A stretch of 32,000 nucleotides of DNA from Planctopirus limnophila DSM 3776 (GTDB taxonomy: Bacteria > Planctomycetota > Planctomycetia > Planctomycetales > Planctomycetaceae). The stretch is taken from assembly GCF_000092105.1 (NCBI RefSeq), contig NC_014148.1, positions 4,110,001 through 4,142,000 of the forward strand. Direction: 5' to 3'. Shown here piece after piece: positions 1 through 32,000 of the stretch (the first letter of the stretch is position 1; each line of letters opens with the position of its first letter). The notes beneath the pieces were generated by a model. That model saw nothing but the letters and a program-made list of their open reading frames with translations, was not told the origin of the DNA and searched no databases. A program made the position numbers and the translations under genes.

Positions 1-32
1 AGTATTAATTCGCCGTGAGATTCAAATACCTG

Positions 33-56
33 GTGCATTCCGCGGACTCCATGCAC
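33..56. repeat. Copy 1 of a ~30-nt hairpin motif (GTGCAT-N12-ATGCAC core)
   Basis: The string is ctGGTGCATtccgcggactccATGCACtctac. Closely related strings in the same orientation occur at 6175-6202 and 18857-18880. This copy lies about 20 nt past the nrdJ terminator in the minus-strand direction. Confidence 0.6.
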
Positions 57-76
57 TCTACCTCAATCTGGACGTG

Positions 77-105
77 AAAAAAGGCCCCGACTTTTGGTCG
101 GGGCC
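77..105 (-). terminator. Rho-independent terminator of nrdJ (possibly bidirectional)
   Basis: A 9-bp GC-rich stem GGCCCCGAC/GTCGGGGCC (83-91/97-105) has a 5-nt loop. It is flanked by A6 (77-82), which gives U6 after the hairpin on the minus-strand transcript, and by TTTT on the plus side. It starts 19 nt after the nrdJ stop codon. Confidence 0.7.
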
Positions 106-123
106 TTTTCTATTCGCATGGCA

Positions 124-3100
124 CTAACTGCAGCCGAGGCTGGTGCCGCAGTTGTGGCAGAGGTAGCAGGCTCCGTTTCTTACGGTGATTGAGCCGCAAT
201 TGCTACAGGCGGGGGCGTCGGTCTGGAAGCGGCTGAACTGCTGGCTCCGGGATTGATCCAGAACATGGAGTTCAGCGTGCGTGCTTCCATTCGTTTTGCC
301 ATGGTTGGCGTGACCGTTAGACGTATGCCCGTTGGTGGTATGACTGCCGTTTGTCCCGGAGGTTGGCAGAGGTGCGTGAATTCGCTTTTCCAGTGAAGCT
401 GGCAGCTTATCACTCCCCTTGATCTCCGGCTTCAGGCTGCCGTTCAAGCCGTGTGCTTTGCCGGCCGGAGTCGCAGGTGCGGCCCCGGCCACGCGATGAC
501 TTTCGGCACTCTCGCCTTCTTCAGCAGAGGCCGCTTCGGCTCGCCGCGGGACGTTAGCCTCACGGAAGCCAGGCATGAACTGGATTGCCATCCAGCGGAA
601 GATGTAGTCAACCACACTCTTCGCGTTCGGGATATCCGGGTTCTGTGTCCAGCCCGAAGGTTCGAACCGGCTGTGCGAGAATTTCTCGACCAGGACTTCC
701 AGCGGTACGCCGTACTGGAGGCACATCGAGGTTTCCGTCCCGATGACGTCCATCAGGCCGCCGATGGTTGAACCTTCTTTAGCCATACTGATGAAGAGTT
801 CGCCCGGTGTGGCATCTTCAAACAGACCGACAGTGATGTAACCTTCATGCCCGCCCACCGAGAACTTATGCGTGAGCGAGTGGCGGGTGGTGGGCAACCG
901 GCGGCGGACAGGCTGGCCTGGAGCCACTTCCTTATTGCCATCGCCTCCCTTCTTCACGTTGAGTGGCTGGCTTTGCTTGGAACCGTCGCGATAGACAGCC
1001 AGTGCCTTCAGGCCCAGTCGCCAGCCTTCGGCATAAGCCTTTTCGATGTCTTCCACTGTCGAATCGGCAGGCATGTTGACCGTCTTGGAAATCGCACCTG
1101 AGAGGAACGGCTGAGCAGCCGCCATCATCTTGATGTGAGCACGCCACTGAATGCTGCGTGTTCCACTGGCAGGCTTGAAGGCACAGTCGAAGACTGCGAG
1201 ATGATCTGGTGAAAGATCGGTCGCCGCTTCGATGGTGTCGTGCTCTTCGATGGCCTTGACGATCCGCTCGACTTCGGGGGAATCGTAGCCAAGGGTCTTC
1301 AGAGCGAGTGGCACAGTGCGATTGACGATCTTCATCAAGCCGCCACCAGCCAATTGCTTGTACTTCACGAGAGCGATATCGGGCTCAATGCCCGTGGTAT
1401 CGCAATCCATCATGAAGGCAATGGTTCCCGTCGGTGCAAGGACTGTGGCCTGGCTGTTGCGGAAGCCGAAACGGCGACCACTATCGACCACATCATCCCA
1501 CACTTCTTCGGCTGCCTTGCGAAGTTCTTCGGGGCAAGACGAATCGATGCGATCGACGGCATCGCGATGCATACGCATCACGCGGAGCATTGGATCGGCA
1601 TTGTTGCGATAGCCCTCGAAGGGGCCGGCGAAAGCTGCAATTCGCGAAGAAGTGAGGTAAGCCTGACCGGTGAGCAGAGAGGTCAGTGCTCCGCAAATCC
1701 CGCGGCCAGCCGCACTGTCGTAAGGAATGCCCATCGACATGAGGAGGCTGCCCAGGTTGGCATAGCCCAGACCAAGCGGACGGTACTTGTGGCTGTTGGC
1801 AGCGATCTGTGGAGTCGGATAGCTGGCGTGATCGACCAGAATTTCCTGGGCTGTCAGGAAGATATTGATCGCGGAACGGTAGCGTTCGACATCGAAGCGA
1901 CCATCTTCCCGCTGGAACTTGCGCAAGTTCAAGCTGGCAAGGTTACAAGCGGTATCATCGAGGAACATGTATTCCGAGCAGGGGTTCGATGCATTGATGC
2001 GACCATCGTTCGGGCAGGTGTGCCAGCGATTGATGATCGTATCGAACTGAACGCCAGGGTCACCGCAATGCCAGGCACCTTCGGCCATTTGCCGCATGAC
2101 GTAGCGAGCTTCGTAGGCAGGGCCGGGCTTGGTGGCATCTGTGACCCAGTGAGTGACCCATTTCTTGTTTTCTTCGTAAGCCCGCATGAACTCATCGCTC
2201 AGGCGAACGGAGAGATTGGCGTTCTGATACATGATCGAGCCGTAGGCTTCGCCGTTGAAGTTCGAATCGTACTCACCGGATTCGATCAGCACGCGAGCCT
2301 TCTTCTCTTCTTTGAGCTTGCACTGGATGAACTCGAGGATATCTGGATGCCAGTCCTTGAGCGACTGCATTTTGGCTGCCCGGCGTGTCTTGCCGCCCGA
2401 TTTCACAACAGCCGCAATCTGATCGTAAACTCTCATGAACGAGAGTGGGCCGGAAGGAGTTCCACCGCCCGAAAGCTTTTCTTTCGCACTGCGGATGGAG
2501 GAGAGGTCAGTCCCGGTGCCGGAGCCGAACTTGAAGAGCATGGCTTCGCTGGTGGCGAGGCGCATGATGTCTTCCATGTTGTCATCGACTGACTGAATGA
2601 AGCAGGCACTGGCCTGAGGAAATTCATAGGAAGTTTCCGCACGGACGACCTCTTGAGTTTTGAGATCGAAGCGGTAGTTCCCTTTGGACCCCGCCACACC
2701 ATACTGATGGTAGAGCCCGACGTTGAACCACACGGGCGAGTTGAAGCTGCCGTACTGATGGAGACAGAGCCAGGCGAGTTCGTTGTAGAAGTTCTCGCCA
2801 TCTTCCCGGCTGGCGAAGTAGCCATCGGCGATACCCCAGTCGGCAATCGTGCGGGCCACGCGATTGATCACCTGGCGGACGCTGGTTTCGCGCTCCGAGG
2901 TGCCGTGCTCGCCATAGAAGTACTTACTGACGACGACGTTGGTGGCCAGTGGGCTCCAGTGAGCAGGAATTTCGCAATCCTTCTGCTCGAACAGCACCTT
3001 GCCGTTTTCGTCCTTAATGAAGGCGGAACGGAGTTCCCATTCACTGGTCGAAAAAGGATCGACACCTTCGGGACAGAACTCAGGACGAATCCGCATGGGT

Positions 3101-3240
3101 GCAGCTTCCGGAAGTGGTCGCGATGTTCCCATCGGAAAACTAGGCCGGGAGCTGGGGGCATTTGTCGGACGGAGGCCGACGGGGGAAAGTTCAGACGTCG
3201 CAAGTCCTTTTTGTTCGTGCATCGTGCACTCCATATCCAT
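124..3240 (-). CDS. nrdJ: Class II (adenosylcobalamin-dependent) ribonucleotide reductase
   Basis: The 1038-aa ORF starts with ATG. Recognisable RNR core strings include WSPLATNVVVSKYFYG, FNSPVWFNVG, NPCSEYMFLDDTACNLASLNL (active-site Cys/Glu loop), TTGIEPD and SKTVNMP. The C-terminal Cys-rich tail CSNC...CYLCHNC...GC is typical of class II RNR zinc-finger tails. Confidence 0.95.
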   Translation of the reverse strand: MDMECTMHEQKGLATSELSPVGLRPTNAPSSRPSFPMGTSRPLPEAAPMRIRPEFCPEGVDPFSTSEWELRSAFIKDENGKVLFEQKDCEIPAHWSPLATNVVVSKYFYGEHGTSERETSVRQVINRVARTIADWGIADGYFASREDGENFYNELAWLCLHQYGSFNSPVWFNVGLYHQYGVAGSKGNYRFDLKTQEVVRAETSYEFPQASACFIQSVDDNMEDIMRLATSEAMLFKFGSGTGTDLSSIRSAKEKLSGGGTPSGPLSFMRVYDQIAAVVKSGGKTRRAAKMQSLKDWHPDILEFIQCKLKEEKKARVLIESGEYDSNFNGEAYGSIMYQNANLSVRLSDEFMRAYEENKKWVTHWVTDATKPGPAYEARYVMRQMAEGAWHCGDPGVQFDTIINRWHTCPNDGRINASNPCSEYMFLDDTACNLASLNLRKFQREDGRFDVERYRSAINIFLTAQEILVDHASYPTPQIAANSHKYRPLGLGYANLGSLLMSMGIPYDSAAGRGICGALTSLLTGQAYLTSSRIAAFAGPFEGYRNNADPMLRVMRMHRDAVDRIDSSCPEELRKAAEEVWDDVVDSGRRFGFRNSQATVLAPTGTIAFMMDCDTTGIEPDIALVKYKQLAGGGLMKIVNRTVPLALKTLGYDSPEVERIVKAIEEHDTIEAATDLSPDHLAVFDCAFKPASGTRSIQWRAHIKMMAAAQPFLSGAISKTVNMPADSTVEDIEKAYAEGWRLGLKALAVYRDGSKQSQPLNVKKGGDGNKEVAPGQPVRRRLPTTRHSLTHKFSVGGHEGYITVGLFEDATPGELFISMAKEGSTIGGLMDVIGTETSMCLQYGVPLEVLVEKFSHSRFEPSGWTQNPDIPNAKSVVDYIFRWMAIQFMPGFREANVPRRAEAASAEEGESAESHRVAGAAPATPAGKAHGLNGSLKPEIKGSDKLPASLEKRIHAPLPTSGTNGSHTTNGHTSNGHANHGKTNGSTHAELHVLDQSRSQQFSRFQTDAPACSNCGSITVRNGACYLCHNCGTSLGCS

Positions 3241-3849
3241 GGGTTAGGGGTTGAAAATCAGCCTGCCATACCAGCAGACTATACATTATATCACTGCGCA
3301 CAAATAGACACATCTATCGGCCAGTGCCTGCTTTTCAGTACAGTGGAAACTCACAAAACCGGCGTCGCATCACTGCGACGCTGCGTCGTCATCTCCATGA
3401 CCACTCGAGAGAGGAGCCAGGGAACTACCAAGGTGCTCAAAACACAATTCGTGAATTGTTCGATGCCGGTACAGAACGCAGTCCTTGCTCCGACATTCGG
3501 GCAGATTGCCCAGTAGAAGTATTTCGACAGAAAACCACAACCTCTTGTGTGAAACAGTAGCCATTTCAACAAGATGTTGACTGCTACTGTGATCCCCACG
3601 ATACCCCGCCAGAAAAGATTGTCAAGCTCTCTTCGCACTCAATCTTGTGGGTCAAGTGGCTCAATCAACCACAAGTGATGGTGGATTTTGGATTTACCAG
3701 CCGTGAGAGAATTTCTGGCCGTGAAGATCGCTTCACAAACACTCCCTGAGAAGGATTGCGCAGTTTTCCCAGGTTCTCGAAAGACGACTTTCAAGTGATC
3801 TCGTAAAAACGCTGCTTTGGCCAAAAACAGTCTGCAGGATGAAGGGTAT

Positions 3850-3891
3850 AACTGTTGAAAACACCTTGTTTTTCAGGTGTTTTCAACAGTT
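3850..3891. other. Perfect 17-bp inverted repeat (stem-loop), function unknown
   Basis: AACTGTTGAAAACACCT (3850-3866), an 8-nt loop tgtttttc, then AGGTGTTTTCAACAGTT (3875-3891). It lies in the ~950-bp gene-poor spacer between the divergent nrdJ and the 4193 ORF. Confidence 0.8.
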
Positions 3892-4192
3892 CTGGACGGC
3901 CATGCGAACTTTGCCAAGGCTCAATTCGGCTCTTCAAAACTATTGAACCGCAATCTTTACCCTGAGCCAGGCCGCAAAAACTGCCGCTCCTACTGGGGTG
4001 AGTTCACCTTGCTGCCCCAAGGCATTGTCTCGTAACCTTCCGAGGAGATTTCTCATCATGCCAAATGCTTGTGAGTGATCGTCATCGGCCTTTCCAGACG
4101 ATGTAATCCCACCTTTCACCTACCCTGCCTACTGCTCTTCCTGTCTGCCGCTCTTCTCCTACGCTTTCGCCCCGCTCTGCGGAAAAATTTCC

Positions 4193-5275
4193 ATGTGGTG
4201 CCCTCAGTGCCAAGCCGATGTTGCTGCTGTGTTGATGCCGGATCACCGGCATTCACGATGCACGCATTGCGGAATGACATTGGCCGCCCGGCTCTCGACA
4301 CCCACGATACCGCAGGATCAAGAAACTAATCCGCCAGGAACTTTGCCTGCACCAGCGAGCTTAAATCTTCTTCGAGACGAAACATCAACGCGTAATGTGC
4401 GCGACGTTCTGGCCCGCTGGTCGACGCCACAGGCTTTGGAATCCCTGGATCGTCCCTTTCTCCCGGATCTCTCTGCCAGCCCATTACGAACCAGCAAGAC
4501 GCCAGCACCTCATTCCATCACTCGCGAACCTGCCGCTGAGCCGCCTACGAAGACTTCCACCGCTGCATCGAACTTCCCAAATAACGATGCTCCAACTCCT
4601 CCTTATGCGGCAGAGACGCTTCCCGTTCATCCGCAGGCTGCTCGCCGGGTTGATCTTTCGCATGGTGAGGGAGCACCACCCAAGCCGAAACATCGCCCCA
4701 AACGGCGAACCGACACGAAGGCGGTTCAGCGTCGCTTTGATCAACAGCAGTCGCGAATGGCCGGAAGAGGTCCGCATTTTGATGTGCGACTTCTGAGGGA
4801 ACTTGAGCAGGGACAGTACTCTTCCCACGCTATGCACGCATCGCCCACTCAGGCTCATCTACAGAAAGAATTGGCCAGTCTGCAACAAGCGAAAACCGAA
4901 AAGCCATTTAACTGGGGAATTGTCTCTGGTCAGGTCTGTGCCTATCTGGGTGTGGCCTTACTGACCTGTGGAACGTCGCTTGTGCTTTGGAGTCATTTTG
5001 GTGGCCCCGTCGAGCATGCACCGACTGGCTGGCTCATGACCACAGCAGGCCAGATGCTGCTCTTTCTGGGGGTTGTGACATTAGTTTCCTCCGGGATGGA
5101 ACAGACGACAGACGAAGTGGCCACGCGCATTCAGACACTGGGCGAAAAGATCCTGCGACTGGAAATCGCACAGAGAGAGTCGCATCTGCAGGCTCCTCAT
5201 TATGCCGGCAGTCGGCTGCGTACGAAGACCAAGTCGAGTGCTGGGCGGCCTGTTCGCCGCCGCGAAGAAGAGTAA
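4193..5275 (+). CDS. Hypothetical membrane protein with N-terminal zinc-ribbon
   Basis: The 360-aa ORF starts with ATG. Its N-terminus has CPQC-x17-CTHC, followed by a long Pro/Thr/Ala-rich region. Two hydrophobic helices (FNWGIVSGQVCAYLGVALLTCGTSLVLW, GWLMTTAGQMLLFLGVVTLVSSG) and a charged C-terminal helix follow. I recognise no family. Confidence 0.6.
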   Translation: MWCPQCQADVAAVLMPDHRHSRCTHCGMTLAARLSTPTIPQDQETNPPGTLPAPASLNLLRDETSTRNVRDVLARWSTPQALESLDRPFLPDLSASPLRTSKTPAPHSITREPAAEPPTKTSTAASNFPNNDAPTPPYAAETLPVHPQAARRVDLSHGEGAPPKPKHRPKRRTDTKAVQRRFDQQQSRMAGRGPHFDVRLLRELEQGQYSSHAMHASPTQAHLQKELASLQQAKTEKPFNWGIVSGQVCAYLGVALLTCGTSLVLWSHFGGPVEHAPTGWLMTTAGQMLLFLGVVTLVSSGMEQTTDEVATRIQTLGEKILRLEIAQRESHLQAPHYAGSRLRTKTKSSAGRPVRRREEE

Positions 5276-5374
5276 AGCTCGTATTTCAGATCCTCAATTA
5301 TCTATAAATATTATAACAGACTCTGCGTATATGCGTCTGGAGTTCACCTGTGATCAGGGTGAAACAGGAACAAC

Positions 5375-6112
5375 ATGATGAAAACTCAGACGATATTAAA
5401 CTGGGCTATCTGCTGCGGTCTGGTTGTAACCCCACTGGCTTGCACATCGACCAAGACGACAAATACGTCCCGTACGGCACGTGAGCAGTTACTGATTTCC
5501 AACGCAATTGATCATGCTCTCGAAAAGGTCGATTTGTCGACAATTCAAGGAGCGAACCTCTATATCGAGGAAAAATATCTCGAAGGGGTCGATAAAGCCT
5601 ACCTCGTCGGTTCGCTACGTCATCGCGCCATGCTGGCTGGGGCGAATATCGTCGCGAAAGCTGAAGACGCTGATATTGTCCTCGAACTGCGGTCGGGTTC
5701 TATCGGTACTGATTCGGCAGACTCATTTATCGGTTCACCCGAGATTACACTCCCTGGGATGCTGACACTTCCTGAAGTGCGACTTGTCAGCCGGTCACGT
5801 CAAACCGCGACCGCGAAACTGGGGTTACTGGCTTACGATCCCAAAAGTAAGCAGCTTCTGGGCCAGGGTGGGGTTTCATCAGCACAATCGGATGATAACA
5901 ACATCTTCGTTTTCGGTGTCGGGCCTTATCATTACGGTACCGTCAAAGAGGAAGTGGAGCGAACCGCCACACCACCTGCCACAACCGCTCAACAACTCCC
6001 CTCGCAAGTCGCTTTTCGTGGAACACGGCCCATGGGTTCGGCCATTGCCCGGGAGGTTAATGAGGAAGGCTCAGTTCAACTCACCGGCGACCAGCGACCG
6101 GCCGATGAATAG
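5375..6112 (+). CDS. Hypothetical lipoprotein
   Basis: The 245-aa ORF has a signal peptide with a lipobox-like VVTPLAC|TS. Coding-like composition runs throughout. I recognise no family. Confidence 0.65.
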   Translation: MMKTQTILNWAICCGLVVTPLACTSTKTTNTSRTAREQLLISNAIDHALEKVDLSTIQGANLYIEEKYLEGVDKAYLVGSLRHRAMLAGANIVAKAEDADIVLELRSGSIGTDSADSFIGSPEITLPGMLTLPEVRLVSRSRQTATAKLGLLAYDPKSKQLLGQGGVSSAQSDDNNIFVFGVGPYHYGTVKEEVERTATPPATTAQQLPSQVAFRGTRPMGSAIAREVNEEGSVQLTGDQRPADE

Positions 6113-6174
6113 TTAGTGGCATTCGTCTCGCAGGGTGAATACAAATGTACCAATGAGATATTTAGCGAGTCTCT

Positions 6175-6202
6175 GGTGCATTCCGTCGGAACTTCATGCA
6201 CC
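6175..6202. repeat. Copy 2 of the ~30-nt hairpin motif
   Basis: The string is ctGGTGCATtccgtcggaacttcATGCACCctac, with a 7-bp stem GGTGCAT/ATGCACC. It lies in a convergent intergenic region about 40 nt past the stop of the minus-strand gene 6244-6918. Confidence 0.6.
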
Positions 6203-6243
6203 CTACATTAGATGCACTTGATATAATCAACTCTCAGCGATGT

Positions 6244-6918
6244 TCAATACGAGCTACTCAGGCTGTCTTTGAACCAGTTCTCAAACTGTGTTGGCCACAT
6301 CGTCGTTGGCCGACCGAATTGATAAAAACTGACCTTGCTATTGGGTTGGATCACCAGCGACATCCTGCGTCCCTGGATCTTCAAACTCACGATCCTGGTG
6401 CGAGGTAACCACAAGGCTGTCGGACGTTCCATCCAGCGGGTGGCAAGCTCGATCGGTGTGATGGTTCCTGGAAGAGTTATCGATGCACTCTTTTCAGGAG
6501 AAGAGTCGAGCGTTTGTGGCGGCAGATCATTCGTAAACGATGTTTGACCTGCAGGATGAAACGCTTGTTCTGGTGATTTTCGCTGTGGTAAAGAACCCGG
6601 TTGCCGCCAGCAGAAACCAAGACTCCACCAGGTTCGATGCGACGCTGTTTTGAAACTGATTTTATGCGTCTCAAGCCATTCAATTTCGGGAAGCCAGGCC
6701 AAACCAATCGATGTCAGAATCAATGACCCATGGACCAACGACTGCCTGCGTTGAATAGCGATCGATGGTTGTTCGAGTAGTACGGCACCAAATCGGTCAG
6801 CAAGCTCACTGGTTGTCAGGTCAGGTTCAGAGAGATTCAATACGCTTGTACAGAAGGGACACCGTCCATATTGAGGTGACTCCCAGTTCAGACATTGGCG
6901 GCAAAGCATCAGCGTCAC
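6244..6918 (-). CDS. Hypothetical protein with N-terminal zinc-ribbon
   Basis: The 224-aa ORF has CRQC-x11-CPFC at the N-terminus. The rest is not recognisable by eye. Confidence 0.55.
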   Translation of the reverse strand: MTLMLCRQCLNWESPQYGRCPFCTSVLNLSEPDLTTSELADRFGAVLLEQPSIAIQRRQSLVHGSLILTSIGLAWLPEIEWLETHKISFKTASHRTWWSLGFCWRQPGSLPQRKSPEQAFHPAGQTSFTNDLPPQTLDSSPEKSASITLPGTITPIELATRWMERPTALWLPRTRIVSLKIQGRRMSLVIQPNSKVSFYQFGRPTTMWPTQFENWFKDSLSSSY

Positions 6919-7031
6919 AGCCGTCTCCCGCCAATAATTTACTCACAAGTCAAGATCTAAGAGTTATCAATCAGAAAGTGCATGTTCAATAGACAGTTAT
7001 AGTCACACACTCTATCGACACGTTGAGAGAA

Positions 7032-7814
7032 CTATTGCTGGCCAGATTCCCGATTTGACCACCAGGGAAGGCTGACACCACCATCGATCAAGAGTGTGCT
7101 ACCCGTCATATAGGCGGCGTCATCACTGAGTGCAAAGGCTACTGCCTTTCCAATCTCTTCGGGTTGTCCCAGCCGACCAAAGGGGAGTTTTCTGGCTCCT
7201 TCGGCTAATTGCTCTTCGGTAAAAAACTTACGTTCGCCGGGTGTATCAATCCAGCCGGGGTGAATGATATTGATGCGGATGCGATGGGGTGCCAGTTCGA
7301 TAGCCGCAGTGCGGGCCATGTGGTCGATCGCCGCCTTCGCCATGTTATAGGCCATGGCTGTCGGGATGGCGATGACGGCGTGGGGTGAACTGATCACTGC
7401 CATTGCTCCGCCTTGCCCTTGAGCGACCATTTTCAGTGCCGCAGCACGCACGCCATAGAACGCGCCCCACATGCAGACATCAATCGTGCGACGGAACCCA
7501 TCGAGATTGGCTTTAAGCATCGGCTCACGATCACTATAGACCGCATTCGAGACAAACAGATCCAGACTGCCCAGCGCCTGGGCGGTCTCGTCGATCATTC
7601 GTTCAATCACCTCCTGCTGTGAGACATCGCCCTGAAAGATCACTGCCTTCCGGCCCAGTGCTTCAATCTCCCGAGCAAGCGATTCGGCTTCGTCCCGATT
7701 GCTGAAATAATTGATCGCCACATTGGCCCCGGCCCGTGCCAACTCAATCGCACAACCTCGACCAATCCCGCGAGACGAACCAGTGACCAATGCATTCTTG
7801 CCAAGAAGTTTCAT
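7032..7814 (-). CDS. Short-chain dehydrogenase/reductase (SDR) family oxidoreductase, FabG-like
   Basis: It has the TGSSRGIG glycine-rich NAD(P) motif, an NAV segment and a catalytic YNMAK (YxxxK). The length fits a classical SDR. I chose the ATG at 7814 (MKLLGKNALVTG) over the ORF-track start at 7838. Confidence 0.9.
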   Translation of the reverse strand: MKLLGKNALVTGSSRGIGRGCAIELARAGANVAINYFSNRDEAESLAREIEALGRKAVIFQGDVSQQEVIERMIDETAQALGSLDLFVSNAVYSDREPMLKANLDGFRRTIDVCMWGAFYGVRAAALKMVAQGQGGAMAVISSPHAVIAIPTAMAYNMAKAAIDHMARTAAIELAPHRIRINIIHPGWIDTPGERKFFTEEQLAEGARKLPFGRLGQPEEIGKAVAFALSDDAAYMTGSTLLIDGGVSLPWWSNRESGQQ

Positions 7815-7915
7815 ATTGTGTCTTTTCAGTGCCAACACAAGATCGGTCTAATATGCAGGCTGTTTTGTAAGGCTCTGCTCTGGATGAACTTAACAATTCT
7901 ACTGAGAGCAGGCGA

Positions 7916-8224
7916 GTGGCTGAACTCTATTCTCGCGAGGAATACACCGTGGATTCGAAAAGTGCGGCGGTTCTGGGGATCAGTTTTGGGCTGACTTTGG
8001 GCGGAGCGGTGGTTCTGGCTTCGTATGTGGCCGCCAAGGCTCAACCGATGGCTGTGCCGCGTGTGGGAACTGGTAATTCCTCTGTGATTGGCCGGTATCA
8101 GATCGCAGGAATTCCTGGCCATGCGTATGTGCTCGATACCGCCACTGGCCAGGTTTGGGAAGATTTTGCTCCGACGAGCGAGGGGGCTCGTGACCATGAG
8201 TTCAAGCGAGTCAAACTCAAATAG
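7916..8224 (+). CDS. Hypothetical small membrane-anchored/secreted protein
   Basis: The 102-aa ORF starts with GTG. One hydrophobic segment (AAVLGISFGLTLGGAVVLASYVAA) is followed by a soluble domain. No family is recognised. Confidence 0.45.
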   Translation: MAELYSREEYTVDSKSAAVLGISFGLTLGGAVVLASYVAAKAQPMAVPRVGTGNSSVIGRYQIAGIPGHAYVLDTATGQVWEDFAPTSEGARDHEFKRVKLK

Positions 8225-8301
8225 CACACCTGAATCGCATCGCTCCGCGATCTTTGCCACCCATCATTCGATCAACAGATGGTAATCTTCTAAGGCGGCA
8301 T

Positions 8302-8405
8302 CTCATACGGTCGCCAAGAAACAATTGCGCGTTGTTGGTCGCGAAAACATGCTTGCCCAGAGCTGCAAGCATGGCACACAGATCGCCATTTTTTCATGGA
8401 AAGCG
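8302..8405. repeat. Copy A of a ~100-nt structured intergenic repeat
   Basis: By hand alignment to 18734-18838 in the same orientation, about 89% of ~100 nt are identical, and roughly 75 of 79 in the core. It contains the identical hairpin CATGCTTGC-ccagagct-GCAAGCATG and directly abuts the cysA stop codon. Confidence 0.75.
8344..8373 (-). terminator. Candidate intrinsic terminator of the sulfate transporter operon (inside repeat copy A)
   Basis: On the minus-strand transcript the 9-bp stem (8348-8356/8365-8373, 8-nt loop) is followed by UUUU (A-run 8344-8347). It lies about 35 nt after the cysA stop. Confidence 0.5.
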
Positions 8406-8407
8406 AA

Positions 8408-9469
8408 TCAGATTGAGTAATCTTCCTTAGGCGAGAAGATCCGGGCATGGCGTGGTGAGGCGAACAATTCTTCGCCAGCGACAGGCTTCAGCGCCAGGTA
8501 GCGATCTCGGCTCAAGTCGATCTGCAGGGTGATCCCGAACTCTTCCGAATAGCAGCGGACGCGGGCGACGGCTCCCGCAGGGTTGATCTGTAGAATTTTT
8601 ACGCGGATTGATTCGGTACTTTCAGGAATCCGCGTGAGATCGACATCATGCGGTCGTACGTAGGCCGTTGCGTTGGGAGCGTTGGCAGAGTTTTCTGGGG
8701 CATTGAACTCAATTCCACCCGCCACCATTTTGCCATCGTGGACACGTCCGTGGAACACGTTCACATGCCCAAGAAAATCCATCACAAACGGGTTAGCCGG
8801 GTGATCGAACACTTCCTGCGGGGAGCCAACCTGCTCGATCCTTCCTGATTTCATGACCACCACCCGGTCGGCCACTTCAAACGCCTCTTCCTGATCGTGA
8901 GTCACGAAAATCGTGGTGATCGGTACTTCATCGTGCAATTGGCGGAGCCATTGCCGCAATTCCTGACGAACCTTCGCATCGAGAGCGCCAAAGGGTTCAT
9001 CAAGTAAGAGCACTTTCGGCTGCACAGCGAGAGCGCGAGCTAGAGCCACACGTTGTCGTTGTCCGCCCGAAAGCTGTGCCGGGAAGCGATTTTCGAGCCC
9101 TTCCAGCCTCACCAGATGCAGCAGTTCGCGGACACGCTGAGTAATTATCTGCCTGGATTCTTTCCGAATCCGCATGCCAAAGCCAATATTGTCGAAGACG
9201 GTCATGTGACGGAACAGGGCATAGTGCTGAAAGACAAAGCCCACCCCGCGTTGCCGGGGATGAGTACCAGTCACATCCTCCTCTTCGTAACGCACAACCC
9301 CTTCATCAGCATGCTCGAGACCGGCAATGATTCTGAGCAGCGTGGTTTTCCCGGAGCCACTGGGGCCCAGGAGCGCCAGCAGTTCGCCACCTTTGGCTTC
9401 TACGGTCAAGCGGTCGAGTGCCGTAAAAGCACCGAATCGTTTTGTGACCTGTTCAACACGAATGGACAT
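8408..9469 (-). CDS. cysA: Sulfate/thiosulfate ABC transporter ATP-binding protein
   Basis: It has Walker [13 protein letters not shown] signature LSGGQRQR and Walker B LLLDEPF, plus a C-terminal regulatory (TOBE-like) extension. It is the last gene of an sbp-cysT-cysW-cysA order. Confidence 0.92.
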
Positions 9470-9543
9470 ACGCTATTCCAGATATTCAAGCTGCTGTTAG
9501 CAGTCAAAGTTTGTCTGTATTCCAGTGATCCGATTCTTTGCAG

Positions 9544-10413
9544 TTACAACTCGTCGGCATCAGGTTTTTTGATCGAGGCCAGCACCCAGTGCTCGAGTGC
9601 CGCTTTGGCAATGAGTGTCATCAACGCAAACAATGTCAGAATCGAGGCGACTGCAAAGGCACCAGGCTCATCATGTTCATGAAAGAGCTTGTCAACGCGC
9701 AGTGGCATCGTCTCGGTCGAACCGGCGATCTTCCCGGAAAGCACCGAAACAGCACCGAATTCGCCCATCGCTCGGGCTGTGCAGAGAATCACACCGTAGA
9801 GCAGCGCCCAGCGAATGTTCGGGATCGTCACCAGCCAGAACATTTGCCAGCCGGATGCCCCCAACGTGATCGCTGCCAGTTCTTCATCCGGGCCAATGGC
9901 TTCCATCACCGGGATCAATTCACGCGCGATAAAGGGTAAGGTCACAAACGTTGTCGCCAGAATCAGCCCCGGGGTCGAAAACACAATCTCGATCCCCCAC
10001 TCTTCCAGAGTGCTGCCAAAAAAACCTTGCCGGCCAAACAGCAGCATGAACATCAGGCCCACGGCGACTGGCGAAATTGCAAATGGCAGATCCACCATCG
10101 AAATCAATAGTGTCCGGCCCGGAAATTGAAACCTGGCCACAGCCCATGCCAACGCCACACCAAAGAAGATGTTGATCGTTACCGAAATCGAGCTGACCAC
10201 AAATGTCATCCACATCGCATGCAGCGAATCGGGATCGACCAGTGCTTTCTGCACGAAGGCATTCCACCCGGCAGAAAGGGCAATCGAGAAGACCTGCAGC
10301 AGCGGCACAATAATCAGCACCACAACAATCAGGTACACAATCCCGATCAGCAGCCATTTCAACCAGGCGGGTTCTCGTGAGCGGCTGAAGCCGCGGCGGG
10401 CGGGTTCAGTCAT
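9544..10413 (-). CDS. cysW: Sulfate ABC transporter permease
   Basis: The 289-aa polytopic membrane protein has an ABC permease EAA-type loop (EELAAITLGASGWQMFWLVTIP). An 8-nt overlap with the upstream permease gene and its position match cysW. Confidence 0.9.
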   Translation of the reverse strand: MTEPARRGFSRSREPAWLKWLLIGIVYLIVVVLIIVPLLQVFSIALSAGWNAFVQKALVDPDSLHAMWMTFVVSSISVTINIFFGVALAWAVARFQFPGRTLLISMVDLPFAISPVAVGLMFMLLFGRQGFFGSTLEEWGIEIVFSTPGLILATTFVTLPFIARELIPVMEAIGPDEELAAITLGASGWQMFWLVTIPNIRWALLYGVILCTARAMGEFGAVSVLSGKIAGSTETMPLRVDKLFHEHDEPGAFAVASILTLFALMTLIAKAALEHWVLASIKKPDADEL

Positions 10414-11257
10414 AGCGGCGGTTCCAGCGTTCGAGTCCGTTAATGATCACCAGCAGGATCAGTGAGATCACAATCAGCACAACGGCAACAGCCGTCGCTT
10501 CGGCATACGCATATTCTTCCAACCGGGAAACAATCAGATACGGAGCGATTTCTGTTTTGTACTGCAGGTTACCAGAGATAAAGATCACCGAGCCGAACTC
10601 GCCAATGGCCCGGGCAAACGTCAATGCAAAACCCGTCAGCAAAGCCGGCTGAATGGCTGGGAAGATCACCATCGAAAGTGTCTGCCAGCGCGTGGCGCCC
10701 AATAACTCGGCGGCGTCTTCAAGATCGTCATCGAGAGTCTCCAGCAAAGGCTGAACTGTTCTCACGACAAAAGGCAAACCCACAAACACCAGCACGAGAA
10801 TGATCCCGAGCTTGGTAAACGCCACATGGATGCCCCAAGGAACCAGCCACTTTCCGAACCAGCCGTGCTCGGCATACATGTTCGCATAGACCAGTCCGGC
10901 AACGGCGGTCGGTAAGGCAAACGGCAGGTCGATGAGCGAATCAATAAACCGTTTCCCGAAAAACTGATACCGCACCAGCACCCAGGCCAGAATGACACCG
11001 ATAATCGAATCGATGATCGCGGCAATCAGCGAGCAGAAAAACGTCACAAAGTATGCTGACTGGGCTCGCTCGCTCCAGGCGGCGGCCCAAAATTGAGATG
11101 GTGTGAGTGTGGCGGCTTTCGCAAAACAGGCAGCCAGTGGAATAAAGAGGAGCAGAGTCAAAACCGTGATGGAATAACCCAGGCTTAACCCCAGTCCGGG
11201 AAGGACACGGCGTTTCTTGAGACTCCCTGTCGGAGAAGATGATATGGCAGAAGACAT
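10406..11257 (-). CDS. cysT: Sulfate ABC transporter permease
   Basis: This polytopic permease has an N-terminal RRVLPGLGLSLG string like the CysT/CysU N-terminus and an EAA-type loop (EDAAELLGATRWQTLSMVIFP). I prefer the ATG at 11257, because the ORF-track start at 11311 is a TTG. Confidence 0.88.
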   Translation of the reverse strand: MSSAISSSPTGSLKKRRVLPGLGLSLGYSITVLTLLLFIPLAACFAKAATLTPSQFWAAAWSERAQSAYFVTFFCSLIAAIIDSIIGVILAWVLVRYQFFGKRFIDSLIDLPFALPTAVAGLVYANMYAEHGWFGKWLVPWGIHVAFTKLGIILVLVFVGLPFVVRTVQPLLETLDDDLEDAAELLGATRWQTLSMVIFPAIQPALLTGFALTFARAIGEFGSVIFISGNLQYKTEIAPYLIVSRLEEYAYAEATAVAVVLIVISLILLVIINGLERWNRRYD

Positions 11258-11390
11258 CAACTTATTGGCCTCAAGTCCACCGGCTGCATTCAACCGCTTT
11301 TTCGTTGTCAAACCCCGGGTGATTCTCTCTTCCAGCTCTCAAGCTGGCTGATCATCTTCGACAGATCCAAAATATGACTATCGATCTGAT

Positions 11391-12449
11391 CTATCGTTTG
11401 GCTGCCAGTTTCGAGATCTGATCAAATAAGGCCCCTTCACTAAAGAACCTCGTTTGTGCGTCATCCCAGCCCTTCGAAATATCCGTCACGCGAAACATGG
11501 TCAGTGGAGGGAACTTCTCTTTGAACTCTTCAGCAATTTGAGGATCGATGGGCCGGAAGTAGTTCTCGGCAATCAGTTTCTGCACTTCAGGTTCAAAGTA
11601 GAACTTCAGATAGGCTTCAGCCGTCTCTGTAGTTCCTTTCCTTTTAGCGTTGGATGTCACTACTGCCGCCACCGGTTCAGCTCGAATACTCACCGGAGGA
11701 TAGACAATTTCGACCTCCCCTTTACTCTCTTTGACCGCCAGATAGCCCTCGTTTTCCCACGCTAATTGCACATCGCCGATTCGCTTATTCAGAAATGTTG
11801 TCGTCGCACCACGACCACCCGATTCCAGCACAGGGACATGCCGATACAAATCGGTCAGGTACTTCATCGCCTCTTCTTCACTCCCGCCGCGTGTGGTCAC
11901 ACTTCCCCAGGCAGCGAGGAAACTCAGTTTGCCATTGCCCGAAGACTTGGGATTGGGAGTAATCACTTCCACTCCTTCACGAACAAGATCGGGCCAATCC
12001 TTGATGTTCTTGGGGTTCCCTTTTCGCACGACAAACACGACTGTCGAAAAGTAAGGAATCGACTCGTTGGGCAATCGATTTTCCCAGCCGGGTTCAATCA
12101 ATCCCGATTTTGCGATGGCGTTAATGTCGATCCACAATGCCAGTGAAACCACATCTGCCTTCAAACCATCCATCACAGATCGTGCCTGGCTCGAAGATCC
12201 ACCGTGCGATTGTTTAATCGTCAGCTTTTTGCCCGATTCGGCTTCATAACGCTTGATGAATTTTTCATTCACCGCAGTGCAGATTTCGCGAGTGACGTCA
12301 TACGAAACGTGCAGGAGTTCCTGGCTGTTCGAGGATTTTTTCGTGCACCCGGAAGTGGCCAGGCTCATGCCAATGGCGGTCAACGTCAACAGCGCTGCCA
12401 ACCAGCGGAAACTCTTCTCAGAGCCTGTCTTGAACGAGTGGATTGTCAT
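11391..12449 (-). CDS. sbp: Sulfate-binding periplasmic protein (lipoprotein form)
   Basis: From the ATG at 12449 the protein reads MTIHSF...LATSGC (signal plus lipobox). SHGGSSSQARSVMDGLKADVVSLAL matches the conserved Sbp/CysP HGGSGKQA...DVVTLAL block. The longer ORF-track version (to 12707) would overlap the Rrf2 gene. Confidence 0.9.
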   Translation of the reverse strand: MTIHSFKTGSEKSFRWLAALLTLTAIGMSLATSGCTKKSSNSQELLHVSYDVTREICTAVNEKFIKRYEAESGKKLTIKQSHGGSSSQARSVMDGLKADVVSLALWIDINAIAKSGLIEPGWENRLPNESIPYFSTVVFVVRKGNPKNIKDWPDLVREGVEVITPNPKSSGNGKLSFLAAWGSVTTRGGSEEEAMKYLTDLYRHVPVLESGGRGATTTFLNKRIGDVQLAWENEGYLAVKESKGEVEIVYPPVSIRAEPVAAVVTSNAKRKGTTETAEAYLKFYFEPEVQKLIAENYFRPIDPQIAEEFKEKFPPLTMFRVTDISKGWDDAQTRFFSEGALFDQISKLAAKR

Positions 12450-12514
12450 CTCTTCTATGGCCTCTTGTTGATCGCAGTTCGTATGTCGTTCATTCCGGAA
12501 ATGGAACGAAAACC

Positions 12515-12985
12515 TCAGATTCCATCCCCACCAGAAAACCCGACTGCAAAGATCTCTTCTCTCATCACGGGTTGTGAATCGACGACCGCCTGGAGTGTGG
12601 CCTGATCCATCCGCCGGGCGGTGTAATTGCGAATATCCAGGAGCACACGACGAAATCGACAGGATGTTTCCTGTGAACAAACCTCGTGGTGTGTGACTGA
12701 AACGCACGGCAAAGGTGCCAGAGTGCCATCAAATAAACGCACCACCTGCCCCATCGACAATTGCTCAGGCGGAACTGCCAGATGAAACCCGCCAATCCGG
12801 CCAGCCACACTCGTCACCCAGCCAGCCGCTTTCAGCTCGAGCATGATCATTTCAAGAAACCGCCGTGGAATATCATTGATCTTGGCCAGCTCTCGCACAG
12901 GAGTGGGTGGCCCGCCTTCCCGCTGACGGATCGCCAGCGTGACCAGTGCCCGTAAGGCATAATCAGATTTCCGCGAAAGCTTCAT
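12515..12985 (-). CDS. Rrf2 family transcriptional regulator with three clustered cysteines
   Basis: The N-terminus MKLSRKSDYALRAL... and a winged-helix region are typical of Rrf2 (IscR/NsrR/CymR) proteins. It carries C-x8-C-x5-C (CVSVTHHEVCSQETSC). It sits immediately upstream of, and co-directional with, the sulfate transporter operon. Confidence 0.88.
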   Translation of the reverse strand: MKLSRKSDYALRALVTLAIRQREGGPPTPVRELAKINDIPRRFLEMIMLELKAAGWVTSVAGRIGGFHLAVPPEQLSMGQVVRLFDGTLAPLPCVSVTHHEVCSQETSCRFRRVLLDIRNYTARRMDQATLQAVVDSQPVMREEIFAVGFSGGDGI

Positions 12986-13162
12986 CGCGTATCTCTTCCC
13001 CTACCACGCACTTCGAAACGAAGGCATGCCCACCAACAGGAATCATCACCTATGCAGTGGGAATTTATCGCTGCCAGGGCAAAAATGTCAATGTTCAGTG
13101 ACGTTTTGGCCTGACGGGAGATCCCTGTCTCTCAAATTGCGACTCCGACAATTCGCCAGTAA

Positions 13163-14959
13163 CTATCCCTGCCAAGAGATGATCTGCGTTTTGTGCAGTA
13201 CATGCGGATGCAATTGAGAAGGTTGATCCGCCTGAATACAAGTCCATGCGGGACGCTGTCCCTTTGAAGCCGGTACAAGACCTCCTGAAGAGGTCTCCAG
13301 ATCATATCCGAGAGCCGTAAATCCATTCTCAGTTGCAAGTTCCAGCAATTGCAGACTCGACATCTCCGGGAACCGACTGCCGATGAACTGGATCTCTTTC
13401 CACAGGCTCAAATCTGGATTGGATGCTCTGCTATCGGTTCCGAGAGCCACATTGATGCCACGACTCATCAATTCCTGCAGTGGATACGGGGCATGTCCAA
13501 AAGCCGCATGGGTTCGAGGGCACCAGACGACTGACAATTGCGGCTGATTCTGGATCCGATCCATCTGGGCCGACGTGAGATAGTTTCCATGAATGATCAA
13601 GCCACAGGCGGCTGACTGCATTCGATCGAGATAATCATCGATCGATTGTCCGCCAAACAGCCCCTCCTGCCACAGTCCGAAGTCCTGCAGCATGGTCGCC
13701 AGGGGGCCCGTTCCGCGCTCCAGAAGTTCAATCTCCTCCAGACTTTCGGCCAGATGCATCGCTACCGGGACATCTCCCATCGACCGGCTCAGATCCACCA
13801 CCCGCTCCAGCAGATCCAAAGGGACGGTGTAAGGCGCATGAGGACTTAAAGCGAACCTGACCGCCTTTTCGTCGGCTGCCCTCAAACCCGCAGCCAGTCT
13901 TCGTGCTCGATCCAATGTCTGCTCTTGCCTCTCTCGGGAAAATCCCAACACTTCGGCAAACAGCACAAACTGCAGTTCCCTGGCATTCGTGACTCGCTGC
14001 GGAGAAGTCGCAGCGTTTCCGGAGGCATTCCACGATGCACTCCTTGTCTCTCCCAGAACTTCCAGCCAGCCATTGGTCGCAATCTCTCCAATGACTCCCA
14101 CGCCAGCTTGTCGCGATTCTTCGATTCCTCGCCGAATCGATTCAGCGGGCAGAACGCTCTGCTGCTGCCGACTGGCGACCACCTGGCGGATCCAGCCCGC
14201 AAACTCTCTCTGGGCAGGAAATGGCTCTTCCAGAGAGGAAAACTCCAGATGGGTATGGGCATTCACCAGCCGGGGCAACATCGCTCGACCGTTTTTGGGT
14301 GCCCCTTTCGGCTGCGTGGTCACATCCACCACCAGACCATCTTCGACAATCACCCGGCACCCTTCGACCACCTTCCAATCACGAATGCGAAAGCGACCTG
14401 TAGCATCTCGGCGCCCTGTGCTCACATCAGGTTCAAAGAGCCAGTCGACATCGATGACCTGCCGCTCTTGTCGAGGCTGGGGCGCCAGGCTGGCAGGCTC
14501 TGCATCCACACGATCTGGCACTTTCCCGGTCTCAGGTCGAATTGGCCCAGCCACAGGTCGAATTGGTGACTCACCCACACGTCCAGGTAAACGCACTGGG
14601 GGCGGTGCCTGAGGCCCGACCGGACATGCCTTCAGAATCGCCTCAAGGTCACTCGTGACGACTTCAATCGACTGCACTGCCATCTTGAAGTTCGTATGAT
14701 CACTGATCCGGGTCGCATCCTCTCGAAACTGTCTGACACTCGCCTTGAACTTCGACAGCTTGCGGCGGAGCATCAGCAGATATTTTTCCGGGTTCTCAAT
14801 CTGTGTTTCGAGTGCCCGAGACAGATCAAACACACTGCGGACAATCCCCATCAGTTCTGGAAAGTCTTCGCACTCGGGCGAGTGCTTGATAAATGTACGC
14901 ACCATCCAGGCGTGCGACATCAGTTGCTGACAGCGGTTCATGGCTTCGTGTGGCGTCAT
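13163..14959 (-). CDS. Amidohydrolase-superfamily protein (chlorohydrolase/nucleoside deaminase-like) with ~150-aa N-terminal helical extension
   Basis: The C-terminal ~400 aa carry the metal-binding VNAHTHLEFS (HxH), HGNY, and GTDSRASNPD (Asp) motifs of the amidohydrolase fold. The N-terminal ~115 aa are an unrelated helical region, followed by a Pro-rich linker containing a PIRP duplication. Confidence 0.8.
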   Translation of the reverse strand: MTPHEAMNRCQQLMSHAWMVRTFIKHSPECEDFPELMGIVRSVFDLSRALETQIENPEKYLLMLRRKLSKFKASVRQFREDATRISDHTNFKMAVQSIEVVTSDLEAILKACPVGPQAPPPVRLPGRVGESPIRPVAGPIRPETGKVPDRVDAEPASLAPQPRQERQVIDVDWLFEPDVSTGRRDATGRFRIRDWKVVEGCRVIVEDGLVVDVTTQPKGAPKNGRAMLPRLVNAHTHLEFSSLEEPFPAQREFAGWIRQVVASRQQQSVLPAESIRRGIEESRQAGVGVIGEIATNGWLEVLGETRSASWNASGNAATSPQRVTNARELQFVLFAEVLGFSRERQEQTLDRARRLAAGLRAADEKAVRFALSPHAPYTVPLDLLERVVDLSRSMGDVPVAMHLAESLEEIELLERGTGPLATMLQDFGLWQEGLFGGQSIDDYLDRMQSAACGLIIHGNYLTSAQMDRIQNQPQLSVVWCPRTHAAFGHAPYPLQELMSRGINVALGTDSRASNPDLSLWKEIQFIGSRFPEMSSLQLLELATENGFTALGYDLETSSGGLVPASKGQRPAWTCIQADQPSQLHPHVLHKTQIISWQG

Positions 14960-15212
14960 ACAGCCATCATAACAACCGCGTCACCCCCTCCGCGACCCGC
15001 CACTGCTCGACTTGACCGTCAAGATCCAACCCGAAACCCGTGTTCCGCCTGCTCATGGTCGCGACGCTCGTCTGGAAGGTACCAGCGTCAGACGAAGCAT
15101 GGCTTGCTGCTTATGGAGATACGAGCTTACCACGAAGTATGAAGGACATTCAAAACGCCAGCGAATCGAACAAGAAGTCTTTACCGGTCTCCCCGATCAA
15201 GAGCGGCCTTAT

Positions 15213-15473
15213 TTACCTCTGACTTATCTCAAGTACAAACGCGATCTCCAGCCCTGCTTCCTGGAGTATTCGATTCATAAATTGACCGGCCTGCTGCTTT
15301 GCCTCCTCCTCGGTAGCTGCATCAACTGTAAAATACACTTCCTCCTGTTGTTGACTGCCTCGCGGTCCGATGCATCCACCGCTGGGTACAATCGCTTCGA
15401 GAGCCTCAGAAAGACCTGCCTGTTCTTGCACCGAAAGTCGGCGCGGCGAATCGGCATACACGGCGTATTCCAT
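15213..15473 (-). CDS. Hypothetical small protein
   Basis: The 86-aa ATG ORF has balanced, coding-like composition. It has no signal peptide and no family is recognised. Confidence 0.45.
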   Translation of the reverse strand: MEYAVYADSPRRLSVQEQAGLSEALEAIVPSGGCIGPRGSQQQEEVYFTVDAATEEEAKQQAGQFMNRILQEAGLEIAFVLEISQR

Positions 15474-15497
15474 GATTCATCTCAACGCAAAGGCAGC

Positions 15498-15515
15498 GGC
15501 AGGCGGGAGCCTGCC
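15498..15515. repeat. 18-nt GC-rich palindromic hairpin GGCAGGC-ggga-GCCTGCC (copy 1)
   Basis: The same 18-mer plus the 3-nt flank CTA occurs in inverted orientation at 18709-18729. It lies 55 nt past the trpA stop and could act as a weak terminator or stabiliser. Confidence 0.6.
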
Positions 15516-15569
15516 CTACTTCTACTTCAGAATCGGTAGAGAGAGCAGCAGGCAGTTTATAAACACGCT

Positions 15570-16385
15570 TCACGAGTGATGAGCGGCGGCGGCGAGTTGC
15601 TCGGCGAACTGTTGGATCGAGGTCAGCGACTTTTCAAAGCCTGCGGGAGTCTCGGCACCGTCGAGATGCCTCACAATGGCAGAACCGACAATCGCACCGT
15701 CGGCTTTCCCGCGAAGGGCTTCAATCTGGGCGGCCTGGCTGACTCCAAAGCCCACGCACAAAGGAAGCTGCGTCTTTTCACGCAGGAGCTTAAGTCCCGC
15801 CTCGATCTCGTGGGCAGCGGCATCGCGGACTCCCGTCGTTCCTGCCACGGCAATACAGTAAATGAATCCTGAGGCTGTGGCCAGGATCTTGTCCATCCGG
15901 GCGGCGGGTGTCGTGGGGGCGACCAATTGAATCAGATCGATGCCGAACTCTTTCGTGAGTGCCGCAAATTCTGTGGCTTCATCCCCAGGGAGATCGGGAA
16001 TAATCAGACCGGCAAAGCCAGCCTTCTTTGCGGCTTCGAGAAAGGAACGTGTCCCTGTGCGGAAGATGATGGCAAACGACACCATCCCCACGAGTGGTGT
16101 CGAAATCGTTTTTGAGACCTGCTCGATGGTCGCGAAGAGATCGGCCAGCTTGAGATGTTTCCCTAATGCTCGCGTATAGGACGATTGAATCACCGGACCG
16201 TCGGCAATCGGGTCGCTATACGGGAACCCGATTTCAATGAGATCGGCTCCGGCAGTTGAGAGTGTCTGAATCAGCCGGATGGTCGAGGGAAGATCGGGAT
16301 CGCCAGCGGCAATAAACGGAATAAATGACATCTCTCCCGCAAGACGCCGGGCGGAAAGTGCTTTGGTGATTGGTGATTCGGACAT
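15570..16385 (-). CDS. trpA: Tryptophan synthase alpha chain
   Basis: FIPFIAAGDPD and GADLIEIGFPYSDPIADGPVIQ are classic TrpA motifs. I chose the ATG at 16385 (MSESPI...). The gene is directly downstream of trpB. Confidence 0.93.
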   Translation of the reverse strand: MSESPITKALSARRLAGEMSFIPFIAAGDPDLPSTIRLIQTLSTAGADLIEIGFPYSDPIADGPVIQSSYTRALGKHLKLADLFATIEQVSKTISTPLVGMVSFAIIFRTGTRSFLEAAKKAGFAGLIIPDLPGDEATEFAALTKEFGIDLIQLVAPTTPAARMDKILATASGFIYCIAVAGTTGVRDAAAHEIEAGLKLLREKTQLPLCVGFGVSQAAQIEALRGKADGAIVGSAIVRHLDGAETPAGFEKSLTSIQQFAEQLAAAAHHS

Positions 16386-16486
16386 GAAACAGCTTCTCGA
16401 AGGAGGTTCTCTCGCCAGTGATGTTTGCCAGCAAGAAGAGCGAGGGCTGGCCAACCAGAACCGCTCTCTGTCATGCAACGGCTTTG

Positions 16487-17704
16487 TTAAATCTGCTGGC
16501 CGGTCAGCCGTGCGACTTCATTGAGGTCTTTATCGCCACGGCCCGAAAGGCAGACGACGATGGATTCATCCGGCGACATTTCACTGGCACGCTTGAGTGT
16601 GTAAGAGATGGCGTGAGATGTTTCGAGTGCAGGAAGAATGCCCTCTGTTCGTGCCATCAGTTGCATGGCCGCCAGAGCCTCGTCATCGCTGCAACTGGTG
16701 TACTGCACGCGGCCGGAATCTTTCCAGTAGGCATGTTCGGGGCCGACACCGGGATAATCGAGCCCGGCCGATACCGAATGGACATCGGAGGTCTGGCCAT
16801 CTTCATCCTGCAAAACGTAGCTGTAGCTGCCATGCAGAATCCCTTTGTTTCCAAACGAGAGGGCACTGGCATGATCGCCGGGCTTAGGGCTGCGGCCACC
16901 CGCTTCAACGCCAGTAATTCGCACCGATTCATCGTCAACAAAGGGATAAAACATGCCGGCAGCATTCGAGCCGCCACCCACACAGGCCACGATCTCTGTC
17001 GGCAATCCACCGATCATCTCAAAGCATTGAGCACGGGCTTCCCGGCCAATCACCGATTGGAAATCGCGAACGATCATCGGAAAGGGGTGCGGCCCAACCA
17101 CCGAACCAATGATGTAATGCGTATTCTTGACCGAAGACATCCAGTCACGCATCGCTTCGTTAATGGCATCGCGTAAAGTTCGCGAACCCGATGTCACAGG
17201 TCGAACTTCGGCTCCCATCGTTCGCATGATGAAGACGTTCAGCTTCTGTCGGCGAACATCTTCTTCGCCCATAAAGACCGTACAGGGAATACCGAAGTGA
17301 GCGCAGGCGGTGGCGGTGGCGACACCGTGCTGGCCGGCACCTGTTTCAGCAATGATGCGGGTCTTGCCCATCCGCATCGTCAGGAGAGCCTGCCCGAGAG
17401 CATTGTTGATCTTATGGGCACCCGTATGGTTGAGATCTTCCCGCTTGAAATAAATCTTCGCACCACCGCTCATGCGGGTAAGTCGTTCTGCGAAGTAGAG
17501 CGGGTTAGGCCGGCCCACAAAGTGCTTGAGTAAGCCTTCGAGTGTTGCAGCAAACTCGGGGTCTTTTTTCGCACTCTCGTACGCCTGAGCCAGTTCTTCC
17601 AGGGCGTACATCAAGGTCTCAGGGACAAATCGTCTCCCGAACTCCCCAAAACGCCCCTGGGCATCGGGAACCTGAGAGATCGGATGAGTGATGGCTGCCG
17701 ACAT
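16487..17704 (-). CDS. trpB: Tryptophan synthase beta chain
   Basis: It has the PLP-lysine motif HTGAHKINN and the GGGSNAAG loop. An N-terminal [14 protein letters not shown] string is also present. I prefer the ATG at 17704 (406 aa); the upstream start at 17821 would add a 39-aa low-complexity extension. Confidence 0.93.
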
Positions 17705-17900
17705 GTGGACGTCGCTTTCTTCCTCTAAAACTATTTCTTCGCCCGCTGTTGTCTCATCGTACTTAGAAGTATTCCGTGCGTTCGCACGATTTCCACCCGG
17801 AACAGGGTTCTCTTTCGTCAAAACTCACCCAGGCTAGCGATTGACGACTTCATTGAGCTGGTTCTGCGATCAACTCAGGTCTGATTAACTCGCTGTCTGA

Positions 17901-18680
17901 TCAACTCGCCGGCTGATTACCAGTATTCAATTCGGAAACTGTCGAAACGCGAGTTCCCAGTCGTTCACCGGCAATGGCCCGCTCAATGGTGCCGGATTTC
18001 TGATAGTTGAGTACCACAATCGGGATATTCTGCTCCATGCAGTGATGAATCGCCTGAGCATCCATCACCCCCAGATTCTGACGCAGCACATCCTGATAGG
18101 AAATCTCACTGTATTTGACAGCATGCGGATTCTTGAGGGGATCGGACGAATAAACACCATCAACACGGGTGGCCTTGATCAGCAGTGTGGCATCAATCTC
18201 GCGCGAACGCAGGGCGGCGGCCGTATCCGTCGTCACGAAGGGACTCCCTGTGCCAGCAGCGAGAATCACGACTCGGCCCTTTTCCAGATGGCGAATGCAG
18301 CGACGCCGGATAAATGGCTCGGCCACGCCTTCCATACGAATGGCCGATTGCAACCGTGCAGGGACACCCAGACTTTCCAGAGTATCCAGCAGTGCCAGCC
18401 CGTTTATCACTGTCGCCAACATACCCATGTAATGTGCTGTGGCTGGTAAAATCGTCTGTTTGAAGCCATCGAGATCGCGGCCGCGCAGGATATTCCCTCC
18501 GCCACAAACGACTGCCAGTTGCACACCGGAAGCGACAACTCGCTTAATCTGCTCGGCAATCAGCACAATCTCGGGAACACTGAGCCCTGACTGGCCCGAT
18601 TGACAAAAACTCTCACCACTCAGCTTCAGGAGCACGCGCTGGATGGGTGGCTTGGATGTGCTGCTGAGCGATGTGGGCAT
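17901..18680 (-). CDS. pyrH: UMP kinase
   Basis: VLLKLSGE and [10 protein letters not shown] are typical amino-acid-kinase-fold UMP kinase motifs. It is located downstream of tsf, as in the conserved rpsB-tsf-pyrH arrangement. Confidence 0.93.
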
Positions 18681-18711
18681 ATTAGCTTCCGTAGATGTTA
18701 GCAGAATTTAG

Positions 18712-18729
18712 GGCAGGCTCCCGCCTGCC
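18712..18729. repeat. 18-nt GC-rich palindromic hairpin (copy 2, inverted relative to 15498-15515)
   Basis: The string is GGCAGGC-tccc-GCCTGCC, lying 32 nt upstream of the pyrH start codon. Confidence 0.6.
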
Positions 18730-18733
18730 AATG

Positions 18734-18838
18734 TCTTATACGGTTCTCAGGGAACAACGGCGCGTTGTTGGCTGCGAAAACATGCTTGCCCAGAGCTGCA
18801 AGCATGGCACACAGAGCGCCATTATTTCATGGAAAGCG
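18734..18838. repeat. Copy B of the ~100-nt structured intergenic repeat
   Basis: See copy A at 8302-8405. The identical hairpin lies at 18781-18806, preceded by the A-run 18777-18780. Confidence 0.75.
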
Positions 18839-18856
18839 TCTTATCACATCATATGA

Positions 18857-18880
18857 GTGCATGCCGAAGACTTCATGCAC
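18857..18880. repeat. Copy 3 of the ~30-nt hairpin motif
   Basis: The string is aGTGCATgccgaagacttcATGCACccgac. It lies about 22 nt past the tsf terminator in the minus-strand direction, the same relative position as copy 1 behind the nrdJ terminator. Confidence 0.55.
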
Positions 18881-18902
18881 CCGACTTCAAAAACATGTTA
18901 TG

Positions 18903-18948
18903 AAAAAAGGAACAGCGGAGGGTACCCATTCCGGATGCCCCCCGCTGC
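18903..18948 (-). terminator. Rho-independent terminator of tsf
   Basis: On the minus-strand RNA, the CAGCGGGGGG...CCCUCCGCUG stem has one mismatch and a ~15-nt loop. It is followed by a U-rich tract (the plus-strand A6 at 18903-18908) and begins about 45 nt after the tsf stop. Confidence 0.6.
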
Positions 18949-18991
18949 AAATTCAACAATTCTCAGGTGTGGAGTTCACCACGGGGGTCAA

Positions 18992-19828
18992 TTAATTACC
19001 AATGACCCAGCGAGTAAACCCGGCAGCCTTGAATCCCTGCTCCGCCAATGCCTGGCTGACAGACTTGCTGTCATCCTTGGCAAAGGGCTGCTCGACGAGC
19101 ACACCCTGCTCGACATAGAAATTCTTGAGGCGGCCTTCCACAATCTTCTCGACCACGGCTGCCGGCTTGCCACTCTTGAGAGCTTCTTCCGTCAGTTTGG
19201 CTCGTTCAGCAGCCACAAGTTCCTGTGGCAGTTCGGTCGGATGTGTGGCCTTGGGCTTCAGTGCGGCAATGTGCATGGCAACATCACGCAGAACTTCAGA
19301 CGGCTTGCCGGCTCCTTCAGCCCGGAACAAAACGCCGTTTTTCTTGTCGTGATGAACGTAACCACCCACAGGGCCAGTCACTCGTGCGATCTTGGCCAGC
19401 ACCATCTTCTCACGAATCTTGTTGACGACTTCGCCCAGCAGATCGTTCAACGATTGACCAGGACGATCAGGGGCTGCCTGTGCCAGCAGTTCTTCAGGAG
19501 TCGCTGCACCAGGCCCGTTCAGCAATTGCTTGATGCACTGGTTGGCCAAAAAGTTGAAGTCTTCCGAAACAGCCACTGGTGCCGATTCGCACTGCAGTTC
19601 AATCATGGCGGCTTCGCTGCCATCAGGCTTGATTTCGATAACAATCAAACCTTCCTGCGTCGAATTTTCTGACCGCTTGACCATCACCTTCTTGCCCCAC
19701 TCCTTGAGCAGAGCCAACGCCTTTTCCTGATCGCCACCGGCTTCAGTCAAAGCCTTTTTGCAGTCCATCATGGGCAGGTCGGTCATCTCGCGTAACTGTT
19801 TTACAGCGGCAGCAGTAATTTCCGCCAT
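18992..19828 (-). CDS. tsf: Translation elongation factor Ts
   Basis: The N-terminal UBA-like string ITAAAVKQLREMTDLPMMDCKKALTEAGGD is diagnostic of EF-Ts. An AGGAGAG Shine-Dalgarno-like sequence lies upstream, and the gene is downstream of rpsB. Confidence 0.95.
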   Translation of the reverse strand: MAEITAAAVKQLREMTDLPMMDCKKALTEAGGDQEKALALLKEWGKKVMVKRSENSTQEGLIVIEIKPDGSEAAMIELQCESAPVAVSEDFNFLANQCIKQLLNGPGAATPEELLAQAAPDRPGQSLNDLLGEVVNKIREKMVLAKIARVTGPVGGYVHHDKKNGVLFRAEGAGKPSEVLRDVAMHIAALKPKATHPTELPQELVAAERAKLTEEALKSGKPAAVVEKIVEGRLKNFYVEQGVLVEQPFAKDDSKSVSQALAEQGFKAAGFTRWVIGN

Positions 19829-20039
19829 CTTCTCTCTCCTGTCGGGACAAGCCGAATCAATCTCGTTAAATGAAGTCAGTCACTCGATTGTGAGGCTGAC
19901 CTCTTGAATTTTCTCACGCTCCAGCTCACCAGCTGGTCGCAAATGATTTGGGTTTCAATGCTCTGAAATCAGAATCAAAAACTGGTCGATTCTGGATTCC
20001 AGACTCAAATATGAGCCTTTGGGTTCATTTGCAAAAGTA

Positions 20040-20074
20040 ACTTCTGGCAAAGAAACCAATTCTTCGCCAGAAGT
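20040..20074 (-). promoter_or_regulatory. 15-bp stem-loop in the rpsB-tsf spacer (candidate attenuator/processing signal)
   Basis: The plus strand reads ACTTCTGGCAAAGAA-accaa-TTCTTCGCCAGAAGT. The single non-Watson-Crick position is an A/C mismatch on the plus strand but a G-U wobble on the minus (mRNA) strand. On the mRNA the hairpin is followed by UACUUUUGC. Confidence 0.4.
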
Positions 20075-20178
20075 CCACAAATCACATTCCCACTCCCAGT
20101 CGAAACTGGCGGGTCTTTGATCAGCCAATTGCACTCGAAACCCCAACCGTCACTCGCAGGATTTCCGCCTGAATCGGC

Positions 20179-20922
20179 TTACAGCGATGGACGTGGCTTG
20201 AGTTGCTCTTCGACCATAGGCTCAACCTTTTCCTGTGGCAGAACGCTCTTGCCTTCCAGAATGGATTCTGTCAGGTGCTGCAGGACGAGTTGAATCGAAC
20301 GGATGCTGTCGTCGTTGCCGGGAATGGGCAGATCGACCTGATCAGGATCGCAATCCGTATCAAGCAGAGCGATCGTCTTGATGCCCACGAGCTTGGCCTC
20401 GTGCAGCGCGTTGTGCTCTTTCCGAGGATCGACAATGACCATCGCCTCTGGCAGACGGTTCATGTTCCGCAGACCATCGAGGTTGCGTGTCATCTTGGTG
20501 CGTTCGCGGAGCAACGTCGAACGGCGTTTCTTCGAATAAGTCTCGATTTCGCCCGATTCAAAGAGCTGATCCAGCTCTTCCAGACGCTTGATACGACCAC
20601 GAATCGTGCGGAAGTTCGTAAAGACACCACCCAGCCAGCGGTAATCGACGAATGGCATACCGGCCTGATTGGCATACTCACGGATCGCATCCGAAGCCTG
20701 CTTTTTGGTGCCGCAGAACAGAATCAGGCTGCCCTGAGAAGCCACTTTCTGCAGGTATCGCTTGGCTCGCAACAGACCGCGAACCGTTTCCTTGATGTCG
20801 ATAATATGGATCAGATTGCGGCGGCCGTAGATGTAAGGCCGCATTTTGGGATTCCAGCGGCTGGTACGGTGACCGTAATGAATCCCGGCTTCAAGAAAAT
20901 CCTTGACGACAATATCGCTCAT
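20179..20922 (-). CDS. rpsB: 30S ribosomal protein S2
   Basis: [18 protein letters not shown] and the following sequence are canonical S2. I chose the ATG at 20922 (MSDIVVKD...). Confidence 0.95.
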
Positions 20923-21165
20923 GAAATCACCCAACTACTGCCGTTTAAGGCAGGGCTCGATCACTGAGAAACGAGTGCAGCAACGTTGCCACTCTCCTCG
21001 CCGGCCGACGTGGGAGCCTCCCAGTCACCGCCAAAAGCCATACAGGCACAGCCTTCGGTTCTGAATTGATATGTGGTGATGGTAGTCTGCCGCCAGAAGA
21101 CCGTCAAACCTGCCGGGATAATTAAGTGTACGTAAGTTTATATTCCGTAAATATTTTGCGAGAAA

Positions 21166-22107
21166 TCATTCTCCGTGAACCTCCCCTTCATTCCAAGTGG
21201 CCAGGAGCGGCAGGATTTCGGCGGATTCGTATGCCATGAACCGCACACTGCCGTCGCAGAATAGAAAATTTCCTCCCCCGGCATGCAGGCTCCAGAAGTG
21301 GAGGGCATCGCAATATTCGTCCAACTTGCCGGGTGCGAAAGGGTAGAGCCGATCTTCGCATTGTCCGATGGATACGAATTTATTGTGAGGAACCTGAGCC
21401 ACACGCTCTCTTACGCCCAGCAGCATATCGGCACTGCCACTCCCCTCCTGCCCTGCTCCGGTATACCACCAGCCAAAATTGTGATCAGGGCTCGGCGGAC
21501 GCTCCCCCACACACAAGGTCTGGCTTGTGCCATCGGTGATCTCCGCCAGTCGAATGCGCTTGCCATAGACAAGTGCGCCGGTTGAACTTCGATAATCAAC
21601 ACCTGAGACCCCCAGGTAACTGGTCATCCCCACCAGCGCTCCATTGAGTGTTGGTGCGTTTCGGGGGCGCGAGGCTCTTTCATCAAGCGGACAGACGTAA
21701 GCGGCCATCGTCTTCGCAAATGGATAATGGGGTGGATTCAGGTACGGTGTGTTATAGATCCGGTAAGCACGCTGAGATTCCTGCCATGGGAATGTCTGCT
21801 CAAGATGAGGCAGAATGGGAACCATCCACGACATTTCCAGGTGTTTCGGATCGGTCGAAGAATCCGATTTTCCTGCGGGAAAAAAGCCCTGAGCCGCCTC
21901 GAACGTGTGGAGTGCCACACCGATCTGTTTCAACTGGTTCTGGCACTGCAGCCTGGCTGCTGCCATTCTTGCCCACTGAACTGCTGGCAAAGTGATCGCT
22001 AGAAGGATTGCGATCACCCCGATGGCCACCAGCAATTCAATCATCGTGAAGCCTCTGGCGGCTAAACACTCGCACGACGGCGTGCGATCAAAGCGACGGC
22101 AGCGCAT
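21166..22107 (-). CDS. DUF1559 / H-X9-DG pseudopilin-like protein with prepilin-type N-terminal cleavage/methylation signal (paralog 1)
   Basis: It has the G|FTMIELLVAIGVIAILLAITLPAVQ class III signal, an LQCQNQLKQIGVALHTF block and a C-terminal HAGGGNFLFCDG (H-X9-DG). I prefer the ATG at 22107, which overlaps the upstream gene's end by 46 nt. Confidence 0.85.
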   Translation of the reverse strand: MRCRRFDRTPSCECLAARGFTMIELLVAIGVIAILLAITLPAVQWARMAAARLQCQNQLKQIGVALHTFEAAQGFFPAGKSDSSTDPKHLEMSWMVPILPHLEQTFPWQESQRAYRIYNTPYLNPPHYPFAKTMAAYVCPLDERASRPRNAPTLNGALVGMTSYLGVSGVDYRSSTGALVYGKRIRLAEITDGTSQTLCVGERPPSPDHNFGWWYTGAGQEGSGSADMLLGVRERVAQVPHNKFVSIGQCEDRLYPFAPGKLDEYCDALHFWSLHAGGGNFLFCDGSVRFMAYESAEILPLLATWNEGEVHGE

Positions 22108-23075
22108 AGCAATACCCCTCCGCAAACAAGCCACCACCAGCCCCAGCCTGTTTGAACTCCTTCAGGCTCGGGTAATCCATAATAAGTCAAATAGGCCTCT
22201 TTCCGATCCAAAGGTACTTCCCACTGCGAATAGTCAAATTCATCTCGCTGACTCGCAGGCTTCGCATTCCCCTTGTCATCAATTAAGAACACTTCAACCA
22301 CAGAAGGTAATGCCATACCTTGCACAGTCTGCCATCCCGAAAATCGAACTCCGTTGCACACTGGAATGCTTTTATCCGGCTCATGCACCTGATAGCACGA
22401 TTCATAGCGCACAGGAAAATCGTTGTACTGAGGTGCGTAGTAGATTTTGACCCTTGAAGGATTGTCAGAACTATAGATACGGCGAGAGAGCACCTCCTCC
22501 CTTGACAACGTTTTCAACTCAAATTCAATAAACTTAACCTCGGCACCCTCAATTATTGCACTTCCCTGATCAATAACCCGAGAAAAGTTCTGGCTAAGCT
22601 TATCCGACTTATTAGCTAACCATTTGAGAGTTCTCCATTGCAGTCGATCAGACTCATCAAGAGGGGACAACCCTCCACGGTCTGTAGAAAGGACGAGCGA
22701 TTTCAACACCCAGGGGTCATTGGAGTAACGCTCCAGTCGCGCCTGATAACCAGGATTAGAAATCATCATATAATGATGATTTTCACTGCTGCCTGGCAGA
22801 ACCGACTCAACAAAAAAATACTGACCGTCTCTCTTAATAGAGACTTTTCCGGGCTTTGTTTCGAGAACCTTGCCGGTTTCACGATCGATCTCCGGACTCG
22901 TGATATTTACAGAATAGCGATCCCCTGCCGAATACGAAGCCCATTTCTGCAGGAGACCGGAAAGCAAAGGATCGTGCGGCTTGCTCTGCGCTGAAACTAC
23001 AGCAGGTACTGCTGAAAAAGCTGCGAAGAACATAACCGTTATCATACATGCCGTTTTTGTTGGGTAAATCAACAA
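22062..23075 (-). CDS. Secreted protein with conserved PEP-CTERM-like C-terminal tail (tail-anchored paralog 1)
   Basis: It has an N-terminal signal peptide (...FAAFSAVPAVVSA|QS). The C-terminus is YLTYYGLPEPEGVQTGWGWWWLVCGGVLLCAAVALIARRRASV. It is paralogous to 24255-25280, 25403-26435 and 27045-28064. The start is a TTG at 23075 or an ATG at 23045. Confidence 0.7.
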   Translation of the reverse strand: MLIYPTKTACMITVMFFAAFSAVPAVVSAQSKPHDPLLSGLLQKWASYSAGDRYSVNITSPEIDRETGKVLETKPGKVSIKRDGQYFFVESVLPGSSENHHYMMISNPGYQARLERYSNDPWVLKSLVLSTDRGGLSPLDESDRLQWRTLKWLANKSDKLSQNFSRVIDQGSAIIEGAEVKFIEFELKTLSREEVLSRRIYSSDNPSRVKIYYAPQYNDFPVRYESCYQVHEPDKSIPVCNGVRFSGWQTVQGMALPSVVEVFLIDDKGNAKPASQRDEFDYSQWEVPLDRKEAYLTYYGLPEPEGVQTGWGWWWLVCGGVLLCAAVALIARRRASV

Positions 23076-23238
23076 TTTATTCTCGTTCTATTGAGCGTAT
23101 ACGGGGCAACTGAACAACCATTGTCTGGCGAGAGACAGCAGGCTGAATCAAACCTTCGCAGATGCCTTTGTATTCGGATGGGTTTTCATAGATGGTAGAT
23201 TGTTATTCCATGTAAAACAGCAATACGTAGAAACTGCA

Positions 23239-23259
23239 AGCATCGCTTGATGCGATGCT
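23239..23259 (-). terminator. Weak candidate terminator after DUF1559 paralog 2
   Basis: An 8-bp stem AGCATCGC/GCGATGCT with a 5-nt loop lies about 20 nt after the stop at 23278. The downstream U-tract on the minus strand is poor (UUGCAGUUUC). Confidence 0.3.
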
Positions 23260-23277
23260 ATTGATGATAATCAAGAT

Positions 23278-24258
23278 TTACTCCACGCGATTCTCCCCTT
23301 CATTTCTGGAGGCGAGGAGCGGCAGGATTTCGGCGGATTCATACGCCATGAACCGCACACTGCCATCGCAGAATAGAAAATTTCCTCCGCCGGCATGCAG
23401 GCTCCAGAAGTGGAGGGAATCGCAAAGCTCGTCGAGTCGGCCCGGTGCAAAGGGATATGGTTTGTCCGGGCAATGACCATCGGTAATAAATTTGTTGTGC
23501 GGCGTCTGGGCCACTCGCTCTTCAACTCCCAGCAGCATGTCGGCTGAACCACTCCCCTCCTGACCAACTCCCGTATACCACCAGCCAAAATTGTGATCAG
23601 GACTCGGCGGACGCTCGCCCACGCATAACGTCTGGCTCGTGCCGCGGGTCATATCAGAAAACCGAATCACTTGATCAAAGATCAGCACACCGTCCGAGGT
23701 CATGTGGTTTCTTCCCATGACTCCCAGGTAGCTCGTCAGGGCGACGAAACCTCCGTCAAGAGTTGAGGCACTGCGAATTTTTGACGCTCGCTCGTCGAGT
23801 GGACAGACATACGCCGGCACGACCTGGGCAAACGGATAATGGGGCGGGTTGGAGTAGGGGCTGGCTTTCATTTGATAAGCGGCTTGAGACTCATGCCAGA
23901 GAGTGGCCTGTTCGAGATGGGGCAGAATGGGAATCATCCAGGACATGGAATGCTGTTTGGGATTGGTTTTTAAGCCGGTCTTGCCCACAGGCAACTGGCT
24001 ATGTGACGCTTCGAACGTGTGGAGTGCCAGACCAATCTGCTTGAGCTTGTTCTGACATTCCAGACGTTTGGCGGCATGGCGTGACCACTGAACAGCGGGA
24101 ATCGTAATGGCGACCAGGAGGCCAATGACTCCCATCGCCACAAGCAGTTCGATCAATGTGAAGCCGCTCTTTGCGGCTTTGCTTTGCTGGAAAATGAAGT
24201 CCGCTAAAACGCTTGACAGCGAGCGGCAAGACACGGATCTGCGCAGTTCTGCGTTCAT
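23278..24258 (-). CDS. DUF1559 / H-X9-DG pseudopilin-like protein with prepilin-type signal (paralog 2)
   Basis: It has G|FTLIELLVAMGVIGLLVAITIPAVQ, LECQNKLKQIGLALHTF and HAGGGNFLFCDG. Its ATG (24256-24258) overlaps the stop of the upstream gene as ATGA. Confidence 0.85.
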   Translation of the reverse strand: MNAELRRSVSCRSLSSVLADFIFQQSKAAKSGFTLIELLVAMGVIGLLVAITIPAVQWSRHAAKRLECQNKLKQIGLALHTFEASHSQLPVGKTGLKTNPKQHSMSWMIPILPHLEQATLWHESQAAYQMKASPYSNPPHYPFAQVVPAYVCPLDERASKIRSASTLDGGFVALTSYLGVMGRNHMTSDGVLIFDQVIRFSDMTRGTSQTLCVGERPPSPDHNFGWWYTGVGQEGSGSADMLLGVEERVAQTPHNKFITDGHCPDKPYPFAPGRLDELCDSLHFWSLHAGGGNFLFCDGSVRFMAYESAEILPLLASRNEGENRVE

Positions 24259-25280
24259 GTGTGCCGCCTAACGGCGATGACCCAAACCGCGAAGCATGCC
24301 AGTCCTCCCGTAACCAGTAACCACCACCAGCCCCATCCCTTGGACACACCCTCCGGTTCTGGCAAGCCGTAATACGTTAAATACGTCTGTTCTTCGGGGA
24401 AGGGAGCGTCCCAGTTCGAGTGGTCGAACGTGAGAGTCTGCATCGGCGGTCCGTCGAGGGGTGAAATCCACAACTGCCAAATCTCAGCCTTCAAGGGAAT
24501 GTTCAAACCATCGAGTTCACTCCATTCGCTATACGCATGGGCGATCGGACGATGATACGACTTCCCATTAGAACTGAAATTCAAATCGAAGTCGATACGG
24601 ACAGGTGCTCCATCGACCTTGGAGGAGAGATAGAATTTGGCTTTAGGAGTATAGTTGACTGGTAGTAACGCCTTTTTGCGCTCTTCAGGCACATCGGGAA
24701 AGGTTGCTTCGAGCACCCGAACCTCTTCACCCCGCCATGTTTCTCGCGGCAGTTCCTTCAACAGGACACCGGGTTCGCCGAGTCGGTCGCGGAGGATGAC
24801 GGCTTGGCCTAAGTGCGGCAACTCGTTGAAATCATGTTCCCGACTCAGGTCGGGTGGAAGATTCGACCCCAGTCCCAGCTTTTTCAAGACCCAGCGATCA
24901 TTGTTCACCCGTCTCAATAAGGCCCCGTAATGGGAGTTGCGGATCAACAAGTTTGTTAGAGTTGTTTTTGGTCCTGTAGGGAAAGGATCCTCCATAATGT
25001 GATAGCTCGCCGCTTTCTTCAAATGGCTTATGGTGGAAGCAAATTGCATATCACCTGGATTCTCAGGGTTTACACGGGTTGATAGTGTCAACGAATACTG
25101 GAACTTATCCGGCAAGCCCGGAATCTTCCACCAGTTCAGAAGTTCAGCAGGCGTCCATTGCTGATGAGTAGGATTGGATTGCTGGTCAGCCGCCTCGCAG
25201 GCGGGAGCAAAGCCCATGAAGGTCGATACTGCGGAGCAAATCGCCGATAGGAGCAAGAGGCCAAGAAGATACTTGATCAT
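24255..25280 (-). CDS. Secreted protein with PEP-CTERM-like C-terminal tail (tail-anchored paralog 2)
   Basis: From the ATG at 25280 the protein reads MIKYLLGLLLLSAICSAVSTF... (signal peptide). The C-terminus is YLTYYGLPEPEGVSKGWGWWWLLVTGGLACFAVWVIAVRRHT. The longer ORF-track form (to 25562) overlaps the 3' end of paralog 3. An in-frame ATG at 25406 forms an ATGA overlap with the paralog 3 stop. Confidence 0.7.
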   Translation of the reverse strand: MIKYLLGLLLLSAICSAVSTFMGFAPACEAADQQSNPTHQQWTPAELLNWWKIPGLPDKFQYSLTLSTRVNPENPGDMQFASTISHLKKAASYHIMEDPFPTGPKTTLTNLLIRNSHYGALLRRVNNDRWVLKKLGLGSNLPPDLSREHDFNELPHLGQAVILRDRLGEPGVLLKELPRETWRGEEVRVLEATFPDVPEERKKALLPVNYTPKAKFYLSSKVDGAPVRIDFDLNFSSNGKSYHRPIAHAYSEWSELDGLNIPLKAEIWQLWISPLDGPPMQTLTFDHSNWDAPFPEEQTYLTYYGLPEPEGVSKGWGWWWLLVTGGLACFAVWVIAVRRHT

Positions 25281-25402
25281 AACCACATCCTGAGGATCAT
25301 CCTGCGTGCTGACGCCATCGGAAAGTCGCATGCAGGTGATTTTACATAACGTGTCGCAATCACTCCGCGTTTCATGTGCTTCGGATGGTCTGCGGAGCGA
25401 TA

Positions 25403-26435
25403 TCATGAAGACCTCCGGCGGATTAGAATCGTCATCGCGACTACCAGCAGCCCTCCCGCAAGTAGCAACCACCACCAGCCCCATCCCTTGGAGACACCTT
25501 CCGGTTCGGGAAGGCCGTAATAGGTCAGATAGGCCTGTTCCTTCGGAAACGGCGAGTCCCATTCCGAGTAATCAAAATCGGCGCTCCAGTGCGGCTTTCC
25601 CTGGGGCTCGAACGTGTCGCTGTACCAGCCTTCTTGTCGTCGGGGAAGGTGGAATCCACCGTGAGTGACCCAGTCGGTGTATCGGACTGTGGAATTCCTT
25701 GTTTTCGCTCCGGGCGAGTCGCCAAGTAAAAAAGTCTGGTCGAGACGTTGTATCGCATTCCCCAATCCTCTCCCGGAAAAAACGCGGGCCCAGACAATGT
25801 GAGGAATATACCGCGAAGTCTCTTGACGCGTGCCGGACCGAGGCGGAATGGTGACTTCAAACATCTTCGGTTGGACGCCGTCGGCAGTCCCTTCGTGATA
25901 ATCGTCTATACGGAGGCCGCCCTCCTCAAACCGTTCCTTCAGTCCAAGACCGACATGAGTGGGAAAATGAAACGATTCCCACCGTGCATCGATCAGCGTG
26001 TCGTAAGCTTTCTGATGCCGAAGTGCCAGAGAATTGAGCACCCACTTTTTCACCTGGGATTCGCAGCAATTTGGCGGCGTAGTCGGGATTGACAATCTCG
26101 ATGGCCTCCATCGCCCCTTCCGTATCCAGCGGGCGATAGTCGTGGATCCAGTGTCCTCCGTCCGATCGCACCGTTGATACATATCTCTTGAATACTTCTG
26201 TTGGAAGCTGATTCTTGAACTGGGATTGGGTTGATGCGATCTTCATTTGAAAAGATTCGGGGCGATCATCGTTCGACCACCGCCGAAGAAGCTCGTCCAA
26301 ACGTCGGCTTGCCACCACATCGTCGCCTGCACGACACTGCACATGTCGGCACGGCACGGCACTGAAGAGTAACCATGCCAACATGAGACGTATTGCAAAA
26401 CGGTGGTGGTTCGGTCGCTGTGGCCATAAGGACAT
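25403..26435 (-). pseudogene. Tail-anchored paralog 3, interrupted by a 1-nt frameshift at an A5 run
   Basis: ORF 25926-26435 supplies the signal peptide through ...IVNPDYAAKLLRIPGEK. ORF 25403-26182 supplies ...WVLNSLAL... through YLTYYGLPEPEGVSKGWGWWWLLLAGGLLVVAMTILIRRRSS. Together they reconstitute a 343-aa homolog if one A is removed from GGTGAAAAAGTGG (plus-strand T5 at 26046-26050). Confidence 0.65.
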
Positions 26436-26559
26436 ATGAAATGATCCAGCCGGGACGTTCGTGGGTCGAGTGGTGAAGTCCAGAATTCAGGCGCCCGACC
26501 ACATGGCATACCGGACATCGATCCTGTGGAAATTATCGTCAATCAGGGAGCCGGACGAT

Positions 26560-26862
26560 TCAACCGGCATGGCAATAGCAATTGATACTGTCGGTTGGGG
26601 AATCCCGACACTCGCAGAAGGCCGCGCCTCCAATGGGGTTTCCACAGATTGACCGGTCGTTTCCGCACGTTCGAGGTCCTCCGTTTACTGATCGACGATC
26701 TTTGCAGGCGTCGGAAGTTCCGCTACAGTTAATGTGGTAGGTTGCTCCATCTCCCGTTTCTTCGCCATCCTCCGGGGTATTGTCATCGGCCCAAACGCTG
26801 GTGATGAAGGCGGCGGTCGAGAGGCAAAAGCAGGCGAAACCGAGGGTCAAAAATCTTCGCAT
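26560..26862 (-). CDS. Small secreted 8-cysteine protein (P1)
   Basis: The 100-aa ORF starts at ATG 26862, preceded by AGGAAA. It has a signal peptide MRRFLTLGFACFCLSTAAFITSVWA|DD, an acidic spacer, then the Cys pattern C-x6-C-x12-C-x6-C-x9-C-x-C-x9-C-x-C. It is paralogous to 28197-28510. Confidence 0.6.
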   Translation of the reverse strand: MRRFLTLGFACFCLSTAAFITSVWADDNTPEDGEETGDGATYHINCSGTSDACKDRRSVNGGPRTCGNDRSICGNPIGGAAFCECRDSPTDSINCYCHAG

Positions 26863-26952
26863 GGCAAGTTTCCTAGTTGAGTGACAAAATCTTCGTTCAG
26901 AGACAATCCCTTCAGCGGATGGCCAACCTCGACACAGAGGGGGCGGTGGGAG

Positions 26953-27048
26953 AGACCGCTGGACAGCGGGAATCGTGATGGCGATCAGCAGGCCAATGAC
27001 TCCCATCGCAACAAGCAGTTCGATCAATGTGTAGCCGGGGCGATTCAT
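26953..27048 (-). pseudogene. DUF1559 gene stub (only leader plus pilin-like helix retained)
   Basis: MNRPGYTLIELLVAMGVIGLLIAITIPAVQRS is near-identical at the DNA level to the 5' end of 23278-24258. Similarity stops abruptly near 26950. Its ATG overlaps the paralog 4 stop as ATGA, and the reading frame runs on without a stop into P1. Confidence 0.6.
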
Positions 27049-28064
27049 ACCGAGACTCTTTTCCAGCCCAGCCAGATAGCGATAACGAAACATCCTGCGA
27101 CCGCCCACCACCACCAGCTCATGCGTCGTGAGATCCCCTCCGGTTCTGGCAAGCCGTAATAAGTTAAATACGCCTGTTCCTTGGGGAAGGGTGCGTCCCA
27201 GTTGCCAACGTTTAATTCTGCTGTCTCGCTGGGAACGTCTTTGATGGCAATTCTCCACAATTGCCATGCCTCAAATCTCAACGGAATTGTTAAATCGCCG
27301 ACCTTACTCCACTGACTATACGCAAAAGAAAGGGGTCTTACATATTCTTTTCCGTCGAGTGTATATTTCAATTCAAAATCCATTCGCGCAGGGCCAGACG
27401 GTTCTGACTTCCTGAAATACAGTCGTGCCGATGGAGGAAAGTCGATCGGCCCCTTGCCTATCCTTTGCTCTTCTGAAGCTTCGGGCAAAGCGACATCCAG
27501 CACATCTACATCTTCGCCATTCCAGTTCTCCGTCCACGTTTTTGTGATGGAAACACCAGGTTCTTTCAGACGATTGCGAATACCTACATTTGTACCAGAA
27601 TGCTGAGAGAGCATCGCTTTGGGGTTGACCGTCAGTTCCGGCGGATGATTTCGCCCTGGCGACAGCCTTTTGACGACCCAGCGACCATTATCGATTTTTT
27701 GCAGCATAGCGGCATACTCTGGATTACAGATCACGAGCCTGGTTATTGTACTAGTTGCACCAGTAGGCGAGGGAGACTCACAGACATAATACCCTGGTTG
27801 GAACTTGTAACGCCCGATGGTGGTAGCGACTCGCTGATCCTGCGGATTCTCCGGATCCAGACGAATGGTGCGTTTCACCTCAAGCTGGAAACGATCCGGA
27901 AGTTCCGGAAGCTTCCAGCGATCCTCAATTATTGCTGGAGCCCACTTTCCAGAATTTATGGATTCGCCGGGCGCCGCCACTCCGACAGCGAAAAACTGGA
28001 AAAACAAAAAAGTCCAAAGCACTTGTCGTAGTCTCAATCGAATTCCGACAGACAACCTGGACAT
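27045..28064 (-). CDS. Secreted protein with PEP-CTERM-like C-terminal tail (tail-anchored paralog 4)
   Basis: The 339-aa ORF starts with ATG and has a signal peptide (...FFQFFAVGVAAPG). The C-terminus is YLTYYGLPEPEGISRRMSWWWWAVAGCFVIAIWLGWKRVSV. It shares internal blocks with paralog 2, for example WKLPELPDRFQ versus WKIPGLPDKFQ, and NPEYAAMLQKIDNGRWVVKRL versus NSHYGALLRRVNNDRWVLKKL. Confidence 0.7.
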   Translation of the reverse strand: MSRLSVGIRLRLRQVLWTFLFFQFFAVGVAAPGESINSGKWAPAIIEDRWKLPELPDRFQLEVKRTIRLDPENPQDQRVATTIGRYKFQPGYYVCESPSPTGATSTITRLVICNPEYAAMLQKIDNGRWVVKRLSPGRNHPPELTVNPKAMLSQHSGTNVGIRNRLKEPGVSITKTWTENWNGEDVDVLDVALPEASEEQRIGKGPIDFPPSARLYFRKSEPSGPARMDFELKYTLDGKEYVRPLSFAYSQWSKVGDLTIPLRFEAWQLWRIAIKDVPSETAELNVGNWDAPFPKEQAYLTYYGLPEPEGISRRMSWWWWAVAGCFVIAIWLGWKRVSV

Positions 28065-28094
28065 CTCAACCCTTATCTTGAATATGTATGGACA

Positions 28095-28127
28095 ACATTT
28101 CCGCAGTCTAACTATCTGCGGAAATGT
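28095..28127. other. Perfect 12-bp stem-loop between P2 and paralog 4
   Basis: The string is ACATTTCCGCAG-tctaactat-CTGCGGAAATGT. It lies 70 nt after the P2 stop and 30 nt before the paralog 4 ATG, and has no U-tract. Confidence 0.5.
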
Positions 28128-28196
28128 CGTAGGGATCAGGTCAGGAGAAAACAGCTTTTAAAATCATCTATTTTTGTAAATGAAGAATGCTTATTG

Positions 28197-28510
28197 CTAA
28201 CTCGCCCGGCAATAGCATAACGTGGCGTTTTCTGGCGAAGTCGGAAGAACGGCGCAGTCGCAATCTGTTCGGGGAGGAATGGCGGCTCCACAAATATTAG
28301 GATCACCCACATGACAACTATTGTTCATCCCACTGAAGGGGAAACCCCTTTGATTACAATGATATGAAGGGTTTTTACATGAAGGATTATCATAAGTCGT
28401 TGGATCATCGCCAGGTTCTTCGTTCACAGGATCATCGGCGGAGACGCTCGCAATCAGTGCGATCGCACAGACACAGAGATAAATCCAGATAGTGAGAAGA
28501 GTCTTTTCAT
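28197..28510 (-). pseudogene. Small secreted 8-cysteine protein (P2), start separated from body by an apparent 1-nt frameshift
   Basis: The body frame (GTG ORF 28197-28427) extends upstream without a stop as ...TLLTIWIYLCVCAIALIASVSA|DDPVNEEP, a good signal peptide. The only ATG (28508-28510, preceded by AGGAAA) is one frame off. One extra A in ATGAAAAGACT would give MKKTLLTIW.... The Cys pattern matches P1. Confidence 0.55.
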
Positions 28511-28547
28511 GCGTTTTCCTTTAATTTCCAGAACATTCCGAACACAT

Positions 28548-29612
28548 CTAGCGAACAGGATCACCTGTCAGCTTCTCTACACTGGCCTCATTCAACTTCT
28601 CGGCAATGGTCGCATGTGGTGGCGAGTCTCGAACCACCGAAAAAGAAAGCCGCTCCTGGCGCAGGCGCTGTTGATGGAGCTTTGTCGTGTTGACCGTTTC
28701 AGTCGCGGGCTGTGCCTCGGCGAAGGGACTTTGAATCGGGCCGGGAGACTTGACCGCATTCAGCTCGTTGAACGAAGAAGAGTTGACGAGTTCTGCTCCA
28801 TTGTGAGACTCATCGCCAACAAATAACGCCAGAGAGCCATCGCCCCGCTGGGCATGCGGAAAAAGTTTTAACTTCATTTCCAGGAAAATGGTCTCCTGGG
28901 CGGGAATGACGAGCGGAATCGGTGTCACGAGAATGATGCCGCAAACAGATTCTTTACCGACGATCGCCACAGGTGTGCTGCGCACATTGCGGACAGGGAT
29001 GCGGGCCTCGACCCATTCCACCGAGGGTTCAATCGGCGTGGCGGGGATGGGGTGATGACTGCTGGTAAGTGCCTGTGCTGAGATCGCATGCGGCCAACTG
29101 ATCGATAACGCCAGCACCATGGCAAGAACCATCAGCGTGACCATGAGGAGCGATTCTCCCGCTGCTCGGGCCACCGGTCGTAACAGGCTTCCCGTGTGAG
29201 GCCTCGAAACGATGGCACACAGATAGGAGACCGCAATGATGCTGACATCGAGAATCACGATACTCCACGGGCGAAAGCTCAGTTTTCCGAAGCAGCCGCA
29301 GGTCGTTTCCCCCGCGAGAGCTGCCGAGAGTGCAAAAACTGCCAGGATCGTCATCAGGAGTGCCGCCAGGATCCAGACCTCGCGGGATCGAAAGTTGGTC
29401 AGAACCAGAGTGGCGACAAAGACGAGGATTGAGACCGAAAAGAGCTCAAAAGCGGTCGTACTCGAGGCTGGCTCGAAATAGAGCAGATCGTGCAGTGACT
29501 GATACGATTTCAAAGCGGCTGAGAGTATCAGCAGACCGCTGATCAGCACGGAGGCCAGCTTGGGAATAACGCCGAGTTCGGGCCAGAAGGCAGACGCTGC
29601 GCGCAGATCCAT
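28548..29612 (-). CDS. MauE/DoxX-like polytopic membrane protein (CGCFG motif) fused to a DUF1573-like C-terminal domain
   Basis: The 354-aa ORF starts with ATG. By eye it has about five hydrophobic helices, with CGCFG (29286-29300) just after helix 3, as I recall for MauE/DoxX redox-associated membrane proteins. The C-terminal ~150 aa have a beta-rich pattern (VEARIPVRNVRSTPVAIVGKESVCGIILVTPIPLVIPAQETIFLEMKLKL) resembling DUF1573. Confidence 0.65.
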   Translation of the reverse strand: MDLRAASAFWPELGVIPKLASVLISGLLILSAALKSYQSLHDLLYFEPASSTTAFELFSVSILVFVATLVLTNFRSREVWILAALLMTILAVFALSAALAGETTCGCFGKLSFRPWSIVILDVSIIAVSYLCAIVSRPHTGSLLRPVARAAGESLLMVTLMVLAMVLALSISWPHAISAQALTSSHHPIPATPIEPSVEWVEARIPVRNVRSTPVAIVGKESVCGIILVTPIPLVIPAQETIFLEMKLKLFPHAQRGDGSLALFVGDESHNGAELVNSSSFNELNAVKSPGPIQSPFAEAQPATETVNTTKLHQQRLRQERLSFSVVRDSPPHATIAEKLNEASVEKLTGDPVR

Positions 29613-29813
29613 GAAGTACTCCCAGGGAGAGGTGAGTCTTGGATCAAATGCTCGCCAGCGCTGTGAGCAATGAACTCATGGACGCTAACGGTGTTAGTAA
29701 GCACCGTCAATAAAAATCTTTGATCTCATTAAGAGCTTCCCTTTCAGCGGCTGAAGCTGATTAAACCGCTACAACGACCCGGCGTTTGATGGCTCGGCGT
29801 TTGACGACAGGCC

Positions 29814-30770
29814 TCACACCAGATACCGCGAGGCACCTTGTTTCAATAGCAGGTGGGCCACGTTCGCCCCGAGTTCATGAGCGGCATCAAGAGCGTTCCC
29901 ACTGCCATATTGAGAAAGTGGCCCTTGCATCGAACTTGCAGCCGCTAACGTTTCAGAACCATCGGGTGCGATGAGAATCGCTTCCAGATGGAGAGTTTCG
30001 GGCGACTTCCACGAAGCCCAGGTCCCCACGGGAGCATGACAACCCGCTTCCAATGTACGCAAGACGGCACGTTCGGCATCAACAGCCAGTCGTGTCTGGC
30101 GATCTTCCAATTGGCTGACCCAGCGGATCGTCGCTTCATCCCCGTGGCGGCATTCTAATCCCAGGGCACCTTGACCAGCCGCTGGAAACATCGTGGGGGG
30201 GGCAAGAATCAGCGAGATGCGATCACTCCAGCCCAGGCGGGATAATCCAGCCACTGCCAGAATCAGTCCTTCGTACTCACCGGCATCGAGCTTTCTGATG
30301 CGCGTGTCGAGGTTGCCGCGAACTTCGGAGCAAACAAGATCGGGGCGAATTCTCAAGAGCTGTGCCTGCCGGCGCGGGCTGCCGGTCCCGATCCGTGCGC
30401 CACGAGGCAACATGGCGAGTGAAGCGGGGCCGGAATGACCTGTGGGTAACAGCAGCGCATCGGCCACCGGTGCTCGCGCGGGGACAGCGGCGAGTTCCAG
30501 CCCGGCTGTGGGGACAGTCGGCAGATCTTTCAGGCTGTGAACAGCAATATCCGCTCGGCCTTCGAGTAATGCCGCCTGAACTTCGCGAGTAAAGACGCCC
30601 TGCCCGCCAAACTGACGCAAAGGCTCCCCCTGAACTCGATCACCCGTCGTGGTGACATGCACGAGTTCGACTGTGAGTTCAGGATCCAGCGATCGTAACG
30701 AATCCGCAACAAAGTTGGCCTGCCAGAGTGCAAGCTGACTCGCACGCGTGGCAATTCGAAGTACAGGCAT
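29814..30770 (-). CDS. hemC: Hydroxymethylbilane synthase (porphobilinogen deaminase)
   Basis: RIATRASQLALWQA and AVHSLKDLPT are present, along with the cofactor-cysteine context LEAGCHAPVG. The length is 318 aa. Confidence 0.93.
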   Translation of the reverse strand: MPVLRIATRASQLALWQANFVADSLRSLDPELTVELVHVTTTGDRVQGEPLRQFGGQGVFTREVQAALLEGRADIAVHSLKDLPTVPTAGLELAAVPARAPVADALLLPTGHSGPASLAMLPRGARIGTGSPRRQAQLLRIRPDLVCSEVRGNLDTRIRKLDAGEYEGLILAVAGLSRLGWSDRISLILAPPTMFPAAGQGALGLECRHGDEATIRWVSQLEDRQTRLAVDAERAVLRTLEAGCHAPVGTWASWKSPETLHLEAILIAPDGSETLAAASSMQGPLSQYGSGNALDAAHELGANVAHLLLKQGASRYLV

Positions 30771-30896
30771 GGGAAGGTCATTCTCAGCAAATTAAGACCG
30801 TGTGACCGGTGGAATACTGGAAACAGTGTAATCGAGTTCGGCAGGATTGTCCGTTGTCGCTGAAATGATCACAGGGAAAAGGGGGTTCGAATCGAC

Positions 30897-31721
30897 TCAG
30901 ATGGGCGGGATCGATGAGGCCTCATCTTGAGGATGTGGGGTATGCTGTTGTCCGATTCCGCGACCCCAGACAGCCACCGCCACCGGGCCTGAGCCGCTGG
31001 CTTGCAAGGCGCGAATGCAATCGTTGGCTGTACTGCCTGTCGTGAGGACATCGTCGACCAGCAGGACTCTCTGGCTGGTGAAGCGTGTTCGCCAGCCAGC
31101 CCGGTGAGCCAGACGAATGTTTTTCCGCCGCTCTTTCCCGGAAAGCTGATGCTGCGGGATGGTGCGTCGTGGCTTTCGCAAAGCCCTCAATAGGAGCCTC
31201 GCTCGCAGCCGCTGGCTGATCAGCAGAGCCAGTTCATCGGTGGGAATGCGACTTCTCGTCAGTCGATCAATCCACTGCACGGGAACAGGGATCACCAGAT
31301 CGGGCTGCCACGCAATCATCGCAGGGCCGTGGATCTCCCAGAGGAGTTCCGTCAATCCTTGAATCAAAGCGAGATCTCCCTGCTTGGCGCGAGAGATTGC
31401 GTGTGAGAGGGGTGGTTCGTAATTCCCGATCGACCAGACATGCTGCATGTCGAGCCGGTCGTGGCGGCAATGAATGCAGCCTTCGCTGGTGGCCGAATAA
31501 GGCCCGACAACAGCACCACATCGCGGGCAGTACCAAGCACTGGCGGCATGCAACTGCTGGCGACAGTCGTGGCAGAATGAACCGCCCGCATGACTCGTCG
31601 ATGGCTCGCTTTCCTGATGGCAAAGAGCACATGCCGGAGGAAAAAGCCAATCACGCAACGTGCGGCTCCAGCCGTGCAGTCGTGGGTTGGTGAGTTTCGG
31701 GTGCTGAGGGGTTTGATCCAT
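30897..31721 (-). CDS. ComF family protein (phosphoribosyltransferase domain with N-terminal Cys-rich zinc-finger)
   Basis: N-terminal Cys pairs are CALC...CHDC...CPRC...CIHC, and the C-terminal PRPP-binding motif is RVLLVDDVLTTGST. I prefer the ATG at 31721; the ORF-track start at 31757 is a TTG. Confidence 0.8.
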   Translation of the reverse strand: MDQTPQHPKLTNPRLHGWSRTLRDWLFPPACALCHQESEPSTSHAGGSFCHDCRQQLHAASAWYCPRCGAVVGPYSATSEGCIHCRHDRLDMQHVWSIGNYEPPLSHAISRAKQGDLALIQGLTELLWEIHGPAMIAWQPDLVIPVPVQWIDRLTRSRIPTDELALLISQRLRARLLLRALRKPRRTIPQHQLSGKERRKNIRLAHRAGWRTRFTSQRVLLVDDVLTTGSTANDCIRALQASGSGPVAVAVWGRGIGQQHTPHPQDEASSIPPI

Positions 31722-31880
31722 ACACGGGATTCCACAATGCAGCGGTGGCTCTCGCAATCAAAATTTGCCGATGGCTGGCGGTTTCGCTCGCGATGGATCG
31801 GCACACGCTACAATTCACTGGGAACAAATCGGGGTTCAACACCAGGCGACTTCGCCGGGGAGAGCAATCACTGTGGAGCG

Positions 31881-32000
31881 AGTGACAATTGTGGGTGGCG
31901 GGCTGGCAGGCATGGCGGCTGCCGCTGCGCTGGTGCATCACCAGGTGCCCATCAGGCTCCTCGAATCCCGTCCACGACTGGGTGGCCGGGCAAGTTCTTT
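31881..32000 (+). CDS. FAD-dependent oxidoreductase, 5' partial (amine oxidase / HpnE / protoporphyrinogen-oxidase-like)
   Basis: The frame is open to the window end and reads VTIVGGGLAGMAAAAALVHHQVPIRLLESRPRLGGRASSF. That is a GxGxxG dinucleotide-binding fold followed by the E-x-R-x2-GGR pattern. The start is uncertain: GTG 31872, GTG 31881 or ATG 31737. Confidence 0.55.

What the first reader, a model, noticed from the sequence alone, without database searches (positions are those of the whole stretch)
21166..29612. 8.4-kb co-directional accessory cluster of coupled two-gene modules, Cys-rich mini-proteins and a MauE-like membrane protein
Ten consecutive minus-strand ORFs between rpsB and hemC are not housekeeping genes. 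In transcription order they are: the MauE-like protein (28548-29612), mini-protein P2 (28197-28510), tail-anchored paralog 4 (27045-28064) and the DUF1559 stub (26953-27048). Next come mini-protein P1 (26560-26862), paralog 3 (25403-26435, frameshifted) and paralog 2 (24255-25280). The cluster ends with DUF1559 (23278-24258), paralog 1 (22062-23075) and DUF1559 (21166-22107). The junctions from a tail-anchored paralog into a DUF1559 gene are ATGA stop/start overlaps (24255-24258 and 27045-27048) or a 46-nt overlap (22062-22107), so the two products look translationally coupled. DUF1559/H-X9-DG proteins are a hugely expanded, functionally uncharacterised planctomycete family. I do not know of a described fixed pairing with a ~340-aa secreted partner that carries its own sorting-like tail. 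I cannot place the ~340-aa paralogs in any family by eye.
Basis: partly seen in the sequence, partly recalled or inferred. Interest (0 to 1): 0.8.

Follow-up and report, generated by a model that had tools for sequence, protein, structure and literature searches.

The report
Conserved planctomycete mini-protein/LolA-fold/pilin cassette
The cluster is real: it is a duplicated, partly decayed copy of an undescribed Planctomycetota envelope cassette (MauE-type membrane protein, cysteine-rich secreted mini-protein, membrane-anchored LolA-fold protein, dedicated DUF1559 pilin-like protein), which gives a first genetic handle on the large DUF1559 family.

Summary
The ten minus-strand ORFs between rpsB and hemC exist as described, in Planctopirus limnophila (Plim_3195-3201). 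The ATGA overlaps and the 46-nt overlap are confirmed. Three corrections apply. P2 carries a 1-nt deletion in its signal peptide. The DUF1559 stub has no stop and runs in frame into P1. par3 has a +1 A insertion.

The ~340-aa paralogs match no Pfam or NCBIfam family. A predicted model (pLDDT 80) matches the LolA/LolB/LprG/RseB fold. They belong to a family of at least 152 clusters with an invariant tail, Y-G-L-P-E-P + TM + Arg/Lys, that occurs only in this family.

In 20+ distant loci the order recurs: MauE~DUF1573 membrane protein, signal-peptide 8-Cys mini-protein, 1-3 LolA-fold genes, sometimes an Lnt-like gene, then DUF1559. DUF1559 follows in 12 of 15 informative loci. One protein is a natural fusion. 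The adjacent DUF1559 genes form their own subfamily.

MauE and DUF1559 are conserved. The mini-proteins and LolA-fold genes are variable and mosaic.

The pairing is therefore real, but the unit is larger than a two-gene module. Function is inferred: maturation, then pilin-linked display or export of variable disulfide-rich peptides. A toxin/immunity role is the main rival.

The parts
28548..29612 (-). MauE/DoxX-type polytopic membrane protein (CGCFG at residue 105) with a C-terminal DUF1573-like Ig-like domain. First gene of the cassette.
   Evidence: Pfam MauE 27.0 bits, at the cutoff. My TM-DUF1573 HMM hits residues 167-280 at E=3.7e-7. Homologues in distant loci are called MauE+DUF1573 by Pfam.
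28197..28510 (-). Mini-protein P2: signal peptide plus an 8-Cys mature peptide ending CDC...CYC. Disrupted by a 1-nt deletion in the signal-peptide codons (about 28472-28492).
   Evidence: The translation has stops. Comparison with L005 and L006 shows the deletion. Coordinates.
27045..28064 (-). LolA-fold paralog 4: signal peptide, open beta-barrel, invariant YLTYYGLPEPEG (27135-27170), W-rich TM helix and basic end.
   Evidence: AF2 pLDDT 80.3, pTM 0.69. Foldseek PDB top hits are LolA superfamily, E 1.5e-8 to 5e-4. No Pfam or NCBIfam hit.
26953..27048 (-). DUF1559 5' stub (prepilin leader plus alpha1-N only). ATGA-coupled to par4 and in frame with P1. A remnant of a LolA-tail/DUF1559 junction.
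   Evidence: D3 repeat, 90% identical to the DUF1559-2 5' end. blastn matches the L005 par2'-tail/DUF1559 junction. ORF 26560-27267.
26782..26957 (-). Conserved leader block: 95 nt upstream of P1 plus its 27 signal-peptide codons. About 98% identical in a genome where the mature peptide is only ~35% identical. It is a recombination junction.
   Evidence: Alignment A4. Mosaic map. It is joined to a DUF1559 stub here and in L006, but to a LolA-fold 5' fragment in L005.
26560..26862 (-). Mini-protein P1: signal peptide (cleavage at VWA|DD) plus a 75-aa mature peptide with 8 Cys ending FCEC...CYC.
   Evidence: Only one homologue was found in 5.8e9 proteins. No family hit.
25403..26435 (-). LolA-fold paralog 3, split by a +1 A insertion in an A-run (26039-26057). 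Tail motif at 25496-25531.
   Evidence: It is intact in P. hydrillae L006. Removing one A restores a full-length protein.
24255..25280 (-). LolA-fold paralog 2 (tail motif 24348-24383). Its stop overlaps the DUF1559-2 start (ATGA).
23278..24258 (-). DUF1559-2: prepilin-type leader, GFTLIELLV, DUF1559 domain and H-X9-DG. A member of the LolA-fold-associated DUF1559 subfamily.
   Evidence: It is 38-53% identical to the LolA-fold-adjacent DUF1559 genes of distant loci, against 24-31% to non-adjacent ones.
22062..23075 (-). LolA-fold paralog 1, the most divergent (20% identical to par4). Tail motif at 22158-22193.
21166..22107 (-). DUF1559-1. Its start overlaps the par1 3' end by 46 nt.

Best explanation
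The region is a tandemly expanded, partly decayed copy of a Planctomycetota-specific envelope cassette. Its ancestral order is: MauE~DUF1573 membrane protein, Sec-secreted 8-Cys mini-protein, one or more periplasmic LolA-fold proteins anchored by a C-terminal TM helix behind an invariant YGLPEP motif, and a dedicated DUF1559 prepilin-type protein.

The architecture is shown. The conserved genes (MauE~DUF1573 at the 5' end, DUF1559 at the 3' end) bracket variable, recombining payload modules (mini-protein plus LolA-fold genes).

The proposed mechanism is inferred, in four steps:
1. The mini-protein is exported by Sec.
2. It is oxidatively folded by a thiol relay from the MauE CGC motif to the Cys-bearing DUF1573 domain.
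3. It is held at the outer face of the cytoplasmic membrane by the LolA-fold protein.
4. It is passed to, or presented on, the co-translated DUF1559 minor (pseudo)pilin. The pilin's N-terminal helix lies next to the LolA-fold protein's TM helix. A type IV filament or T2SS-like machine encoded elsewhere then displays or exports the peptide. This resembles the way the minor pilins TcpB and CofB carry TcpF and CofJ.
For: Cassette conservation:
- MauE and/or TM-DUF1573 followed by a mini-protein lies upstream of the LolA-fold gene in 10 of 11 distant loci with enough upstream sequence.
- A mini-protein lies directly upstream in 14 loci.
- DUF1559 lies downstream in 12 of 15 informative loci.
- A minimal form, hemC-MauE-mini-lol-lol-DUF1559-rpsB, exists in a related strain.

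Physical coupling:
- ATGA and 46-nt overlaps here.
- Gaps of 11-34 nt in L008, L010, L015 and L021.
- P0117 is one 610-aa ORF: LolA-fold, YGLPEP, TM, 13 residues, then G|FSLVELLV and a full DUF1559 domain. That topology is coherent for a prepilin.

Dedicated partner: adjacent DUF1559 genes are 38-53% identical across loci whose LolA-fold proteins align only at the tail in BLAST. Non-adjacent DUF1559 genes on the same contigs are 24-31% identical.

Fold: LolA superfamily.

Tail under purifying selection: the core is invariant at the amino-acid level while nucleotide identity is 61-91%. G, P, E and P are invariant in 60 sequences with 18% mean column identity.

Thiol chemistry: the CGC[FL]G motif is conserved in all MauE homologues, and the DUF1573 domain carries a conserved Cys motif. 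MauE is genetically required for maturation of the 12-Cys MADH small subunit (my own knowledge).

Precedent: a minor pilin acting as adapter for a co-encoded secreted protein (PMC8179133).
Against: - No assembly ATPase, platform, secretin or prepilin peptidase gene lies in any of the loci.
- Two distant loci (L032, L037) have MauE-mini-lol but no adjacent DUF1559. The YGLPEP tail is therefore conserved independently of DUF1559 adjacency.
- The mini : LolA-fold : DUF1559 ratios vary: 1:1, 1:2, 1:3 and 0:1.
- Mature mini-proteins and the downstream LolA-fold bodies do not co-vary among Planctopirus alleles.
- LolA-fold proteins characteristically bind acyl chains, not peptides.
- Some loci carry an Lnt-like gene, which points to lipid chemistry.
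- In this strain P2 and par3 are frameshifted and one DUF1559 is truncated. Of the paralog pair Plim_3198/3200, the Tn-seq table lists none as essential, one as non-essential and one as unclear, so the system is dispensable in culture.
- No interaction was modelled or measured.
Confidence: 0.35

Rival explanations
1. Polymorphic toxin/immunity (bacteriocin-like) array. The mini-proteins are Sec-exported, disulfide-stabilised antibacterial peptides matured with MauE~DUF1573. The membrane-anchored periplasmic LolA-fold proteins are immunity proteins that sequester them. The extra LolA-fold genes are orphan immunity genes. DUF1559 helps release across the outer membrane.
For: - The signal peptide and 5' leader are conserved while the mature peptide is hypervariable with a fixed Cys framework.
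- The mosaic recombination blocks consist of mini mature regions plus neighbouring LolA-fold 5' ends or whole genes.
- The order is toxin then immunity, with tandem LolA-fold genes lacking a mini-protein (par2, par1, L019, L005, L035).
- Gene content differs between strains at a fixed chromosomal site.
- The C-terminal CxC...CxC pattern resembles cystine-ladder hairpin peptides (the resemblance is from my own knowledge).
- P2 is inactivated while its downstream par4 is kept intact.
Against: - The mature mini-protein and the downstream LolA-fold body do not co-vary. For example P2 against the L005 allele is 73% identical, but the downstream LolA-fold proteins are 32% identical.
- P1 is intact while the adjacent par3 is frameshifted.
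- A 340-aa LolA-fold protein is unlike known bacteriocin immunity proteins.
- No PADLOC, toxin or bacteriocin family hit.
- The mature peptides are acidic and polar rather than cationic and amphipathic.
Confidence: 0.25
2. Lipid or lipoprotein handling module. The LolA-fold proteins bind acyl chains or another hydrophobic envelope component at the inner membrane. They would act on a substrate N-acylated by the Lnt-like enzyme where that is present, possibly the pilin or the mini-protein, and support its extraction or transfer to the outer layers. The mini-proteins and DUF1559 would be the cargo or the acceptor.
For: - The Foldseek matches are all lipid or lipoprotein binders: LolA, LolB, LprG with PIM or TAG, LppX, RseB.
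- An Lnt-like gene (LNT_N + CN_hydrolase) sits between the LolA-fold gene and DUF1559 in L022 and L024 and follows the LolA-fold gene in L018. Fragments of it occur in L026 and L028.
- In those loci the first Cys of the mini-protein lies 0-3 residues after the predicted signal cleavage site.
Against: - Lnt-like genes are absent from this window and from most loci.
- The mini-proteins have no lipobox.
- The model says nothing about ligand.
- This reading does not explain the hypervariability of the mini-proteins or the MauE link.
Confidence: 0.15
3. The YGLPEP-TM-basic tail is a new PEP-CTERM-like sorting signal. The LolA-fold proteins are cargo that an exosortase-like enzyme, encoded elsewhere, cleaves and attaches to the envelope. 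The link to DUF1559 is secondary.
For: The tail has the tripartite architecture of a sorting signal: a motif containing P-E-P, a TM helix and an Arg/Lys cluster at the extreme C-terminus. It is strictly conserved in 136 of 153 family representatives.
Against: - No hit to TIGR02595 or any other sorting-domain model. The best match is MYXO-CTERM at 17 bits, below its 20-bit cutoff, and in one paralog only.
- There is a 6-12 residue spacer between PEP and the TM helix.
- The tail occurs only on this one family: 140 of 154 hits have both body and tail, and the tail-only hits are fragments. Real sorting signals decorate many unrelated proteins.
- No sortase-like gene is present in any locus.
- In P0117 the tail is internal.
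Confidence: 0.1
4. Chance adjacency or decaying junk in a genome rich in paralogs. The ORFs have no joint function.
For: P. limnophila has 68 DUF1559 paralogs. Three of the ten ORFs here are disrupted. The genes are not essential.
Against: - The gene order recurs in Pirellulaceae and many metagenomic loci that share only ~15-25% LolA-fold identity.
- A dedicated DUF1559 subfamily.
- A natural fusion.
- Purifying selection on the tail.
Confidence: 0.03

Closest known systems
LolA / LolB / LprG / LppX / RseB superfamily (open beta-barrel lipid and lipoprotein binders)
   Same: The predicted fold of the ~340-aa paralogs matches it: 13 strands with inserted helices. The top 15 PDB matches are all from this superfamily, E 1.5e-8 to 5e-4. 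They are periplasmic proteins with a signal peptide.
   Different: There is no sequence-level relationship: Pfam, NCBIfam and PDB profile searches are all negative. The protein is anchored by a C-terminal TM helix with an invariant YGLPEP motif, rather than being soluble or N-terminally lipidated. It is not linked to LolCDE. It is present as several divergent paralogs in one operon.
DUF1559 (PF07596) / H-X9-DG prepilin-type proteins of Planctomycetota
   Same: The two full-length genes and the stub are bona fide members.
   Different: They belong to a distinct, better-conserved subfamily that travels with the LolA-fold genes. Most of the 68 paralogs in this genome have no such partner. No function is known for the family.
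PEP-CTERM / exosortase sorting signals
   Same: A P-E-P-containing motif, a TM helix and a basic cluster at the C-terminus.
   Different: The curated models do not match. There is a spacer between the motif and the helix. The signal is restricted to one family. No sorting enzyme is in the neighbourhood.
MauE/MauD-dependent maturation of the Cys-rich small subunit of methylamine dehydrogenase
   Same: A MauE-type membrane protein with a CxC motif is encoded next to a small, exported, Cys-rich protein.
   Different: There are no mau genes, no MauD and no dehydrogenase. MauE is fused to a DUF1573 Ig-like domain. The score here sits exactly at the Pfam cutoff. The Cys-rich partner is unrelated to MauA and is hypervariable.
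Type IVb pilus minor-pilin / secreted-protein pairs (TcpB-TcpF, CofB-CofJ)
   Same: A pilin-like protein is co-encoded with a small secreted protein that needs it as an adapter (PMC8179133). This is a functional analogy for the proposed mechanism.
   Different: No pilus assembly genes are in the locus. There is an extra LolA-fold membrane component and a MauE component. No sequence or fold relationship was tested or claimed.
Polymorphic toxin/immunity and bacteriocin/immunity arrays
   Same: A conserved leader with a variable mature region. Modular recombination. Tandem 'orphan' downstream genes. Strain-specific gene content.
   Different: No toxin or immunity family was detected. No co-variation was seen. 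The presumed immunity protein is large and LolA-like.

Membership tests
DUF1559 / H-X9-DG prepilin-type proteins | N-terminal prepilin cleavage/methylation motif (G|F-T-L-I-E) | tested here: met
   PF07963 scores 24.0 and 27.8 bits (cutoff 21.2). TIGR02532 scores 26.8 and 27.3 bits (cutoff 16.3).
DUF1559 / H-X9-DG prepilin-type proteins | DUF1559 (PF07596) domain | tested here: met
   125.7 and 130.9 bits against a cutoff of 23.3. The stub retains only the first ~32 codons.
DUF1559 / H-X9-DG prepilin-type proteins | C-terminal H-X9-DG motif (TIGR04294) | tested here: met
   38.4 and 39.0 bits against a cutoff of 19.
LolA superfamily (fold level) | Incomplete antiparallel beta-barrel with helical insert or lid | tested here: met
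   AF2 model with pLDDT 80.3. Foldseek probability is 1.00 to 3buu, 9tp6, 3bk5, 4z48, 3mha and 3wjt, with TM (target-normalised) 0.41-0.47. The model rests on a 10-sequence alignment.
LolA superfamily (sequence families LolA, LolB, LolA_like, DUF1329 and others) | Match to a curated sequence model | tested here: not met
   No Pfam or NCBIfam hit for the four paralogs. No LolA-type Pfam family recurs among the 60 diverse members even at E<=1. The PDB profile search was negative.
LolA superfamily | Binds acyl chains or lipoproteins and works with LolCDE or another lipid exporter | not testable with these tools
   No transporter gene lies in the loci. Ligand binding needs experiment.
PEP-CTERM sorting domain | Match to TIGR02595 or a related CTERM model above its cutoff | tested here: not met
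   No hit with the full proteins or with the isolated tails at E<=10. The best match is MYXO-CTERM at 17 bits, below its 20-bit cutoff.
PEP-CTERM sorting domain | PEP motif, then TM helix, then basic cluster at the extreme C-terminus | tested here: inconclusive
   All three elements are present. There is, however, a 6-12 residue spacer before the helix, and in P0117 the tail is internal.
PEP-CTERM sorting domain | Signal shared by many unrelated proteins of a genome | tested here: not met
   140 of 154 profile hits carry both the LolA-fold body and the tail. The tail-only hits are short fragments.
PEP-CTERM sorting domain | Co-occurrence with an exosortase (EpsH/Xrt) | not testable with these tools
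   None was found in the window or in any fetched locus. Whole genomes could not be searched.
MauE (PF07291) | Pfam match at or above the gathering score, and the CxC motif in the membrane domain | tested here: inconclusive
   The window protein scores 27.0 bits against a cutoff of 27, with CGCFG at residue 105. Cassette homologues score 34 bits (L016) or are listed as unmarked MauE hits (E<=1e-5) in the tool's gene table (L031, L032, L035, L037).
MauE (functional: methylamine utilisation) | Located in a mau cluster with mauA, mauB and mauD | tested here: not met
   No mau genes are in the window or the related loci.

The most novel reading that the evidence does not exclude
A previously unrecognised Planctomycetota envelope system. 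A prepilin-type DUF1559 protein is genetically, and in one case covalently, coupled to a membrane-anchored LolA-fold protein. That protein carries a new family-specific juxtamembrane signature (YGLPEP-TM-basic). Together with a MauE~DUF1573 thiol relay, the pair matures and then displays or exports hypervariable, cassette-swapped, disulfide-rich mini-proteins. This would be a new route linking type IV filament subunits to polymorphic peptide payloads, and the first functional assignment for a DUF1559 subfamily.
Probability: 0.25. Interest if true: 0.8.

Novelty: new variant of a known kind. Interest (0 to 1): 0.62.

Why it matters
DUF1559 is the largest paralog family in planctomycetes: 68 genes in P. 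limnophila, two of them essential, and 74 in R. baltica. It has no known function.

This work contributes four things:
- **A handle on DUF1559.** A conserved operon partner set, a natural fusion and a dedicated subfamily give a concrete, testable hypothesis (interaction, localisation, secretion) in a genetically tractable species.
- **A new protein family.** The LolA-fold family has at least 152 clusters at 50% identity and is absent from Pfam and NCBIfam. It has a diagnostic motif that could be turned into a model straight away.
- **A hypervariable peptide class.** The mini-proteins keep their leader and swap their mature region, a pattern usually associated with conflict or recognition systems and not described in this phylum.
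- **A well-placed locus.** The cassette sits between two essential housekeeping genes and differs in gene content between closely related strains. That makes it a convenient natural experiment.

Tried and rejected
- Pfam, NCBIfam, PADLOC and PDB sequence or profile searches gave nothing for the LolA-fold paralogs, the mini-proteins or the MauE C-terminal half.
- The isolated tails scanned against NCBIfam sorting-signal models gave only sub-threshold generic hits.
- Foldseek against viral structures gave TM <= 0.25 and no meaningful match.
- The AF2 model of P1 from a 3-sequence alignment had pLDDT 51 and was unusable. I did not search with it.
- The word-seeded homology search with the 60-sequence alignment returned only 8 proteins.
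- The metagenome scan with that alignment failed for lack of a conserved 7-10 column stretch. I repeated it with a subset.
- The P1 homology search found a single relative.
- The promoter and terminator scan found no more sites than in shuffled sequence, so transcription units remain undefined.
- Rfam and tRNA scans were empty.
- The test for co-variation between mature mini-proteins and downstream LolA-fold bodies showed no correlation beyond orthologues.
- I rejected gene conversion as the cause of the identical tails. The DNA is only 61-91% identical, with mostly synonymous differences in the core.
- I rejected a lipoprotein status for the mini-proteins and the LolA-fold proteins, because neither has a canonical lipobox.
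- A multimer prediction of LolA-fold protein plus DUF1559 could not be run with the tools allowed.

Full report
**1. Observation**

The window is Planctopirus limnophila. Identical par4 protein and gene order occur in four independent read-set assemblies. The Tn-seq paper on this species places rpsB at Plim_3194 and hemC at Plim_3202, so the cluster is Plim_3195-3201.

- The two full DUF1559 genes are unambiguous: PF07596 126-131 bits, N_methyl, and TIGR04294 H-X9-DG 38-39 bits.
- The first gene scores exactly at the MauE cutoff (27.0 bits) and has the CGCFG motif.
- The junctions are as claimed: ATGA overlaps at par4/stub and par2/DUF1559-2, and a 46-nt overlap at par1/DUF1559-1.

Three corrections apply.
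- P2 (28197-28510) is 314 nt and contains stops. Compared with two relatives it has lost one base inside the signal-peptide codons.
- The DUF1559 stub has no stop and is in frame with P1 (ORF 26560-27267). P1 does have its own AGGA-ATG start.
- par3 is broken by one extra A in an A-run and is intact in P. hydrillae.

**2. The ~340-aa paralogs**

They have no Pfam, NCBIfam, PADLOC or PDB-sequence relative. None of 60 diverse family members hits any Pfam family recurrently, even at E<=1.

An AF2 model of par4 was built (pLDDT 80.3, pTM 0.69, 10-sequence alignment). It shows a cleavable N-terminal helix, a 13-strand barrel with inserted helices, and a C-terminal TM helix. Foldseek against the PDB returns only LolA-superfamily structures at the top. 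These are NE2245 (3buu, E=1.5e-8), LolA3 of P. gingivalis, 3bk5, DUF1329, LprG, LolB, LppX and RseB. The proteins are therefore signal-peptide-bearing, periplasmic LolA-fold proteins held in the cytoplasmic membrane by a C-terminal helix.

**3. The family and its tail**

A word-seeded search found only Planctopirus relatives. An exhaustive profile search of 1.84 billion representatives found more: 152 proteins at E<=1e-3, 22 of them at E<=1e-10. Nearly all are 290-380 aa.

In 136 of 153 the C-terminus reads [FCY]-x-L-[ST]-x-[YF]-G-[LI]-P-E-P. This is followed by 6-12 residues, a Trp-rich TM helix and an Arg/Lys cluster. In a 60-sequence alignment with 18% mean column identity, the invariant positions are G, P, E and P of the tail and the Tyr of an N-P-x-Y motif in the barrel.

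Among the four window paralogs the core YLTYYGLPEPEG is identical in protein. The DNA of the 23-codon block around it is only 61-91% identical, with 3-11 synonymous codon changes per pair. This indicates purifying selection, not gene conversion.

The tail looks like a PEP-CTERM signal but fails the membership tests.
- No curated sorting-domain model matches.
- There is a spacer before the helix.
- The tail is confined to this one family: 140 of 154 hits have both body and tail.

I read it as a family-specific juxtamembrane functional motif.

**4. Neighbourhood conservation**

I fetched 3 genomic loci, 20 metagenomic loci and 11 further loci. I annotated them with my own HMMs plus Pfam. A common order emerges:

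[MauE~DUF1573, or MauE followed by separate TM-DUF1573 genes] - [90-115-aa signal-peptide protein with 8 or more Cys ending CxC...CxC] - [1-3 LolA-fold genes] - [sometimes an Lnt-like LNT_N+CN_hydrolase gene] - [DUF1559].

Examples:
- L031: MauE277 - mini101 - lol318 - DUF1559.
- L008 (Pirellulaceae MAG): DoxX/MauE-like - mini - lol - DUF1559.
- L035/L036: MauE+DUF1573 - mini94 - lol x3 - split TM-DUF1573 - DUF1559.
- L022/L024: TM-DUF1573 - mini - lol - Lnt-like - DUF1559.
- L016, L018 and L026: repeated [TM-DUF1573 - mini - lol] units.

Counts:
- DUF1559 follows the last LolA-fold gene in 12 of 15 loci where the 3' side can be seen. The exceptions are L032 and L037, which have a convergent gene, and L014, which has IS elements.
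- MauE and/or TM-DUF1573 plus a mini-protein precede the LolA-fold gene in 10 of 11 loci with enough upstream sequence.

P0117 is a single 610-aa ORF in which the LolA-fold protein, its tail and its TM helix are followed after 13 residues by G|FSLVELLV and a complete DUF1559 domain. The topology fits: out-to-in helix, cytoplasmic prepilin leader, in-to-out pilin helix.

DUF1559 genes next to LolA-fold genes are 38-53% identical to DUF1559-2 across these distant loci. Non-adjacent DUF1559 genes on the same contigs are 24-31% identical. The conserved unit is larger, though, and the MauE protein and mini-protein are its most constant members.

**5. Dynamics within Planctopirus**

The locus always sits between hemC and rpsB, but its content differs.
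- L030: MauE - mini - lol - lol - DUF1559.
- L005: MauE - mini - lol - lol - [lol 5' fragment] - mini - lol - DUF1559.
- The window and P. hydrillae: MauE - mini - lol - [DUF1559 stub] - mini - lol - lol - DUF1559 - lol - DUF1559.

Protein identity between the window and L005 falls from the flanks to the mini-proteins:

| Gene | Identity, window vs L005 (%) |
|---|---|
| rpsB | 100 |
| tsf | 99.6 |
| hemC | 95 |
| MauE | 92 |
| DUF1559-2 | 90 |
| par4 | 87 |
| par2 | 83 |
| P2 | 65 |
| P1 | 45 |

The DNA alignment shows a sharp boundary. The 95 nt upstream of P1 plus its 27 signal-peptide codons are ~98% identical. Identity collapses immediately after the A-D-D cleavage region. The same conserved block is joined to a DUF1559 5' stub here and to a LolA-fold 5' fragment in L005.

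A blastn map shows conserved blocks at 90-95% identity. The blocks are MauE with the 5' half of P2, the LolA-fold bodies, the tail/DUF1559 junctions and the P1 leader. They alternate with unalignable blocks: the mini-protein mature regions, intergenic DNA, the first ~50 codons of the next LolA-fold gene, and whole extra LolA-fold genes. The cassette thus has conserved 'machinery' bracketing recombining 'payload'.

In the sequenced strain the payload is partly dead: P2 and par3 are frameshifted and one DUF1559 is truncated. The Tn-seq table lists the Plim_3198/3200 paralog pair as 0 essential, 1 non-essential, 1 unclear.

**6. Mechanism**

Shown:
- the topology and fold of the parts;
- translational coupling signals;
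- the conserved order;
- the dedicated DUF1559 subfamily;
- the natural fusion;
- selection on the tail;
- hypervariable mature mini-proteins behind a conserved leader.

Inferred (confidence about 0.35):
- The mini-protein is exported by Sec and oxidised by a MauE(CGC)-DUF1573(Cys) relay. The link between MauE and a Cys-rich exported partner is known from methylamine dehydrogenase genetics (my own knowledge).
- It is held by the LolA-fold protein at the membrane surface.
- It is handed to the neighbouring DUF1559 minor (pseudo)pilin for display or export by a type IV filament machine encoded elsewhere. This is analogous to CofB-CofJ and TcpB-TcpF (PMC8179133).

Rival readings:
- **Toxin/immunity (0.25).** It fits the polymorphism and the orphan downstream genes, but not the lack of co-variation or the intact P1 beside the broken par3.
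- **Lipid handling (0.15).** It is suggested by the fold and the Lnt-like genes of some loci.
- **A new sorting signal (0.10).**
- **Chance adjacency (0.03).** The survey excludes it.

**7. Novelty and score**

I found no paper on DUF1559 partners, on LolA-like proteins in Planctomycetes, or on MauE with DUF1573. The parts belong to known folds or DUFs. The LolA-fold family, its motif and the cassette as a system are undescribed.

I rate it a new variant of known kinds (type-IV-filament accessory module or polymorphic secreted-peptide locus). There is about a 25% chance that it is a genuinely new system. Interest is 0.62: it is a solid, testable lead into the biggest orphan family of the phylum, but its function is still inferred.

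Noticed in passing
L022:5114-6655, L024:1954-3501, L018:3961-4485; fragments at L026:1748-1882, L026:3946-4080 and L028:1347-1880: In one clade of the cassette an Lnt-like gene (LNT_N + CN_hydrolase, ~514 aa) follows the LolA-fold gene. In L022 and L024 it sits directly before a longer type of DUF1559. In these loci the first Cys of the mini-protein lies 0-3 residues after the predicted signal-peptide cleavage site.
   Followed up: partly
window 26560-27267 (minus strand): The DUF1559 stub (prepilin leader plus alpha1-N) is in frame with P1 and no stop separates them. The same holds in P. hydrillae (L006:3548-4102). Reinitiation at the ATGA after par4 could therefore yield a pilin-leader/P1 fusion protein. 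P1 also has its own AGGA-ATG start.
   Followed up: partly
window 26782-26957; L005:7122-7337: A ~176-nt block (95 nt upstream of P1 plus its signal-peptide codons) is ~98% identical between genomes whose mature P1 peptides are ~35% identical. It is joined to different truncated genes in different strains, so it behaves like a recombination junction or portable leader.
   Followed up: partly
window 23240-23258 (minus strand): A perfect 7-bp inverted repeat, GCATCGC-ATCAA-GCGATGC, lies 20 nt after the DUF1559-2 stop in the 200-nt gap before par1. It may be a transcript end or a processing hairpin. The terminator scan did not report it because no T-run follows.
   Followed up: no
L006:2099-2494 (P. 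hydrillae P2 homologue): P2 is also damaged in P. hydrillae, but by a different lesion: about 2 nt are missing before the final CYC codons. The same mini-protein gene has therefore decayed independently in two species. It is intact in the MAG L005.
   Followed up: partly
L012:858-1460, L014:1176-1886, L029:2125-2949, L009:2-1096: Transposase or IS genes (ISL3-like, IS66-like and DDE_Tnp_1) directly flank or truncate LolA-fold genes in several metagenomic contigs. This suggests the cassette often sits in plastic regions. Only L029 was typed by Pfam. The other assignments are by eye.
   Followed up: no
L025:2864-3040: A (TG)n microsatellite, which translates as CVCVCV..., replaces the mini-protein gene directly upstream of a LolA-fold-DUF1559 pair.
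   Followed up: no
L030:2675-2974: The first mini-protein of this Planctopirus-like strain has 7 Cys and lacks the terminal CxC (it ends QCFVKPSSV). This is a third mature-peptide variant behind a closely related MKRLFSLSAICLCV... signal peptide.
   Followed up: no
window 4193-5275 and 6244-6918: Two sizeable ORFs (360 aa on the plus strand, 224 aa on the minus strand) have no Pfam hit. They lie upstream of the finding, next to a DUF6655 gene at 5375-6112. They were not examined further.
   Followed up: no

Follow-up and report, generated by a model that had tools for sequence, protein, structure and literature searches.

A YGLPEP C-terminal tail defines an unannotated Planctomycetota protein family and is a candidate retained inner-membrane anchor

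Four neighbouring genes of Planctopirus limnophila DSM 3776, here called par1 to par4, encode proteins that end in the same kind of tail, and the question raised by this locus is what such a tail does. The genes lie on the minus strand of the 32,000-nucleotide stretch that we analysed as a whole (the window). The first-pass annotation had described the tail as a Pro-Glu-Pro motif, a short spacer, a transmembrane helix and a basic cluster, and had likened this layout to that of PEP-CTERM/exosortase sorting signals. The description of the four tails agreed exactly with the open reading frames and with the residues quoted, and the statement that the protein bodies are strongly diverged was also borne out: the bodies are 22-40% identical, with 22-29% identity to par1 and 40% between par2 and par4. 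Despite this divergence, 12 consecutive residues (YLTYYGLPEPEG) and a WWW are invariant in all four proteins.

The features of the region are collected in Table 1. The segment of primary interest, 24255-24395, comprises the last 46 codons and the stop of par2, a protein consisting of a signal peptide, a predicted LolA-fold periplasmic domain and a C-terminal anchor. In the sequence ATGA, the par2 stop codon shares nucleotides with the start codon of the DUF1559 gene that follows, and the pair is translationally coupled. A frameshift near 26046-26050 breaks the reading frame of par3, whose ortholog in P. hydrillae is unbroken (343 aa). Gene order from rpsB (Plim_3194) to hemC (Plim_3202), together with the Plim_3198/3200 paralog pair in a Tn-seq supplement, indicates that par4 is probably Plim_3200.

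Table 1. Genes and tail segments around par1-par4, in coordinates of the window.
Feature	Position	Strand	Details
DUF1559/H-X9-DG prepilin-type protein, downstream of par1	21166-22137	minus	PF07596 4.5e-36, TIGR04294
par1 CDS	22062-23075	minus	tail 22062-22193, motif YLTYYGLPEPEG 22158-22193
DUF1559/H-X9-DG prepilin-type protein	23278-24258	minus	PF07596 1.2e-37, N_methyl, TIGR04294
par2 CDS (Plim_3198)	24255-25280 from the MIKYLL start; annotated 24255-25406	minus	100% identical to Plim_3198
par2 tail	24255-24383	minus	motif YLTYYGLPEPEG 24348-24383, then VSKG spacer, Trp-rich transmembrane helix, RRHT, stop
par3	25403-26435	minus	split over two reading frames; tail intact, motif YLTYYGLPEPEG 25496-25531
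DUF1559 5'-end remnant (N_methyl leader only), then in frame Cys-rich secreted peptide gene no. 2	26560-27114	minus	
par4 CDS	27045-28064	minus	tail 27045-27170, motif YLTYYGLPEPEG 27135-27170
Cys-rich peptide gene no. 1, ends CYCRAS	28197-28520	minus	in-frame signal-peptide-like N-terminus; without ATG, GTG or TTG start
Membrane protein heading the cassette	28548-29612	minus	N-terminal MauE-like domain, CGCFG motif

The tail had been said to be conserved even at the DNA level. This stands in so far as 26-34 of the 36 motif nucleotides are identical in pairwise comparisons of the paralogs, but not at the level of codons, 2-10 of the 12 being different. All of these differences are synonymous, and we found zero amino-acid replacements in the 12 motif codons between the window paralogs. 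Because the codons differ, and always synonymously, selection acts on the protein; conservation of the motif is purifying selection on the protein and not DNA identity. The TGG run is invariant by necessity, since Trp has a single codon. One could suppose instead that the tail stays conserved for reasons other than protein-level function, either because tandem paralogs exchange sequence by gene conversion or unequal recombination or because its DNA carries a signal for the gene downstream. Traces of such events do exist. At locus L002, from a Planctomyces MAG, the final 55 or so codons of two neighbouring paralogs are nearly codon-identical, a similarity that ends at a sharp boundary, and one relative, P0002, joins a par4-type body to a par3-type helix; furthermore, par1 runs with its last codons into the leader-coding start of the DUF1559 gene that follows it. 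The synonymous differences within the window argue against this explanation, as does the retention of the motif across at least 206 clusters from different Planctomycetota families. Gene conversion as the cause of conservation in the window was rejected, since synonymous-site identity across the paralogs is absent. It accounts for local homogenisation of the helix in some genomes but not for the motif, and as an account of the tail we regard it as highly improbable.

The tail is carried by proteins far beyond the window. An exhaustive profile search returned 206 clusters (50% identity) at E≤1e-3, nearly all 290-390 aa in length. We analysed a sample of 153 proteins, namely 150 listed by the profile search plus P0002, P0004 and P0006. 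The architecture proved to be real and family-wide: an N-terminal signal peptide, a periplasmic domain of predicted LolA fold, the motif L-[ST]-x-[YF]-G-L-P-E-P with its near-invariant Pro-Glu-Pro, a spacer, one transmembrane helix and a basic C-terminus. PEP lies within the last 75 aa of 141 of the 153 representatives, and most of the others have single-residue variants. Between PEP and the helix lies a spacer of 4-11 residues, which are often charged, and PEP itself stands a median of 40 aa from the C-terminus. The uncharged stretch is W-rich at its start, has a median length of 20 aa and is followed by R/K in 136 of 149 sequences. On inspection the N-terminal leaders are hydrophobic, and a helix is present at the N-terminus in the AlphaFold2 prediction.

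Within this layout the motif is by far the best-conserved part of the protein, with 3.5-4.2 bits of logo information at L, G, P, E and P, and the helix is generic. In the sequence logo the register is fixed as far back as about -22 from PEP; there is no low-complexity linker, and the motif abuts the folded domain. When the tails were removed and the bodies compared with an iterated HMM run locally on the collected set, body homology extended to 150 of the 153 carriers, the three exceptions being fragments of 131-177 aa. Tail-less homologs were not found in a body-only search of a 5.8-billion-protein database, an insensitive search in which two proteins matched. A tail-only query of the same database gave zero matches, the family's own members included; this uninformative result is superseded by the profile search. 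We conclude that the tail, as a C-terminal module, is the defining signature of an unannotated and uncharacterised Planctomycetota protein family. Two further candidate features were rejected. A disulfide between the Cys at -8 of the motif (43 of 135 members) and a body Cys 19 residues before NPxY showed no association (5/43 versus 8/92, p=0.75), and a conserved helix-packing motif in the transmembrane segment amounted to just a weak Gly/Ala enrichment.

PEP-CTERM is a modular tail that occurs on many unrelated proteins, which also have tail-less homologs. That the YGLPEP tail might be a canonical PEP-CTERM signal, served by an exosortase of the ordinary kind, is suggested by the features that the two share, namely a signal peptide, a near-invariant Pro-Glu-Pro near the C-terminus, one transmembrane helix, an Arg/Lys cluster and paralog expansion within a genome. 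We found that this reading was not borne out. TIGR02595, PF07589, PEP-CTERM subfamily models and other curated C-terminal sorting-domain models gave no match to the four tails at E≤10, to the 135 family members at E≤0.01 or to a spacer-deleted hybrid of the tail, whereas two consensus-like PEP-CTERM peptides used as positive controls reached 35.6-36.1 bits, the cutoff being 16. As far as model membership goes, the canonical reading is refuted. Spacing, length and modularity also depart from the definition. In the description of Haft 2006, PEP-CTERM spans 24 aa, and its PEP sits exactly at the membrane interface with about 14 hydrophobic residues directly behind it (PMC1569441). The YGLPEP tail, in contrast, measures about 40 aa with a hydrophobic stretch of about 20 aa, its PEP lies 4-11 residues from the helix, its motif extends upstream (L-S/T-x-Y/F-G-L), and it is predicted to be structured and occurs on one body family only. 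YLTYYGL and the GWGWWW block had rightly been placed outside the canonical signature.

The search for an enzyme pointed the same way. Pfam and NCBIfam scans of the window open reading frames confirmed that the window holds no exosortase-like gene, and within 6 kb of relatives at 29 loci (67 neighbours) no recurring exosortase was present among the best 25 of 68 matched families; nor did a sortase or rhomboid recur among them. 'Exosortase' and 'EpsH' are not among the listed entries of the P. limnophila gene table, which is weak evidence, and a search of literature and supplements for a Planctopirus exosortase returned mentions in reference lists only. We assign the canonical reading next to no probability. 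A PEP tripeptide, a helix and basic residues alone are insufficient to call a sorting signal.

Structure prediction also bears on how the motif is to be read. The AlphaFold2 model of par2, built from the 135-sequence alignment, had a pLDDT of 87.9 and a pTM of 0.78 (the other model, pLDDT 78.8). The motif falls in the ordered part of the AlphaFold2 model, with a pLDDT of 96-97 and short helices at 295-298 and 300-303; the spacer has a pLDDT of 79, and the helix at 317-339 about 95. Judged from pLDDT, the motif may pack against the domain. For both models the best Foldseek matches belonged to the LolA superfamily (LolA3 9tp6 at E 1e-8; 3buu, 3bk5, 4z48, DUF1329, LprG and RseB), with E from 3e-9 to 1e-3 and a probability of 1.0, at modest TM-scores of 0.43-0.48 normalised to the target. 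Pfam and NCBIfam families, those of LolA, LolB or RseB type included, matched neither the four paralogs nor the 135 members. Separately, a Lnt-like acyltransferase gene lies directly downstream in four loci, a circumstantial hint at acyl-chain or lipoprotein binding by the LolA-like body.

The family genes recur in a cassette that also includes genes for a MauE/DUF1573 membrane protein, a Cys-rich peptide and a DUF1559 pseudopilin. The metagenome locus scan was run with a 29-sequence subset, the 135-sequence alignment being too diverse for it. In 29 loci, a Cys-rich open reading frame was directly upstream of 14 of 28 family genes and MauE/DUF1573 was upstream of 12 of 28; DUF1559 followed the family gene within three genes downstream in 16 of 20. 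In the window, the DUF1559 proteins score 38-39 bits with TIGR04294. Cys-rich peptide gene no. 2 (MRRFLTLGF...CYCHAG) spans about 26560-26862, and the same DUF1559-remnant arrangement is present in P. hydrillae. The membrane protein heading the cassette reaches 27.0 bits with PF07291, equal to the cutoff of 27, and its relatives reach 28.4 and 34.4 bits; its C-terminal half aligns with single-helix DUF1573 proteins of other loci, with DUF1573 matches in split homologs.

In another explanation, the tail would be a new sorting or processing signal dedicated to one family: a membrane enzyme would recognise YGLPEP, cleave there, and transfer or release the LolA-like domain. Candidates for the enzyme would be an exosortase encoded at another locus or a membrane protein of the cassette, for example the MauE-like protein, which has a conserved Cys; a multi-pass membrane protein whose GCFG cysteine is conserved does recur upstream. 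The family-wide tripartite architecture with its N-terminal signal peptide is consistent with this idea, as is a motif far more conserved than the generic helix. Haft 2006 takes conservation of this kind to imply a protein partner, and mentions that the planctomycete Rhodopirellula baltica has PEP-CTERM proteins (PMC1569441). Against it, curated sorting-domain models match the controls and not the family, PEP is away from the membrane interface, the motif is modelled as ordered, and a single cargo family carries it. In addition, dedicated sorting systems, such as a single-target rhombosortase with GlyGly-CTERM or a Gram-negative sortase with its LPXTG protein, encode the enzyme next to the target (PMC3237569), and by this rule one would expect an adjacent enzyme, whereas none recurs within 6 kb at the 29 loci among the best 25 of the 68 matched families. 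The MauE-like candidate meets a further objection, in that MauE is not known to have peptidase or transpeptidase activity. We consider a dedicated signal unlikely. In a more specific form, which seems decidedly doubtful, YGLPEP-CTERM would be an unrecognised Planctomycetota processing signal, with cleavage or transfer at G-L-P-E-P by an unlinked exosortase-type protein, by the MauE-like protein or by a Lnt-like acyltransferase with a catalytic cysteine; such processing would tie the LolA-like domain to the way in which DUF1559 pseudopilins and the Cys-rich peptide are exported or assembled.

The reading that we prefer, at a probability of roughly 0.6, is that the tail stays on the protein as an inner-membrane anchor and bears a partner-docking cap, in a family of membrane-tethered LolA-fold proteins of the cassette. 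Each protein would be exported by its N-terminal Sec signal peptide, and the body would fold in the periplasm as a LolA-superfamily half-barrel. The single C-terminal helix of about 20 residues, with its Trp-rich periplasmic start, would hold the protein on the cytoplasmic membrane, with the Arg/Lys cluster staying in the cytoplasm as a stop-transfer signal. The motif, YLTYYGLPEPEG in the window, would be the last ordered periplasmic element, 4-11 residues above the membrane, and we infer that it forms a rigid cap or hinge on which a conserved partner docks, and that it is not a cleavage site. The tethered protein would probably work with the other cassette products (the MauE/DUF1573 protein, the small disulfide-rich secreted peptide and the coupled DUF1559 prepilin-type protein), and one might speculate that it is a carrier or chaperone whose client is the Cys-rich peptide or the pseudopilin's hydrophobic N-terminus. 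Two observations weigh against an anchor. Cleaved sorting signals show exactly this kind of conservation, with a near-invariant short motif, a generic helix and a basic cluster, and an invariant G-L-P-E-P across bodies of 15-20% identity is not obviously needed by a purely structural cap.

The wider interest lies in the neighbouring pseudopilins. DUF1559 prepilin-type proteins are the largest P. limnophila paralog family, with 68 copies and without known function (PMC10632474). Our analysis newly defines an unannotated partner family of DUF1559, with a predicted LolA-fold body and the invariant YGLPEP tail in at least 206 clusters, and a recurring four-gene cassette around it. Family and cassette provide a concrete, genetically testable handle on the role of some DUF1559 proteins.

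Apart from PEP-CTERM, three known systems invite comparison. With the LolA superfamily (LolA/LolB, LprG/LppX, RseB, DUF1329 and the 'outer membrane lipoprotein-sorting protein' domains) the family shares a predicted open beta half-barrel with helices, but YGLPEP-tail proteins appear to be anchored by a C-terminal transmembrane helix, whereas LolA types are soluble or N-terminally lipidated. With dedicated sorting systems it has in common a single target family, a conserved C-terminal motif, a helix, a basic tail and a conserved cassette; its recurrent neighbours, however, are MauE/DUF1573, the Cys-rich peptide, DUF1559 and sometimes a Lnt-like acyltransferase, none of which is a known sorting enzyme. 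In the methylamine dehydrogenase (mau) cluster, MauE is encoded together with the Cys-rich MauA small subunit. Here too, the gene for a MauE-like membrane protein adjoins that for a small secreted Cys-rich polypeptide, although the MauE match is just at the Pfam threshold and the MauD, MauA and dehydrogenase genes of the mau cluster are absent.

The tails of the four minus-strand paralogs, par1 to par4, match exactly those quoted in the first-pass annotation, and the bodies are, as it had stated, strongly diverged (22–29% identity to par1; 40% between par2 and par4). Alignment of the four showed that YLTYYGLPEPEG and WWW are unchanged throughout. In a codon comparison, 2–10 of the 12 motif codons differed between paralog pairs, and every difference was synonymous. 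The earlier claim that the tail is conserved at the DNA level thus held for the codon-forced part and failed for DNA identity beyond it. These purely synonymous differences show that purifying selection on the peptide conserves the motif; on the same counts we rejected gene conversion as the cause. Gene conversion does make tails alike in certain genomes. In a Planctomyces MAG, the last ~55 codons of adjacent paralogs are nearly identical and the similarity breaks off sharply upstream, a sign of gene conversion. A relative protein, P0002, combines a par4-type body with a helix of the par3 type; unequal recombination at repeated tail DNA would yield such a hybrid. Par3, which has no downstream DUF1559 gene, is frameshifted relative to its intact P. 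hydrillae ortholog (343 aa); it is a pseudogene unless the frameshift arose in sequencing. The near-invariant motif Gly is substituted in one ortholog, the P. hydrillae counterpart of par2 (YLTYYRLPEPEG).

Coordinates of cassette genes in the window and of related features (L-numbers, related genome or metagenome loci)
Feature	Locus	Position	Strand	Remarks
MauE-like membrane protein	window	28548-29612	minus	first in gene order; PF07291 at exactly the cutoff; DUF1573 part fused
Cys-rich gene #1	window	28197-about 28520	minus	second, directly before par4; peptide 28197-28427
par4	window	27045-28064	minus	third; ORF with shared C-terminal tail
DUF1559 5' remnant fused in frame ahead of Cys-rich gene #2	window	26560-27114	minus	fourth; peptide 26560-26862
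par3	window	25403-26435	minus	fifth; frameshift near 26046-26050
par2	window	24255-25280	minus	sixth; annotation extends to 25406; 100% identical to Plim_3198
DUF1559	window	23278-24258	minus	seventh; ATGA overlap with par2
par1	window	22062-23075	minus	eighth; ORF with shared C-terminal tail
DUF1559	window	21166-22137	minus	ninth and last
par3 ortholog	L001 (P. hydrillae)	4227-5258
par2 counterpart	L001 (P. hydrillae)	5099-6406
Adjacent paralogs	L002 (Planctomyces MAG)	4886-5908; 5905-6909
MauE-like/DUF1573	L010	7256-8795		also L024, L027, L029
Lnt-like	L018	1462-3117
Lnt-like	L003	11468-12274
Lnt-like	L024	3961-4485
Lnt-like	L017	1347-1880
Cys-rich peptides	L004	8900-9253; 10405-10782; 12968-13309
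Cys-rich peptide	L005	1108-1380		also L009, L024, L029

The first-pass annotation had suggested looking for further carriers of the tail, and these were found: a HMMER profile run exhaustively against 1.84 billion representatives recovered 206 clusters (E≤1e-3), almost all of them 290–390 aa long. A word-indexed search recovered Planctopirus-type relatives only. We analysed 153 proteins, 150 among the matches listed by the HMMER search and three from the word-indexed search. PEP lies near the C-terminus in 141 of them, with one-residue variants in most others, and the consensus reads E-[FC]-[YRT]-L-[ST]-[HYA]-[YF]-G-L-P-E-P, then a 4–11-residue spacer and an uncharged stretch. Anchored logos revealed a register fixed back to about −22 from PEP and no low-complexity linker; the helix is generic, with a Trp-rich start and R/K after it. 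When the tails were stripped, an iterated HMM recognised 150 of the 153 bodies, the other three being fragments of 131–177 aa. This homology of the bodies argues that the tail is not modular and is a property of one protein family. No Pfam or NCBIfam model covers the family (135 members scanned), and the pattern [YFW]L[ST][HY]YGLPE is rare, with 65 occurrences among 241 million metagenome records, 23 of them confirmed as relatives. The tail is a genuine feature under strong selection and marks a family of Planctomycetota that lacks annotation.

An AlphaFold2 model of par2 reached pLDDT 78.8 with 10 sequences, and pLDDT 87.9 and pTM 0.78 with 135. It comprises an N-terminal leader helix and an all-beta body, followed by the motif region (pLDDT 96–97; short helices 295–298 and 300–303), the spacer (pLDDT 79) and a C-terminal helix (317–339). 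Foldseek matched the body in the PDB to LolA3 (9tp6), NE2245 (3buu), 3bk5, DUF1329 (4z48), LprG and RseB (E 3e-9 to 1e-3), with modest target-normalised TM-scores of 0.43–0.48; these matches place the modelled body in the LolA superfamily. From the confidence values of the model we infer that the motif packs against the body.

In the window, from Planctopirus limnophila DSM 3776, the paralog cassette is flanked by pyrH-tsf-rpsB (Plim_3192-3194) and hemC (Plim_3202), and the remaining ORFs are housekeeping genes. The last ~15–25 codons of par1 (22062–22137) are shared, in a different frame, with the start of the next gene, where the leader of DUF1559, a prepilin-type protein, is encoded; together with the ATGA overlap at par2, this suggests translational coupling. 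The DUF1559 remnant encodes a prepilin leader and N-terminal helix running in frame into a Cys-rich peptide (...CYCHAG). This arrangement is also present in P. hydrillae, and the deletion is therefore older than the split of the two species. In Cys-rich gene #1, an in-frame N-terminus resembles a signal peptide (…IYLCVCAIALIASVSADDP) but has no ATG, GTG or TTG start; the P. hydrillae ortholog begins MKRLFSLSAI, and gene #1 has either lost its start codon or uses a rare one.

Another 44 ORFs or fragments of the family, frequently arranged in tandem, were found in 29 related loci. Of the 28 family genes with enough upstream sequence, 14 are immediately preceded by a small Cys-rich ORF, and 12 have a MauE/DUF1573 gene within three genes upstream. 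DUF1559 is directly downstream in 9/20 and within three genes in 16/20. The first cassette gene encodes a MauE-like membrane domain with a CGCFG motif, which in Planctopirus is fused to an Ig-like DUF1573 domain carrying an SCGC motif. In other lineages the two parts are split, or a single-helix DUF1573 protein stands alone. The Cys-rich secreted peptides encoded directly upstream of the LolA-like genes (76–139 aa, 8–16 cysteines, several with a terminal C-x-C) matched no Pfam or NCBIfam family. Both they and the LolA-like bodies are highly variable, suggesting co-evolving pairs. At four loci, a gene for an Lnt-like apolipoprotein N-acyltransferase (LNT_N and CN_hydrolase) separates the family gene from DUF1559, a circumstantial link between the cassette and the chemistry of lipids or lipoproteins.

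We favour, with a probability of roughly 60%, a bitopic inner-membrane protein in which a retained C-terminal anchor would hold the LolA-fold domain on the periplasmic face. The invariant L-S-x-Y-G-L-P-E-P would cap the end of the domain and may also provide the surface on which a conserved partner from the cassette docks. As the main alternative, the tail could be a new dedicated processing signal, since sorting signals typically combine a conserved motif with a generic helix and a basic tail. We consider this unlikely: a single-target sorting enzyme tends to adjoin its target (the 'dedicated system' rule, PMC3237569), and by this rule no sortase-class candidate emerges among the cassette neighbours. 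Among the best 25 of 68 families matched by the 67 other neighbours within 6 kb at the 29 loci, none was recurrent, nor did an exosortase recur. The family gives a handle on the enigmatic expansion of DUF1559 pseudopilins, with 68 paralogs in the P. limnophila genome (PMC10632474).

The first-pass annotation had likened the tail in layout to a PEP-CTERM sorting signal, a resemblance that holds, and had allowed that existing models might score it as ordinary PEP-CTERM, which they did not. The four isolated tails matched no PEP-CTERM model in NCBIfam and Pfam (E≤10), their best sorting-model match being MYXO-CTERM in par3 only (18 bits, below the cutoff of 20). No sorting-domain model matched the 135 members (E≤0.01), barring one chance LPXTG match. 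As positive controls, two consensus-like PEP-CTERM peptides, composed from the consensus, gave 35.6–36.1 bits on TIGR02595 (cutoff 16); three more family tails and a spacer-deleted hybrid, run alongside, gave no score. Canonical PEP-CTERM membership was therefore rejected, although the layout is similar. As defined in PMC1569441, the PEP-CTERM module spans 24 aa: PEP sits where the membrane meets the periplasm, and 14 hydrophobic residues and a basic cluster complete it. In the family tail, a spacer and ~20 uncharged residues come after PEP, and the median length from PEP to the C-terminus is 40 aa. Moreover, PEP-CTERM occurs on many unrelated proteins per genome and its distribution tracks the EpsH exosortase (PMC1569441), whereas the tail described here is confined to one body family.

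Follow-up and report, generated by a model that had tools for sequence, protein, structure and literature searches.

Several described systems resemble parts of the locus reported here. In the mau cluster (MauE/MauD, MauA), a CXC-bearing MauE is linked to a small exported disulfide-rich protein, and MauE has recently been characterized as DsbB-like, forming disulfides through a CXC active site; it replaces DsbB in E. coli and requires the CXC motif to do so (Gonzalez et al., 2026 preprint, bioRxiv 10.64898/2026.03.05.709764). MauE has just been proposed to be the second commonest bacterial oxidase of the DsbB type, and the same preprint reports fusion to thioredoxin-fold domains in 8.2% of MauE entries, while naming no dedicated substrates, its text containing neither "Planctomyc" nor "substrate". 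Streptomyces mauE clusters, with or without mauD, also occur outside mau beside small predicted precursors of at least eight cysteines, in three decRiPPter candidate families (PMC7794033). Polymorphic toxin and bacteriocin loci combine a conserved 5' part with a variable 3' part, the latter sometimes swapped together with the next gene, and carry additional paralogs of the downstream gene as well as pseudogenised copies. Conotoxin-type genes, which belong to animal venoms and diversify mainly by point substitution, encode near-invariant signal and pro regions ahead of a mature peptide that is hypervariable apart from its fixed cysteine framework.

The locus analysed here lies in a window of 32,000 nucleotides from Planctopirus limnophila DSM 3776 and can be compared with each of these systems. 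As in the mau cluster, a CXC MauE-like protein stands beside a small, apparently exported cysteine-rich protein, and distant planctomycete loci of this kind share, by eye, a MauD-like CxxC thioredoxin-type segment with it; however, no mau genes lie nearby, and the partners are instead DUF1573, LolA-like and DUF1559 proteins. With the generalist MauE proteins the locus has in common the four-helix core, the CGC loop after helix 3, occurrence outside mau and, in some members, thioredoxin-fold fusions, whereas the MauE-like protein in the window, Plim_3201, carries a fused DUF1573-like domain and keeps a fixed place beside a hypervariable cysteine-rich gene. The Streptomyces families come from another phylum and are bioinformatic candidates only; the planctomycete proteins differ from them in bearing a Sec signal, in lacking tailoring enzymes and in being accompanied by LolA-like and pseudopilin genes. 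The small proteins, here called mini-proteins, share the conserved-leader, variable-core layout of conotoxins, but they are acidic when mature and their synonymous sites are saturated, which indicates old alleles exchanged by recombination rather than point substitution of the conotoxin type. Unlike polymorphic toxin loci, this one encodes no toxin domain and an acidic, hydrophilic product, and the downstream gene does not co-vary with it in loci L010 and L011. The reading that we consider somewhat better than an even chance is that the mini-protein gene P1 encodes an exported, highly polymorphic mini-protein oxidised by MauE. The P1 region is organized as follows.

26560-26862, minus strand: P1, an intact 100-aa gene with an uninterrupted translation
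26788-26862, minus strand: P1 signal peptide (aa 1-25), with a hydrophobic segment at aa 4-25 and a V-W-A cleavage motif
26728-26787, minus strand: P1 acidic spacer (aa 26-45)
26563-26727, minus strand: P1 eight-cysteine domain (aa 46-100, roughly 55 aa)
26560-26562, minus strand: P1 stop codon
26863-26958, minus strand: conserved segment of ~95 nt upstream of P1, travelling with the P1-type leader and containing AGGAAA (26869-26874)
26954-27048, minus strand: what remains of a DUF1559 pseudopilin N-terminus, with its N_methyl motif, joined in frame to the region upstream of P1

The P1 translation reads MRRFLTLGFACFCLSTAAFITSVWA/DDNTPEDGEETGDGATYHIN-C-x6-C-x12-C-x6-C-x9-C-x-C-x9-C-x-C-HAG, beginning with a Sec signal peptide of n-h-c architecture and cleavage motif VWA/DD. 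An earlier note on this DNA had listed the cysteine spacing of P1 and its paralog P2 together with the landmarks TY, ICG and CYC plus three residues, all of which agreed exactly with the translations; the AGGAAA that it placed 6-10 nt before each ATG was present, but at 6 nt in P1 and 4 nt in P2. Between P. limnophila and P. hydrillae, the mature domain of P1 accumulated 2 non-synonymous and 7 synonymous differences (dN 0.015, dS 0.196), giving a dN/dS of 0.08 that reflects tighter constraint than in hemC (0.13; MauE, 0.2). By this measure purifying selection acts on P1, and P1 is to be regarded as a real gene. Since this ratio is low and the framework is kept in seven further homologs, the cysteine pattern is more than a chance arrangement. 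The upstream segment and leader (26958-26728, 231 nt) are 88.7-90% identical at the nucleotide level to loci L001 and L004, where they stand behind different genes and where the P1 homologs lack the DUF1559 remnant; breakpoints of nucleotide similarity lie at the junction of remnant and P1 upstream region (26954/26958). In RefSeq, P1 appears solely as part of a chimeric 177-aa call that includes a pilin fragment and is named "type II secretion system protein"; the in-frame fusion of the DUF1559 remnant upstream is the source of this call. A 162-aa reading matched PF07963 (E 2.2e-6). The RefSeq annotation of P1 as a type II secretion protein is thus wrong. A type IV pilin or T2SS pseudopilin was rejected as an interpretation of the 177-aa call, the N_methyl motif being confined to a 31-codon remnant that is followed by a second hydrophobic segment. 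The pilin-chimera gene call had not figured in the earlier note.

All seven further homologs retain the cysteine framework, P0008 with only 7 of the 8 cysteines, and the family was found only in Planctopirus. When 1.84 billion representative proteins were searched with P1 by phmmer, five matched at E up to 0.001: P1's own 177-aa call, two true relatives and two spurious sequences. The latter, P0003, which is a translated tandem repeat, and the giant adhesin P0005, were rejected as relatives, their similarity being compositional. A metagenome scan with the mini-protein profile produced no match. The family matched nothing in Pfam, NCBIfam, PADLOC or PDB sequences, Pfam yielded no family for P1 and P2 up to E 0.1, and the family profile matched no PDB chain sequence at E up to 10, in line with the earlier note, whose author did not recognise the pattern as a known bacterial family. 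The main text of the literature searched likewise made no mention of Plim_319x or Plim_320x. On sequence criteria, the mini-proteins are a secreted-type, eight-cysteine, previously undescribed family. Their mature forms are hydrophilic (GRAVY -0.25 to -1.05), with more than 50% P/G/N/S/T/D and a net charge of -6 to -8, the cysteine domain alone carrying 0 to -3. Several familiar classes were rejected: a cationic antimicrobial peptide of the defensin/CS-alpha-beta type, because the charge is negative and CxxxC is absent from the family alignment; an EGF-like domain, with which we take the Cys2-Cys7 spacing to be compatible by eye, for want of any Pfam match (E up to 0.1) or PDB chain (E up to 10); and a bacterial lipoprotein, since on inspection the h-region cysteines C11 and C13 have no preceding lipobox [LVI][ASTVI][GAS]C and the c-region ends in VWA or VSA. 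An AlphaFold2 model of P1 built on a 7-sequence alignment reached a pLDDT of only 42 (pTM 0.19), so that the knot-like four-disulfide fold once suggested for the domain was not demonstrable from it.

The second mini-protein copy occupies the slot that adjoins the MauE-like gene.

28197-28510, minus strand: P2, a frameshifted paralog of P1 in the slot adjoining MauE

This interval spans 314 nt, a length not divisible by three. Translation of P2 from its ATG (28510) gives MKRLFSLSGFISVSVRSH followed by a stop, whereas its cysteine-rich body lies in another frame, as ...IYLCVCAIALIASVSA/DDPVNEEPGDDPTTYDNPS-C-x6-C-x13-C-x7-C-x9-C-x-C-x12-C-x-C-RAS and stop. Alignment with intact homologs located a 1-nt deletion in the signal-peptide region at about 28485/28486 (CTATCTGG-ATTT). 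Upstream of a GTG at 28427 the body frame contains no ATG, GTG or TTG, and a start at this GTG was rejected since the signal peptide would be absent. The deletion recurs at 100% identity in the Logan assemblies SRR017854 and SRR4046663, which derive from other sequencing runs, and is therefore probably real rather than an assembly error; P2 is also missing from the genes called in two independent assemblies examined. With one base restored, P2 aligned with P1 at 34% identity (E 1e-9), all eight cysteines in register, so by alignment P2 is a true paralog of P1, and the earlier view of two paralogous secreted eight-cysteine mini-proteins stood as far as paralogy and an intact P1 are concerned but failed for P2, which is not an intact gene here and is probably a pseudogene. 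Its mature domain shows relaxed constraint (dN 0.116, dS 0.248), and its P. hydrillae ortholog (locus L003) is also frameshifted, at a different place, so that the mini-protein adjoining MauE is dispensable in these strains. P2 is probably a decaying copy of P1 in the ancestral slot. That both copies are decaying or non-functional here, with P1 an orphan cassette inserted in a truncated pseudopilin gene, we regard as very improbable; the independent frameshifts of P2 in the two species, the frameshift in the E-like gene after P1 and the DUF1559 remnant ahead of P1 would fit such decay, but the P1 mature domain is constrained more tightly than hemC, and it has kept its start codon, signal peptide, eight cysteines and upstream segment intact, all of them conserved.

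Upstream of P2 lies the MauE-like gene, whose stop is separated from P2 by the 37 nt already noted.

28548-29612, minus strand: Plim_3201, membrane protein of MauE-like type, carrying CGC (residues 105-107), a fifth TM segment and, at its C-terminus, a DUF1573-like beta domain

RefSeq names Plim_3201 "MauE/DoxX family redox-associated membrane protein", and its residues 18-132 matched PF07291 with 27.0 bits (E 6e-6), exactly at the cut-off of 27, compared with 38-46 bits for the MauE proteins of distant cassettes. By hydropathy, its CGC falls in the loop between hydrophobic segments 3 (ending at 104) and 4 (starting at 115), in keeping with the CXC requirement. With Plim_3201 as query, a word-indexed search retrieved no cluster but its own. 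The C-terminal domain matched nothing in Pfam (DUF1573 = PF07610) but aligned with the DUF1573 domains of the cassettes in hhalign (probability 59%, E 9e-5), SVCG pairing with SCGC and only one cysteine being retained. Because Plim_3201 lacks the thioredoxin-like CxxC segment present in distant loci, a separate DsbA-like partner would be needed. The DsbB-like activity described in the preprint strengthens the idea in the earlier note, which pointed to the MauE-like neighbour of P2 and to the genetic link of MauE with maturation of the disulfide-rich small subunit of methylamine dehydrogenase. P1 and P2 themselves showed no sequence similarity to the MADH light chain (PDB, E up to 10), the mature part, as read in P1, has no Trp for the TTQ cofactor, and the window holds no mau genes, for which reasons MauA was rejected as an identity for either protein.

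The position of a small eight-cysteine precursor next to mauE, with a conserved N-terminal part and a variable core, would also suit a RiPP-type natural product, a leader-plus-core precursor with dedicated tailoring and export as proposed for the three Streptomyces candidate families. We hold this to be extremely improbable, since the N-terminus is an ordinary Sec-type signal peptide with an AXA-type site, the ~75-residue product is a small protein, and no tailoring enzyme, leader peptidase or other dedicated protease, peptidase-ABC exporter or other dedicated exporter occurs in any of the loci; a RiPP precursor was rejected accordingly.

On the other side of P2 the island continues with LolA-like anchored proteins, hereafter E-like, and DUF1559 genes.

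27045-28064, minus strand: Plim_3200 ("E"), with a signal peptide, LolA-superfamily-like ectodomain, conserved YLTYYGLPEPEG motif and W-rich C-terminal TM anchor
25403-26435, minus strand: E-like paralog directly downstream of P1, in two ORFs (25926-26435 and 25403-26182) split by an extra A at 26046
24255-25280, minus strand: E-like paralog "B", likely start MIKYLL..., its stop overlapping the start of the next DUF1559 gene
23278-24258, minus strand: full-length DUF1559 pseudopilin-like protein with N_methyl, SBP_bac_10 and an H-X9-DG C-terminus (PF07596 E 1.2e-37; PF07963; TIGR04294)
22062-23075, minus strand: fourth, divergent E-like paralog of 337 aa (E-family HMM E 2.6e-119; 22-29% identity to the other paralogs)
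21166-22137, minus strand: second full-length DUF1559 pseudopilin-like gene (PF07596 E 4.5e-36), marking where the variable island ends, just ahead of rpsB

The AlphaFold2 model of Plim_3200 (pLDDT 69.6, pTM 0.61) was compared with the PDB by Foldseek, and the top 15 matches were all LolA-superfamily folds (LolA-type, DUF1329, RseB/MucB, LprG, LppX), with E values of 1.6e-8 to 1e-3 and probabilities of 0.82-1.0 but TM-scores of only 0.15-0.46. The E-like proteins matched no sequence profile for the LolA superfamily, and judging from the model they appear LolA-superfamily-like. Assignment to PEP-CTERM proteins was rejected, as there was no NCBIfam match and the PEP motif does not lie beside the TM segment. 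The extra A at 26046 is also present in the SRR017854 assembly, and the P. hydrillae counterpart of this gene is intact (343 aa). Stop codons of E-like genes overlap start codons of DUF1559 genes, and the Plim_3200 stop overlaps the start of the DUF1559 remnant in the same way (ATGA). P. limnophila encodes 68 DUF1559 paralogs. In Tn-seq, neither member of the paralog pair Plim_3198/3200 was scored essential, one being non-essential and the other unclear.

The same order, hemC, MauE-like gene, mini-protein, LolA-like anchored protein(s), DUF1559 pseudopilin and rpsB, was found in every Planctopirus-type locus. The mini-protein directly follows the MauE-like CGCFG membrane protein in 7/7 of these, at a distance of 37 nt in 6 and 49 nt in 1, so the linkage suspected from the single locus holds. 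In L001 the MauE (41% aa identity) and the mini-protein both differ while the flanks are 91% identical at the nucleotide level. Three independent distant metagenome MauE loci, picked without reference to their neighbours, carry MauE, DUF1573, an unrelated cysteine-rich secreted ORF and an anchored protein in the same order; the secreted ORF lies downstream of MauE on the same strand and has 12-15 cysteines, and a DUF1559 gene closes the cassette in L012 and L013, where the contig reaches that far. The association of mini-protein homologs with MauE-like and DUF1559 genes, anticipated earlier, was thus seen in the Planctopirus loci, and cysteine-rich secreted ORFs accompany the distant MauE genes too. 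The CxxC segment of the distant loci had no Pfam match. Sequence homology between the distant cysteine-rich proteins and P1 or P2 was undetectable, so the broader cassette rests on position and composition in three independent lineages; PDB sequence searches with the distant ORFs gave nothing meaningful, the sole match being a conotoxin at E 0.98. An objective filter for cysteine-rich secreted ORFs applied over 120 kb returned the cassette ORFs alone. Such gene sets, recurring in similar form in distant planctomycetes, suggest a conserved envelope module.

Another explanation is that the mini-protein is one general oxidative-folding substrate of unrelated role, such as that of a protease inhibitor or of a small binding protein, and that its gene position is meaningless. 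Protease inhibitors, too, show hypervariable loops on a fixed cysteine scaffold; with 68 DUF1559 paralogs in the genome, adjoining one is not rare; and MauE has been proposed as a generalist DsbB-like protein in the 2026 preprint, so that its place beside the mini-protein may be only historical. This explanation nevertheless seems quite improbable to us, for the gene order recurs in the three distant lineages although their cysteine-rich sequences are unrelated, species share a fixed 37-nt spacing, MauE and mini-protein have changed jointly in L001, and no other cysteine-rich secreted ORF occurs in the 120 kb of surroundings.

Planctopirus strains share a nearly identical leader, whereas synonymous sites in their mature domains have reached saturation. 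P0007 and P0006, for example, share 96% nucleotide identity in the leader (dS 0.07) but 46% in the mature domain, where dS is saturated, and between species nucleotide similarity spans hemC, mauE and the leader and ends at 28346-28429. Likewise, dS between L010 and L011 is 1.07 in the cysteine-rich gene compared with 0.03-0.11 in flanking genes. A near-identical leader joined to a saturated mature domain indicates cassette swapping, and these comparisons show that old, diverged mature-domain alleles have been exchanged between strains by recombination. The cysteine-rich gene is hence an allele-exchange hotspot in two distant lineages, a pattern usual for recognition, antigen or competition loci.

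A competition locus could encode a bacteriocin-like secreted toxin, that is, a disulfide-stabilised antibacterial effector matured by MauE, with the LolA-like anchored proteins serving as cognate or orphan immunity by sequestering it. The strain-specific island between housekeeping genes would agree with this, as would the conserved leader with its variable, swapped mature part, the several E-like paralogs per mini-protein gene, the pseudogenised effector copies and a partial co-occurrence of sub-types (P0006/P0008 with E340/E333, P0001 with B-type, P1 with the D/C paralog). We nonetheless judge a toxin improbable: the strong acidity and hydrophilicity of the mature proteins set them apart from known disulfide-rich antibacterial peptides, no toxin or defence domain was detected with Pfam, NCBIfam or PADLOC, and the anchored proteins of L010 and L011 are 93% identical, with dS like that of the flanks, even though the cysteine-rich gene is swapped. 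Moreover, the start/stop coupling of E-like genes is with DUF1559 genes and not with the mini-protein, and near-identical E types are also found without the matching mini-protein.

Under the MauE-oxidised mini-protein reading, P1 would encode a Sec-exported pre-protein, as read from its sequence, which signal peptidase I would cut after VWA or VSA to release an acidic, hydrophilic product of ~75 residues (7.8 kDa, pI 4.4). The eight cysteines of its ~55-residue C-terminal domain would form four disulfides, presumably introduced in the periplasm by Plim_3201, at the cluster head, acting as a DsbB-type oxidase through its CGC loop, as the MauE literature and the gene linkage suggest. By synteny, the mini-protein is the variable component of a conserved planctomycete cassette of MauE (with or without a thioredoxin-like segment), DUF1573, cysteine-rich secreted protein, LolA-like C-terminally anchored protein and DUF1559 pseudopilin, the near-constant leader being recombined with old, deeply diverged mature-domain alleles between strains. 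A constant leader with swapped mature alleles suggests a recognition or binding role; in the weakest step of the proposal, the mini-protein would act outside the cytoplasm, probably exposed at the surface, as a recognition or binding element that cooperates with the LolA-like and DUF1559 proteins and is subject to balancing or frequency-dependent selection. Several observations tell against this reading as a whole: the Plim_3201 score exactly at the MauE cut-off, the CxxC segment missing from that protein, the undetectable homology of the distant cysteine-rich proteins to P1 and P2, the broken MauE-adjoining copies in two species and the Tn-seq scores of Plim_3198/3200. MauE may also be a general oxidase that stands beside the mini-protein for historical reasons only. 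One gene cassette ties together DUF1559, DUF1573 and the LolA-like anchored family, large planctomycete families to which no function is assigned, and supplies concrete candidate substrates for MauE outside methylamine metabolism. A more specific version, which we consider rather unlikely, has a MauE-type oxidase, with thioredoxin-like and DUF1573 partners, dedicated to the cysteine-rich protein, whose shuffled ancient alleles would supply a DUF1559 pseudopilus with its variable tip or recognition element, the LolA-like anchored protein serving as handling chaperone; if true, it would give a first functional handle on DUF1559, the phylum's largest paralog family, along with the first natural substrates dedicated to MauE outside the mau context.

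Promoter and terminator scans of the region gave matches no better than chance, and no stable hairpin was found 3' of P1. One hairpin lies elsewhere in the island.

28092-28130, minus strand: 15-bp hairpin between P2 and Plim_3200, without a U-tract

The 136-nt intergenic stretch holding it has a folding energy of -33.4 kcal/mol (z-score -3.56), and the hairpin is conserved in L002.

We show that P1, the first of two paralogous genes in the window for putatively secreted mini-proteins, is a genuine gene under constraint, whose product has a signal peptide of the Sec type and eight cysteines that are conserved. The cysteine spacing and the TY, ICG and CYC landmarks described for P1 and P2 in the earlier note proved correct on translation. 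The features concerned are as follows.

26560-26862, minus strand: P1, uninterrupted translation of 100 aa
28197-28510, minus strand: P2 as given, 314 nt, its ATG reading being MKRLFSLSGFISVSVRSH followed by a stop
26954-27048, minus strand: 31-codon remnant of a DUF1559 (pseudopilin-like) N-terminus, PF07963 E 2.2e-6, in frame with the region upstream of P1

The P1 product begins with a basic n-region (MRR) and a hydrophobic segment (residues 4-25, terminating in V-W-A), from which the acidic spacer DDNTPEDGEETGDGATYHIN leads to a 55-residue domain (C-x6-C-x12-C-x6-C-x9-C-x-C-x9-C-x-C) followed by HAG and the stop. Signal-peptide cleavage would fall after VWA or VSA, and the eight cysteines would form four disulfides. 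P1 is under strong purifying selection (mature domain against the P. hydrillae ortholog: dN 0.015, dS 0.196). RefSeq contains P1 only within WP_148227157.1 (177 aa, 'type II secretion system protein'), a chimera of the DUF1559 remnant and P1 whose start falls within the remnant. Three observations led us to reject this reading: the remnant ends at 26954, coinciding with the onset at 26958 of similarity in the segment upstream of P1; the mini-protein homologs of two other Planctopirus-type loci (L001 and L004) lack the remnant; and the two hydrophobic segments of a 177-aa protein would give the cysteine domain the wrong membrane topology. The sensible P1 start is therefore 26862. An AGGAAA sequence precedes both ATGs as noted earlier, and the distance of 6-10 nt held for P1 (6 nt) but not for P2 (4 nt). 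A cysteine at position 13, within the signal peptide's hydrophobic core and without a lipobox, is invariant across the P1/P2 family alignment.

P2 is a frameshifted paralog of P1, so that the proposed pairing stands but the intactness of its second member does not. Its cysteine-rich body lies in a different frame from the ATG, with no usable start upstream of GTG 28427, and alignment with intact homologs places one missing base at ~28485/28486, within the signal-peptide coding region. We take the frameshift as real because two Logan assemblies, built from other runs (SRR017854 and SRR4046663), match the window at 100% identity across the deletion. With the base restored, P2 encodes 104 aa, with 34% identity to P1 (E 1e-9) and 8/8 cysteines in register. 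Constraint on P2 is relaxed (dN 0.116, dS 0.248 against P. hydrillae), and the P. hydrillae ortholog (L003 2153-2494) carries two separate 1-nt deletions close to its 3' end with loss of the last two cysteines; the deletions differ, and thus P2 was broken independently in both species, while P1 is intact in both. No mini-protein copies beyond P1 and P2 were found within the window. A 15-bp hairpin without a U-tract (28092-28130, minus strand) lies between P2 and the next gene, Plim_3200, in a 136-nt intergenic stretch with a fold z-score of -3.56; it is conserved in a further locus, L002, has no counterpart in the region after P1, and could act as a transcript stabiliser or attenuator.

A phmmer search with P1 against 1.84 billion representative proteins (E up to 0.001) gave five matches: its own 177-aa call, two true relatives and two compositional artefacts. 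Further members came from a profile search and genome scan, bringing the family to nine distinct intact sequences and the two frameshifted P2 copies, with intact members in P. limnophila (P1), P. hydrillae (P1 ortholog), P. ephydatiae, a 'Planctomyces sp.' MAG (two copies) and several metagenome/Logan contigs. Judged by these sequences, the family appears restricted to one genus. It had no match in Pfam, NCBIfam, PADLOC or PDB sequences, in agreement with the earlier note, which matched the pattern to no known bacterial family.

Linkage of the family to a MauE-like gene is both tight and specific. Homolog searches and synteny bore out the expectation that relatives outside the window share the cysteine pattern and adjoin MauE-like genes: all Planctopirus-type loci have the order hemC, MauE-like (354 aa), mini-protein, one or two E-like genes (LolA-like, C-terminally anchored), DUF1559 and rpsB. 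The 37 nt previously counted from the MauE-like stop to P2 was confirmed, and this spacing occurs in six loci (49 nt in L001). The island is larger in P. limnophila and P. hydrillae, where it comprises a second mini-protein gene (P1), a total of four E-like genes, two full-length DUF1559 genes and the remnant. The window MauE-like protein is identical to Plim_3201 of Planctopirus limnophila DSM 3776, scores 27.0 bits against Pfam MauE (exactly the cut-off), and has four hydrophobic segments, the third followed by CGC (residues 105-107), and a fifth segment further on; the alignment of its C-terminal domain with DUF1573 is weak (hhalign probability 59%, E 9e-5). In a March 2026 preprint (bioRxiv 10.64898/2026.03.05.709764), MauE proteins of two phyla took the place of DsbB in E. 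coli, for which the CXC motif was required, and 8.2% of MauE entries were fused to thioredoxin-fold domains; neither 'Planctomyc' nor 'substrate' occurs in that text. The mini-protein cysteines would be oxidised through MauE.

The window island shares 94% identity with that of P. hydrillae across 10.6 kb and differs by only six indels, 4/6 of which fall in mini-protein or E-like genes (the window P2 deletion, the two P. hydrillae P2 deletions and an extra A at 26046). As a comparison for P1 and P2, MauE has a dN/dS of 0.2 and HemC one of 0.13. Between-species nucleotide similarity covers hemC and mauE as well as the signal/pro region, and ends at 28346-28429, the start of the mature domain. 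Two homologs, P0007 and P0006, have leaders 96% identical (dS 0.07) and mature domains 46% identical with saturated synonymous sites, and across the family leaders and mature parts combine as mosaics. Fast point-mutational change was rejected as the source of this divergence; old alleles are being exchanged by recombination, behind leaders that have been homogenised. The mature domain moves as a cassette. In L001 the flanks share 91% identity with the window but MauE only 41% (protein level), and the mini-protein gene there joins the P1-type leader and upstream segment to a different mature domain.

Distant planctomycetes have a five-gene order comparable to this one. Scanning metagenomes with MauE motifs, blind to neighbours, yielded six distant loci, of which five, from three independent lineages, were assessed (the sixth contig ends too early). 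Each encodes, all on one strand, MauE with a thioredoxin-like segment containing CxxC, DUF1573, a secreted ORF with 12-15 cysteines and a C-terminally anchored protein; L012 and L013 also have a DUF1559 pseudopilin, and the L012 anchored protein matches the E-like HMM (E 4.9e-5). The CxxC contexts lie within the following intervals.

L011 531-1580: TCPEC
L012 4884-5846: GCRSC
L014 1336-2337: TCSHC
L013 5224-5724: GCKAC

The thioredoxin-like segment, which has no Pfam match and is absent from Plim_3201, is fused to MauE in L011 and L012 and encoded by the next gene in L013 and L015; in L010 the contig stops within the MauE gene. No similarity of the distant cysteine-rich ORFs to P1/P2 or to one another was detectable, and a filter for secreted cysteine-rich ORFs on both strands of 120 kb returned only these and the Planctopirus mini-proteins. 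In a related pair of these loci, the L010 (1861-2355) and L011 (2725-3159) cysteine-rich genes are 48% identical (dS 1.07) against 93-96% (dS 0.03-0.11) for the MauE, DUF1573 and anchored proteins on either side, so allele exchange takes place in this distant lineage too; here, variation in the anchored protein does not follow that in the cysteine-rich gene. Selenocysteine (UGC) forms of DUF1573 exist and hint at a redox role.

MauA and three Streptomyces candidate families from decRiPPter, with mauE beside precursors containing at least 8 cysteines (PMC7794033), likewise pair MauE with a small cysteine-rich exported protein, so this theme is already known; new are the mini-protein family, its fixed cassette with DUF1573, LolA-like and DUF1559 genes, and the allele swapping. 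The mature protein has a net charge of -6 to -8 and is hydrophilic and rich in Pro/Gly/Asn/Ser/Thr, which rules out a typical membrane-active antimicrobial peptide. It would work outside the cytoplasm with the LolA-like and DUF1559 proteins, and deep allelic divergence kept by recombination points to a possible function in recognition, as an antigen or in competition. The P. limnophila genome encodes 68 functionally uncharacterised DUF1559 paralogs, and neither member of the Plim_3198/3200 paralog pair scored as essential; the literature searched has no main-text mention of Plim_319x/Plim_320x genes.

The E-like family has no profile match. The AlphaFold2 model of Plim_3200 (pLDDT 69.6) retrieved only LolA-superfamily folds among its best 15 Foldseek hits in the PDB (LolA-type, DUF1329, RseB/MucB, LprG and LppX), at TM-scores of only 0.15-0.46. 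At their C-termini the E-like proteins share the conserved motif NWDAPFPxEQAYLTYYGLPEPEG and, after it, a membrane anchor rich in W. The E-like stop overlaps the DUF1559 start as ATGA at 27045-27048 and 24255-24258, which suggests coupling of E-like genes to the pseudopilin rather than the mini-protein. Two further E-like features were located.

27100-27204, 24320-24420 and 25468-25569: nucleotide-conserved E-like 3' ends
25926-26435 and 25403-26182, minus strand: overlapping ORFs of a split E-like paralog downstream of P1, with the extra A at 26046

The 3' ends (NWDAPFP..YLTYYGLPEPEG motif and W-rich anchor) are conserved in paralogs otherwise 22-46% identical and may serve as recombination handles. 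The run at 26046 is A5 against A4 in P. hydrillae, where the E-like gene is intact (343 aa), and the extra A is also present in the independent SRR017854 assembly. A 435-aa ORF (24255-25562, minus strand) is probably over-extended, as its paralogs align from an internal MIKYLL start at ~25280.
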